Below are positions 1-64,000 of a stretch of 64,000 nucleotides of DNA, one piece after another. The translations under genes were made by a program, and so were the position numbers. Below the pieces are notes generated by a model. The model had not been told where the DNA came from. It made no database searches and was given only the letters and a program-made list of their open reading frames with translations. Every line of letters starts with the position of its first letter. Position 1 is the first letter of the stretch. The DNA lies in NCBI GenBank assembly GCA_001662655.1, contig KV460217.1. One strand, 5' to 3'. The stretch comes from Pseudogymnoascus verrucosus (lineage: Eukaryota).

Positions 1-808
1 GGACGAGACTGCGGTTGTCGCTATGGAGAAGCTCATTAAGGGATCAGAGGAGCAGGCTTTGTCAATCAACGGCGAGAAGGTCAACACTACCTGTAAGTTT
101 TACCACACCCCCGTCAAACGCTCACAACTAATAACGCAAACAGACGCACAAATCAGACAAGCCGCCATTGACTTCCTCGCCACCCCAACTGACTACGAAA
201 CTGAGCAACCCACCGAAGACAGCACCGTCGCCACCGAATACCCCATCGGCACCGACCCCACCATCGCCAACGCAGGCCTCACCGAGATCGACGCCGTCCC
301 CACCGCCGACCTAACCACCAACGGCGACTCCAAGCCCGTCTCCCCCGCCGACTTCCCCACCAACTCCGGCTTCGGCGACGGCGCCAACGCCGCCGCAGAG
401 TCGAACTGGGATAACCAGAACAACAGCGCCAACGACCTCTCCGCCTCCTCGGAGTGGGTTGATGTCCGCCTCCCCCGCGACGCTGTCGAGACCGAGACTG
501 GCATCGACGCTACCCTCGCTGCACCAACAAACACCCAGAGCTGGGCGGATGAGCAGCCCGAGGCTCCTGCCCCTGCTGCGGCTCCTGCTGCGGCACCTGC
601 TGGAGACGGGTTCCATGAGGTGCAGCGTAACCGCGGTAACCGTGATGGACAGGGCCGTGGTGGACGTGGCCAGAGGGGAGGTGAGGGATATAGAGGCCGT
701 GGCGGATACCGTGGACGCGGCGGTAGCGGCGAGGGTGGACGTGGTGGCCGTGGCGCTCCTCGTTTCGGGGGGAACCGTGGAGGACCTCGTCCCCAGGAGG
801 CGTCGTAG
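1..808 (+). CDS. 3' part of a conserved fungal protein with acidic/Pro-Ala linker and C-terminal RGG box (YAG7-like putative RNA-binding protein); 5' end outside window
   Basis: Open frame to TAG 806-808; SWADE motif followed by DGFHEV and RGG repeats; probable in-frame 51-nt intron 93-143 (GTAAGT..CTAAT..CAG). Family assignment from recall. Confidence 0.7.
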   Translation, partial: DETAVVAMEKLIKGSEEQALSINGEKVNTTCKFYHTPVKRSQLITQTDAQIRQAAIDFLATPTDYETEQPTEDSTVATEYPIGTDPTIANAGLTEIDAVPTADLTTNGDSKPVSPADFPTNSGFGDGANAAAESNWDNQNNSANDLSASSEWVDVRLPRDAVETETGIDATLAAPTNTQSWADEQPEAPAPAAAPAAAPAGDGFHEVQRNRGNRDGQGRGGRGQRGGEGYRGRGGYRGRGGSGEGGRGGRGAPRFGGNRGGPRPQEAS

Positions 809-3003
809 GTGCGCTGATGATAAGTCTTGTTTGTCCCTTGTCTTCAGATGAAGCTGGGATTTGCAAAAATTTCTCGCTCGATCTGGCAATTTGCTGCACC
901 TAGGCGCTTGATGACGACTGTGCTTCTTCCGTCGATCTCGCCGCACGACATTACCGATACACATACACATACCCACACCACACCATCATACCACTTCCTC
1001 GCTTGTACTCCCTCACCAACCCCCCCTTCTTTTTGTTTTTGCCGCCATCCTCTCTCTCTCTCTCTCTCGCCACTACTACCACCACCACTACTACAGGGGG
1101 CAAACATGTACAATCTGCATAGCATTCGCATAGATGGAGCGTTGATGACATTTTTGCCGGTCCTTTGCATTTGATGGGATTTGTTTTTTTTTGCTTTTTT
1201 TTGTTGTCCCCAAACACCGGCGTCGATAGGGGGAAGGATGGAATGGTGGATGAGGGGGCGGAAAATGCGTGGAGAGTGGCTCAGGCGGGTTGTATTGTAT
1301 GGGATGGGATGGACGGGGGGTGGGTAGCTTAGGCTAGATAGATGGGGGGTGGGAATGGGAATGATATTGTAACGGTATTTGGAGGTTGTATGGTTATTAT
1401 GTGAGTTAGTTGGTGAGGATGTGTGATTTTCTTGGGGTATGATGGGTTTGATAACTACTTCGATTGTGGAGGGAGGTGAGTGGTTCATACTTCTATCTGA
1501 TGCTGTCTAACCACTGATAGGTCGCGCAACCTCAGCCACGACGACTGGGTAGCGGGTGTGAAACGTGAAGCTGCATGCAACTAGTCGTCCAACGTTGTTT
1601 AATTCTAGACAGAAATGATCACCACAGTCTATCTCCACCGCTTCCTGCTGGTACAAGATAATGCCGTCATACCGTCCGCGACGTTCACCAACGACCTACC
1701 TATCGATGAAGTGAAGTTTTTCTCCCTCCCTACATACTCCATTCCCATCATCCCATACTAACCGCCACATCCTCCCCATCACCATCGCCATCCCATCCCA
1801 TCGTGTACCCGCACAATACCGCAGACCCCTTCAACCCAGCCGCCCTACCGATAGTGCATGTCCCTCAATCGGTGCCACTTTGACGTGTGGTGTGTGGAGG
1901 TGACCCCTGACTTAAGCGACACTCTCCCCCCATTTGCGGGGAAAGGGTTCGAGCTAGAGATGTGGTGCGATGTGAGGGATGCACGACACCTTTTTCACGC
2001 AGCAGCCACTTGACTGAGATGATGCGCTGTTGATGATGATGATGATGATGATGGGGGATGCGGGTTTGGGGCCGAGGTACGGGAATGGTAAATGAAATCG
2101 GGGGATGCGCGACGACAGTTGGGAGTGTGTGTGGTGGTTGGTGTAAGCTTGCTTGCTACTGGCAAGCATCTTGTGGGATCCTGGGTTGATGACGATGATG
2201 ATGCGGTGCTGGGCTGGGGATCTTATCTGATCAAAAAGAGGCTTGATGGATAGAGGAGGGAGGTGGAGAAGAAGAACCCCCCCTGAGAGTGAGATAAGGT
2301 GCGCCCGCGTCGTCCGCCCAGTCTGGGGAGGGAGATCTGAAGAGGGGAAGTATGGAGCAGTATAACGAAAGCAGCATAAGCAAGGTATTGAGATTCTTTC
2401 GTATATAAATAAATATATATTTTGTAATATAAGACTCTGATAATCACAATATAACAAATAAAACTCGTACTTACACAGTATAACCTCCGATTTCCAGTCT
2501 ACAACAATTCCATACTTCTCCCGTCCATCCTCACGATTTTCCAAGGTCTCCACGCCCCCATCCCACTGATCTCGCTTACCATCCCCACCATCCCCAAACA
2601 AGCCTAGCCTCACTACCACCCAACCTTCGCCTTGCACTCAGTGATCTCGAACCACAGAAGAGGCGGAACTGCACGAACTTGCACGGTACCTCACTACAAC
2701 TACAACTACCACTCTTCAATCGACGACACTATCACCACTATTCCCAGCGAAACCACTCAACGAAACTCTCTGAATGCGCGCGGAGAGGAGGTTAACTATT
2801 GTCTATACTTTACAGTGACCCTTCTGCCCTCTGTTGGCGCACCGAAACTCACTCGACTTCACGACTGCTGCGAACTGCGATACTACCGAGAGCCAACCAA
2901 CCAGCCCCACACCCACACTTCACGAAACCAGATCGACGACCGCCGCAGCGCCGCGTAGCGCAGGCACACGACACACTGAGAGGCCGCATGTAGGCACGCC
3001 GCG

Positions 3004-6000
3004 ATGAGTAGCGATGTGATAGCTGGCGTGGTGGCGCCGGTGGTGGTGGTCGACGACGACAGCGCTGCGAAGACGGCGGCTGGACTGTTCTCGCCCCCGG
3101 ATAGTAAGAAGAGGATGGTGTTTGAGGATAGCGATTCGGAGCTGAGCGAGTTGGATGAGGAGGGGTATTCGATTGGTGCGCGGCCTGGGATGGGGGAGGT
3201 GAAGGAGGAGAGGGAGGGGGGAGGGGGGAAGGATGAAGCTGGGGCGGTTGGCGAGGAGAGGAAACCCGAGGAGGAAGAGGCTGCTGAGGAGAAGGAGCCG
3301 GAGGTGGATGTGGATGATATTGGGGAGGTGGTGCCGGATCACTATGCGGATGAGGGGAGAGTGCCGGTGTTCAAACCGACGATGCACCAGTTTAAGGACT
3401 TCCAGGTTTATGTGAGATCCCCCCCGCGACGTGTGTCAGTTATGACGCCGTAGCTAACGTTGTACGCAGATGGATCGCATCAACAAATACGGCATGCAAT
3501 CCGGCATTGTGAAAGTGGTCCCCCCACAAGAGTGGCTCGACAACCAACCCGCGCCTGACGAAATCATCAAGACGATTCGAGTTCGCGAGCCGATCAAGCA
3601 GGATATCATGGGCACGAATGGGACGTATCGCCAGATGAACCTGCTGCACCAGAGAGCGTATAATCTTCCGGAGTGGCGCCAATTGTGCGATCAGACTGAA
3701 CATCAGCCTCCTGCGCGACGTGGTGAGGTGCGCGCGACGCAGGAGAAGACGAGGAGTAGCGGTCGCGTTAAGAAGGAGAGCACACCAGCGGGGGAGAGAG
3801 TGGCTGCGCAGTCGAGAAAGAAGAATGGGCGGGCGTCGAGGAAGAGCTTGGCTCAGAAAGACGCGGATAAGGACCAGAAGGAGAGGCTGCCAACACCGAC
3901 TTCTCCACCCATCAAGCCGGACGATGACGCCGAGGCACCCAATCTAGAGCTGCTCGAGGAGGACGAGCCACCGCGTAAGCGTATGGGTGGTGGTGGTGGC
4001 GGACGGGGAGGGAAGGCTACTACGGTGTCTTCGCGCCGCAAGTACGGCCGCAGAGAAACGGCAGGAAAGATCGATGAAGCTGCATTCGAGAACTTCGAGT
4101 ACAAGATGGACATCTCCGATTACACTCCCGAACGCTGCGAAGAGCTCGAGCGCGCCTACTGGAAGACCTTGACTTACGCACCTCCGCTGTACGGCGCGGA
4201 TATGTTGGGGTCTCTGTTTGACGAGAGGACGACTACTTGGAACCTTGGAAATCTGCCGAATTTACTGGATGTTATGGGCACCAAGATTCCGGGTGTTAAT
4301 ACGGCTTATCTGTACCTTGGGATGTGGAAGGCTACGTTCGCGTGGCATTTGGAGGATGTCGATCTCTACAGTATCAATTACCTCCACTTCGGTGCTCCCA
4401 AACACTGGTACAGCATTTCGCAGCGGGACGCGAGGAAGTTTGAGGCTGCTATGAAGAGCATCTGGCCCACGGATGCTAAAGAATGCGATCAGTTCCTCCG
4501 ACACAAGACATTCCTCATCTCTCCATCTACTCTCCTCAAGAACTACGGCATCAAGGCCAACAAAATCACGCATTTCCCCGGGGAGTTCATGATCACTTTC
4601 CCATACGGATACCATTCTGGATTTAATATGGGCTATAACTGTGCTGAGGCTGTCAACTTCGCGATGCCATCCTGGCTGGAGATGGGACGGATTGCGAAGA
4701 AGTGCGATTGCGCCCAGGCTCAGGACAGTGTCTGGATCGATGTTGCACAGATTGAGCGCAAGATGCGTGGAGAAGAGACTGATTACGAGGAAACTGACGA
4801 GGAGGAGGAAGAAGAGGAAGATGAGGGCCCGACCGATCTCCCAACTCCTCCGGAAAGCAGTGGCGATGCAAAACTTAAACAGCCTCGACGCAAGCGGAAG
4901 CGTGTCGTTTCTGATAAGGATGGAGTAGACAGGACGAAGCGCATTCGCATCCGCATGAAGATCTCAAGCGAGCCTTGCTGTCTGTGTCCTAACGACATCA
5001 AAACACAACCTCTCATCCCCACCGAAGATGGCCGTAAAGTGCATCGCCTCTGCGCCGAATACACCCCCGAAACCGACATCGACGAAGGCATCGTCTACAA
5101 CGTCTCCGCGATCGGAAAGGACCGCCTCGATCTCAAGTGCATGTTCTGCCACAGCCGGAAGGGCGCCAAGATCCAATGCTCGCAGCGGAAGTGCACTCGG
5201 TCGTACCACGCCACGTGCGCGGCGGCTGCGGGCATGTTTGTCGAGACGGGGGAGATCCCGGTGTTTGGCGAGGATGGGACGGAGTACAAGCAGCAGGGTA
5301 TTGAGTTTAGTTGTCGCTTCCATCGCGCGAAGAGGGATAAGAAGCTGGATGAGTATGCGTTGGAGGAGGATGAGGATATTAGTCGGGCGGCGATGGCGGT
5401 GAAGGAGGGGGAGATCTGCCAGTTTCAGTTCTTGAGGAAGGAGATCTTTGCGGGTGTTGTGGTGGAGAATAGGACGAGCGAAGAGGTGCTGCTTGTTGAT
5501 ATCTTGCCTTCTGGGTATGTATTCCGATTGCGTGGTGTGAAAGCGGGTGGGCCGTGGCTAATACATAACAGTGATCGGTTCGAAGTTCAGTATAAGTATA
5601 TTCTGCTACCAGATCCTACCGACTTCCATCTACCTAAACCCTCCGACAAGGCAATCCCGATGCCAAGATCACGACACGCGAAGGATGCCCTCGTCACAAC
5701 CAAACGCCACGCCGATGACCTACCAAGAAAAGACGACGCCTTTGTCGAAGGCGCCACTTGGGCAGAGTTCAACTCCTTTAACACACCTAGGAACCCGGCT
5801 CAGGTCAAGGTCGACCTATCGAAGGAGAGGCAGGTTATGTATTATATGGGCAAGACCTCGACGGAAGCCAAAGCACAGTATACAGCGGATTGGACAAAAC
5901 CAGTCTACGATACCAGATGCAACTTCCTCGAGACCATTCCCAAGCCACCCCCAGCACCGCGGGCTTCATATCCAGCCTCTTACCCTCGGCCGAGTGGGCG

Positions 6001-7726
6001 CGCTATCAATCCCTCCAGACCGGCGCCTCCAAGGCCGCCGACGACATCTTACAAGCCCATTCTACCGCCTTCCTATTCGCAGCCGCAACAGGTATCTGTT
6101 AAATCGGATAAACCATACGTATATAAGCCCAAGGCCGAACAGTACTATGCAGATCGACAGGTTAACAATTCGCAGCTGTCCTATACACAAGATCCTTCCC
6201 AGCAATACCGGCAGCAGTCGCAGCCATATCCTTATGGAACGGATTCACGATGGAGGCCTGCGGATAATAGGGCACAGAGTCCATATGTCGCGCCGGCTCA
6301 ACCGCGAGGACCGGTCGCGCAGAACCATTACAATAATTTCAGTGCTCCCAATCCTCTACAACAGGGCAATAACCATACACCGCTCGCCCCGCATTCACAT
6401 TCCCATCCCCAGGCCATGCAGGCGAAGCAAACCCATAACGAAAGCTCCGTCCAAAAACCTACCGCGAAATCCCACGGCCACCGATCCTCAAGTTCAAGCG
6501 CCTTCAAATTCAACGATGTCTTCCAGAAATACCCATACCTCCAGAAACAGCACAACAAAGCACCAGGCACCTACCGCTCCCCGTACCGGCAGGACATGTT
6601 GGGCTTCTGCAACGGCTACGAGGGGGACTTTAGGAAACATATGGAGGCTCAGATGCGCAAGGATCCGAGGTTGCTATCTCAGCATATGATGCAAGCCAGC
6701 AGCGGGCAGCTATCATCACAACCCAAAACCACGACCGCGACTGCCGAGACGCCCAGGAAAACCTACCCAGCCATCCTCCCGCCGGCGAGAGAACCCTACA
6801 GTTCCCCAGCTGCGAGTTACTACCCCAACGGCGCCGCTGCCGCCGCCGCCACCGCCGCCACGTCGAACGCGCTGAAGCAGCAGCAGATGCTGCAGCCGCA
6901 GATTACGAAGCCGACGATGGCGGGGGGGCAGTGGGAGAAGAAGGAGGCGGGGGGGTTGCATCCGGCTATTAGGGCGGAGTATGCGAATGGTGGGGGGGTG
7001 GTGCAGGGGTACCAGGGTGGGGGGAGTGCAGTGGGGATGGTGAGGAGGGAGAGTCCAATTTTGCCGCCGGGGTATCAGAGGCCTCAAGTGCAGCCTCAGA
7101 CGCCGCAACTACAACCTCAGCAACAGGCAGAATCTCCTGCAGCGGGGCAGTGGAACGCACACCTCCACCAGCCCCAGCAGCAGATGACCCACGTCGCGAC
7201 TCCCCCACCACCACCGCCGCAACAGCAGCAGCAGTCGGGGTCAGTACACATGAGTCCCGCAGCACAATATTACTCCCGCCCCCCCTCGCGACCGCAGTCT
7301 TCTCCGCTCACGCAGCTGGCGTTGCAGCCGCAGGTGAACGCTGCTGCGGTTGAGAATGTACCGCCGCCGGTGCAGAATTTCTCGCAGAGTTATAGTAAGC
7401 CTGTTAAGAGCTTTTATTCGGATACTTATCATGCTGTTGGGGTGGTGGGGAGGAAGGGGGGTGTAGCTGCTGTTGCTACACCAGTTGCAATGGCGCACGG
7501 TGGTCCGGTGTTGAGTTTACCACCCCAGCAGGTGGTGGAGACTAAATCCAACAGCTTCACTGGCGCCCCTGTTGCGTTGGAGACTAAAATCCCAGACAGT
7601 GCTGCTGCTGGGGCGATGGATGGTGTACAGATGGGTGAGATCCCAGAAATGGACACCGATTCGGCGGGGATGATGGAGACGCTTATGCGGAACCTGCAGA
7701 GGGCTGCGAGGCAGGGACAAGTTTAA
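3004..7726 (+). CDS. kdmA: JmjN/JmjC histone demethylase, KDM4/Rph1/KdmA family, with PHD-like (HC5HC2H) finger and long P/Q-rich tail
   Basis: Exon 3004-3411 (VPVFKPTM, JmjN) joins 3470 in frame via intron 3412-3469; JmjC motifs AWHLEDVDLYSINY and YGYHSGFN; Cys/His finger CCLC..HRLC..CMFC..YHATC; second in-frame intron 5515-5571. Confidence 0.92.
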
Positions 7727-9465
7727 CCTTGTCCTGTTTCTGTACATGAGGGGAGGAGGAGGGTGGGGGGGTGTAGGAATAGGGAGTGATGACGACGAGT
7801 GATGCTTGGGATGTGGAAATTGGGAGGGAAGGCGTTGTACAAATATTTATTATACCTGCGCGGCGCGGGACAGTTACAGTTGCAGCCACTTCGATGGAGG
7901 AGGGCTTGTCGGCTTTTTGATGGGGGTTTTTTGCTGCTCATTCTTTTTCTTCGATTCTTTGGGGGGCGGTGTAGATGCCTCGAGTATATTAGGATTGGGG
8001 TGGTTAATTTGTGCGTTTGTAGCGTTTGGGTTTGGGAATGGAGGGGGAAGGGGGAGAGGTGTAATTGTATGTGAGTTACAGGGGAGCTCATGGTTGAACA
8101 GAACAGAACGGATGGCTGGATGGATAGCCGGCTGGGAGGGGGGAGGAGTGTGTGCGTGATATACATTCGAATACAAGTCCGTTATTCGGAATCTTTCGTG
8201 TGTGCTTGAGTGCTTGATGGGTGTTTGTGTGATGTTGAAGTGAATTGTGGTGCTTGTTGTGATAACTAGTCCCCTCATAGTTGTAGATGTAAACCTGCTT
8301 TAAGAGGGCTTGTTAACGATGAAGCAAAGCCAGGATCAGTCGCCAGAATCAGAAGGCAGCGATTATTCAGCAACATCTCGAGTGATATAATAGGATCCCA
8401 GCTCCAACTCTTAATACCTCGAAGGAGGGTGTTAAGTGCGACCGAAGCCGGAAAATGGGGCTAAGTCACGAAAATTGAATTTAACCCCCTCAAAAAGGGG
8501 AAATAAATCCTTCTCAATATAAATTATCTCCTCACAGCAATCATCAACTTAGAAAATCAACCATTACCAACCTTAAGAACAAAACTATGGTGGCTCCGTT
8601 TCGTATGTGTAAGCTCTGCCGGGGGGATGTTGAAGGATTTGATGAGGAAGGGGGCTTGGGTGGGGGTGCTGTTGCTGTCGCTGTTGGTATGCTGTCACTG
8701 TGTATTGCTCTCACTTCGTATGCTGTCACTGTCGCTGTGATACTGTCACTGTGCATATTCCGTCACCACTCCACTCCCCAACCACCGAATCTCGAAATGG
8801 TCTGAAGCGCCATCCAACGGTCCACCTCCCCTCCTGTACTGCTAACCCTCCATGAATACTTCTCAAAGTACCCCAACCTTAAACATCCCGTGAGCCTCGA
8901 CGTTTGGTTTATCTACAGATTTCCTTGCCTCCACCCAGTCCACCTTGATTTTAACTCCGCGAAGGACCGACCCGTCTCCCGGCGGATTGGTTTTAACAAA
9001 GGGGATTCGTTATAAAATAATAATGGCTTGGGATCACAGGTGGCACACGAATAAGGCATAGAAGGATATTGTGGAGTGGACTTTTTATTTATTGTAGTTA
9101 CTCATACAACAGACTTGGTTCGGTATATTTGGTGGTGTGAAAACCCTCGTGTGATCATCAACTATCCATTCTCATCCTCATTCCCATATCGTCTCGCGAC
9201 CCGTTGAGTCACCGTAAAGAAGCATCTGTCCGCCTTTTCTGAAGGTCTTTCCGCCTGTCTGCAAAAAAAACCCAGTAAATCGATCAGAAGAAACGCAAAT
9301 TATCCATCTTCTCATCTGATCTTGATTTCAAAAGATTATGTTTTTGGTATCCCCCGGAAAAAAATGTGCATGCAAGCAATCCCTTCGTTTCGTGTCTGTA
9401 ATTCAGTAAATTGTACAATCATAAAAAATGAACCATCCTATTGATGTTGCAACGTGCATCCCCCA

Positions 9466-11107
9466 TCAAAGGTGGTCCTCAGCGTACTGAGCCCAGAACC
9501 CCGATGATCTATCACTTGACTTCTTCTCAAATGAGTATGACATGGAGAGGGGCGAGAAAGAGACCTTCTTCTTCAAGGAACCTTGGGGAGAACTTCCTTC
9601 GGCCGAGAATAGCTCCTCTTCAGAGTGGATGGGGTGACGTTCGACAGTTCCAGTACTCGCATCGTCCTCCTCTGGACCGTCTTGGAAGGGGTCTTCGTTG
9701 ACTTCCGTTACGCTCGTGTCGTCTTTGGTAGGCGTTATGGGGATAGATTTGATGCTCGTGTTGTCCTTGATTGGAGTTATGGGAATAGATGTGATGCTCT
9801 CATCGTCCGACTCATCCTCAGAGTTCTCTGGGTCACCTTCATCATCTGCCTTTTCATCATCACTTGGGTTTATGGATGCGCCAGCAAGGTCAGGTTTATC
9901 TTTACCAAGCTTGATCTTTCGGAAAGCCTTGTAAACCTTCTTGTATGTGTGTTCCCACTGCGCATTAACCACCTCCGATTCACGTGGAGGGGCGCCTGGA
10001 TAACGTTTAAGGCGCTGATACTGGTACTTCGCCATCAACTTGGAAGTCTGGTATCTCACAGCGGCGTCGAGGTCAATGGGCTCTAGCGGCGTATCGATGC
10101 CTGCTCTCGTGATATTGGCGAGAGGGTGTGGCAGACCTGTGGGCTCCGAGGTCCACGCAACTGCTGGACGGGGTCCCGTGATAGGGAAAGGGTCTTCCGG
10201 AGGGTTGACGAACTCTTCGATCTCTTGAATGAGTAAGTCCATGCGAATCGGGACGCGCTCGACTGTGTCAAAGGGTGATGTTGTATAAAGCACAAAGTCG
10301 GGCTTTCCAATACTCTCGCTTGGTTCGTCGGGAGTGAAGAACAGATTGACTGGTTCGGAAGTAGTCCTGTCAAAGTCGTATATAGTAGGGGATTGCCGTC
10401 CATGAGTGAAATCCTCCCCTCCTTCACCAAGACTGGATGACCGTTGGGCGAATGGAGCTGCGGGGACTATGGTGACGACCTTGAAGACGTCTGATCCAAT
10501 GTGATCGCGCAGAGACAGCATGAGAGACAGATGATGCATGGGGTAAGTGATGATGAGGAAGCGGATATCGGGGTTCCCAGCAAGATAGATTTCCAGAAGG
10601 CGAGTTACGACGGTGGCCATATATCTGGGGTTCTTGAATGGATTAGAGGCCTGCTGGATCAACATCTGCCTCGAGTGTGATTGCATGACATGTGAAACGA
10701 AATAGCTGGGTCAGAGTCAGATCAGTCTTCAACCATAGGACTGAAACCCAGATAACCACTTACAAGACTTCAACTCTGGCAGTTCGGCCAGGCTGATCTG
10801 GGTGATATCCGAGACTCTCGATTCGATCCAGGGTATCAGCAACAACTTTCTTGCTCACAGAAACATCACAGCCCAGAGCGATGATCTGCTTCACAGTGCG
10901 ATCTTCCACGTCATAGTCGAAATCGTTCATGAAACCCGTTTCGTCTCGTTGCGGAAAGTCTGCCATGGTGGAATGGTCTGAAGATTCTACTTCGGGTTCT
11001 TCCTCCAGTGGGTGAAAGTCAACTCGGCGGATCTCTGACTTCAGAACATGTCGTTTTACCAAAGGCTTTTTGTTTATCATGAAGTCGTCCACCATTGGGG
11101 CAGCCAT
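9466..11107 (-). CDS. Hypothetical protein, two exons, acidic C-terminal region
   Basis: ORFs 10760-11107 and 9466-10686 join in frame through a 58-nt intron 10763-10706 (GTAAGT..CTGAC..CAG). No function recognised. Confidence 0.6.
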
Positions 11108-11579
11108 GACTCTGCAGAGAAAGTGTTGATCTTTGTGTTCTGAATTAGATTTGAAGTGTGTTGAGCAAGGAAGAAAGGAAGATGCGTTGAAGGTGGAAAA
11201 AGGAAATCACTGGCCGAGGGTTGTAACAAAGGTTCAGTGAAATAGCACTGATAAGCGGCCAAATATTGTGAAGATGGGTATCTATTAGCGGAAAATTGTT
11301 TGTGGGGTTGTTGTTAATACTTAGAGATAAATGCAGTTGGCGGTTGTGAAATCTTAAAGGAGGCAGAGGCTGGCAATGGAAAGTTTGACACCGGGTTGGG
11401 ACAGGAGTGAATTTCCTACAAACATACAGACGCAATTCCCAGCCGAGGAATTAAAAGACTTGCACTTGCACTTGCACATTTTACTATCTACCAATTTTGT
11501 TTGGTTGAGACAGAATCATATAAGATAAACCCACCATTGGGAGCAAGGACAGACGAGGTGTATAATCATAGAATGATAT

Positions 11580-12892
11580 TCAATCACTATCGTCCATAAG
11601 TTCAGCCAGCTCGGCTTCTTCGTCTGCCGTCATCAAGCCTTTTGCAACCACTGGTTCAACTTCCTTGACAACCCCCTTGTCCTTTTCTTCTTTCTCCTTT
11701 ATCGCCGTTTGAAGGGAGGCCTTGTCTAGTGGCCATGTACGCACCGTACCATCAATACTCACACTGATGACTTCCCTTCCATCCTTCATCATTGCCAGCC
11801 CAGTAACTTCCTCGAAATGACCATCATATATGTGGTGAAGCTTGCCAGTATTACGGTCCCAAACCTTAACATCCTCATTTCGACCAGCTGTTATAACCCA
11901 ATCCGGAGTAAGGGCAACAGAGCGGACGTAGTCTCCCTGTTCAAATGTTTCCTCTGTTGCCCAAGCACGGCTTCTTGATAAGCATTTTGCATTGCCATCA
12001 GCGCTTGCTGACCATAAGTCGCCGTAATCGGAATCGAACAGCAGCCTGTATACGCTAGTTTCGTGCTCGTTAATGCCGTCTGTCTTCGAAACTACTGGTG
12101 CATCTTTGTCCGCATCTTCTAGTATCTGCTCTCCTTCAGTCAGAGTAGCCCGCCATCTGCGGATTTTTGGGTCGCTGCTGGACGTTGCAAATATAATTTC
12201 ATCGGCAGTCGAGTCAATCGGATCCACCGCTATATGCTGGATGGCAAGGAGGGTATCCATCTTGTCTCGTATAGTGTACAACCGTTGCCCAGTGGCAGTA
12301 TCCCAGACGATGATCTTCTTGTCTGCTCCTCCACTAATCAAGCACTGTAGTCCGTCTGGTCAGTACAGCCCCGTGTTTCGAAGCGTAGGCAAGGGGGGGT
12401 TCGGAACATACATCTTTGCCTGATATATTCACGCAGACAACGGTCTTCACGAAATCTGAGTGTCCCTTGTATCTCTTGCCTACGGCCGTAGTTTCCCGGT
12501 CCCAGCTCCATACATCTTTGTCCCAGCACCCCGCGAATACTGTTTGACCATTGTGCCCACCGATAGCCACTGAGGTGAGAGGGGCAGTTGGACCGCGATA
12601 AACAATCTTTGTATCTTTAGACTATAGTGCCCATAGTCAGCTTTGTTCAAATCCATGTTACTTTGAGATGGGTTGGCTCACCTACTTCAACGTTGATTTT
12701 TCTGATACACCCAGCACTCTCTGCCACAAACAAACATGTCGGCGATAACGGGTCTACAACCACATCCAAGATCTTAGATGTCAGCTTGATAGGATCGCCA
12801 TTCTTGTTACCGGACTTTGCAGCCCGGCGCGCGCGGATGGCCTCCGAAGCTTCGGATTGGAAGAAATGGCCAGGATCCGTGGAGCGAGACAT
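11580..12892 (-). CDS. WD40-repeat protein
   Basis: ATG at 12892 (MSRSTDPGHFF); introns 12685-12622 and 12411-12345 give one continuous frame; repeated GH..WD motifs (GHSDFV, IIVWD, VKVWD, GHFEEV). Confidence 0.85.
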
Positions 12893-13020
12893 CTTGAAGT
12901 CTGTGGATTTGGTTGTGGTTGAATCTGGAGTCAGATCCCAAATGCGAGGGGTAGCAACTGAAGTGGGGTTGGGTCCGATTGGAGAACCGACAGGGGTCCG
13001 ACCTGTGTAAGTGGTCTTTT

Positions 13021-13056
13021 GTCGCGTCGCGTCCACCGCGAAATAGTCCCGCGTCT
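13021..13056. promoter_or_regulatory. Cluster of MCB/SCB-like CGCG elements in the 225-bp WD40/CTF4 divergent promoter
   Basis: GTCGCGTCGCGTCCACCGCGAAATAGTCCCGCGTC: four CGCG cores incl. CGCGAAA, ~60-100 bp upstream of a replication gene. Confidence 0.6.
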
Positions 13057-13117
13057 CCCATTCTCAACATCACCACTTCCATGCGCCGACGGTTATTTTC
13101 CGACAACACTGAAGAAA

Positions 13118-15697
13118 ATGGCTACTGCTGGGCAAATTAAACTTCGTGGGCGCCCAGCGCATACGGAGGGACCGACATATTGTACATATACCCCTGATGG
13201 GAGCAAATTGGTTACCGTGGGAAGCAACAATACTATCCGCATCTACACGTATATGAGCGATGGCGAACCTACGAACATTGATGATTGCCAGGAGCAGAAC
13301 CTGGGTGTTACTGCGGCGGTAGGTTGATATTATTGCTTCTGGAGCGAACTATACTGATTATTTGTGCAGAAAGACTTCTTCATAGCCGGCTCTGAAGATG
13401 GGACAGTTAGCATGTACTCTATGCTCACCAACGCCTTCGATAAATTCCTCGTCCGGTGCACATTGCCAATCCGAGATGTCAAACTCTCTCCCGACCAAAG
13501 CTGGGTTGCAGTGGCAAGTGACGAGCTCACCGTGAAGATTGTGAAGGTCTCGGACCCGAATACCTGCATCTATTTGAGAGACCAAGGGAAACCCGTCAAG
13601 CATTTGTCATATCACCCCAGTGGAAAATACATTGGACTGTCATGTACGGATGGAGTAGTCTATATTTACAAGCTATCGACCGAGGAGCCGGAACTTGTTA
13701 CGAAAATCGACGGTGTTATTCGCAACGTTGACACGGACTCTGAAATCAGCTCGAGGGTTGCATGGCACCCCAATGGCACAGCATTTGCTGCGCCTACAGC
13801 CACAAGAGATATCCAGATAGTTTCGACAAGCGACTGGAAAGTGCAAGGGACATTCACGAATGGACATATGGGAGACGTCACAGCTTTGGCTTGGTCACCG
13901 AACGGATCCATACTTGCTACTGCTGGAAAGGACAGAACGATTCTGCTCTGGAACACTAAAACCCAGAAAGTAATCGCCAGGCATGATTATGCCAACGTCA
14001 TGGATTTGGCATGGCACCCGCGGCATAATCTACTCTCATTCTCCAACACCGATGGTGAGATTTATATCCATTATGATATTGTACCCGAAGAGCATGCTGG
14101 TCTCCTGGAACTCGGACTCCAACCTTCGCCAGGAGAACGTACTGGTGCTCCACGCCTAGGGGAGATTTCAGCAAATATCCAGAGGCAAAATGGCCACTCC
14201 AAAACGGACATGCCACTCCGCCCTTTCCGCGGAGGGACACCGGATACTGTCGATGACATTCTCGGTTCTGTGATGGGCGGCGACGATGACTTTATAGAAG
14301 ACGATGACGGAGCTGGGTACGCCTCTGGGCTGAACTACAATGGTAAACGGCCAGCGGGTATACTGGACGACGATGCCCACTGGGACAAGCGTCAAGCCAT
14401 CAGTTCCATTTGGCAACCTCGCACACACGCTGCATTTCAACCAGGAGCTACGCCCTGGCAGGGCGACCGCAAATACCTCTGCCTTAACCTCCTCGGGTTC
14501 GTCTGGACTGTCAACCAAGACACCCACCACACCGTGACCGTCGAGTTCTATGACCGCGACTTCCAGCGCGACTTTCACTTCACCGACACATTCCTCTACG
14601 ACAAAGCGTGCCTCTCCACCCACGGTACGCTCTTCTCAGCACAACCCCACGACGATGTCGACGCAACCCTCTTCTACCGCCCCCATGAAACCTGGACAGA
14701 GCGCTCAGACTGGCGCACCACCCTCCCCAAAGGCGAGAGCATCACCGCTATCTCTCTCTCCGAATCCTTCATCACTGTCACAACATCCGCAAACTACATC
14801 CGCGTTTTCACCCTCTTCCTAACCCCCTACCGCGTCTACCGCCAGAAGTCCTCCCCAGCAGTCACCTGCGCCTCCTGGCGCGACTACGTCCTGACAATGG
14901 GCAATGGCCCCGTCGGCGCTGATGGCAGCACTACTCTACTCTACAGCATTGACAACGTCAAGCGCGACGAAACCTGCCAGTCTGAGGATGTGGTAGCCCT
15001 GCCCCCAGGGGCAACCGTTAAATCAGTCTTCTTCTCCGACTCTGGCGACCCATGCATCTATGACTCCACCGGCACGCTTCTTACCCTGGTCCACTGGCGC
15101 ACACCCTCGCAAGGTCGCTGGGTGCCTCTCCTCGACACCAAGCTGCTTGCTCGTCTCGCGTCGGGCCGAAAGACGGAGAGCTACTGGCCTGTGGCTGTCG
15201 CGGATGGGAAGTTCCACTGTATCATTCTTAAGGGCCAGGATAAGCATCCGTACTTCCCCAAGCCACTGCTTTCCGAGTTCGACTTCGCCATCCCGATCTC
15301 GTCGCGCGTCGTGAATGAGGAAGATGAGGAGGTAGCGAACGGGCAAACAGAGAAGGATAAGCTTGAGGAGGCGTTTGTGAGGAACAACCTCCTCTCGAGC
15401 TTGTTGGGTGATCTGCTGGAAGCAACTCATTCAACGCATTCACAGCGCACTGAGCTGGCGAGGCGGGATGTGGAGGTTGATAAGACGCTGTTGCAGTTGT
15501 TGGCGGTGGAGTGTAGGGAGGGTGAGGAGAGGGGCATGAAGGCGCTTGAGTTGGTGGGGTTGATGAAGGATCAGACGGGGAGGATGATGGAGGCCGCGGT
15601 GAAGGTCGCGGAGAGATATGAGAGGAGGGTGTTGGGAGAGAAGATCCGGGAAGTGGCTGAGAAAAGGCTGAGGGGAGATGATGATGAGGATATGTAA
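13118..15697 (+). CDS. CTF4: Replisome/cohesion factor Ctf4/Mcl1/SepB (N-terminal WD40 plus Mcl1-mid domain)
   Basis: ATG 13118; intron 13319-13369 joins in frame; WD40 repeats then FQPGATP..RKYLCLNLLGFVWTV..HHTVTVEFYD..DFHFTD, typical of the family. Confidence 0.92.
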
Positions 15698-16162
15698 TGT
15701 GCGAACCGTCTCATCGATGGCGAGGGATGGAGTTGGGGCGTGGAATGGGGTTGCTTATTATACGCATGATGACATTGTCTGGGTTATTGGATGAGACTGG
15801 ATACCTGTATGATGCGAGCGAGCAAGAATATTGATGACCAAACCGATAGAAAGTAATGAAATGGATTTGATATCTACGAGCTCACTCATAAGTTTGTTTG
15901 TTGGTGGTTTGTGGGGGATTTTAAGAAAGTGTGATGTGTCTATCCATCTCTCTTGCATTGTAACAACTACAGATCTCGACTTTTCGCCTTAGTCTTACTA
16001 TTTGAAGTCTATTATAGCTATCTGTTTGGGAAGACAGTTAACACATCATCTTGAACCAAAAAACACGAAGCATCGCCACGGGATTTTATCCGAGCAAGTT
16101 GGAATCATAATGTTTAGCTCCTATAACCTTATTCTCTTCCACATTGCGAAAGTAGGCGCGGT

Positions 16163-16257
16163 ACTGAGAAGGCGGTGGTGGTGAGAAGAGTACGGTGAGA
16201 AGAGTGCGGCGACCGAGAAGGGTGCGGTGAGAAGAGTGTATCGGCGGCGAGAATCGT
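16163..16257. repeat. Degenerate minisatellite, ~14-bp unit CGGTGAGAAGAGTG, about 5-6 copies
   Basis: GGTGAGAAGAGT occurs three times exactly, plus variants (CCGAGAAGGGTG, GGCGAGAATCGTG). Confidence 0.7.
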
Positions 16258-17157
16258 GACGGGTGCATATTTGTTTGTTTCCTTGTGGTCGGCGAACCCG
16301 AGATAAGATAGGTGTGATATATGAGAAAGTCTCACGCATTAGACGTTCCCAAAGCTTCATCCGCCCACTTGCGAAGTTGAGCCAAAAATGTTCAAGTCCT
16401 TCAGCCGAGAACATACCACACACATTTCCTTAACTTGAATCCTGAAGTCTCCGTCACTCCGCCAGCGTGCTTGCATCGACTACGGCGCTATATCAAACAC
16501 ATGCGCATTAAACCCAGCGTCTGACTTGCATTAGGCACCCCCCACATAATAGGTGAGTTACCTAGATCAACCCCTGTAAACGTGGGAATCACGAGTTGTC
16601 CCAGTCCCTGAAGTAAAACAGGCAGCCACCGCTTGTCTATCACATACAGTCTAGTCACAAAAAAACGAGTAGTCAAAGCAAAGTATTCACCAGTCTCCCA
16701 TTCTTGCCTATCGGGAAACTAAGGAACCGGTCGAAAAAAAAAAGGAAAACCAGGCGCAACCTAACAAAACAACAACGCAGCTCTGCCAGGGAACAAAAAA
16801 AGGGGGGGGGCATGTACCACATCAAAAATCAGGAAAAAAGATCCCCTATCCACGCCTATTGCACAATCCAGCTCTCCTCTACCCATCCCTGAAAACAAAG
16901 CCCTTCGGGAGACAAAGAAAAGTCAAGCATCGCCGTGGGACTAACTGCGGAAAGCCACATTCATGGGCGAAATCAACCTGGCCCTCTCCTCCCGTCTCGT
17001 CATCCATTATTAAGGTAGCCTGATCCGGGGTTGCGTCGATGCGGGGTCGGACACGAACGCGATTCTAATGCGAGACGACGAAAAAAACTGGAAATTCCAT
17101 GGTGTAAACAAGTCTGCAGGGGCCGATGAATGTATGTAACGCGTCGAGAAGAAGTAT

Positions 17158-18200
17158 TTAACAGCAGCCGCCAGCGGACCCTGACTGTACTCCTTGCCCG
17201 CCGGTGACTTGCACGGTAGGCTTGTTGTTCGCGGTCGTCGTGCCCATGCGCTCCTTGATCTGGCGGGCCATTGTGAGGAAGGCTTGCTCGACGTTGCTGG
17301 CGTTCTTGGCGGAGGTCTCGAGGAAGGGGATGCCCAGTGAGTCGGCGAATTCCTGGGGGCCAGATGTTAGTTGACTCTTTGTTCTAATCGGGGTCTGTGG
17401 CAGATGACCACAGTGTGCAGGGACTGTCATGTGACAGCGTCACCTGGAGGCTTCATACCTTGGCAACTGTGTACTCGACGACCTTCTTGTCCGACATATC
17501 GCTCTTGTTGCCTACAAGGAGCTTGTTGACACCCTCTGTGGCGTATCTGTCAATCTCCTGCAGCCACTGCTTAACGTTGTTGAAGGAATCCATATCGGTG
17601 ACATCGTAGACGACGCAGATGCCGTGTGCGCCACGGTAATAGGAAGATGTGATGGTCCTGAAACGCTCTTGGCCCGCGGTATCCCACTGTATCATTATGT
17701 TAGCGCCCGGTTGCCTGTATATTTGGTGGGGTGCCTGCGAGGGGTCATACAATCTGTAGCTTCACGGTCTTGCCATCTAACTCAATCGTCCTGATTTTCT
17801 GTCGTTCGTCAGCCACCGTTTCAAGAGCCTCGGCATGTAGCAACGTACGAAGTCAACACCGATGGTGGAGATGTAGGACTCAGTGTAGGTGTCGTCTGCG
17901 AATCGCAGGAGTAAACAGGACTTTCCAACACCAGAGTCTCCGATAAGGAGGAGCTTGAAGAGGTAATCGTATCTGGAAGGATCCACGTCAGCCTCCGTAT
18001 GTTGGGGACGATATGCCCAGGGTCTAGCAGTTGTCGCCATCTTGCTACGATTGTGATGCTGAGATGGTTGTAATAGGGAGTGGTGTATACACTATGGTGC
18101 GAACAAAAGTCAGTCGAACGGTTCCAATAATCTTTATATGGCCGAGTCTGGAATCAGGCAGGGCTGGAGGGTGGAGCTGAACGTACTACTCTGGATTCAT
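17158..18200 (-). CDS. ypt1: Rab1/Ypt1 small GTPase (201 aa)
   Basis: Exons 18200-18190, 17972-17849, 17798-17751, 17686-17459, 17352-17158 total 606 nt: [43 protein letters not shown]. Confidence 0.96.
17973..18189 (-). other. Complex first intervening sequence of ypt1: predicted [D3,4] spliceosomal twin intron (95-nt internal intron 18186-18092 inside the donor of a 122-nt external intron)
   Basis: Minus strand reads GA|GTA[GTACGT..ACTGAC TTTTGTTCGCACCATAG]TGT..GCTGAC GTGGATCCTTCCAG|ATAC; excising the bracket recreates the donor GTATGT. Confidence 0.8.
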
Positions 18201-18858
18201 GATGGCGGATTATTTGCAGAAGATAATAAAATGGGGTTGTATGGAAGGACGTAAAGGCGTCTGCGGAAGAAGTTGTCTTTGTTGTGAAGTTGCGGAAAGT
18301 GGGTTGAAGGCAGCAACAGATTCTGTGGTCTGGGTCTGGAGATGGAGAGATGGAGGAGGCGGAGGCTTACCAGAAAGACAGACTGGTCTGTCTGCCGCGC
18401 GAGGAGTCGTTTAAGAGGCGCGCTGACAGGGGACACACGACAAATGGGGCAGTCTAAGCGAGTGTTATCTCCATTTAGCGCCGGTATCATCAAAGCTGCG
18501 TCATCACGGGAAAAGTTTGGGGGGCTGTGCCAACGGCGAATAAATGTAAACAAACCGATGTAAACATGAGTGAATGCGAGATATATTGAATATGAATGTA
18601 ACTAATTTATACAGTTTGTATTCATTCTTGTAGATAAAGCGCATTACAGCAATCCAAATGTTATGACGCCTTTATTCCGCAGTTTGGTTTAGTGGCGGCT
18701 CTATGATAGCGATTAGCGAAATCCTGCTCCTCCCCCAAGGTCTCCCTCCACCACGAAGCTTCTATCCTCAGCACAACAAATATCTGTACTCATGCGATAA
18801 CCACCATCACTTTCAATGGCTCTATGTCTAGCATAGGCTTCAATCGAACGCCAGGCTG

Positions 18859-19712
18859 ATGTCTTCCACGCGCGTTGTGCTCCGTCGCAACGGCCCCGCT
18901 CTTCGCAACCTACAGCTCCTTAGACCGTCATCCTTATCTGCCCAGCAAGTCTGCGCGCGCAACTATGCCGCCGTCGTAACACCGTCCATAACACCCACAA
19001 CACCATTCTCGGGTTCATACCCACTTCCTCAGCCCGAAGGCGGCGGAAAAGACTACAAGCCCCCCGATGAGCGCACCCTCAAGCTAGGCAAGAGTACGTT
19101 GCATCCCCATCCCTCACTCCCTCAACTGTGTACAATCGCTAACCTCTCCTCGCAGCCCTACGCACACTCCAACCCCTCCTCCCCTCCCTCCTCCTCACGC
19201 CCCTCCCAACTGCCATCCTCTCCCCCCAAATAACACTCCACCTCTTCCCCTCGACCCACCCCCACCTCCCCGCCGTCCACGGCCGCGTCGCCTACATCGC
19301 CGCCGTCTGGACGTCCCCCATCGCCTGGGGCCGTGTTCCCATAATCGGCAACGTGCGTCTCGAGATCCTGTCCGAGCGAATGGTGAAGTCCCCCAGCCCC
19401 GCGGGATTCGATCCTACCAGCGTAGCCCCGCGCGAGCAGCTGGTCGTGCGATGGCGAACGATTGGCAAGAAGATCGGGGGAGGGGACAAGGTTGCAACGA
19501 GGGCGGAGGATGAGTTTACGGGGTTGTTTATTTTTCAGTTTGATGAAGAGGGGAGGATTGTGAAGCATGTTATTGAGCATGTGCAGGAGGGGGGGAATTG
19601 GGAGAAGGGGGTTGGGGCGAGGGTGGTGGGGTTGACGGATTGGTTGTTGGGGGGGAGGAATAAGGAGCCGGAGGGGTCGTTGGCGCCGTGTTGTTCGACG
19701 GTGGGGAATTAG
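18859..19712 (+). CDS. Probable mitochondrial protein (MMU163/Mug163-like family)
   Basis: Arg/Ser-rich presequence-like N-terminus; intron 19094-19155 restores the frame PPDERTLKLGKTLRTL..LHLFPSTHPHLP..AWGRVP..FTGLFIFQFDEEGRI. Family name from recall. Confidence 0.7.
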
Positions 19713-20669
19713 ATGGTGAGAGAGAGGGGAGTAGATGGGGCGGGTGGATTTGTATGATTGAAGACGGACAAGCGCCACGACGACCGCAGGCTTGATGTTT
19801 TGATATGGGGTTTTTTTGGGGGAATGGGGTCTTGGGAAAGGGTTGGCATACCTGGTTTTTGCGCTGTCGTTTCTGTACACGTACTGTATATATTATAAAC
19901 ACTCCTCACACACTAGCTGGCAGCATTATTGAAACAAGAAGCATATTGACTAATAATTGCCTCAGAGGTACCATCTGCATCGCTGGCAAATTTGCAGGAC
20001 ACTGAGACATTTTCACTCGCCCATCAAGCATCATATCCGCGTAGGGTACCATCACTTCCACATATCCCTTGGCATGCAGATATATCACTACTCACTGCAG
20101 CTGAACCTTTCCACGAAAATATGACAAAAACGGTATACGAACGAAGCAAACAAGTCATAAAATTTCCTGGGTATAAACTGCGCACACATCCACCAAACCC
20201 CCTCCCAATTAAGTTCCACCCCCCAAAAGGCAAAAAGCCGAAACGCTTCTCTCTATGAATACCGTGTATCCCCCGCGGCTCCTTTAACCGTCATCTTCTC
20301 ATCTTGTATGCCATCAGAGTCTCCGTATATACATCTCCATCTCCATCCCAGCAGTCGCCTGCCGTCTCATCCCTGCATAAATTCTTCAACATTCATGTTC
20401 TCATCCGTATCCAACAAAAGAAAATCCCTCACCCCTCCCCATCCGCGTATCTGCCGTTACCCCTCACCCCCTACGCAAGCACCCGCATCCTTCAGCGGCA
20501 ACCCGCATTGTCTCACAAGAGCGCCCTTCGCCGCGTGTCTCGGAGCTCCATAACTGTCAGTCAGGCCAGAATCCCGGCGGTGCAACACTACCACCCCTCC
20601 GCGCCATGGAAGGAGCAGGGCAGCTGCCGCTGCTGCGCCTCCACTGTATGTGTCGCGCGCATCGCTCGC

Positions 20670-23045
20670 TCATATGATATTAGCGATGCTGATTCGGTCC
20701 GTCGTCGTCCTCTGCACCTCCCTCTCATCCCTCCGCGGCCCAGCCGGAGAAGTATACGCTGCCCCCGTTCCAGCCTGCGGGGGGAAACGATCCCTCTCAT
20801 CATCGTCCCGCGCGAGTATGCCGACGAGGTACTCCACTCTCTCCCAGCCACCCCAGTCATTCATCTCGCTGTCCGTGAGACTCCCCTTCATGGTCCCGTT
20901 AAACACGCCCTCCCTGTCGTCGCCGGGGAATCCAGCCGTAGCGCGGGAGTTTAAGGCCATCCCCGTTTCGCTACCCTGCCAGACCCAGCCACCGTCTGTG
21001 GTGGCTTGGATGTCGCCGCTGACGTAGGCAACGATTTCCTCATCAGCCATGTCGCGCGGTCGTGCGCCTGCGCGGCGCCGCTCGAGCAGCGTGGTGAGGA
21101 AGAAGACGAGGTTGCGGCCGCATGCTATGTTGGCGTCGCGGTTTCGGCCGATGGAGGCGGATATGCGGACGCAGGTTAGTGCGGCGTCGAAGTGTGCGCA
21201 GAAGAGGAGGACGAGGGTGCAGCGCCAGATGTGCGTTGTGAGCATCGTGCTGGCTGTCGCGCCGAGGAGGGAGGGTTGGGTGTGGTAAGGCGGGTTTGGG
21301 GAGCGGGTTGGGGCACTGGCGCGGGCGAGGAGGTGGGTCGTGTCGAGGGCGATGCGGAGGCATTGTTCTATTGCGTTTGTGCGGATGTCAGGGGCGCAGG
21401 AAGTGGAGAGATTGTGGCGGTGTAGGATTATGCGTGTATTCATTAGATAGATGATAGGAGAGAGCGAACACGGATCGAGGGGTTCGCGGGACTCGAGGCT
21501 GAAAGGGGCCGGGAAAGCAGAGAGGCAGGCGCGGAAGTGGGTATCGAATGTTGCGAGGGTGGTGAGGGCGATGGTGGGACTCTTGATGGTTTTGCGGAGC
21601 TGGGAGATGCTGCGGACGACGTGGATGGTGGGGAGGAGGAGGTGGGTGTGCGGGTTTGCGCCGTTGGGGGCGTGCATGCCGTCGTCGCGGATGTAGTGGT
21701 CGTCGATTGCTGCTGGTAGGGCGACGTCGCAGTCAGCGTCTTCGATGAGGAGGGGGCGGCCCATTTCGACGGAGAGGAGTCGATCCCAGGCGTATATCGA
21801 CCACCATACTCTCCTTCTCATCTCGCCCTCGATGAGAGGCCATGGTCCTGTGTTCATGTGTAGACCGATGTCTTGCGCTATTCTGGTGGCGACTCCTAGC
21901 CATGTCCATGCTGCGGACTTGAGATTCACTTCTGTGAGGAAGATGCTTGTTAATAGTGCTCCCTTGGCATGGTCGATGGTAAACTCGTCGTTCCATAGAT
22001 CGGTCAGCATTCGTGACATCTCGATATACTCCTTTCCCTTGTGAGGCCGTTGAATGCTAGGCTCTGTGCTGAAGACAACACCAACGGCGAGCACTGAGAA
22101 GAATAGTGAGACCCATGCCGTCGGTGTCCGTTCCAACGTACCAATTCGGTAGGCGTCCTCATACTCTTGCCTAAACGTCGGCCAATGCAAGAGGGGAATG
22201 ACGGTATGAACCGAGGCATAATAGGATTCCAGAAGGTGATCTGCAACATGCCTGGCAGGCAACGGTGGCCTTTCCGGGTTGAAGTGTGCCTGGGAACCAA
22301 TTTGTCTATACGGCGCAGGTGGTTTAAATATGCCCCTTCCATAGTTCCGTAGATTCGTTCTCACTCTGGAGAGATCCGGTGGAGGGGGCGCCTGTTTCCT
22401 GCTCTTTGGATGCGACCCAACTTCAGGGAGCAGCAATGCTGTAGGAGTCAACTCATCCTGATCCACATCCGTCTGACCCTCCCGTATATTCATGAGCGAG
22501 CGCAAATGCGAATTCTCCCTTTTCACCTGCGATATTTGCTTCTCCAGATCCTGAACCTGCTTGATAGATGACATCCTCCTATTCGTCTCCTTCGTGAACT
22601 GGCACTTCACATTCCGGCTCGAGCATTCGGAGCAGCTCGTCGTCTCCGTAGCGTCACACTTGACCTTCCTCTCTCGACATGCGTCGCAGCTGGGATCCTT
22701 CCTTCGTTGCCGATACGCTCTCTTCTGAGCTTGGAAATTAGCATTAATCTGCGCCGATGGCAGACCTGGTGTGCCGCTCGACGACCCGGTCGAGGCAATT
22801 GAATCCATCCCCTGCGGCCCGGGCGACGCGGCGTTTGGGTGATAAGAATTCTGGTATGGGGCGTGGAAGTTCGCAGGCGGGAGGATGATATGGTGGGGAG
22901 GCTGCCCGCTCAATCGAGGCGATGGACCTGCGAGACCCCCGCCATATTGCTGGGCCTGCGGAGACGCCGCGGAGGACACAGAGGAGGAATCATATGAGGA
23001 CTGCATGGGCGACCGAGGGTAGTTGTTATGCATTGGAGCGGCCAT
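20670..23045 (-). CDS. Zn(II)2Cys6 transcription factor with fungal-specific TF (middle homology) domain
   Basis: CDACRERKVKCDATETTSCSECSSRNVKC binuclear cluster; AQDIGLH..RRRVWWSIYAWDR..GRP; first in-frame ATG at 23045; no intron needed. Confidence 0.92.
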   Translation of the reverse strand: MAAPMHNNYPRSPMQSSYDSSSVSSAASPQAQQYGGGLAGPSPRLSGQPPHHIILPPANFHAPYQNSYHPNAASPGPQGMDSIASTGSSSGTPGLPSAQINANFQAQKRAYRQRRKDPSCDACRERKVKCDATETTSCSECSSRNVKCQFTKETNRRMSSIKQVQDLEKQISQVKRENSHLRSLMNIREGQTDVDQDELTPTALLLPEVGSHPKSRKQAPPPPDLSRVRTNLRNYGRGIFKPPAPYRQIGSQAHFNPERPPLPARHVADHLLESYYASVHTVIPLLHWPTFRQEYEDAYRIGTLERTPTAWVSLFFSVLAVGVVFSTEPSIQRPHKGKEYIEMSRMLTDLWNDEFTIDHAKGALLTSIFLTEVNLKSAAWTWLGVATRIAQDIGLHMNTGPWPLIEGEMRRRVWWSIYAWDRLLSVEMGRPLLIEDADCDVALPAAIDDHYIRDDGMHAPNGANPHTHLLLPTIHVVRSISQLRKTIKSPTIALTTLATFDTHFRACLSAFPAPFSLESREPLDPCSLSPIIYLMNTRIILHRHNLSTSCAPDIRTNAIEQCLRIALDTTHLLARASAPTRSPNPPYHTQPSLLGATASTMLTTHIWRCTLVLLFCAHFDAALTCVRISASIGRNRDANIACGRNLVFFLTTLLERRRAGARPRDMADEEIVAYVSGDIQATTDGGWVWQGSETGMALNSRATAGFPGDDREGVFNGTMKGSLTDSEMNDWGGWERVEYLVGILARDDDERDRFPPQAGTGAAYTSPAGPRRDEREVQRTTTDRISIANII

Positions 23046-24276
23046 GCTATGCTTCAATGCGTTGGCGGGTGGGGCGACGGTGATAGTCGTCAGAAGAGCG
23101 ACGACGACGATCGACGAAAGAGGATATGTGAGCCTCGTCGCATCAACACACCAATGATTTGGAGCAATGAAAGGCCAATACTTTAATTCTTAGAATTTCC
23201 GCAGCGAGCCCGCGCGCCGGACGTGGGGAAATTCTCGGGAGCTAGAGGTCCGCGATTCAATGAACTCCCGTTAATAGAAGCCGCAGAAAGCAAGGCTAGC
23301 AACAAAGAGTGTCCGAAAAGCAAGGATTACTTTTCCGAAGAAAAAATAATCTAATAATTGGCTTCAGATGCTTTGTTAGGTGAAGAGAATTTTCAGGAAG
23401 GATTTTTTTCCAAGGCGGGATTGTGCGACGTCAAGGAATGGTAAAAGTCGCCCCTCGGGGTATTTGGATATCCGGCAAGGAAGAAGCCTTGGAAGAGAAA
23501 TGTGTGCACACACGCACCAAGTCGGGTGCACGCCGGAAGAGATGACCAGGAACCGGCGGCGAAGTTGCCGTTGATGTAACGGGCACGAGGGCAAAAAAAA
23601 AACCTGGGAGTTGTTGTTATAGTATACGTATATATGCAGGATATATGTATGTATAGACTTTATGTATCTGCGACAGGTTATTAAAAGATGGCCAACGGTA
23701 TATGGGTAGGGCCTTTTGAATCCCCACCAATTATTCACGGGGCCGATGGACGGGCACTTAAGAGGCATGTTGTAACAGCGTAACAGGCAAATAAAGAGGA
23801 TGTGAAAGAAGAGGCAGCCACGAATATCTTAACGAATCAGATATGAGTGAAGGATTGATGGGGGATGGAAGAATTGAGTAGTGGCCGAGGCTGGCTGATG
23901 GCTAGATGTTGGAGTATGACGGTGGTGGTGGCGGTGGTGGCATGGAAATAACCAGGCTTCGGGGATAGCGGTCGGTTTGATGTTAGGGAATGGCCACTTA
24001 AGGCGGTTTGTTGGTGGGTGGGAGGAAGAATAGTAAGTTTAAAGACAAGACAGGTGAAAAGGGCTTATTTGGACATGCATGGTATATGTATGGAGTAAGG
24101 ATGATGATGTATATGTATAGAGTATGTACATGGAGTATGCATGTCAGAACGAAGTACTCATCGGTCGTACGTAGTATGCATTTGGTATGGAGGTATGGAG
24201 TACCCCGCTGTCCACATTCCTCTAGAGAGTTAGTTTAGAAGAAAGAGGAGAGAGAGTAGAAGGAGGGTAGTAGTAG

Positions 24277-24320
24277 TACTCCATACTCCATACTCCATAC
24301 TCCATACCCATACCATACCA
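24277..24320. repeat. (TACTCCA)4 microsatellite with degenerate CCATA tail
   Basis: Four exact copies at 24277-24304. Confidence 0.8.
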
Positions 24321-27300
24321 TAGTACTCTTCTATACTATGGTACTGTATGGGGGGAGGTATGGGGGGGTATGGGGGGGTTAAGGGGGGAGGTAACAAGCG
24401 CCGATTAAAAGCCCCAGTTTCGGCGCCACTTCGCTGCCTATCTCCATGAGATGTTAACAAAAGTAGCCGGGGAGAGCAAGGGTGGTGGGGAAGGGTTAGG
24501 GGGGGGGTAAAAGGGGGGTAAGGGAAGGGGGGAGGAGAGCAAGGAGGGGCAAGGATAGGATAGGTGTTAGTTGTGGTGTGGAGGAGGTATGTGGATGGGA
24601 TAATGGGTTAGGGGGGTATGTGGAGGGTTAGTGGGTGCGATAGTTGTTACTGTTTGTTACTGTTGTTAGTACTAGAAGATATCACTAGAGTGGTATTAGT
24701 ACAGTACTACAATAATGGATATGGCGCGTGCTTTTCTGGTTACAAAAAGTGCGACAAACCACGGATGGATGTACTACAAAGTACTACAGACAGGGATCGT
24801 AGTGGAGCTGGGGTTTCCAGAGTACAACACGGTACATACAGGGCCAGTCAGCGAACAGTAAATGGTCAGTAAAATTGTAAAGTGGACGTGGACGGCATGG
24901 AAAAAAGGAAATGCGATCGAATATCCCAAGTCGGAAGGTTGCCTGTGAGAGCGAAGCCGAGCCGGTAGAGCGGCATCGCCAGGTCGAGAATCCGGGTGCC
25001 TCCATCGTCGTCGTGGTCGATGGCTCGGGATAACCTCAAACATGCCAGCTGCCCATCAGAGAAAATAGAGTAAGTAAGGGCACCCGCTGTATGTACTGTG
25101 AGCCCTAATATATATTAGATTTCTTGCCGTAAGTACCGTATATGCCATACATACCGTACATACTGCTGCAATATACTAAACCCGCGTTTGTTTGCATGCT
25201 TTCCTAACATGAAACATCGCCAGAAGCACTGCCGAGCCACCTGACATGTCCCATCGATCACCATATGCACGCCGGGGTTGCGGCGAGATTGGTTTGATGG
25301 GATCTCGTCTATCATGTCAAGTCAAGCACCAAGACGAAGAAGAAGAAGTGGTAGGTACCGCAGCTGCAGCAAGTACTCCATCCATCCATCCAGCACAGGA
25401 TAGTAATCCATAATCCATGAGCAGCGTATGGCCAGCATATGGGCAACGTATGGAGCGTATGCCGCCACAGCAAACTAACTAAGTGGACATCGAACAACGG
25501 GTGGATATGCAGATGCATCCTGTACGTTGCCCGTCCGCCCGCCCCCTTCCACCTTCCGCGCCAACACACGCTGGCGCGTTCTGGACCGGAAAGTCTCGGC
25601 CGCTTTGGGATCGCGCCTGCCGCACCTGAGATGAGCGGGTTGGAGCGGGTTGGTCGATCTCTGACATCGCCATCTCTCAGCATCTCATTATCTCCCACCG
25701 GTTCGCGGGTCGGATGGCAGGCACGCACGCCACAGTCGCGTCAGCACAGCCTATCCACGTGTGTGCAACGGTGCAGAACACCACGGGTTGGAGTGCGTGG
25801 TGCGAGTGTGTGGAGTTCCGGTTGCCGGCCTGGCTGGCTGGCTGCTGCGGGCGGTGGTGGAGTTGGTATTTGAGATGGGCAGCAATGGATGGGGGTGTGG
25901 GAGGGGAGGTGCTTTGGGAACTGGGGGGAGCTACTGTAGGAGCGGCAGTTGAGATTAGCCAGCCATATTCGCCGGTGAGGTGGAATGTGGAGTTGAGCCG
26001 CGAACGAGAATCAGGCCATGACCGCAGGCTCAATCGTGGCAGTACATGGGATTGTCGCTGTTGGATGTATTCATAGAACATCGTACAGCATCATACAGCG
26101 ATACAGCGCTGGGGGTAGCTCCTCGGTGATAGTGCTTACGGTGTCTGTCACGGACGGGACGTCTCAACTTCTGACACGAATGCCAGGGGGATAGCAGCCG
26201 TCACAACGCCATCGGGTCGCTGGCCGGTCCATCTCAAGTCGAATCTGCAGCTGATGATCGGACAAAGCTTAGGGACAGGATGGGATAGTAAGACAGGCTC
26301 TTGGCACGTCGTCCAGGCGCTGGCTTCCTAGCTAAATAAATGGTCTTTGTCTGACTGTCTGTGTGATATGGAGACCAATGTCTTACACCACACGCGCCGC
26401 CCACACGAAGTAACATCAAATACCTCACTCGGTTAACGGAATGAAGCACGTCGCACTCGCAGCATCCCGGCTCGGACCGAGTGAGCTGTCTCGTCTCGGC
26501 TTCATATGCGAAATGAGGGTGAGACTGGTGCGCCCTCAGTTGTGATGGAAGGGCCACGATCGGACGAGAGACGGGTCCACAATGACAATAAAAAAATCTC
26601 TCGGCCGAGGGTCGATCAATGTTTGTGCTTCCCTTTCCCTGGTGCCTGATTTACACTGTACCTGCCCCGTATGCGATTTCCATGAGGATTGAACATCTCC
26701 GTCGCATCTCCGGGCTCGAAACACTGTCTTGCAGAAATGCCCAGCGCGGGGAAACCCTCAAGGATGGATCGGTGCGGCGGGAATAGCCCTGTCTAGCTCG
26801 CTGTTGTTGGATTTTGGTTGGCGAACAGAGGGGTAAAGTGCGGGTTGGCTTGGGAGGGCTTGGGCTTTGTCTGGGCAAGATCGTCCGCTTTTGGTTGAAA
26901 ATGCGGCCTTCCCGGACTGCAGTGTCAAAAGGAATAGCCTAGACCGGTTGTACCAGCCCACTTGTTCAATTTCCACGTTCGCCCGATTTGGTTGTTTGTT
27001 CGATGGGGGTGGAGGAGGTTCCGCATCGTGTCCTCAACGTCGGCTGCGGCGCATTCTCACTGGATGTGTTCCCTAATTGTGGAAACAATCTGGACGATTA
27101 ATTCGCCGTGGATGTAACCGCTGGACCATTAAATTGCACATCACAGCCGGCCGCGATCCCTGTCCTATATTCGTTTCGATGAGCGAATGTAGACGTAAGT
27201 GAGTGTGTGTGGGAGACTCCCATGGGTAAAAACGGTGCGGGCGTGGAACTGACTGTACATAGTATAGCTACCCTAGGATGGCAGCTATGGCGTTCATGCA

Positions 27301-29626
27301 ATGCACCAAATGCTTGCAAGCTAGTTATGTTTCACACATACATTATCACATACAATACCAGCTATGTAGGTACATACCTGGGGCCAACCGGCTATCTGGC
27401 AGTCAGAGCTCAGAGCTCAGAGCTCTCCTTGCATTTGTTGAGCTTTGGCCGTCCATGCATTTCTTGGCATATGACAAGGAGCAACATTGCAACAGCTCTA
27501 GAAAGGGCCATCGGGAAGATCAGTTCTCGTGCGCCCCAATTGCGGGCCTCGTGTTGTGGAGTGATTTGTCGCTTGTGGAGCAAAGCACAACATGCGAGTC
27601 AGTCCAGTCAGCCTGATAGACACTGCTGTGGTGCCACTCGGAAGATGAAGCGGTGCTATTATTGCGGCCAGAGCAAGCATCAGGGTGTTACTCTAGCACA
27701 GGCCATGCCGTCTGTGGTACGGAAGGATCCCGACCCCGCAAATTTAGGCCCTAAGAATAGCGCCGTAGCCCGGAAATCAAGATGCTCTCCTTTGTCAGAG
27801 ATAGAGACAATGCAGATGCCGTCGACATCTTGAGACCGGTTACACTGCCTCAGCATGCCAGCACACTTCCATGTGATTACCTGTCCTATAGTATCCACAT
27901 GGCTGATATTGCGGGAGAGTTGTTGTTGTTACAGAAACATGTCGGCTTTGTATCATCTCAAGTAAATGCAGATGCAAATGATTTGCCGTGCACATCGCAT
28001 TGTGCCTATATAAAGCTATATGAACTGGGAATACCCTTAATAGAGTATTACCCCGAGGCACCTCTCGGCTGGTCGGATGCGGAGGAAGGGGGCTTTCGGC
28101 GAGATAAATCAAAATCCGGGGTAGCTTGCCATAGTAATGAGCCTGTTCAATCAGTTAATTAGGCCTCAATTTATATTCGGCAGTTGCCCGCCCGCTCGTT
28201 CATCATGCGTCGCCGAGAGGACACCCGTACCAAACAACCGTGTACCTTGAGATGAGACGGTGACCGCTGACGGCTCCTCGGCCCTGACTTCATCCAACTG
28301 CCCCTAAACCAAGCTTCCCCAGAGCATGTACAGATTAGTATCTTGGATCTGGGATTATGATCGTCGGTGGTAGTGCAGTTGTTTCCGTCATGCAAGATCG
28401 ACATGCTGGCTGACTGGTGTGGCAGCTTAGCGATGTCGGGCACAACAAAATAGGCATCTGAAGGCTCGGTCATGGATGAAGTCTCCCCATGTGGAAAGGA
28501 GGACGCCGGCACAACCGTCGCTGGACCCCACCCTCCAACGGCCCCCACAAGAGGATGGCTACCGATAGGGTTTTGTGGCCGGAGTCCGGCTAATTCGAGG
28601 GGGAGAGGAGGACTGTGCCATCGCTGTCAGAGCAGGCGGCGGAGTTCTGGCAAACAGATCCCGGAAATCAATCCATGCTGGCTTGGTGGTCTTTCCTTCT
28701 TCCTAACGGCGAAGACCGAGGCTCCCGTTGTGGACATCACAGTAGACTTCACCAGACCCAACACAGCCCGCTCGGTGGGTTAGGTGTTCATGTACGGTGT
28801 TAAGTATGGCCGTGCTAGCTCCATGTCCCACAGCTCATGTCGTTGGTTCCTGTCGTTTCCGTGAAACAATAACCTCAACACGTTAGTTGGGGTCTAAGAA
28901 GCGGAGTGTCAAGCCGTTGTGCTTCATCCTCCTCATGCGCTTGAAACCCACGGTTACGCAATGTATATCGAGACACGGCTCCACATGGATAAACATTGGC
29001 AAACCCCGCGGCCGGCGTGTCTCCGGACAGGAATCTCAAGATTAAGCCCCTCATGCCCCTCACAGTCCTTTATGATAGTAAAGAGATCATCGGGTGAGGG
29101 GTTCGGCAGAACTCAGCACGAATCGACGAGGGGAGTTTTATTCTTCCGGGGGGAAAGGGACACGACACACAGCACAGCCCATGATCAGAGGCTAGAATTT
29201 CCGTATGGGGCACTCGGAAGCGGGTTTAATGCGGAATTAATGTGCTGTTAATTGCCTTCTTTATTGTATTACCGCGGCTATCCAGTCTTCGTGAAGCTGA
29301 TCCATATCCGTAGTGGTGGTGGTGGTGGCGACTCCGCGTTTCAGAAGACGGCACCTATCCGATTCGCAAAGCCCGAGCTCCATCCATCCTATCGATCGGA
29401 CGGTCTTTCCGTTGGTCGGCGTCACCCGCAACGTTGGTTCCACGTGACGAAATCCTGTTCTGTGTAAAGCATGTGACTTGGCAATGGCTATTTTATTATA
29501 GCTAGGTCAGGAGAAGTCTTCTAAACTTGTATAAAGCTCTCATAATGGTATATGGCCAGAATGATGCTCGAACTCAAAAAATTGAAACTAGACTCTTCAC
29601 ATATGGGTACGATGATGCCTCCACCT

Positions 29627-29677
29627 AGATAAGAATTGAATACTTTCGGAAGCCGCCGTCGGTGTTACTAAGATAAG
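29627..29677 (+). promoter_or_regulatory. Putative UaY/Ppr1-type CGG-N6-CCG site flanked by two GATA (AreA/NIT2-type) boxes upstream of adenine deaminase
   Basis: AGATAAG at 29627, TCGG-AAGCCG-CCG at 29646-29658, AGATAAG at 29671. Confidence 0.45.
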
Positions 29678-30093
29678 CAATACAAAGAGCATTACTCTTC
29701 CAAATTCCTCATACGTTTGCCATTCCAATTCTTGACGGACAGAACTTGTGTTCCACGCCGTGTACCTTCTAAAATTCTCTCCTTACCTCTCTCCCTCGAA
29801 CACAATTCCCATTTTTCCCTTCGAATTTCGTTGTGTACCTCAATTCCTACTGTCTAGAGTGGACGCGTCAAGTTACCCCTCAATTCCTGCACCACCTCCC
29901 AACATCAAAGCCTCCAACCAAAACCCCCTTTTATTTCTGCAACAGGCACCATACCCTGTCTAAGCAGTCTTTGTGTTAAGACCGAACTTTTGTGCGACAA
30001 ACACTGCATTGTGTCATCCTCATCACCTTCCCCCACCAAGTCTCAAATCTTAACCCCCAACACATATCGGCAAATCACCCCACCAAAGTCATC

Positions 30094-31146
30094 ATGTGCA
30101 ATTCCAAGCTTCACACGTTTCTGGCGGGCCTCCCAAAGGTTGAGCTTCATCTCCACATTGAAGGCACCCTTTCCCCAGAGCTCCTTTTCAAGCTTGCCGC
30201 CACGAACAAGATTGAGCTCCCCAAGTCCGACCCCGCCTTCGCCTCTCCTGAGGCCCTCCAAGCCAGATATGACCGCTTCACGTCTCTCTCTGACTTCCTC
30301 CACTACTACTACATCGGCATGTCCGTCCTCCTCACCGAGGCCGATTTCACCTTCCTCGCCTACGAGTACTTCTCCCGCGCTCACGCTGATAAATGCGTCC
30401 ACGCCGAGATTTTCTTTGACCCCCAAGCCCACACCTCGCGTGGCGTCGCCTACGATACCGTAGTCAAGGGCATTGCTGAAGCTCAGCGCAAGGCCAAAGA
30501 AGACTTCGGCATCACCTCCAAGCTCATCATGTGTTTTCTCCGCGACATGGCTGTTACCAGCGCCAACGACCACTTCACCCTGGCGGCCAACCACAGCTAC
30601 TTTGCTGACGGCACCATCGCCGGCATTGGACTCGACAGCGCCGAGGTTGGGTTCCCGCCCGAGTTGTTCCGCGATGTCTATGCGCAGGCGAAGGAAGCTG
30701 GTGTCCACCGCACTGCCCACGCTGGAGAGGAGGGCGGCCCAGATTACCTCTCCGGTGCTCTTGACAACCTTAACGTCGAGCGCATCGACCACGGCGTCCG
30801 TCTTGCGGAGGATGCCGAGCTGATGAAGCGCGTTGCGACTGAGAAGAAACTCTTGACGTTGTGCCCGATTAGCAATGTGAAGCTGCAGGTAGTCAAGGCC
30901 GTATCTGAGCTTCCAATCAGGAAGTTTCTCGATGCCGGCGTTCAGATCTGCTTCAACTCGGATGACCCAGCTTACTTTGGGGGATACCTTCTTGATAACT
31001 TCTGCGCCGTTGAGGAGGCTTTCGGACTGTCCATCGAGGAGTGGAAGGGAACTGCCGAAGCAGCCGTTCGGGGATCATGGGCTGATGAGGAGAGGAAGGA
31101 GGAGATTCTCTCCCAGATCGAGGTGTATGTTACCAACTACAATTGA
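30094..31146 (+). CDS. AAH1: Adenine deaminase (adenosine/AMP deaminase family)
   Basis: LPKVELHLHIEGTL, EIFFDPQAH, TAHAGEE, RIDHG, LTLCPISN, NSDDPAYFGG motifs; first ATG at 30094. Confidence 0.9.
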   Translation: MCNSKLHTFLAGLPKVELHLHIEGTLSPELLFKLAATNKIELPKSDPAFASPEALQARYDRFTSLSDFLHYYYIGMSVLLTEADFTFLAYEYFSRAHADKCVHAEIFFDPQAHTSRGVAYDTVVKGIAEAQRKAKEDFGITSKLIMCFLRDMAVTSANDHFTLAANHSYFADGTIAGIGLDSAEVGFPPELFRDVYAQAKEAGVHRTAHAGEEGGPDYLSGALDNLNVERIDHGVRLAEDAELMKRVATEKKLLTLCPISNVKLQVVKAVSELPIRKFLDAGVQICFNSDDPAYFGGYLLDNFCAVEEAFGLSIEEWKGTAEAAVRGSWADEERKEEILSQIEVYVTNYN

Positions 31147-31600
31147 GGAAGACGGCGTGGGATGGAAGAATACGTTGCTATGGCTCGACTGTCGAACAGT
31201 CCAGTGTTCAATAGCTATAAAGATGGTTCACACGAATGAATCCACCGACATGCTGAAGAGGAGGAAGTACTGGCTACAGGGATGAAGGATTTTCAAGAAA
31301 GAAAGGGGGGACATGATTGTTGCTTAACTTTACATCAATCGAAAACTGCTCCTCCTCTATTGCGATCACACTCTTCTTGCAACCTTGTGATCGAATGAAT
31401 GCCATAAATAACATATGTCATCCCATCCATATCCTCGGGCGCCTTCAGTGTTTCCATAGAGATGCATGCATCTCCACAGACATGAACGACGTTCATGCCA
31501 CGTGATCACGTTCACCACCCTTGCCCGAGCTCCTTGATCTTGATCAACAACTACTACTTGCATCGGATTCTCCCGTTAACTTACAGACAGTAACTTTGCA

Positions 31601-33160
31601 ATGAACACCATAAGGCCATCCATTCCTCGTTTCTCCGCCTTGCTTCGCAAGAAACCGTTTTCCGTGCCTTCTCCCGGGCCACCATTACCACCCGGCATAC
31701 TCGTTGATGAGGAGATCTCGCCAGTATACGATTCTAAGTATTTCTACCCAGCGAAGCCTGGAGAGGTGCTCGCCGATCGTTATCAAGCCCTAGTCAAGGT
31801 TGGCTGGGGCGTGTCTTCGACAGTATGGCTTGCGCGTGATTTGCAAGGGTAGTCTCTTGTAAATTCTATTCACTAAGCTCTCCCTGTCTCTAACAAATAT
31901 ATAGACATATTGACGTGCCAGAGGGCATCGTGGCATTAAAAATCGCTAATAACAATGCGAGTTCTGCTGGTCATGAGTGCGAGGTTGAAGAGCATATTTC
32001 TACGGCAGACCCGTCACATTGCGGTCGCTCACTTATCCGAACATTATTAGACTCTTTTGAAGTTAACAGCATAGAAGGTTCTTATTCGTGTCTTGTGTAT
32101 CCGCCTATGAGGGAGCCATTATCGATGTATCAGCGGCGCTTCGATGGCGGAAAGATGCCACTGCCGCTCATTAAAACATACATTCGTGCTCTTCTTACAG
32201 GGCTTGATTATCTGCATAGAGAATGCAGGACAGTTCATACGGGTAGGTTCGTTCTCGTTTTTACTTTCGGTCGGCCATACTAAACCTAACTGTCTACCTA
32301 GATCTAAAGCTTGAGAACATCATGGTCTCATTCGAGGATCCAACCGTCCTTGCTCATTTCATAGATTCTCAGCTTAAAAACCCGATGGCTTTCAAGATTG
32401 ATTCGGCCGGACGACCAGTTTATCAGTCCCGCAGTGACTTCGGGCCACTTAAAAGCTTAAGAAGTATACCACAGCTGGTCGACTTCGGCCTAGCAACTAC
32501 ACTCGAGGAAGACGACGACTGGGGCATTTGGCCTATTCAGCCAGACCACTATCGGGCCCCAGAGGTGATACTAGGTAATGGATGGCAAATGCCTGCAGAT
32601 ATTTGGAATCTTGGTGTTCTAGTACGTTACGTTGTTTTCTAGAGTTGTTGCATCCACTAATTATACGCCAGTTGTGGGATATGATCGAAGGCAAGGAGCT
32701 ATTCCAGCATATTCATGATCAAGAAGGTCGCTACGATGCTAAATTACACATCGCCGAAATGATAGCCTTACTCGGTCCACCCCCACCAGAGATCATACAA
32801 AGGTATCAATATATGCGAGAGTACTCGTGGCCGAACCCTATCAGACGAGATGACGGCAGAGTATGTGAGACCGCGGAAGAGTACTTCTATGGGCCATTTT
32901 TTGACGAAAAAGGTATTACTGAGTTTCCTATCGCGAACGAATTATTCTCTGACTCACGAAACATCTTAGGTCGCTTCCTCCACGAAGACCTGATCCCCAA
33001 GCGCAAACTAGATGACACAGCTTCATTTCTTGGGAGAGAGGAAAAGGAAGCGTTTTTGGATCTGGCCAAGGGAATGCTTGCCTGGCACCCAGATGCGAGA
33101 AAAACGGCGGGCGAATTGGCAGGGCATTCTTTTCTCCAACCGAAGCCTAATTTATGTTAG
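31601..33160 (+). CDS. SRPK-like (CMGC) serine/threonine protein kinase
   Basis: Introns 31849-31904, 32243-32301, 32622-32671, 32913-32969 give a continuous frame with KVGWGVSSTVWLA, VALK, HTDLKLEN, DFG, YRAPE, DIWNLG. Confidence 0.85.
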
Positions 33161-33744
33161 AGTTTGCTAGCGGAATGACTCGAATATGTGCTTGATCCCA
33201 GTTTGGTGATATATGTGAAAACATGTGAATGGAGAAATGAGACGGCTATTTTTAGAAGGAGGATGGTTTGTTATTCTAACTTCTTACTCTCTATGATATC
33301 TAGCCAGATGGTAATGCAATGAAGTTCTATAACCTCTTGTCTAGCCTCTCATATAGTGCGCCAATAAAATTGGCTGTATTTAAAACCTCCATATAGAAAT
33401 CCTCCACATTATAATACGCGGCTTGTAAGATTCAATAATAGGGCCCCAAAACGAACGGGAAAGCAGATATGATATCTTGAACATAATGAATTTACTATTC
33501 TTCTCGATCTAAAACTCCAAGCCACCTTTCTGTCGTAGAAGGACCCTCATATGAGAAATGCTAGGCAGTTAGCAACTATCAATCTGCCATTTCTGAACTC
33601 CAACCGTTGTAATACAGTCACATAGCAAGAGTCAGCTCCTACAACTACAACACATGACCATAAAAGGCCTGTCGTCCAAATAACCATCCCATGCCAGCTA
33701 CTTAGCACGCCGCCACTCATGCAAGGTACCGTATTGCACCATAT

Positions 33745-34266
33745 CTATATCTTCGGTCTCTGTGCTTCAAGCTGCTGGGTGCCTTCCACCTCACTCAGCC
33801 AACAAACACGATCCTTTGTAAAAATCTCACGACTCGGCTTCAACTTCGTCTCATGTAAATGAAAATCATCCACCGTGCCAATACGCAGGATGCTCCTCCC
33901 CGGAAACGCCTCGCCGACACGATACATAAGCGTCCCGCATGTGGAGCAGAAGTAGTTAGTCATCATCTTCCCCGACGCGATGGTTTTCGACTGTCCGTAC
34001 GACTTCAAGTTCTCGCGACCGCGCAGGTGCGTCAGGTGCGAGTCGAGGACGGTAAAGTTGGAGGCGAACATCGACGCCGTGATCTTGCGACAGTCGCTGC
34101 AGTGGCATATGAAGGTGCTGGTGAGGCCCGGGGCTTCGGTCGGGAAGGCGAGCTGCACGGCGCCGCAGAAGCAGGTCGCTGTCGCGGAGTCATCCTTAGT
34201 CCAACCGTCGTTGGCACCGCCGGCGAGGGGGAAGTACGACTTGGTTTTGTCCGGAACGGCAGCCAT
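33745..34266 (-). CDS. GFA / Mss4-like (CENP-V family) zinc-binding protein
   Basis: CFCG, CHCSDCRK and FCSTCG zinc motifs in a 173-aa ORF. Confidence 0.88.
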   Translation of the reverse strand: MAAVPDKTKSYFPLAGGANDGWTKDDSATATCFCGAVQLAFPTEAPGLTSTFICHCSDCRKITASMFASNFTVLDSHLTHLRGRENLKSYGQSKTIASGKMMTNYFCSTCGTLMYRVGEAFPGRSILRIGTVDDFHLHETKLKPSREIFTKDRVCWLSEVEGTQQLEAQRPKI

Positions 34267-35236
34267 GGCGGTGTGTTTCTGGATCGTGGTATTGTGGGGC
34301 AGTGTGGGTTTGGTAATTGGCGCCGTCGATGTCGAAAGTCGAGGTGGATAGGTCTAGAAGTGTTCAATTGCGATTTGTTAACTTAAGAGTGGGCTCTTAT
34401 CCCGAGGCTGTGCCGCCGTCAATTGTCAGTCTGGTCCCTATTTTTTTGGGATAGTGCTCCTGTTATAACGACGACATTGAGAGCATAGTTTCGCTCGCCG
34501 GCGTTATCTTACCGGTATATCCGCGTGTATAAGGTAAGCATCTATGCTTACGCGTGCTTATGCTCGCACAACAGCACGCTTTTATTTGGCTTCATTATTT
34601 GAGTTTCCATCCTACTCAGAGTGCCGAGCTCAGCTCCAGGTCCCACCTACCACTACTCCAAACCCAAGTGGGTACACACCACTGCCGAGTTTCTTTCGGG
34701 GTTGATATCACGCACAAGTCGCTCAGTCAAATGAGGGACCTGTGCGCGATCTCGCCCCTCTACAGTGTAGAAAACAATAGTAAAGCTGATGAACAACGAA
34801 CCTGGCCTTGTTATCGACGATCCTTTAGATCCGACGTCTATCCTGGCCATATGATTCAACGATGACATACTGAAAGTCTACTAGCTGTCGAGACTGCCAT
34901 TCATTGTCCTGCCGCGCATAAACTTCGCTGGCACCCCACCACATCCAGCTACATTCAGTTACCCCACCTACCCCTCGCTCGAACCCCTCCAAACAAAACA
35001 TATCGACCAGAACCCCGCCCTATTGGCTCCCTCCCTATATATCTCGGATGTAAGCATCCTCAGGCGTCATCGGACTTGAAATTATAGGTGAATATGCCGA
35101 AGCGCGCATTAGCTTTACCATCAAGACCCTTATATGAGTCTCATTGGGCAGATTGCGGGAAGGGCCAGCCAATAGGTATCTAGATGTTGGGTCGTAATCG
35201 TTGGACGAGTTTGATCGATGCGATAAAGTGCCATCG

Positions 35237-35242
35237 TATAAA
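35237..35242 (+). promoter_or_regulatory. TATA box of the metallothionein gene
   Basis: TATAAA ~140 bp upstream of the ATG, followed by a pyrimidine tract and an A/C-rich leader. Confidence 0.55.
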
Positions 35243-35378
35243 TACAACACCCCCGCTCCAGTCTGACTTCCCCTCTTTCTTTTCCAAGGCTTCATTTACC
35301 ACGATATAATCGCTCAACTTCAACTACAAACAACTTAAGACTTTTTTTTCTCTCAACCAACCAACCTAAACCATAATC

Positions 35379-35564
35379 ATGGGTGGATGCGGATGTGCCT
35401 CGAGTGGCTCGTGTAAGTAACTTCCGTCCATTCTTCGTCAGTGCGACTTCAAGGCATTACCTGCGGTTTGATTTGGTTCCCCACTCTGTACAATAGTTGT
35501 TAACATATATTGCCTTACAGGCGGATGTTCAGGATGCACCTGTGAGGGATGCCCTAACAAATAA
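35379..35564 (+). CDS. cmt: Small fungal copper-type metallothionein, 25 aa (MGGCGCASSGSCGCSGCTCEGCPNK)
   Basis: Exon 35379-35412, intron 35413-35520 (GTAAGT..TTAAC..CAG), exon 35521-35564 ending TAA; 7 Cys in CxC motifs like the Neurospora Cu-MT. Confidence 0.9.
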
Positions 35565-36087
35565 ACAATACTGCTCTATAGCGACCACGGCAACTCTTTG
35601 ATTCGATTCCAACGTTTTCAAATCCAACCTCATACGCGCTTTGTTCGGCGATGACGATAGGATGACTACTTCGCAATTTTGGACGCTGGATATTTGTTTT
35701 GGCAATATTTGTTTCTGATTTATACGCCACGGAGGAATCATACTTCGTGTGTGGGAATAGTCTGCAACTGGGTTGATGTGAGAGTCGCTCATTTCTAGTG
35801 CTTATAGTACGTACATAAATGCAAGACATTTGAACCAGTAGACAAGACCGGTGCTATTACTTTGATTTCGCTGATACTCCACCGTGGAACGCTATATGTC
35901 TAAACAGAACAGCCTGCATTTGTATTCCGGCTATTTTCATTCGGGAACTATCCATAGTGGCTCATTCATGCCCTGTGGTCACCCAGGATCTACATATGTT
36001 CTTGAGGTATTCTACAGATCACAGAGCTCGAGACGCAATTCTCCGTTAAAACTCGTGGTAACTATAGTAAAGAGAATGGATAGAGTC

Positions 36088-36295
36088 GCGCTGCTCCTGC
36101 CAATTTTAGTATAGTACAATCGGAGAGTGAGGAAGTTGGGACCGTCGCTCCTTCCCCGTGAAGTTTCGGGGCAGTAGTAAGGTTAGAGCATCGTTCCTGC
36201 CCTCTAGGAGAGCATGACAGCGGAAGAGATAGGATGGGAAGGCAGGACCTTCGCTCCTTCCCTGTGCAGTTTTTCAACAGCAGCAGCGAGGTCAG
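36088..36295. repeat. Non-coding ~106-bp tandem repeat (about 2 units), same family as 47891-48290
   Basis: ACC(G/T)TCGCTCCTTCCC at 36141 and 36247; 36237-36261 matches 48094-48118 at 23/25. Confidence 0.7.
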
Positions 36296-36623
36296 GTCTA
36301 TTTTAAAGCATTCATCCAGGACGATCGAGACGAGCAGGAATTCTCCATCAGCTACCCCAACGACATCCCTAAGCCTGCCACCAACTTCCGTCCCGTCCCG
36401 CCCCCGACCCAACCAAACTACCAACGGACCCGCAACACCCTTTATTCAGAAAAAGATAAAGAAGCTACGTTTATTAGCAACTATGTCCCACCCAAAAAGA
36501 ATGTAGATCCCAATTTTAAGACGGCCAATCACGTCTAGGGACTATAGAGTTGCGAGTTAGGAATAGCGTTCGGTTACCAATGTTAGCGGCTCTTTGCGAA
36601 GTGAAGATTTGGTATATACGTAG

Positions 36624-36665
36624 GAGTTCCAGTATTCCGACACCGGTGTCCGAATACTGGAACTC
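36624..36665. repeat. 42-bp near-perfect palindrome (no spacer, one mismatch)
   Basis: GAGTTCCAGTATTC-C-GACACC/GGTGTC-C-GAATACTGGAACTC. Confidence 0.9.
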
Positions 36666-36742
36666 TATACCTAGGTAGTCGCTGTACCAAGCGTATATCC
36701 TTCCCGACCAACTCCCCAGACTCTCGTGGGGCCCTAAACATT

Positions 36743-38601
36743 ATGGGTTACAATACTTTCCACACCGAAGAAGGTATGGAGGTGGATGTGGGCATGGACG
36801 TAACTGACCACTCCGGCCCCAGTGGAAAGGTCAAACAAGCGGTTGTCGAAAACGTCGCCCTTGCTGATGCTCTCGTCAAGGACGGGGTAACTTCATGGAC
36901 ATCGCCATCATTGCTGAAACTATATCCTATCATTATGCTCATTACTCTAAGTATGTATATATGGTTGTTACATATGCCATAAATGCTAAAAATTATCAAG
37001 ACACGGCCATGAATGGCTACGATGGCTCTCTAATGTCATCGATGAACGCAATGCCAGCATTCCACAAATATTTCAACGTTGGCAAGCAAGGCCCTGCTAC
37101 GGGACTTCTCTTCGCAATTTACACAGTCGGCCAGCTCGTTGGTTCTTTATTTGCTGCCCCAGCGGCTGATAGGTTAGGTCGCCGTTTCGGAATGTGTTCT
37201 GGCGCATTTTTTATTGTCATCGGCACCATCCTTCAGGCTACTTCTAAAAATATCGACCAATTCATGGGCGGTAGATTCTTAATCGGCTTTGGAGTCACCG
37301 TTGGGTGCACATCTGGGCCGATTTATGTTGTTGAGATCTCGCCACCGTCCATGCGTGGGCTGTTTGGCGGATTGTATTATGCATTCGGTTATTGCGCTGG
37401 TGCACTTGGTATGGTTTACTTGTCCTTTCAAACAAGATAATTTGATTAATCAAATCCTAGTGGCGTCGTGGACATGCTACGGAACGGGGAAAATGTCTGG
37501 TGATTGGTCCTGGCGTATCCCCGTCGTCATTCAAGCATTTCCTGCAGCTATCATTTTCTGCACAGTATGGCTACTACCGGAATCCCCTCGATGGCAAATT
37601 GCCAATGACCAGCGTGAGAAGGCTCGCAGTTTTTTTGTCGAGTACCATGGAAATGGAAACGAAGATTCTGCCATTGTGAATCTCCAGATGGAAGAAATCG
37701 AACGCGAAACCAATTACGACAAGGAGCTTTCTAATAACAGATGGTGGGACTATCGCCCACTCTTCAGTACTAGAGACAGATGCTTCAGGATTTATCTCCT
37801 TATACTTGTTGGTGTTTTCAATAAATTTGTTGGTGGCGCCGTTATAAGGTATGCTACACCCCCTTACTTTATGGTATAATGCCCATTTTATTAACTGCTT
37901 TATAAAGTTATTATTTGCCAACCATTCTTGACAACATTGGCATCAAATCTCCCGATAAGCAACTGCTCATTAACGCCCTTAATGTAGTATTTTCATCTGT
38001 CGCTTCGGTTTTCGGCTGCTTTTACGTCGACAAATTTGGTCGTCGCAATCTCTATCTTTGGGGCGCACTACTCACTGGTCTCTGCTATATCCCAATGAAT
38101 GTGATAGCTGCTCTGGCAGACGGTCACGTGGCGACAGGCACTGGCTACGCCTTTGTTGCATTTATTTACCTCTATGGGGTTTTCTTCTCGTTCTGTTGGA
38201 TGCCGCTGCAGACTTTATATCCAGCTGAGATCCTACCCAACGATATTAGAGCCCAGGGATTTGCTTTTCAGGAGCTCATGAATGGACTCGCAAGCTTTAT
38301 AAATACCTATGCTACCCCCGTCGCCCTTGAACGCATTGGTTGGAAAACTTATACGATTTTCCGTAAGTTTTTGACTGGCACTATGTGTGTTTACTCTCTA
38401 CACTATTCTAACCGCGAAATAGTTATCTTTCATTTTATCTACCTTGGAATGCTGTGGTGGTCTATCGTCGAGACAAAGGGCCGCTCTCTCGAAGAGCTCG
38501 AGGAAATCTTTGCAGACCCTCATCCTGTCAACAAATCTCTGGAGAAGCATAAGGTTTTATTAGCGACAGGACAAGGTGTGAAGGCAGATATAGATCCTTG
38601 A
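36743..38601 (+). CDS. MFS sugar porter (lactose/cellodextrin permease-like)
   Basis: Introns 36951-37000, 37409-37460, 37849-37907, 38363-38422 give a continuous frame with NGYDGSLM, DRLGRR, PESPRW, DKFGRR, YPAEIL, VETKGRSLEE. Confidence 0.9.
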
Positions 38602-38986
38602 TTGACACCTTCCTGTTTGTATGTTGGGCAGAAATCTCATTATACGATGGCGAAAATAGCCAAGTGATGTCAATAACAATGGTTTTGGCAACGGCCGCCT
38701 TGATCTTAATCCCGTAATGGGGATAACGCATATTTACGTGGGAATGATGTGGGTCTGGGCGTTATATTTGGACACGGTGGAGGATGATATATTTTCACCG
38801 CTCGATAAGCAGCGGCAAGGAGGACAAGCCTTTAAAGTTGATATTGAGAAAGTTCTCGGAGGGGACTACTGTCGCACGAAAACCCTCGCCATTAACAAGA
38901 CCCACGCACGCTCATCCACTACATTCCAATCCTAGCCAGTTACTTAGGACAATAATCTATTGATATAGCCGAAAGGAGTTACCAGG

Positions 38987-39199
38987 TTGCCATGGGACGA
39001 AATTGTGAATTCCTTCCCAGAAAGGAAAAAGGGAGCTTTGCAAGTACTCTACAGCACAAATCTGAAGAACCGCGCGCAAATTTCTGGGGCCAAAAAACGG
39101 TTCAGTGTTACCTCCTATGATCTAGCCTCTAACACCAAAGACGAGCCTCTGAGTAAGCCAATACTTCAACTTGTGAGGTTGTCAGATCCGGCAATCTAA
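38987..39199 (+). pseudogene. Possible Myb/SANT-like gene relic
   Basis: LPWDEIVNSFPERKKGALQVLYSTNLK resembles the fungal Myb-like W..I...FP.R..G.LQV.YST.LK helix; no ATG or upstream exon found. Confidence 0.35.
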
Positions 39200-40700
39200 T
39201 AGCGCATAGTATGAGAATATCAAAGTGGTGGTGTTGAATAGTATAAATGAATAATTATGTAAATATTTAAATATCAAAACGCCACCACGGCATTAATATC
39301 CTGTTGAAAAATAAGATGCCCAGAGGAAAGGACAGACTTACATCTGCTACACTGAGGGTAGCTATCTGGCAGTAGACCTACCTACGGATATAAATGCATC
39401 GTCAAAATCGAGTTTACTGACTAGCGCTGACAAAGCTAGTTGTTAGATGGGAAGGATCCGGAACTTTAGACGGAGATTCAGAAGCATATATTGTGAACGC
39501 ACTTGTGTGAGGCGCCTAGAGCACGAAGACCCGGAAATTGTGGCTGGCATGGAAGATGCAACGCACGGCTTTCAGGGGTGGTGGGTGCGGGGTGAGGCAG
39601 GGGGAGAGAAGGCCAGGGATAGTTATGTCGATGCACAACAGAGAGAAAACAGGATGTTTGACGTAACTTACCAATACGGGATACTGGCTGGAGTGATGTG
39701 GGGTCTGACAGATGTCAAGCGGGATCCACAACGGCGCCCACCGAGTTCTCCCGCCGAATACCGCTGCAAGGATCTCCACAAGCGCTATGGCATGGGGACG
39801 GAAAATACAAGAACTCAGGTCTAAGTCTCCCATAATAAGTACATTGATGGACGAATATTTATTGGCGGGGTGCGGCGGGATTAGAGAGGTTCGGGGCCAA
39901 TAGCTGCTCGGCGCTTCGGTGATAATAAGAAGACTCCCGAACCATGCAAGGAGAGAGGAGCTATGATGACAGTGCATCAACCTCGGCCTTTAAAGAGAAG
40001 GTGACTTTCTGCGAACTAGACCCTGATGGTAGCAGAAGAACCCGATCTAAGTTTTTTGTAAAGCCAGCCGAGCGCCATATTAAGATGGCGTAGACCCGAA
40101 CTATTTGGCCGCTTACCTCGGGGTCGACCGTTTGGGACCTCAAAAGTTAATCGCTATACAAGCACGGCACCTAGATCGCCAATACGGAAATTTAGGCCGG
40201 ATGCGCAGTCTTAGACCCCAATGCGGGGAAAGCCCAGCCTAAATTCTAAATCTTGTAAACCATCTCCTGCGGCGAGTTTATGAATGAGTAAGTGCTTATT
40301 ATTTTGGGGCCCGAACCGGTTAAAGATCGACGTCTTTTAGGAACGGGGTTATGATAGGTGCGTTCTAACCTGGAGTATACACGTGAATCCTTTTTAATAT
40401 AAGTTATGGTTGTATCCCTTCGACTTTGACTCTATATTGCCACAAGTGCTGACATTTAATTCCCCGTAATGTATAATTCCTAGTTTTGTAGCTTCCCTGG
40501 CGATAAGGGTATAGTTGATATAACATGGATTGGTAAGATACCCCCCAAGTGACCGAATCCAAGTGGCGGCCATAAGTCACCGTATCCCTAACATAAATAT
40601 ATAGCTCTGCCCCAGTCTCATACCCCTCCAAGTCCGGACTTCGCAAACTTTTGGGTCCACTCTTCAAGCCTTTTAGCTGCAACATTTGCTCTTGGCCAAC

Positions 40701-42612
40701 ATGGGGTTTTCAGTCCTTGCCGTTGCTGCATTGGCAGCGAGTGCTTTGGCAATCAACATACCCACAGCTCCTACCTGGCCGTCAGGGAGATGCACGGATA
40801 AGTCACTGACCATCCCGAGCTGGATTCTCTCGGAGTATGAGGTTTCTGGGGGTGTCACGACCTTCAAGGTCGACAACCGTGCTGCAGACCCTACAGGGAT
40901 ATATGCCATCGTTGAGTGCAAAGGAGAAGGTTTATGCGGGGGAAGCTCCGGCACCTCACAGATGACTGTAAATTATTCCAAAGGCCCTGACGGCCCAGTC
41001 ATCTCGATGAGCCACTTTTGGGTATGTGGGGATGAAGGTGACAAGTGAGTTGAGCTTCTAAGTGTATGTATGACGAGAAAATATTGACTAGGAATAACCC
41101 CAGGGTCGTCTTTACGGCAAGCGGAAGCACTACTATCACCCAATGTGCTGGATCTGATTGTGTTTCTCCAATACCATACCTTATCCACGGCATCCTCAGT
41201 CTTCCGGTCCCGCTCACGCCGACCCAGCCGTCGCCTCCTCCAGGCTATGATGCTGAATCATGTGCGACTGTTGGCGACAAGCAGTGGACTGTAACCGATG
41301 TTTCGTACCAAAGCTATACCAAGGGTCAGTGTCTCCTGTGGTACTGGGAAGACCGTATCTGTCTAGACAACAACGCCTCCTCCGACTTCGTGACCAGGGG
41401 CATACACCTCAACCTCAACGTGACAAACAATGCTATCAATCACGAAGTAAGCTGTAGCTTCACGCCAACATACGACGAATTCGCCCCTCCCTATCCTTTC
41501 CGGTGTACAGGAGGAGAATTCAATGAAATTACTCTTGATATAACTTTATCTGGTACAGTGCCCAATTTAGACATAAAGGTTGAAGAAGTGTGGTACTGCC
41601 TCGAGAACCCATCGACTAACGTCAACCCGTGAGTCTGATCCTGATCTTCTGTCCAAATTCACAATGGATAACTGACCATAGGAAAGGACCGTAATTTCCG
41701 CTACTGGTAGCGCCTCACTGCAGCTTACATGCGCCTCGAGCACTGGCATTACAGGCACAGAAGACGACATTATTACTAAATGCACCAGCTCAGTTCCATC
41801 GACTGCCGTTGATGGAACTCAAGCAGACAAACAGACGCTTCAAGAATTCGCTCTCGTAACTGCGTACCCCGTTCACGGCGGGTGCACTTTTGATAGCGTT
41901 GTTAGCCCAACTTGGTATTTCCGCGCCATGCAATTCAAGACGACCGAATTCCCAGCAGATGATCCAAACAGCGCGATGCTGGCAGGTTTTACGACTGGCT
42001 TGACTGGTCCAGGCTTTGCAGACTATTTTTTCTATTACTTCGATACCAAGAATATTATATCGGGGAGTGGCCTGGATACGGTGTAAGTACTTCAGGTTCA
42101 GTATAATTTGGACTCCAAACAGAAGAGAAATAAATAAAGATAGAGTAACTAACATATGAGTTAGGTACGACTGTTACGGATTAGGCAACGGCCAACCAAT
42201 TCACTGGAAGTGCAACTATAGCTTTAATCCGTTTACAAGGGTTATTAGACTCGACAAAGTGTGGCAGTGTAGCGACAAGAACGAGGCACACCCGTAGGAC
42301 TTTCTCCCTGCTCTCCCATCATGCCTCCGTTCTCACTTTCTCTTACTCATCTCCATTATATTTCTTTGTATCATGCTAATAAAACATAGAATTTATTTTG
42401 AAGGCTCGGGTACTTTCGACTGGAGCATATATCCCTACGCTAGATGCACTACCAGCGATACCTATCTCGACTGCTACTATAGCGGCGACTTGGCGATCTT
42501 GCAGCCCGGAATCCCATATGATATTCCAAAGGTTACGACAAGCCTGACTAATGCGCCACAGTCCCGCATTGAGACTTCGAGGGTAAATGCGAAGTGGGCC
42601 GTAGCCAACTAA
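40701..42612 (+). CDS. Secreted Cys-rich protein with about three tandem AA1/Alt a 1-like beta domains
   Basis: Signal peptide MGFSVLAVAALAASALA; introns at about 41045-41104, 41629-41686, 42083-42164, 42294-42389; repeated C..S...P.W starts and W.C.D/E ends (WVCGD, WYCLE, WQCSD). Fold name is inference. Confidence 0.7.
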
Positions 42613-42797
42613 GGGCAAATCAGGTAGTGGCTTTTGATAGTAGGCTGGACAAATGCGACCTCGTCATGAATCGTTACATCCAAATAATGCGGGGTAGCTT
42701 TGACACTGAAAATTCGTCGTGTTTGTTGAAGACGAGAATTTATGGTATTTGTCTTTGATTTTATATCAAAGAAAAATATGATAGTAGCAGATAAGAA

Positions 42798-44004
42798 CTA
42801 CAGGTTGCTGCGTACATTGGCCAAGAAGCCATCATTCGCGTAGATCTGGCTCATGTCCCAAATCATGACTCCTCCAAAGCTAGAAAATGTTTTGCAGTAC
42901 GATATAATAGCTGAAAGGGTGCTTCCATCCACATATCCACCGCCAGCAGCAGTAGGTGATCCAGGAGCGCCTACAAACACCTTGACATTGGGATTTTTGG
43001 ACACCGTTTTTGCCCAGTTGTCCCAGGTGTTGAAATTGAAGTTATTCTGAGTCTCAGCGCCGACGACAAAGGACTGGAGACCGCAGTAGTTGTTGTAAAA
43101 TTGGATCCAGATAGCATCGAAAAATACTGTTCCATTAAGCATAGGGTCGTCTGCCGCATCAGGGTATGGGCATTGTGGCGCGGCAGTCAAAAGCCATTTT
43201 TTCCCGGTTGAACTAGAGTCCTGGTCCATCAGACTGCGAAGTTGGTTTGCAAAGGGTGGCATATTGGATACAACTGTCTCAAAGTCGAGATCAAATCCAT
43301 CTACTGCAGCATTTCCAAAGGGGCGCGGGGAGCTAGAGCCGGCCGCTTTGGGTCCAAAGCTAGCCCACACATTATTGGCTGCCGTGACTGCTGCATCTTG
43401 GGAGGGGAACCCGCCCTCAGTGTAGGTGAAGCCACCCAGAGAAAGCAGAATAGTCTTTCCGTATTGGGATTGGCATTCAGCGATATCGGCCCTTGAAGGT
43501 ATTAGTAGAGAATCTAGTTTGATGCTTGAAAACGTACTCTAGTTGAGAACAGTAGAAAAGGTTGGACCCCGAGATCGCAGTGCAGTTATCCCCGGCATTT
43601 GCGAGATTAAGTGATAAATCCGCAAGGGTTGTTAAAAATGCAAGGGGAATGATCTAACGCAAGGTAAAGTTAACCACTGGACATATGCGTAGCACACGTT
43701 AACATACATTAATATCAGTGTCTACTTATTATTAGTTTTGTTGGCTTAAATGAGCAGGGTCCCTGGAGACTTACTTGCACAGTAATAAGATAGACGCTGT
43801 TGAGCTAATGGGCCAGTTCCCTGGCCGTGGGAATTCTGCCCTATAGTAGAGACACGAAATTAATTTATATACCGGTCATTTGGAAAAGAGTGCCATACCC
43901 CAATACACAGCGACGTTGTTAGATGCCAAGCTAAGGCCGGTATTTGCCAACGGCATCGAGGCGGCCAGGCCCGCCAAGGAGGCCAAAGCAGTGATTGCGA
44001 GCAT
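42798..44004 (-). CDS. GH18 chitinase, class III / subgroup B (Cts1-like), secreted, several 5' introns
   Basis: Signal peptide MLAITALASLAGLAAS, NVAVYW|GQNS, LSYYC, KTILLSLGG, catalytic VDGFDLDFE, TAAPQCPYPD, IQFYNN, GGVMIWD. Confidence 0.9.
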
Positions 44005-44828
44005 TTTGAAAGGAATGTAATTTATGCTTAAGGTATGCACACCAAGGATAGATAAGGATGTAACTGTGGCGGATCGGATCGTGATGAGACATCGAGGGAC
44101 TATATACAGGCTTCACTTCATGGAATCAAATCGAAAACGCCAAAATCCAACATGGTAACTAATCGCATGACTACAAATCATACATGATCATGTCACGTAT
44201 TGTTCTCTTTTCCCTTCATCCGCTCAACTGCAACGTTCATGTTATCTGCTATTTTCCCCTCATGCCGTACGTAGTCTTCATTCTTAGATAACATCACGCG
44301 TCCATGTCAAGCAGATCGACAGTACTGCATTTCCCCAGAAACCGTTGACAAGTGCCATTAGTTACAAGTCAAACAGGTAATAAGGTTAGCAATCTCCCAA
44401 GGGGTTAAAGTGGGGTTTAGAATGGCAGTGGTAGTTTCTTATTGTGCCGGCAGCGTTGGCGCGACAGGCCTCCACGCGTACACATCCAAATCGTTGCTAA
44501 ACCCCAACCCTTCACCGAACTCGCGACATGAAGTTTCGCCGAGAGATCAAATCGAGAAGGTGGTTGTCCCCTGATAAAGGAAGTGATGGATTAGGGATGG
44601 AATCCGTCCCATAGCGCTTAGGCGGGCCTATGGGGAGTGTGATCATCATCGCGTGCCAATAAGGTTCGGCGTGACAGCGAACAGGGGGGTTAAAATAAGG
44701 CCCGTTATCCTTACTAGTCACGCTCTCGGATCGGTAAATGCTCAAACGCCGCGTAATAAGTGTGAATAGGATCAAAAATGCCGACCTGGGACTGCGCTGT
44801 AACGTTACGGAGCGCCCAAGCCCAAGGT

Positions 44829-44860
44829 CAAGGATCGAGCAAGGATCGAGCAAGGATCGC
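44829..44860. repeat. 11-bp tandem repeat (CAAGGATCGAG)x~3 in the chitinase divergent promoter
   Basis: CAAGGATCGAG CAAGGATCGAG CAAGGATCGC. Confidence 0.75.
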
Positions 44861-45470
44861 GATGCTCAGATGAACGGTTCGGCAGATATGGATCGCGCAC
44901 GGCTCCAGACGTCAACGCGACGCCCCCTTTTTAGAGGTCACCCCCATGAATACCCCATGAACACCCCGTCGGAGATCCTAGTGCCTGTGCCGGATGTTCC
45001 GCAGCGTGCCTGGATTTTAATCTCTATTCTCTTGGGTAACGGGTAACGTCACCAGTCACAGCGCACGCCCGACATTTGAAGTTGGTCATCGACACTAGGA
45101 TCACTGCAAGGCCCTAATCCTACACCAGGCACACCTTCTTCACATGGTCATTGAATCGATGCTAATTGCTTGAGAGACAATTTATCGTAACGTTGCTAAT
45201 CTCCGACGCGGTCTTTCTTTCTCATGGGAAGGTAGGTAGAAGGTCGAGCTACCTTCCAAGGAGCTACGGTCTTATCATTATGAATGCCATGCTTCATTCT
45301 GAAAGGTGGGGGTTGAGAAAGAGATATATATACTGCGATGAAGACGAGGAGTTGAAGACAGTATCGCCGGCCGACTTCAGCATCGACAACCTAGCTCTTT
45401 CACTCTCCTTTTGAGACTTGTATATATTTGGAAATCTACTTGCACATATTTATTCCGTTATCAGTTAACC

Positions 45471-46928
45471 ATGTTATCCTGGACGAAGAAGCATCTTGCT
45501 TTACTGTTGGCCATCCCAGCAGTATTCGCGGCTCCTACCCATCCCACCTCCCACACGAATCTTACCTCGGCCCTCCTCCAGCCTATCGCTGGACGAGATG
45601 TCTCGGGTTTTAGAAATGCAGCTTATTTCGTGAATTGGTTAGTAGTTGTGAACGACCAGGCAAGACCTCAACTAACAGAAACCAGGGCAATCTATGGACG
45701 TGGCTACTTGCCACAGGAGCTCCCGGCATCGGAGCTGACTCACGTCCTATACTCGTTTGCCAACATACGCCCAAGTGGCACCGTGTAAGTTTGAATTCTG
45801 CATGCGGTTCTGAGAAATATAAATTCTGACAGCCCATAAGCTACCTCTCTGATGAGTGGGCAGACCTGCAAATCCACTGGGCCGGAGACAGCTGGAGCGA
45901 CACCGGAAACAATGTCTACGGTTGCATTAAGCAATTGTATCTCCATAAGAAGAAGAACCGTGCCATGAAGACCCTTCTCAGCATTGGCGGGTGGACCTAC
46001 TCCATCAACTTCCCCGTCCCCGCCAGCACTGACGCCGGACGAAAGGAGTTTGCGTCGTCAGCAGTCAAGTTGGTTGCAGATCTTGGCTTTGATGGAATCG
46101 ATGTAAGTAATCCCCTTCCCAAACGTAGCATCAAGCTAATAAATCCCTTAGATTGATTGGGAGTACCCCGCCAACGACGTAGAGGCCACCAACATGGTCC
46201 TCCTCCTCAAAGCCTGCCGCGAGGCTCTCGATGCATATGCCGCCCAATACGCCCCAGGTTACCACTTCTTGATCACCATCGCCAGCCCCGCCGGACCAGA
46301 CAACTACAACAAGATGCACATGAGGGAAATGGACGCCTACCTTGATGCCTGGCACTTGATGGCCTACGACTACGCCGGATCATGGGACAGCGTTGCAGGC
46401 CACCAAGCCAATCTCTACCCCAGCACCAACAACCCCGCTTCCACCCCATACTCCACCGACCGTGCCGTTACCGATTACATCTCCGCTGGTGTCACCGCCA
46501 AGAAGATCGTCATGGGTATGCCCATCTACGGCCGCTCGTTCGAGGCTACCGAGGGTGCCGGCAAGCCATTCACCGGCGTCGGTTCTGGCACCTGGGAGAA
46601 TGGCGTCTGGGACTTCAGCGGACTCCCCAGATCCGGTGCGACCGAGTTCCACGATTCCCAAGCTGTCGCGGCGTACAGCTACGATGCTGCTACCAAGGAG
46701 TTCATCAGCTACGATACCCCAGTGGAGATTAACACCAAGTCTGAGTACGTCAAGTCGAAGGGTCTTGGTGGTGCTATGTTCTGGGAGACTTCTTCGGATA
46801 AGACGGGTGGCAACAGCTTGATCACCACGGCGGCAAACAAGTTGGGCTCGCTGGAGCAGAGCCAGAACCTTCTTAACTACCCGGCCAGTGTTTATGATAA
46901 CATGAAGGCTGGTATGCCAGGACAGTAA
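45471..46928 (+). CDS. GH18 chitinase, class V / subgroup A (ChiB/Chi42-like), secreted
   Basis: Signal peptide; [41 protein letters not shown] across intron 46103-46151, [15 protein letters not shown]. Confidence 0.93.
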
Positions 46929-47250
46929 GCGCGGAGTGAAGCAGGGATTCCCGTGCTATTCGTTTCGTCTGTACATACTTTTATCTGCATTGCATTGGTT
47001 GTTGCATATTGTCATTCGCTTTGTACATACTGTTAGCTGCGTTAGTTTACATATTTATGATTTTGATATGTACTTTGCGATCTGCAGTTGTCTCGCAAGT
47101 TACTCCCGGATCGACATAAGCGCATCTTCACCCTAGCACTTACCTATCTTGTAACCTCCACACCGCCGTCCACCCTATAACCTCCCCCCCACAATACTTC
47201 AGAAACAGCCATCTTCCCATTTCCCTATCCTATCAAATGAAACCTCCGTA

Positions 47251-47871
47251 ATGGCTTCCCAAAACTCGAAACTCTTCACCAACCACTGGACCGCCACCCT
47301 CCCCTCCCAACCCCACATCATCCTCCGCCACGCTACCCCTTCTTCCATCTCCACCCGCCTGGCTATCATCCGCAACCCCTTAAACCGAACTCACATCACA
47401 TCCCAGCCCACTCTCTGGGATGATTCCGCTGCCGCTACCTGGACTACTGCCCAACAAGCGCGGTTCGACAAATCGACTAGAGACTTTGACAACCTGGATG
47501 TGCTAGTAGAAGTTGATGGGGTGGTGGTGGGAGTGAGTGCTATAGCGACGATAGAGGGAGATTTGAAGGATGGCGAGAGACTACTGAATGTAGGCGTTAT
47601 GCTTGAGGAGGTGGTGAGGGGAAAGGGGGTGGGGAAGGCGGTAACGGGGTGTTTGGTGGAGATTGCGTTGATGATGGGCGGCAGAGTAGGTGTTAGGACT
47701 ATGAAGGCCAATGTAGGGATGAGGGGTGTGATGAGGGGGCTGGGGGTGGAGGAGAGGGTGGAGGATGTCATGATGGAAGGGAGGGGATTGGTGGCGGAGA
47801 TTATGTATATGGTTGAGAAGGAGAAGTGGGAGGAGCTTGATATTTGCTTGGAGTTTGGAGAGGAAGTGTAA
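47251..47871 (+). CDS. GNAT-family (RimJ/RimL-like) acetyltransferase-fold protein
   Basis: VRGKGVGK acetyl-CoA loop and downstream TMKANVGMRGVM (N..M motif). Confidence 0.7.
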   Translation: MASQNSKLFTNHWTATLPSQPHIILRHATPSSISTRLAIIRNPLNRTHITSQPTLWDDSAAATWTTAQQARFDKSTRDFDNLDVLVEVDGVVVGVSAIATIEGDLKDGERLLNVGVMLEEVVRGKGVGKAVTGCLVEIALMMGGRVGVRTMKANVGMRGVMRGLGVEERVEDVMMEGRGLVAEIMYMVEKEKWEELDICLEFGEEV

Positions 47872-47890
47872 TGGAGCTATGTGAGTAAAG

Positions 47891-48290
47891 GGGAAGGAAC
47901 GACCATTACTCCTTTCCTGTGGGGTTGTGTAGCAAAAGTAGGAAACAACGACCATCGCTCCTGCTATCTTTGGGTGTGAGATAGTGAGAAGAGGAAGGTC
48001 GCCCTTTCCCTGTGGGGCTTTGAGATAATAGCAGGAAGGTTCGAGTATCGTTCCAGCCATTTTTGATTGCAAGGCACCAGACGATAGAGAAATGGAAGGC
48101 AGGACCCTCGCTCTTTCCTTAAAGAGTTGGGCGCCAGCAGTAGGAAAGAGGCGAGAGAATCGCTCCTGCCATTTATGATTGTAAAGCATCAGGTGGTGGA
48201 GGAAGGGAAGGTAGGACCCTCGCTCTTTCCCTACAGGGTTGGGAACCAACAGTAAGAAGGAGGTGAGAGCATCGCTCCCGTCACATTTAA
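47891..48290. repeat. Degenerate non-coding tandem array, ~112-bp unit (about 3.5 units) made of two related ~55-bp halves
   Basis: AGGACCCTCGCTCTTTCC at 48101 and 48213; ATCG(C/T)TCC at 47954, 48047, 48159, 48271. Confidence 0.8.
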
Positions 48291-48899
48291 GAGCACAATA
48301 TAAGTTCTCGAAGCCCACCTTAAGACCTCACGCTTGCATTCCAATATCAAGACCAAGCTCCTCTATAACTAAAGCAAAAAAGCGGGTCAATAATTAATCA
48401 CAAAAGCAAAAGACTTATCATATCTCGGCGTCCCAAGATCTGATGAGGGAGAAAATCACTATTGATTTTACTTTTTGGTGTTATGTTGAGTATTCGTCGT
48501 TTGTTTCTTGTCGGTTGATCGTTTCCAAGCTCTTTCTTTCCCTTTCCTTTCCACGCCGGGGCTCGAATTCACAACCTTTTTCCTCCGCTGGCCAGATTGT
48601 CCAGACAGTGGTACTTCCACTGCGCCACTGTGCCGCTTGATTTGAAGAGGTCTTAAGTTTGTTTATAAAGGTTGGGTGTTGCTTCGCTTGGTGTTGTGGT
48701 CATGTGTGGATGTCTGGGATAGGGGGGTGCATAGGAGGGGCGCCCACCTTATCCCAACTATGCTATCTCGCCTGGTCACTCGGCAACTGGAGGCAGCAAG
48801 GTAAACCAAAAACTGACATGAGAATATCCTTTCTTCCATTCATTCATTCCAGTTCCAGCTAACTTTTTCGAATACCTACCAGCTCACATTGCCCACCAT

Positions 48900-50782
48900 C
48901 TAACAAATTCCATGGGTTTTCCCCGTCGTCCCCTGCAAGCTATGCTCCTCATCCTTATACACGTCATGCTGGCTCTGTCCCTCCGGCTTCTTCTGTGCAT
49001 GCGCCCTCTGGCGACCAATATAATCCGAGTACTCCTTCAACATTTTCTTATCCATCTCATCCAACAGCCCAAGACTAAGCTTCATATCACTGATCAACTG
49101 CTCGCACCTGCTTCTGCTAAAGTCCTCCCTGATAACCACACGCAGCATCTTCATCTCCTCCGTATGCGGCGCCATCGTATACGCCGGCACGATCCAGCCG
49201 CGCTCACGCAACTGGTGCGCAATCGCAAACTCATCGTACCTCTTCTCCTTGGCAGGATCAAGACGAAACGCCACGAGCGGCAGACCACGGCCCTCGCCAT
49301 CACTCATGATCAGGAATCCCATATCTTTGACTGCGGCAGCGAGCAGGTCCGCAACGCGGGTGAGGTTGAGCATGATAGCGCGGTATCCGTTCTTGCCGAG
49401 GCGGATGAGCTGGTAGTACTGGCCGATGATCTGGGAGGCGCCCTTGGAGAAGTTGAGGGTGAAAGAGGCCTGGTCGGCGCCGAGGTAGTTGACGTTGAAG
49501 ACAAGTTCCTTGGGGAGGAACTCGGGGTCACGCCAGATGACCCAGCCGACACCGGGGTAGACGAGGCCGTACTTGTGGCCGGAGACGTTGATGCTGACGA
49601 CGTGGGAGAGGCGGAAATCCCATTCCAGCTCGGGGACGACGAAAGGGGCGACGAAACCGCCGGAGGCGGCGTCGATGTTGATGGGGGTGTCAAGACCGCG
49701 CTCGTCGAGGAGGTCGTTGATGGCTTTGGCGTCTTCGTATTGGCCGGTGTAGGTGGTGCCTAGGATGACGCAGATTCCGATCTATGTCTATTTAGCCTCG
49801 TTGTTAACTCGTTTGGTAGGCAGAAGACTTACGGTGTTCTCGTCGACCAAGTCAACAGTCTCCTTAGGATCAAGAACGTATCTCTCCCTGGTGCAGTACA
49901 CGTACTTCTCCTCGACCTCGAAGTAGCGCATGGCCTTCTCCCAGACGACCTGCACGGCTGAGGACATAATCATGTTCGGCTTATCGAACGGCTTTCCCTC
50001 AGCCTTACGCTTGTTTTGCCAGCGCTTCTTCATGGCCAGCGTGGCCAACATGACGGCCTCGGAGGAACCGACGGTCGAGGTACCGATTGAAGCTGCGTCG
50101 TCGTGGACGGGGGCATTGAAGAGGCGACCGATCATGGATACGCAACGGTTCTGGATCTCGGCTGTGCGGGGGTACTCTTCGTAGTCGATGAAGTTCTTAG
50201 CTAGGGACTCGGTCATGAGGTCCTCGACTTCTTTTTCCTGGGTAGTGTTAGCATTATTCGTGTCTTCTCGAATTGGCTCGCGGTTGGGAATAGCAATGCT
50301 GGATTATCTGATACCCTCGATAAGAGCTTCAATGGCAGTACCAGGTTCTAATACCGACAAAACAACTAATAAACTCTCAAATAACTCACCATGAAAGTCG
50401 TCACAAAACTCGCCAAGCTACACAAACCGTCAGCAACAATCAACCAGACCCAACCCTTCTCACAGAGTACTCACTTCAGCATCGGATTCCCATCCAAGCT
50501 CGTTTCATCCTTAATCATGCGATACGCAACCTCCTTTGGCATACCGCCCTCCGGCATCTCGTGTTTTGGCAAATCCTGCGCCGCATACCGACTCGCATAC
50601 ACAGACGTCATAAACTGTTCACCGGCCTGCTGGGCGCTCTGTTCGCGGGCGCTGAGCACGACTTTAGCCAGGCGGTCACTGAGATGCTTGACGGGGCCGG
50701 ACTCGGGCTCTTTGCCCGCGGCGTCTACGGCGGAGCTGGGCTGGAGGGAAGAGTCGGTGGGAATGCCTGTGAGGTGGACCAT
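48900..50782 (-). CDS. GAD1: Glutamate decarboxylase (PLP-dependent)
   Basis: Exons 50782-50475, 50417-50390, 50237-49833, 49781-48900; [53 protein letters not shown]. Confidence 0.94.
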
Positions 50783-52314
50783 TGTTGCGGTGGTGGGGTG
50801 TGTGTGAGATTAGTGTGTTGCGTCAATTGATTATCGTGACTTTGGCCGCTTTACGAATAGGCCTGTGAGGAGTTGAAATATGATAGTTTTCAGTAGTTTT
50901 GTATGAGAGTAAAGGACCAAGAAGACGAAGAGGAAGTAAACAGAGGGGTGGTGGGGGGGTACTGGGTAAATATAATCGCTCACAGCGGTGGCCGTCCACG
51001 TAGCTACTACGTATTCATCGAATGTCGCTGGTGGTTGGAGCTGTGTTTTTGGCGGGGTAATCAGCATGTAATGGCAGCTCTAAGTGGTTGGCTCAATACG
51101 TACGTGCGCCGAGGCGAGTCCAAGGGATCAGCTCCCGCGTCGAAAAAGCTTGGTTTTGGAGCCATGCTGACCCCACCCAAGATATCCCATTTATTCCCTG
51201 CTTATCCTACTCATCTGTCCATTCAGCGGCCAGGGAGACGACGACTACCAACAAGACAATACGGTTCTACATCCACTCTTCACCAACTATGATGCGGTAT
51301 GGACAGATCTGGTGCGCGGATTCGGCGTCGTCGCTACACGCACACACAGATGCAGTTCCGCGGCGTGCGAACTGCGACCTTTGCTCACCCCGTACTTGAA
51401 TCCCATTCGTCGCCGAGGAGCTGATATGCACGATCCGTCTCATCCCAAACATAGCATATGCATGCCCCTGCCGCTTTTACGTAGCAGCACGACCCTGTTG
51501 GAGGGACTGTCTCGGACGTGCATGTTTGTAGTGAGGTGGGGAGGGGCGTGGGTTGTTGGCTTGTCGATGGGAATGGTGGCTTTGGGGACGAATTCTGTGG
51601 CTTGCTGATGTGTTTTGTGGCGTGTTGATGATGATGATAATGAGTGTCTACTGTGGTTTAAACAGAGGGAAGTATGGGCTTGGGGAATCACTAGAAACCC
51701 ATCCCCGAAGTATCCGGATTTCCTAATCAAGCCAGACAATCTAGTACAAGAGCTTTGGTGGACGATAGGATTCACGACCTCCTATCAGCAAGTGCGGGGT
51801 GGTAATATGATTCGTCTAGGCGGGGGAATATATGCATTGTGATTATATGTATGGCTTCGTTAGAAGCTCCTAGTATAGCTTCAGAGGGTTGAGCTCCAAA
51901 AAGTAGATACCCTCCCTACCATACCGAACAGATCGAAAATCACAAGCACAACATAAGTATAAACATCACAATCCTTTAAACACTACTATTCCACATCCAA
52001 ATTCCGCGATCCAATTATAGTAGTATACAAGCGCCTCGTCGGCCCCAAAAAAGCCACGAACCTAAGCGCAAAATAAAAAAGGTCTATCATCTATGCATCT
52101 CTCTAAGTTGCGCCCGAGCCAGAAAACAAAAATATATCTTCTCGCCGCGCCCTTGAAGAAAAACAGCCGGGAACATTCTTTGTAATGCGATATAAGTTCA
52201 GATCCCCACCTCCTTTCCGTTGACAGGAGAGTCCCTGCCTGCCCCTCCTCCTTTTTTCCAGTTTTCCCTACCATCCACTTTCTACATCTCCGATTCGTCT
52301 AGGTGCGTAAATAT

Positions 52315-53528
52315 CTATTTCACGGCAATCTCAACACCGCCGACGGCGCCGAGGGCCTTCTTGACTGTAGGGAATGCGTTAGCCGTTATCGAGTACATGC
52401 ACAGAAGCAGGGTTAGGGATTATCTTACCATCACCGTAGATAGCGAACTGTCCAGCGGTCAGGGTTCCGACCATGAACAGACGGGCACCGATACCGGTGT
52501 ACGAGCCCCTAAGACCGAGGTCCTTGGCGATCTTGATCAGGCGGGAGGTGGTGCCCTCTCCGGGAGCGCCCTTGGTCTTGTTGATCTTGGAAAGCATGGT
52601 GTCGGCTGGCTGGGAGATGAGGGCGGCGGCGAAACCGGCGATGAGACCGGATCCGAGGTTGACACCGGTCTGGGCGCCGTCGGAGAGGGTGGAGCGGTCG
52701 ACCTGCTTGTAGACGGCCTCGACGACCTTCTCGTAGACGACGAACTTGGCCATGGTGTATGGGACCCTGGTGGATCGTCAGTTTCAGGCCTATGGGGGGG
52801 TACTAGTTTGAGGGATTGGAGAAAACGTACTGCTTGAACAGGAGGGGACCGAAGCCGGCGTAGAAAGAGCCGACACCCTCAGTCTTGAGCATCTTGCTGA
52901 AGCCACCGATCAGGCCGTTGGCGTAGGTAGGCTCGGCAACGAGACGGATACGGGTAGCCTCAAGAGGGCAAAGGGCGACATCGGCGAAGAACTCGGCGCA
53001 CGCGGCGGAGGCGAGGTAGACGGCGGTGCGGTTGTTGGCGGCAGTCTCGTAGCCGACAAGCTGGATGGACTGCTGCTTGAAGAACTCGTAACCTCCGAAC
53101 TTGAAGGCGCCCTGGAGGAAGTAACCGGCGAAGGTTGGGCCGAGACCGGTCAGGAGAGCACCAGCGCCCTCCTTAGCGATGACCTGACGGAATCCACCGA
53201 TCAGGCCGCGGTTGTAGGTTGCTGGGTCGAGCTGGATTCTGGTCTTGACGCTGTGAGGAGATGGTGTTAGCTGATTTGAACTTCTCGTATTGATTGTGGG
53301 ATGCCCCAAACAAGGGTCCATGACGCGATCGATGTCGATGGGAACAGAATTGATTGAGCCGAGGGAATCAGGAGCGGGCGTTAAAACTTACACATCGACG
53401 GGGGTGAGAGCACCGTGGGTGATGGAGCAGCAGAGGGCACCAGCGATGGCGAATCTGGAGTAGAGAGCGGCGCCGCTGAGCTTCTCGGGGGTCTCAGCCT
53501 TGACGGCAGCAACTGCGGAAGAGGCCAT
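52315..53528 (-). CDS. MIR1: Mitochondrial phosphate carrier
   Basis: [58 protein letters not shown]; three introns; TAG at 52317-52315. Confidence 0.94.
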
Positions 53529-55070
53529 TGTGAATGTGTATGGGGGTTGAGAAGTGAAGTGCGGAGAGAAAGTATAGAGTGGAGATGTAGAAGTTCAGTG
53601 GTCCTGAAAAGACTGACTGACTGAAAGTATCTTGAAATGGAGATGGATTGGAGATGGAGATGGAAGAGAAGAGGTTTTGGCGAGAGTTCGACGGTAATTG
53701 CCTCAAGGGCGTTCAAAATTTTAGGGGCCGGGTATAATCGGGGCTAGCGAGATATTAATTTGTTCCTTGGGTGTTGGCTTGGAAGGCTGGGAAACTTCGG
53801 ATAATCTTCGCCCGGAGTAGTTGGAAGTGGTAGGAAGTACCTAAAATTACTCCACTTAGCCCATCACGACTCGCCAATTCAGAACGTGGACAAACCAAAT
53901 CGACTCGTCATTGTTGATTTTGTCTCGGCGACCGCGACGGGAATTTTATATTTACATGTTTATATACGGGGTGTATATAATATACAGAGCATAACAGACA
54001 TGTTCGGATGAGTTGTTTCCATTCTTTTGCGTGTATCTTCGCCCACTATAGAGCCGGTTGAAAGAGTACACTGAAGAGCGTATCTCCACGTGAAGTCCAC
54101 TTCAGATTCCAACAAGTGGAGATGCATCCGCTTATCCGGCTGCCCAGTTCTTCGAAATGCCTCCCAAGACATTGGATAGTTGATATTATTCGGCATTGAG
54201 TCAGGGTGGCGGCAAATAATGATGTTACTCCATGGCTTCTATCCATCAGAGCATTAACATTCTCTATACAGACTGCTAACGCGCTTTTAGATTGGCCCTA
54301 TCCATCTGACATATATTATGAGGCCCGTACCCAGAACAATGAAGCCGCATCCACTACCATTGATAGCCAGCCTCCGATATACCGAGCTCACATTTCTTGA
54401 CGTCCTCCTCCCTTCTCCGTGTCATTCCTACTCTTTTGGTTTTATTCTGTACAATCAGAAAATCCTTTAGCTCGGCATGACAAATATGGCTGGACCTTCC
54501 TCTTGGCCTCTCGGCACACGTCACCGCCAATGATCCAGTCTCGTGATATATCACGACGACGATTCACGCTTAATGTACTATCTAGTTAAGAAGTCGTGCA
54601 TGCGCTATTCTATATCGCTACTGTTGACGGCCGGCTATGTTAGTTAGGGGAGGAAAAGACAGCATTACTGCTTCCTTCTTAGTCTTGGCGTGGCGAGAAT
54701 GCAAGGAGAGCATTTCTCTCTCTCGTCCTCAAGGCCAACTACTTCAATTAATGAGCACGCCGGCCATCATGAGTCAATCGTGCCCTTAGGATGGCCTCCT
54801 ACGGAGATACAGTTTGCACCAGCATCCTAGAACTTCTAGCGAATACCCACTGTTATACGTTTTTAGGATTTCGGCATTGCTCTAGTTAAAGCCATGCCAT
54901 CTAGACCAGCGGGTGGGGTGTGTGATGCTGCCCTCGTAATTCCGAAGCCCTCGCGGTGATTTAGTTGTCCCCCTTAGCTATGTGACATGGCCACGCCGAC
55001 TACAACATATACGCTGTAGCTTGCGACTTGTTGCTGCGATGTGTTGCATCGCGACATTAGATGGCTAACG

Positions 55071-55103
55071 GTGAGCAAGGTGAGCAAGGTAAGCAAGGTA
55101 AGC
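55071..55103. repeat. 9-bp tandem repeat GT(G/A)AGCAAG x~4
   Basis: GTGAGCAAG GTGAGCAAG GTAAGCAAG GTAAGC. Confidence 0.7.
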
Positions 55104-55195
55104 GATAGGTAAAAATAGTATAAATAGCTAAGCTCCTGCTTTCTTTTGGTCTGTAGAATCAATGCAGTTAAACACTTTTGTTATTTCTTGCTCTT

Positions 55196-57478
55196 TCATA
55201 CAAGAGTAATGACATATCGTTTATCGATATGTTTACGATTGCTTATGACCTCTTTGCAGGATGCCTTTGCAGTCGCCTTTCCATGTCTTTTTAATACTGG
55301 TAGAAACCGCTCGTAACTCTCTTCTTCGTCTCCATCGCTATATTTGGAGCGATCTTTGTAGAATTTAAAAGATCCGATCCTACAAAACTCGCCTTTTGTG
55401 ATGCCTGTAGCTTGAAGCACAATGCCCTCAATCATGGACTCATAGATCATGTTTTTGCCTTTTCGTCGTGTCCCAGTGCCAGTTTTTCCGCTCAAGATAG
55501 GCAACAGATAGCATAGTTTACCAGACGATGTGTTATTGTCGTCTTGACAGTCTATCTGAACGGAAAAGTTTAACTCCCTATCGCCAGCATATAATACAAT
55601 GGTGGCATCTGCTTCAGGTTCAGGATAATTAGATTCACTCGGGTAGACCAAGTAGCCAGCTGCCATAGTTGAGCAAGCAAGTCGAATGACTCCAATAGTC
55701 ACCTGCCCGAACGGATCATAGCCGATTTTGGTTGTATACGCATCTAAGACTTGCACGTATGCGGTGTCAAGGCCACCTTTGTGTCGACTATGCCAGGTCA
55801 CTTCTCCATCTATAGATGCCCACGACCAAGTCGGTGCTCTCCAAGGTGGTCGTGGTTGCATAGGTGGTCGTGGTCGCATCATAATGGGTGGATATCTCGC
55901 ACGAGACCAACATAGCTGCTCCTCAAGTTCACCCCTCCACAGCCCCGCAAGATAGAGATCGCCGGTTTCTTCATGTCCAAGTCTCGCGATTCCAGAAAGT
56001 GCTGGTAATTTGTCTTTCCCAAAAGTTAGATTTGCTGCAGAATAAAGCCGCACGATATCAAGCCAGTGGTCTTGGAGTTTCCCATTTCGTCTAACGAGGT
56101 TACGCTGGAGTTTACGTGGAAGACCATCCGGCAAGTACTCCGAGGCAATTGTCGTTCTGCATTCCCAAAAAGCACCTCGGTCGCCAACGTGGATTGTTCG
56201 AGGGGGTAGCATTTTCTCTTGTAGTGCCCAAGCTCTGGTTCCCAAATGAGTTTCAAAGGTTGAAAGATCGTAAATTTTTGAACTATGAAAATCCTGTACT
56301 CTTCGTAGCTCGCCGTCTGTTATTCGAGCTCGAAGCCCACCGCTGAAATAGGGTTGCTTCGTAAAACACCCTTGCCTACCGTCTCGAGCGGAGCACGCAG
56401 CTATCGTGATGGTTGAGCCACCAAATATGGAGCTCATCAGGGCCGACTCCTTTTGCCAATCCTCTACACTATCTTGGATGATACACAGCGAATCGATCCA
56501 CAGATAATCCAAACCCAATCTTTGTGTAATCTCGATACCATCCTTAAATGTTTTGGGGAATCTCTCAACGGGTAGTGCTTCTACATATGTGTCTAGGTCA
56601 TCTGAAGTGAGTTTTATGACGTCGTAAGACCCCCAGCTATGTGATAAAGTAGCATATCTCGGCTTATTATGACATTCCGAAGTTAGCACCAAGCGCGGCG
56701 ATTCACCAGCAATCGAGATCAGCCTAGTCGGTAGTGTGTCGTTGCCATTGTTTTTACAAAGATCGTGGTTTTCGGTACATTTCGATAACCAGTTGTTCGC
56801 GATATCGAATACATCAAGCTGGTCATCAAAACAATCAGCTTCAACGAATTAGCAAGACTGGGCCATCATATCAGCAAAACATGACAAACCTGATTCGGGA
56901 AGGAAACATGACCCAATAGTCATATTCACAGCTAAACCGGAATTGCAGGAAGTGCAGACCTTGCCAGGTAGGTTCAACCACAGGAGTTGTATTGGATTTG
57001 AGCCCCAACTCTGAATAGATAGTGATGATAATGCATTCTCATCGAGATGGTATAAGCGTGCTTCAACCTTGCGAAATGTGTCAAGTAAATTCCTATCTTT
57101 AAGGTTCTGCAGTAAAAATGCGCAAAATCTGCATCCAGAGCGTGTCGAGCTTTCCAATTCAAAGGTGCTACACGGCCGCGCGACAGCGTGTTCCCATCCT
57201 CCATCTGGACTAGGCCCCGAGTCGTGTTCTCTAGTCGATGAATCACCTAGTGTAGGCCAATGGTCAAACAAACTTTGACATTTAGCGCAGAATCTATTGA
57301 CGATGAGAACATTTAGTGCCGATTCCTTTATTCGCTGTTCAACGAATTTGGCATCAAGCTCGTCGGAATCCACGGCCTTAACGATATTGGAATCAATAGA
57401 GAGGTCATTGCCGCGCGCCGCTGTATATTCACGGAACCATTCTGTAAAGATCTTTGCGTTGGAGCCTTGCATCTCCAT
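55196..57478 (-). CDS. HET-domain (heterokaryon incompatibility) protein
   Basis: Intron 56889-56839 joins the two ORFs in frame; YATLSHSWG, PKTFKDGI, YLWIDSLCIIQD, RAWALQE, DKLPALSGIA, APTWSWAS. Confidence 0.88.
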
Positions 57479-58020
57479 GACAGGATAATGGTCGTCGCCT
57501 TCTACTTTATGTTGGAAGGAATCGTGATTGCTACCAATGTTTAAGCCTCTGCGGAGTTGGCTGCGATTATTCCAATCCTTAAATGGAAATTACGACAGCG
57601 CGTTTGTCTTGGACAGGCTCGACTCCTTGTCACGGCTGTATAGAGGAATGGTGATTCAGGCAGCAGTGAACTATCTCAACTGAATAGGTTGCGATTGCCA
57701 AGGAATAAGCCCTGTGCGTTGGCTGGCCATCGTGCGCCATCTAGGCACAGTGTAGGCCAGCTGAGCTGGCAGGTGGCCGAAGACATAATCAGTGTTTGAC
57801 AAAGTACGTTACAATCCCTTCTTTTTCTCTTTATTAACGCAGTGGCTCAAAATGCATTGGCAAAGCTGGAATCTCTACCCACCAAGAGATTGACCATAGT
57901 CACGTGATTCAGATGTAGCTATTGACCATTAATTCATTCTACCATAAGGTTATAAACAAACTAAATACATACATTATTCTGCCATGAGGCATATTATAAT
58001 CCTCTTGGAACGTTTGCTTC

Positions 58021-58036
58021 GCGGATTTAAATCCGC
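58021..58036. promoter_or_regulatory. Perfect 16-bp palindrome with inverted CGG-N8-CCG, candidate Zn2Cys6 site
   Basis: GCGGATTTAAATCCGC, ~220 bp upstream of the amidase ATG. Confidence 0.5.
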
Positions 58037-58257
58037 CATCTCTATTGTCGCCTAAGTCAGTCCTGGCTTTTCGATGCCTCGGCATCAAAAACGGTGGAGC
58101 TTCCCCGCTACCCCACACAATCCTACCCGTTACTTACTACAACTTATATAGAAAGGAATGCCTCACTATTAATGTCCTATACCTATAATCTATCTATTTA
58201 GAATAGATATATTACCCATTTACCATTTATTTACGGTCCCTTGTAATTTATCACAAT

Positions 58258-59934
58258 ATGCCCCAAACCTGGCAATCCATAGGCGCCAAAAAGCGCGCCG
58301 AGCAAGACCGAGCTATCCCATCCGAATGGAAACTAAAATCACTCCCCCCGACCTCCCAGCTTGATGTCCGCTCTATCCCCTCCACGTGTGGCATCCTCAC
58401 CGCCGATGAGATCTCTATAACAGAGGATCATGACGCCTACTCTCTCCTCAATGGTCTCCATGGCCAATCCCTCACAGCCCTCGAAGTCACAACCGCCTTC
58501 TGTAAGCGAGCGGCCATCGCCCACCAACTCACAAGCTGCCTCACAGAGATCTTCTTTGACCGGGCCCTCGCACGCGCCAAAGAGCTAGATGACCACATGG
58601 AGCGCACCGGGCGCGCCTTCGGTCCTCTTCACGGCCTCCCCATCTCTCTCAAAGACACCTTTAACATTGCCGGCATGGACTCCTCACTTGGCATAGCGGC
58701 CATGGCCTTCCATCCCGCCCCAGCCAACTGCCCCCTAGTCGACATCCTTCTCGCCGCCGGCGCCGTCCTCTATGTCAAAACTAACATCCCGCAAACCCTC
58801 ATGGCCCTCGACAGCATCAACAACGTCTTCGGCCGCGTCCTCAATCCAGCCAACCGCGCGCTAACAGCCGGAGGCTCCTCTGGCGGCGAGGGAGCCCTTC
58901 TCGCGCTCCGCGGCTCCCCCCTCGGCGTCGGAACCGACATCGGTGGCTCCATTCGCGTGCCGGCTATGTGCAACGGGCTGTACGGGTTCAAGCCGTCGTC
59001 CGGGCGGATTCCCTACGTCGGACCGATGGGCCGGCTGACGACGACGCGGGGACGACTGGGGTTGCAGACGTCGGCGGGCCCGATAGCAACGAGCTTGCGC
59101 GATGTGGAGGTGTTTATGGAGGTCGTGGCGAGGGCGCGGCCGTGGGAGACCGCGGCGGATGCGCTGCCTGGGGCTTGGGAAGAGCAGGGGCGCGCGGGGG
59201 ATGAGTGGGAGAAGCCGGTGTTTGGGGTGATTCGGTCTGATCACTCTGTTACGCCGTTGCCGCCCGTGGCTAATGTGGTCGAGGAGACGGTGGTGGCGCT
59301 CAAGGAGGCCGGGTTAGAGGTGGTGGAGATTGATTCGAAAGCGCTGGCGGAGTGTCAGATGCTAGCGTACGGGTTCTTTGATATTGGGGATAATGCGATG
59401 TTGGATTTGATTGAAGAGACGAAGGAACCGCTGATTCCGTGGCTTGAGGGGAAGGTGGGGAGGAAGGCGCCGAAGAGCGTGGAGGAAGTTTCGGAGCTGC
59501 ATGCACAGAGGTTGGAGGTGATGAAGAAGATGCTTAAGGTTTTCAAGACACCCGATGGGAGGAAGATCGATGCGGTTATCTTGCCAGTTGCGCCGCATCC
59601 AGTGCCTGAGATTGATCGCTGGAACACTGTGGGGTATACGAGCAGCTTTGTGCTTTTGGATTGGCCCGCTGGAACCGTGCCCATCCGGATGGTGAATGAG
59701 AAGGATTTGGAGGGAGAGGTGCAGGGGAAGTCACTGGGAACCTTGGATAATAGGACGAGAATGCTCTGGGATCGCAAGACGGTGGATAGAAGGGTTTATT
59801 TGGATAGTGCTCTATCTGTGCAGGTGGTGGCGCCAAGATTGCAGGAGAGGAGGCTGTGGCAGGCAATGGACATTGTGGATAGAGTTATGAAGAGGAAGGC
59901 GTCGACACAGGAAACGACAAAGGCGAAGCTATAG
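58258..59934 (+). CDS. Amidase-signature family enzyme (acetamidase/general amidase)
   Basis: GPLHGLPISLKD, KTNIPQ, GGSSGGEG, GTDIGGSIRVPA, YGFKPS; intronless; ends in AKL. Confidence 0.93.
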   Translation: MPQTWQSIGAKKRAEQDRAIPSEWKLKSLPPTSQLDVRSIPSTCGILTADEISITEDHDAYSLLNGLHGQSLTALEVTTAFCKRAAIAHQLTSCLTEIFFDRALARAKELDDHMERTGRAFGPLHGLPISLKDTFNIAGMDSSLGIAAMAFHPAPANCPLVDILLAAGAVLYVKTNIPQTLMALDSINNVFGRVLNPANRALTAGGSSGGEGALLALRGSPLGVGTDIGGSIRVPAMCNGLYGFKPSSGRIPYVGPMGRLTTTRGRLGLQTSAGPIATSLRDVEVFMEVVARARPWETAADALPGAWEEQGRAGDEWEKPVFGVIRSDHSVTPLPPVANVVEETVVALKEAGLEVVEIDSKALAECQMLAYGFFDIGDNAMLDLIEETKEPLIPWLEGKVGRKAPKSVEEVSELHAQRLEVMKKMLKVFKTPDGRKIDAVILPVAPHPVPEIDRWNTVGYTSSFVLLDWPAGTVPIRMVNEKDLEGEVQGKSLGTLDNRTRMLWDRKTVDRRVYLDSALSVQVVAPRLQERRLWQAMDIVDRVMKRKASTQETTKAKL

Positions 59935-60734
59935 GTCGAGAATAGTGAGAGAACATCTTGTAGTGTAGTATGGATATTTTAGGGTGTATATGTTCGTTTG
60001 AAGATGTTGGATATTTTATTATTAAGAACTTGAAATGTGAGAATAAATATTATGGCAATAATAAAAATAGGTAGGCAAACACTTAAACCAGAGGGTATAG
60101 AACCTAGAGAATAACAATGAATAGGTCCATCTTTCATTCTAAAATTAATAGCAAGCAATCGCGTCCACTTTCTCCACGTTCGTTATTATTTCTTCTTCTA
60201 GCACGGGACACCTCATAGACTTGGTACCTGAGGGGCTTCATAAGTCCGTTGTCGTTGGCCCGGATTCCGGAACAACGATTTTCCGATCTGTTTTTCCGAC
60301 CGGATTTAAACAACAACCACATCCTCCGTCAAGCCGCAATGTCACGTGATCGCATACAATTTGCCCACCAAAGGAGAATTTCATAACCAGAACGTCAACG
60401 GCGGAGATACTATGTGACAACAAGCTAGCGGACGCGGCCGCAGTTCCTAGTTATGTTGCAATCTTTTTGCGGCCGCTTCACCCTCTCGGTGGAGTCAAAA
60501 CACCGAAATGTCACGAGGGAGCGGAGTCTCATAACTTCCGGGTGAGGATGAGTGAAAATGAGAATTGTATATAAATCAAGGAGACCCGCCTCATGGTAGG
60601 ACTCTTATTCCATAGCCTCAATTACACCCGCCTTTCCAAAAGCTTCTATCACCCCTTGGCTAATTTATTGCAACGTTTTTTCAGCCAATTCCCAGCCAAT
60701 TCCATCGACTCGTCCACGATATATCCCATCCACA

Positions 60735-61890
60735 ATGCCTCAGATATCACAATTCTCGGCGTTCTTCCCTCCCGCACCAAAATTCACGGACAAGAATCTT
60801 CCCTCTTTGAAGGGAAAAGTTTATATCGTCACTGGTGGCGCTTCTGGCGTAGGCTATGAGCTAGCCAAGATCCTATATGTGGCGGGAGGAACCGTGTACA
60901 TCGCCGCACGCTCAACACCAAGGTGTGAAGGAGCCATTAAAAAGATCAAGCTGGAAACTGGAGCTAGTGCAAATAAGAATGGCGAGTTGAAGAGCATGGT
61001 CGTTGATCTGGCTGATATGACGACCTTGAAGCCGGCCGCGGAGAAATTTATGAGGGTGGAGAGTCGACTGGATGTGTTGGTGCATAATGCCGCCGTTATG
61101 ACTCCGCCAGCTGGGAGCAAAAACAAGCATGTGAGTAACCTTATATGTTATCTTTCATGTCAAGCTGACAAAGACTGCCGCCAGGGTCACGACCTTGAAT
61201 TTGGAACAAACTGTCTCGCACCATATGTCCTGACTATTCTCCTTGAACCCATCATTAGCCGCACCGCCACTGCGTCTGCGACGCAGCCTCTTAGCGTGCG
61301 CATTGTCTGGGTGGTGTCGCTCCTTCAGGGGGGAACGCTACCCGGCGCCATGAAATTCGAAAAAGATGGCACTCCAGTGATATTGGAGAAGCCGTTTATG
61401 GGCAACTATTTGCAGAGTAAAGCCGGGGCTGCTTGGCTCGCGGATGAGTTTTCAAATCGACTCGGAAGCAAGGGCGTATTGAGCATCGTAAGCAGGCCAG
61501 ATTTTGAGAAGACTCCAATTAGCTGACCAAAACCCAGAGCGTACATCCCGGACTAATGAAGACCGAACTCCAGCGAAACTGGGGCCCCTTCACACGAGTG
61601 GCTATGGTAAGTTCGACCACAAATATAGCTGATATATGCTGACTATCACTGAACTGCAGTCTCTCCTTTTTAGATCGCCACCAGTATTTGGCGCATATTC
61701 AGAGCTTTATGCTGGGTTTTCACCAGAGATCAAGGCCGAGCACAATGGTGGGCACATGATGGCCTGGGGACGGATCGCAGAACTCCCGAAGGATATTATT
61801 CAAGGCCTAAAGAGCAAGGCCGAGGGTGGGACTGGTGCCAAAGAGAAGTTCATGAAGTACTGTGATCGTGAGGTTAAGGATTTCCTCTAG
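60735..61890 (+). CDS. Short-chain dehydrogenase/reductase (WWOX/retinol dehydrogenase-like)
   Basis: VTGGASGVG, VLVHNAAV, YLQSK, VHPG motifs; introns at about 61131-61184, 61488-61537, 61607-61659. Confidence 0.88.
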
Positions 61891-61964
61891 AAGGGGAATA
61901 TGTAATATATGGAGGGGGGATCTTTTCTGCGGGTGTGGTTATAGATTGCAATTGTCGTCATTAT

Positions 61965-64000
61965 TTACATCTGATAATTGAAGTCGAGGTCAGGCCATAC
62001 TTGGTCCGAGGCATTTTGTGGTAGTCCTGGCCAGACGTGGCTGTCGAAGGTTTCCTAAACAAATGCTATCAGCTTATGAACCTCTTGTTAATATTAAGAA
62101 GAAGACGTTCTGTCCTGAAATTTGACAATTATAGAAGTTCGACTTACCCAGTCGAAATTTCCAGGCGAATCTAATATTGTTTGCAGGGGTTCCGAAGGCG
62201 TGGATACAGAGCCCAAGTTGGATTGTAGCCCATACTCTGAAGCCTGCATCATATTATTGGAGGGGTCGAAGTTCCATGGTTGATTCCCGTCGGTAGCAGT
62301 TGGTAAAACAGATGCCATTGAGTCTAGATTAGTATTTGTTAGCTATAATTTTCCATGTCATGTGCTGAGAAGATGAAACATAATGTTTAAGGGGAAACAG
62401 GTCGCGCGTCGTTAACTGAAAGAGGTTACGCTGCAATAATTATGTATTTGCTCACCATTGAGTGATAATTCCGAGATGGAATATGGCCTATCAGGCATCG
62501 CTGAGGCCCTTTCCATACCGTCAACTGGAGCATTAGCATTATTAAGGACACATCCAGCAGGAGCCAAATTAGCGTTCTTCATCATGGCACCAAGAATTCT
62601 GGATCCTTTCTCCGCATTAGCCGACATAGATTCTGTGTCAATCCAGACGGCATGTGATTTCTGGAGAGCAGCAACCATCTCATCACGGGATGGTTGTGAT
62701 TCGTCTAATGAACTGTTATATTCACTGCTGGGACTCTCTTTCGCCAATTGAGTGAGGCTAGAGTATACTATCATCCCGGCAAGAAGGAAATCGTGGACTG
62801 ATAGGGACGAAAGGAACCACCTGTTCAGAGCCAATGGCCCTCCAGGGAGAGCGGCTTGATGAATGGATGATTGATATGAAAGCAGCTCCATTGCCGCATC
62901 AACAGCAACTTTTTTGGAATAAGATTCTGTCGCGATGTACTTCCGATGTAGCATACACCGACTCTTTTGTAATAGCAAAGCAATGCTATATCTTTGGATG
63001 ATAATTGCAGCAGGATCGGTAATTGATAGTTCTAAGGGTTTCAGGCGCATGAATTCCGGTACACCAGCTTCGGCTTCCTGAAGAACCGTGTCCAAGGCCA
63101 TAACCTCATCATACGATGGCAGAGACATACGGTTGGCAAGCACGCCCACCTTTCCAAAGACTTCACATATTCTGCTCTTGCAAATGGTGTACGACAATGG
63201 TGTAATTTCCGTTTCCGGTCGGGATGGTGGTAGTTCCGTTGAGTTCTCATCGAAGTCTTCATCTTTTAAATTCCGTGGGTATGCCGTGTCGCTCTCGATC
63301 GCCTGGGTCATAACAGGTAGGCCAAGGAGGAAGCTGCATAATAAATCAACTTGAATAAGGATATGCCAGAGACGTCGTCGCATCTCGCCTTGATAAGGTG
63401 TCAAGCTTCCCCCAACGTTTGCTGGGTCTCTGTGAAGACCCATACGCAAGGCTAGGCGCACTGCAATACCAATAAGCAAATACGGCATCCCCACATCGTC
63501 GTTACTCAAGACAAATTCCCCTTCAATATAAATCAAAAGCGCTTCAAGGGTGTAAGCCCCGGGCTGGGAGTAGTTGGAAAGAACAAGGCACTGAGCCGAA
63601 CAACCGCGATAGGTGCGAATCATTTCTGTTGGTGTTCCGCGCGTATCAGTATTACCTTCTCCAGCTCCGAGCGCTGCAAGAGTTGCAAGGCACATCAATG
63701 CGTATAGCAGGCCTAGCCAGCTGACTGGAGTACTGGACGGATCGGCCCAAAATCTATTGTACTGCCATTTGTGTCAGATGCGAAAATAGAGGCAACCATG
63801 CAGCAAAAAATTGAAGAAATACCTCTTTCAGGAACGTTGGGCGGTGAATAATATCTAGAGAACGTTTAGCTGACGTTGGCTGGTAGGTAAAATTCAGACT
63901 CACGTATAGCTGGGCTGTTTGAATTAAAGTAACGGGAAACAAGCCGATCAACAACTCCCTTCTGAGGTAAAGCTGCTATGAGTTCGAGCTTGGTAACACG
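61965..64000 (-). CDS. Fungal-specific transcription factor (probable Zn2Cys6), 5' end outside window
   Basis: IIHRPTF, ALRMGLHRDP, EMRRRLW, LHRKY, HDFLLAGMIV; short terminal exons (FDW|ETFD) ending TAA at about 61965. Confidence 0.85.

Follow-up and report, generated by a model that had tools for sequence, protein, structure and literature searches.

The window, a single stretch of 64,000 nucleotides from Pseudogymnoascus verrucosus (contig KV460217.1 of assembly GCA_001662655.1), encodes ypt1 (Rab1/YPT1) on its minus strand, with the start codon at 18200-18198. The parts of the gene are collected in Table 1. Genes for a HET-domain protein and for Zn2Cys6 factors lie near ypt1 in the window, a neighbourhood typical of filamentous ascomycetes. 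Removal of the introns, including all 217 nt of the first, gives a computed coding sequence of 606 nt in five exons that starts with MNPEYDYLFK, ends with GGCC and has a single terminal stop.

Table 1. Features of the ypt1 locus in window coordinates (external and internal refer to the two units of intron 1)
Feature	Position	Strand	Description	Basis
5'UTR	reaches at least 18317	minus	X1 contig spans 18190-18317, joined to 17972	
Exon 1, coding part	18190..18200	minus	ATGAATCCAGA, Met-Asn-Pro and two Glu bases	sequence, X1 contig
Whole intron 1 (proposed [D3,4] stwintron)	17973..18189	minus	217 nt	GT..AG joint in X1 and X4
GTA, bases 1-3 of the external intron's split donor	18187..18189	minus		sequence
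Internal intron	18092..18186	minus	95 nt	sequence and comparison
Internal donor GTACGT	18186-18181	minus		sequence
Internal branch element ACTGAC	18114-18109	minus	branch A at 18110, 18 nt ahead of acceptor G	
Internal acceptor TAG	18094-18092	minus	TGTATAC starts at 18091	
TGT, bases 4-6 of the external intron's donor	18089..18091	minus	GTA + TGT gives GTATGT	
External intron, 3' part	17973..18091	minus	119 nt; 3 + 119 = 122 nt including GTA	
External branch element GCTGAC	17992-17987	minus	branch A at 17988, 15 nt ahead of acceptor G	
External acceptor CAG	17975-17973	minus		sequence
Exon 2	17849..17972	minus	opens with last Glu base, ends VDF	sequence, contig joints
Intron 2	17848-17799	minus	50 nt	joints in X1 and X4 contigs
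Exon 3	17798-17751	minus		joints in X1 and X4 contigs
Intron 3	17750-17687	minus	64 nt	joints in X1 and X4 contigs
Exon 4	17686-17459	minus		joints in X1 and X4 contigs
Intron 4	17458-17353	minus	106 nt	contig joint 17351/17458, one-base shift allowed; coding sequence
Exon 5	17352 to stop at 17160-17158	minus		spliced coding sequence

In a donor-split stwintron sensu stricto, the six-base donor of an external intron is interrupted by an internal intron, and splicing passes through an intermediate that lacks the internal intron (PMC7138796, partial text). The external intron of this [D] class is not excisable first, because the primary transcript has no usable donor at the exon end (PMC7138796, partial text). 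Intron 1 of ypt1 contains an internal unit that is itself equipped with a canonical donor, a branch element and an acceptor. This unit splits the six-base donor of the surrounding intron after base 3, and once the unit is taken out a canonical donor is formed. No part of the intervening sequence is left in the mature mRNA, which stays in frame. We conclude that this intron is very probably a [D3,4] donor-split stwintron that is removed by two ordered, standard U2 reactions.

Mature junction and splice products

We re-read the minus-strand sequence, and every coordinate and motif of the original prediction proved correct to the base. That prediction held that use of GTACGT with the distal acceptor leads to an immediate stop after MNPE, and the product computed when the strong donor (exon base 18187) is joined to 17972 is indeed MNPE followed by a stop. 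It also described 18186-18092 as a complete 95-nt intron whose removal yields the donor GTATGT and with it a 122-nt intron. The sequence agrees: once 18186-18092 is taken out, the junction reads GAGTA/TGTATAC (a slash marks the boundary), which contains GTATGT.

Contigs from four sequencing runs (X19, X1, X4 and X16; four of the 24 runs listed), none of them recorded as RNA, were aligned to the window. Those of X1 and X4, which come from two studies, resemble transcript assemblies in leaving the four ypt1 introns without cover, and they join 17351 to 17458, 17686 to 17751, 17798 to 17849 and 17972 to 18190. The last of these joints passes over 217 nt that are bounded by GT..AG when read in the direction of the gene (X1, depth 30.6, side 75; X4, depth 7.09, side 39). 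The 5'UTR pieces of X1 and X4 differ from the window by two letters or one letter, so their source is the same species or a near relative. X19 behaves as DNA, with covered introns and two forms of the region, and the cover of the window by X16 is confined to 18596-18700.

Contigs from two RNA-like runs thus carry the mature 18190/17972 junction that had been predicted, and this frame-keeping junction at the position of a poor donor is real. It is the sole joint listed at intron 1, where neither 18187/18091 nor 18187/17972 was listed, although assembled contigs drop rare forms and so cannot show absence. The junction by itself fits removal in one step and removal in two steps equally.

An arrangement of two neighbouring introns around a one-base micro-exon was rejected, as it would put the coding sequence out of frame and is at odds with the junction seen in the contigs. 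In a comparison with 200 shuffles, 143 of them folded as well as the 217-nt intron or better (z = 0.54), and this comparison gave no sign in ypt1 intron 1 of the near-terminal stems reported for some [D1,2] stwintrons.

Nested layout in related first introns

We scanned metagenome contigs with a pattern consisting of the acceptor AG, the last Glu base and the start of exon 2. Because the pattern is made of the acceptor and the exon 2 start only, neither the 5' end nor the interior of the intron influenced which loci were sampled. At least 114 loci were returned; among the matches listed, a ypt1-type exon 2 is present in 85, the other 29 being chance matches, and an exon 1 of the form ATGAAYCCNGA (MNPE) lies within reach in 71 of the 85. 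This gave a set of 72 first introns including that of the window, of 145-541 nt, of which 67 are distinct (66 of them new, among the matches listed). The taxonomic range of what follows is one that we infer from these metagenome contigs.

The introns have diverged far from one another. Pairwise identity among them has a median of 0.57, where shuffled pairs give 0.53 (shuffled maximum 0.63), and the median identity at third codon positions of exon 2 is 0.56 among the matches listed. Outside the nested signals the introns appear to be close to saturation. Single linkage at 70% identity divides the 67 introns, among the matches listed, into 49 clusters, of which 46 are nested. Since the introns have common ancestry they do not represent 67 independent events, and 46 of 49 clusters is the fairer figure.

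The full rule for the nested layout comprised GTN/GT at the intron start (internal donor at +4), CTRAY 8-45 nt ahead of YAG, NG[TC] after the YAG, and at least 40 nt in each of the two units. Among the matches listed and with the window included, 64 of the 67 distinct introns have the full layout and 66 have the GTN/GT start, so that the check proposed with the original prediction, conservation of GTA[GT..AG]HGT across relatives, came out positive. By comparison, dinucleotide shuffles of the 67 interiors contained a mean of 4.2 nested introns over 200 rounds (s.d. 2.0, maximum 12). When the triplet was read 1, 2 or 3 nt further 3', the rule was passed by 7, 7 and 12 of the 67, and by 3 when it was read 1 nt further 5'; the -2 control gives 36 of 67, a trivial outcome in that the triplet read there consists of the AG of the acceptor and a pyrimidine. 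The window intron by itself shows the nested layout in 335 of 5,000 dinucleotide shuffles (6.7%), and in 179 of 5,000 with a rebuilt donor of the form GURWGY. Thus, the window alone is weakly unusual, and the layout is far beyond chance only once its relatives are added.

The elements of the layout vary within narrow bounds among the matches listed. The triplet after the 112 internal branch-plus-YAG sites is AGT at 45, AGC at 10 and TGT at 6, and the remnant of the split donor is GTA in 40, GTG in 22 and GTC in 5 of the 67 introns. Internal units measure 54-183 nt (median 90) and external units 78-424 nt (median 105), with branch distances of 10-28 nt (median 15). Intron 2 is missing in 6 of 63 loci, and these six still have the nested intron 1. 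In L023, which is 88% identical to the window over the intron, the 33 differences spare the nine bases GTAGTACGT, ACTGAC, CATAG/TGTATAC, GCTGAC and the final CAG; L100, at 64% identity, keeps CTGAC...CATAG/TGTAT. The nested arrangement appears, from these comparisons, to be old and held by selection.

Three introns depart from the rule. L070 has the rebuilt donor GTAAGA. L059 carries TCG in place of the internal acceptor TAG that is seen in its sister L110, perhaps through a mistake in assembly, perhaps because the site has truly been lost. L086 reads GT/GTGAGT...CAG/ATGT, a shift of one base that turns the layout into [D2,3]; as the direct donor of L086, GTGTGA, carries G at +5, it could be used in one step. 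We also found loci with other N-termini (L035, MQPE; L064, MASQE; L069, MVTPE; L078, MNSE) and one that is cut (L025). All five of these start GTN/GT and four pass the internal-site rule, while L064 has CAG/AGT without a strict CTRAY. L078 is AT-rich, with an internal unit of 401 nt and an external unit of 57 nt, and no intron was found after exon 1 in its roughly 150 codons of coding stretch; this locus may hint at a range beyond the Pezizomycotina.

An ATG in frame with exon 2, with no stop between the two, occurs in 19 of the 67 introns, and the two control frames give 27 and 8 (among the matches listed). Alternative coding use of the external intron as a general feature was rejected. Within the window's own clade, an in-frame ATG in the external intron is kept.

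Donor strength and the route of removal

Donors were scored with a matrix trained on 115 donors of ypt1 introns 2 and 3 from the same loci, the weakest of which reaches 2.7 bits. For the window, the direct donor GTAGTA scores -4.44 bits, the internal donor GTACGT 10.25 bits and the rebuilt donor GTATGT 9.96 bits. The direct donors of the 67 introns, among the matches listed, are GTAGTA (28), GTGGTA (19), GTAGTG (11), GTCGTG (5), GTGGTG (2), GTAGTT (1) and GTGTGA (1). They have T at +5 in 66 of 67 cases, whereas the intron 2 and 3 donors have G there in 115 of 115, and 66 of the 67 score below the worst of the 115 real donors.

Rebuilt donors were tallied in 65 introns under a slightly relaxed rule, and comprise, among the matches listed, GTAAGT (24), GTGAGT (16), GTATGT (6), GTAAGC (6), GTCAGT (5), GTGAGC (4) and four singletons. 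All 65 have G at +5 and 56 have A at +4; at the internal acceptor, the base at +2 (after +1) is G in all 65. The five introns with a GTC remnant rebuild the weak donor GTCAGT, and the weakest rebuilt donor, at 1.38 bits, falls short of the training minimum.

The two-step route that these signals suggest would run as follows. U1 would pair with GUACGU at 18186 and U2 with ACUGAC, and the nearest acceptor, UAG, would be taken by intron definition. A 95-nt lariat would leave, joining GAGUA to UGUAUAC, and the new junction would make the consensus donor GUAUGU, which is not present in the primary transcript. This donor, together with GCUGAC and the distal CAG, would define the 122-nt intron, the excision of which would join 18190 to 17972 and restore MNPEYDYLFK. 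Were any one of the internal signals lost, the sole options remaining would be a donor that lacks G at +5 or the four-codon shortcut.

The same junction could be made in a single step. GTAGTA at 18189-18184 contains two overlapping GY donors three bases apart, as does the GTNGT of 66 of the 67 orthologues (among the matches listed), and U1 drawn by the overlapping GUACGU might direct a cut shifted three bases upstream, so that all 217 nt leave from GUAGUA at 18189 as from a tandem GYNGYN site, with the internal signals as bystanders. Tandem and shifted-register donors exist in other eukaryotes, and the mature junction, which is all that was observed, is equally the product of this route; L086 even has a direct donor with G at +5. 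We nevertheless consider a single-step cut unlikely. It would have to rely, in all introns but one of those listed, on donors weaker than any real donor in the training set, and it leaves unexplained why 64 of 67 otherwise saturated introns retain a branch motif and a YAG and, in particular, why NG[TC] follows that YAG. It also leaves unexplained why every one of the 67 introns listed is at least 145 nt long, about the length of two fungal introns, when the other ypt1 introns of the window have 50-106 nt.

The internal donor might also be paired at times with the distal acceptor, at 17973, in a regulated manner, such that the proportion of MNPE-stop mRNA sets the level of Ypt1. A regulatory role for the unproductive route was suggested with the original prediction. 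The pairing is sterically possible, and the shortcut from internal donor to distal acceptor yields a stop in 61 of 66 introns among the matches listed (TAA in 39, TGA in 21, TAG in 1). An analogous one-step 'missplicing' has been reported for [D1,2] stwintrons (PMC12403724, partial text), as has an alternative one-step route for a Lipomyces starkeyi [D6,7] sequence (PMC7138796, partial text). However, such a stop needs no selection, because GTR at donor positions +1 to +3 and the A that opens exon 2 produce it automatically, and in the five introns with a GTC remnant, among the matches listed, the shortcut would insert an in-frame Ser and no stop. We regard regulation through this shortcut as improbable. 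That the internal signals are mere coincidences in a long intron, with no role, is extremely improbable: the frequency of the layout in shuffles of the window intron would allow it for that one sequence, but not the 64 nested orthologues and 46 nested clusters listed, against a handful expected from shuffling. Ordered removal of an internal and then an external intron is the reading that we prefer.

A broader version of the two-step reading can be imagined, although we hold it to be doubtful. Two-step removal would be obligatory and ancient in ascomycetes, perhaps (from the yeast-like locus L078) beyond the filamentous subphylum, and would be no frozen accident but act as a kinetic gate at which the shortcut ratio tunes Ypt1, with some clades making a second N-terminal form from the in-frame ATG.

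Relation to known stwintrons and significance

The types named in the available parts of the stwintron literature are [D1,2], [D2,3], [D4,5], [D5,6], the sensu lato types [D6,7] and [D7,8], and [A2,3]; a 2025 stwintron paper, also available in part, states that types other than [D1,2] are rarely met. [D3,4], a bracketed term that is not text-searchable, is not among the types named in the partial texts of PMC12403724, PMC5639578, PMC7138796, PMC9024468, PMC6616335, PMC8469720 and PMC5587772. The same partial texts do not mention 'ypt1' or 'GTPase', and part of them likewise do not mention 'Rab'. In the literature on nested, twin or recursive introns, none of the matches listed involves ypt1. 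In all likelihood, the first intron of ypt1 is a real and widely conserved stwintron of a donor-split type that these partial texts do not describe.

The closest parallels lie on either side of this split position. Like the [D2,3] stwintron of the biotin gene bioDA, described by Flipphi, Fekete and co-workers in Sordariomycetes and others, the ypt1 element has an internal U2 intron that splits the donor hexamer, in a well-conserved gene and with class-wide conservation in the case of bioDA (PMC5639578, partial text). The bioDA element is considered stable because loss of the internal site blocks correct removal (PMC5639578, partial text). The two differ in that the ypt1 donor is split after base 3 rather than base 2, and in that the bioDA intermediate has been demonstrated by RT-PCR (PMC5639578, partial text) whereas that of ypt1 is predicted, as is the order of its two steps. 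One ypt1 locus, L086, has itself shifted to the bioDA layout. Neighbouring split positions are also occupied by the [D4,5] element of the Lipomyces lipofer reticulon-like gene (PMC7138796, partial text) and by the [D5,6] element of Pezizomycotina rtnA (PMC6616335, partial text). The latter is Pezizomycotina-wide and has been called the most ancient stwintron described (PMC6616335, partial text). Unlike these two, the ypt1 donor takes three bases from each side.

With the [D1,2] stwintrons, the common type (PMC12403724 and PMC9024468, partial texts), the ypt1 element shares nested U2 introns and, on the two-step reading, consecutive reactions, intron definition and a possible one-step shortcut. 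The shortcut leaves one G in [D1,2] elements, as described in those partial texts, but would leave three bases, forming a stop codon, in ypt1. Moreover, [D1,2] elements can give rise to further copies, known as 'sister stwintrons', according to the same partial sources, whereas the ypt1 element is single, fixed in position and, it appears, old. The proposed route also resembles recursive splicing, known from Drosophila Ubx and from long vertebrate introns, in that the first splice creates the 5' splice site for the second. A ratchet point, as characterized in the available parts of that literature, differs in having the form YAG/GTRAGT, with the whole donor downstream, and in lying in very long introns; the ypt1 donor is a 3 + 3 hybrid in an intron of 217 nt. 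The internal acceptor reads TAG/TGT in the window and YAG/AGT, YAG/AGC or YAG/TGT in its relatives, and never YAG/GT among the matches listed.

Stwintrons are the clearest natural proof that splice sites are paired by intron definition in fungi, and have been used as models of intron gain, shift and loss. In the [D] series named in the texts above, the gap lies at donor bases 3 and 4, where the ypt1 element would fit. Compared with most described stwintrons, the ypt1 element sits at a fixed position in an essential, single-copy and highly expressed housekeeping gene, and its layout is found in at least 46 sequence-unrelated intron lineages, whereas most described stwintrons are limited to a few species. 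Natural variants are at hand in the [D2,3] shift, in the GTC remnant with its weak donor and in internal units of between 54 and some 400 nt. In genome annotation, a preference for the strong donor GTACGT would lead a gene finder to a four-codon open reading frame or a wrong start. The combination of an essential gene, a fixed position and wide conservation would make ypt1 intron 1 a ready model for ordered splicing.

Neighbourhood of ypt1 and an ATG in the external intron

Seven long open frames lie near ypt1, with a JmjC/PHD protein, a Ctf4/Mcl1 replication factor, two Zn2Cys6 fungal transcription factors, an adenosine deaminase, a HET-domain protein and an amidase as their products. We also observed an ATG on the minus strand within the external intron of ypt1 intron 1. 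From this ATG a frame of 23 codons runs without a stop to exon 2, which it reaches in the Ypt1 frame, and it forms part of a longer ORF. The block ATGGCGAC, which apart from the splice signals is the external intron's best-conserved part between the window and the metagenome loci L023 and L100, is present together with the open frame in both of these loci as in the window; L100 is 64% identical to the window intron. Among the matches listed, an in-frame ATG is not enriched over all introns, being found in 19 of 67 compared with 27 and 8 of 67 in the two control frames.

Coordinates of features in the window
Feature	Position	Strand
Long open frame near ypt1	3458-7726	
Long open frame near ypt1	13358-15697	
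Long open frame near ypt1	20670-23189	
Long open frame near ypt1	29980-31146	
Long open frame near ypt1	55196-56848	
Long open frame near ypt1	58207-59934	
Long open frame near ypt1	62412-63773	
ATG in external intron	18040-18038	minus
Region from ATG to end of intron 1	18040-17973	minus
ORF containing the 23-codon frame	17777-18091	minus
Stretch found in two forms in run X19	17963-18225	
Exon 2 start, at loose ends of X4 contigs	17962-17972	

Composition of two sequencing runs

The DNA-like run X19 contains two forms of the stretch spanning intron 1, at similar depth. The first is nearly identical to the window, differing at 1 letter; over 263 nt, the second departs from it by 26 letters and 5 gaps. 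X19 thus contains two related genomes or haplotypes within one run. In the transcript-like run X4, contigs have loose ends where exon 2 begins, and these ends run on into the spliced exon 1 of other organisms, an example of which starts with ATGAACCCTGA. X4 is thus a mixed run, and relatives use the same splice junction.

Variants of the nested layout and loss of intron 2

Five introns (L009, L052, L057, L066 and L067) form a group with GTC as the remnant. They rebuild a weak donor, GTCAGT, and in them the predicted one-step shortcut would give an in-frame Ser rather than a stop. All five nevertheless retain the internal branch site and CAG/AGT, which reads TAG/AGT in L067. At a further metagenome locus, L086, the nested layout has moved by a single base (GT/GTGAGT ... 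CAG/ATGT, about 290 nt upstream of its exon 2), and position +5 of the direct donor, GTGTGA, is a G. This is a [D2,3] arrangement that would rebuild GTATGT, and L086 represents a natural displacement of the internal intron by one base.

The metagenome locus L078 is an AT-rich ypt1 with an MNSE start and looks yeast-like. Its exon 2 is preceded, 458 nt upstream, by the same layout (GTA/GTAAGT ... TAG/AGT), with an internal unit of 401 nt and an external unit of 57 nt, and no intron after exon 1 within the coding stretch read (about 150 codons).

The intron after the VDF codon, intron 2 of the window, is missing in 6 of 63 loci among the matches listed (L031, L047, L051, L052, L067 and L101). 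All six retain the intron after KLQI together with the nested intron 1; ordinary ypt1 introns have thus been gained and lost while the nested one persisted.
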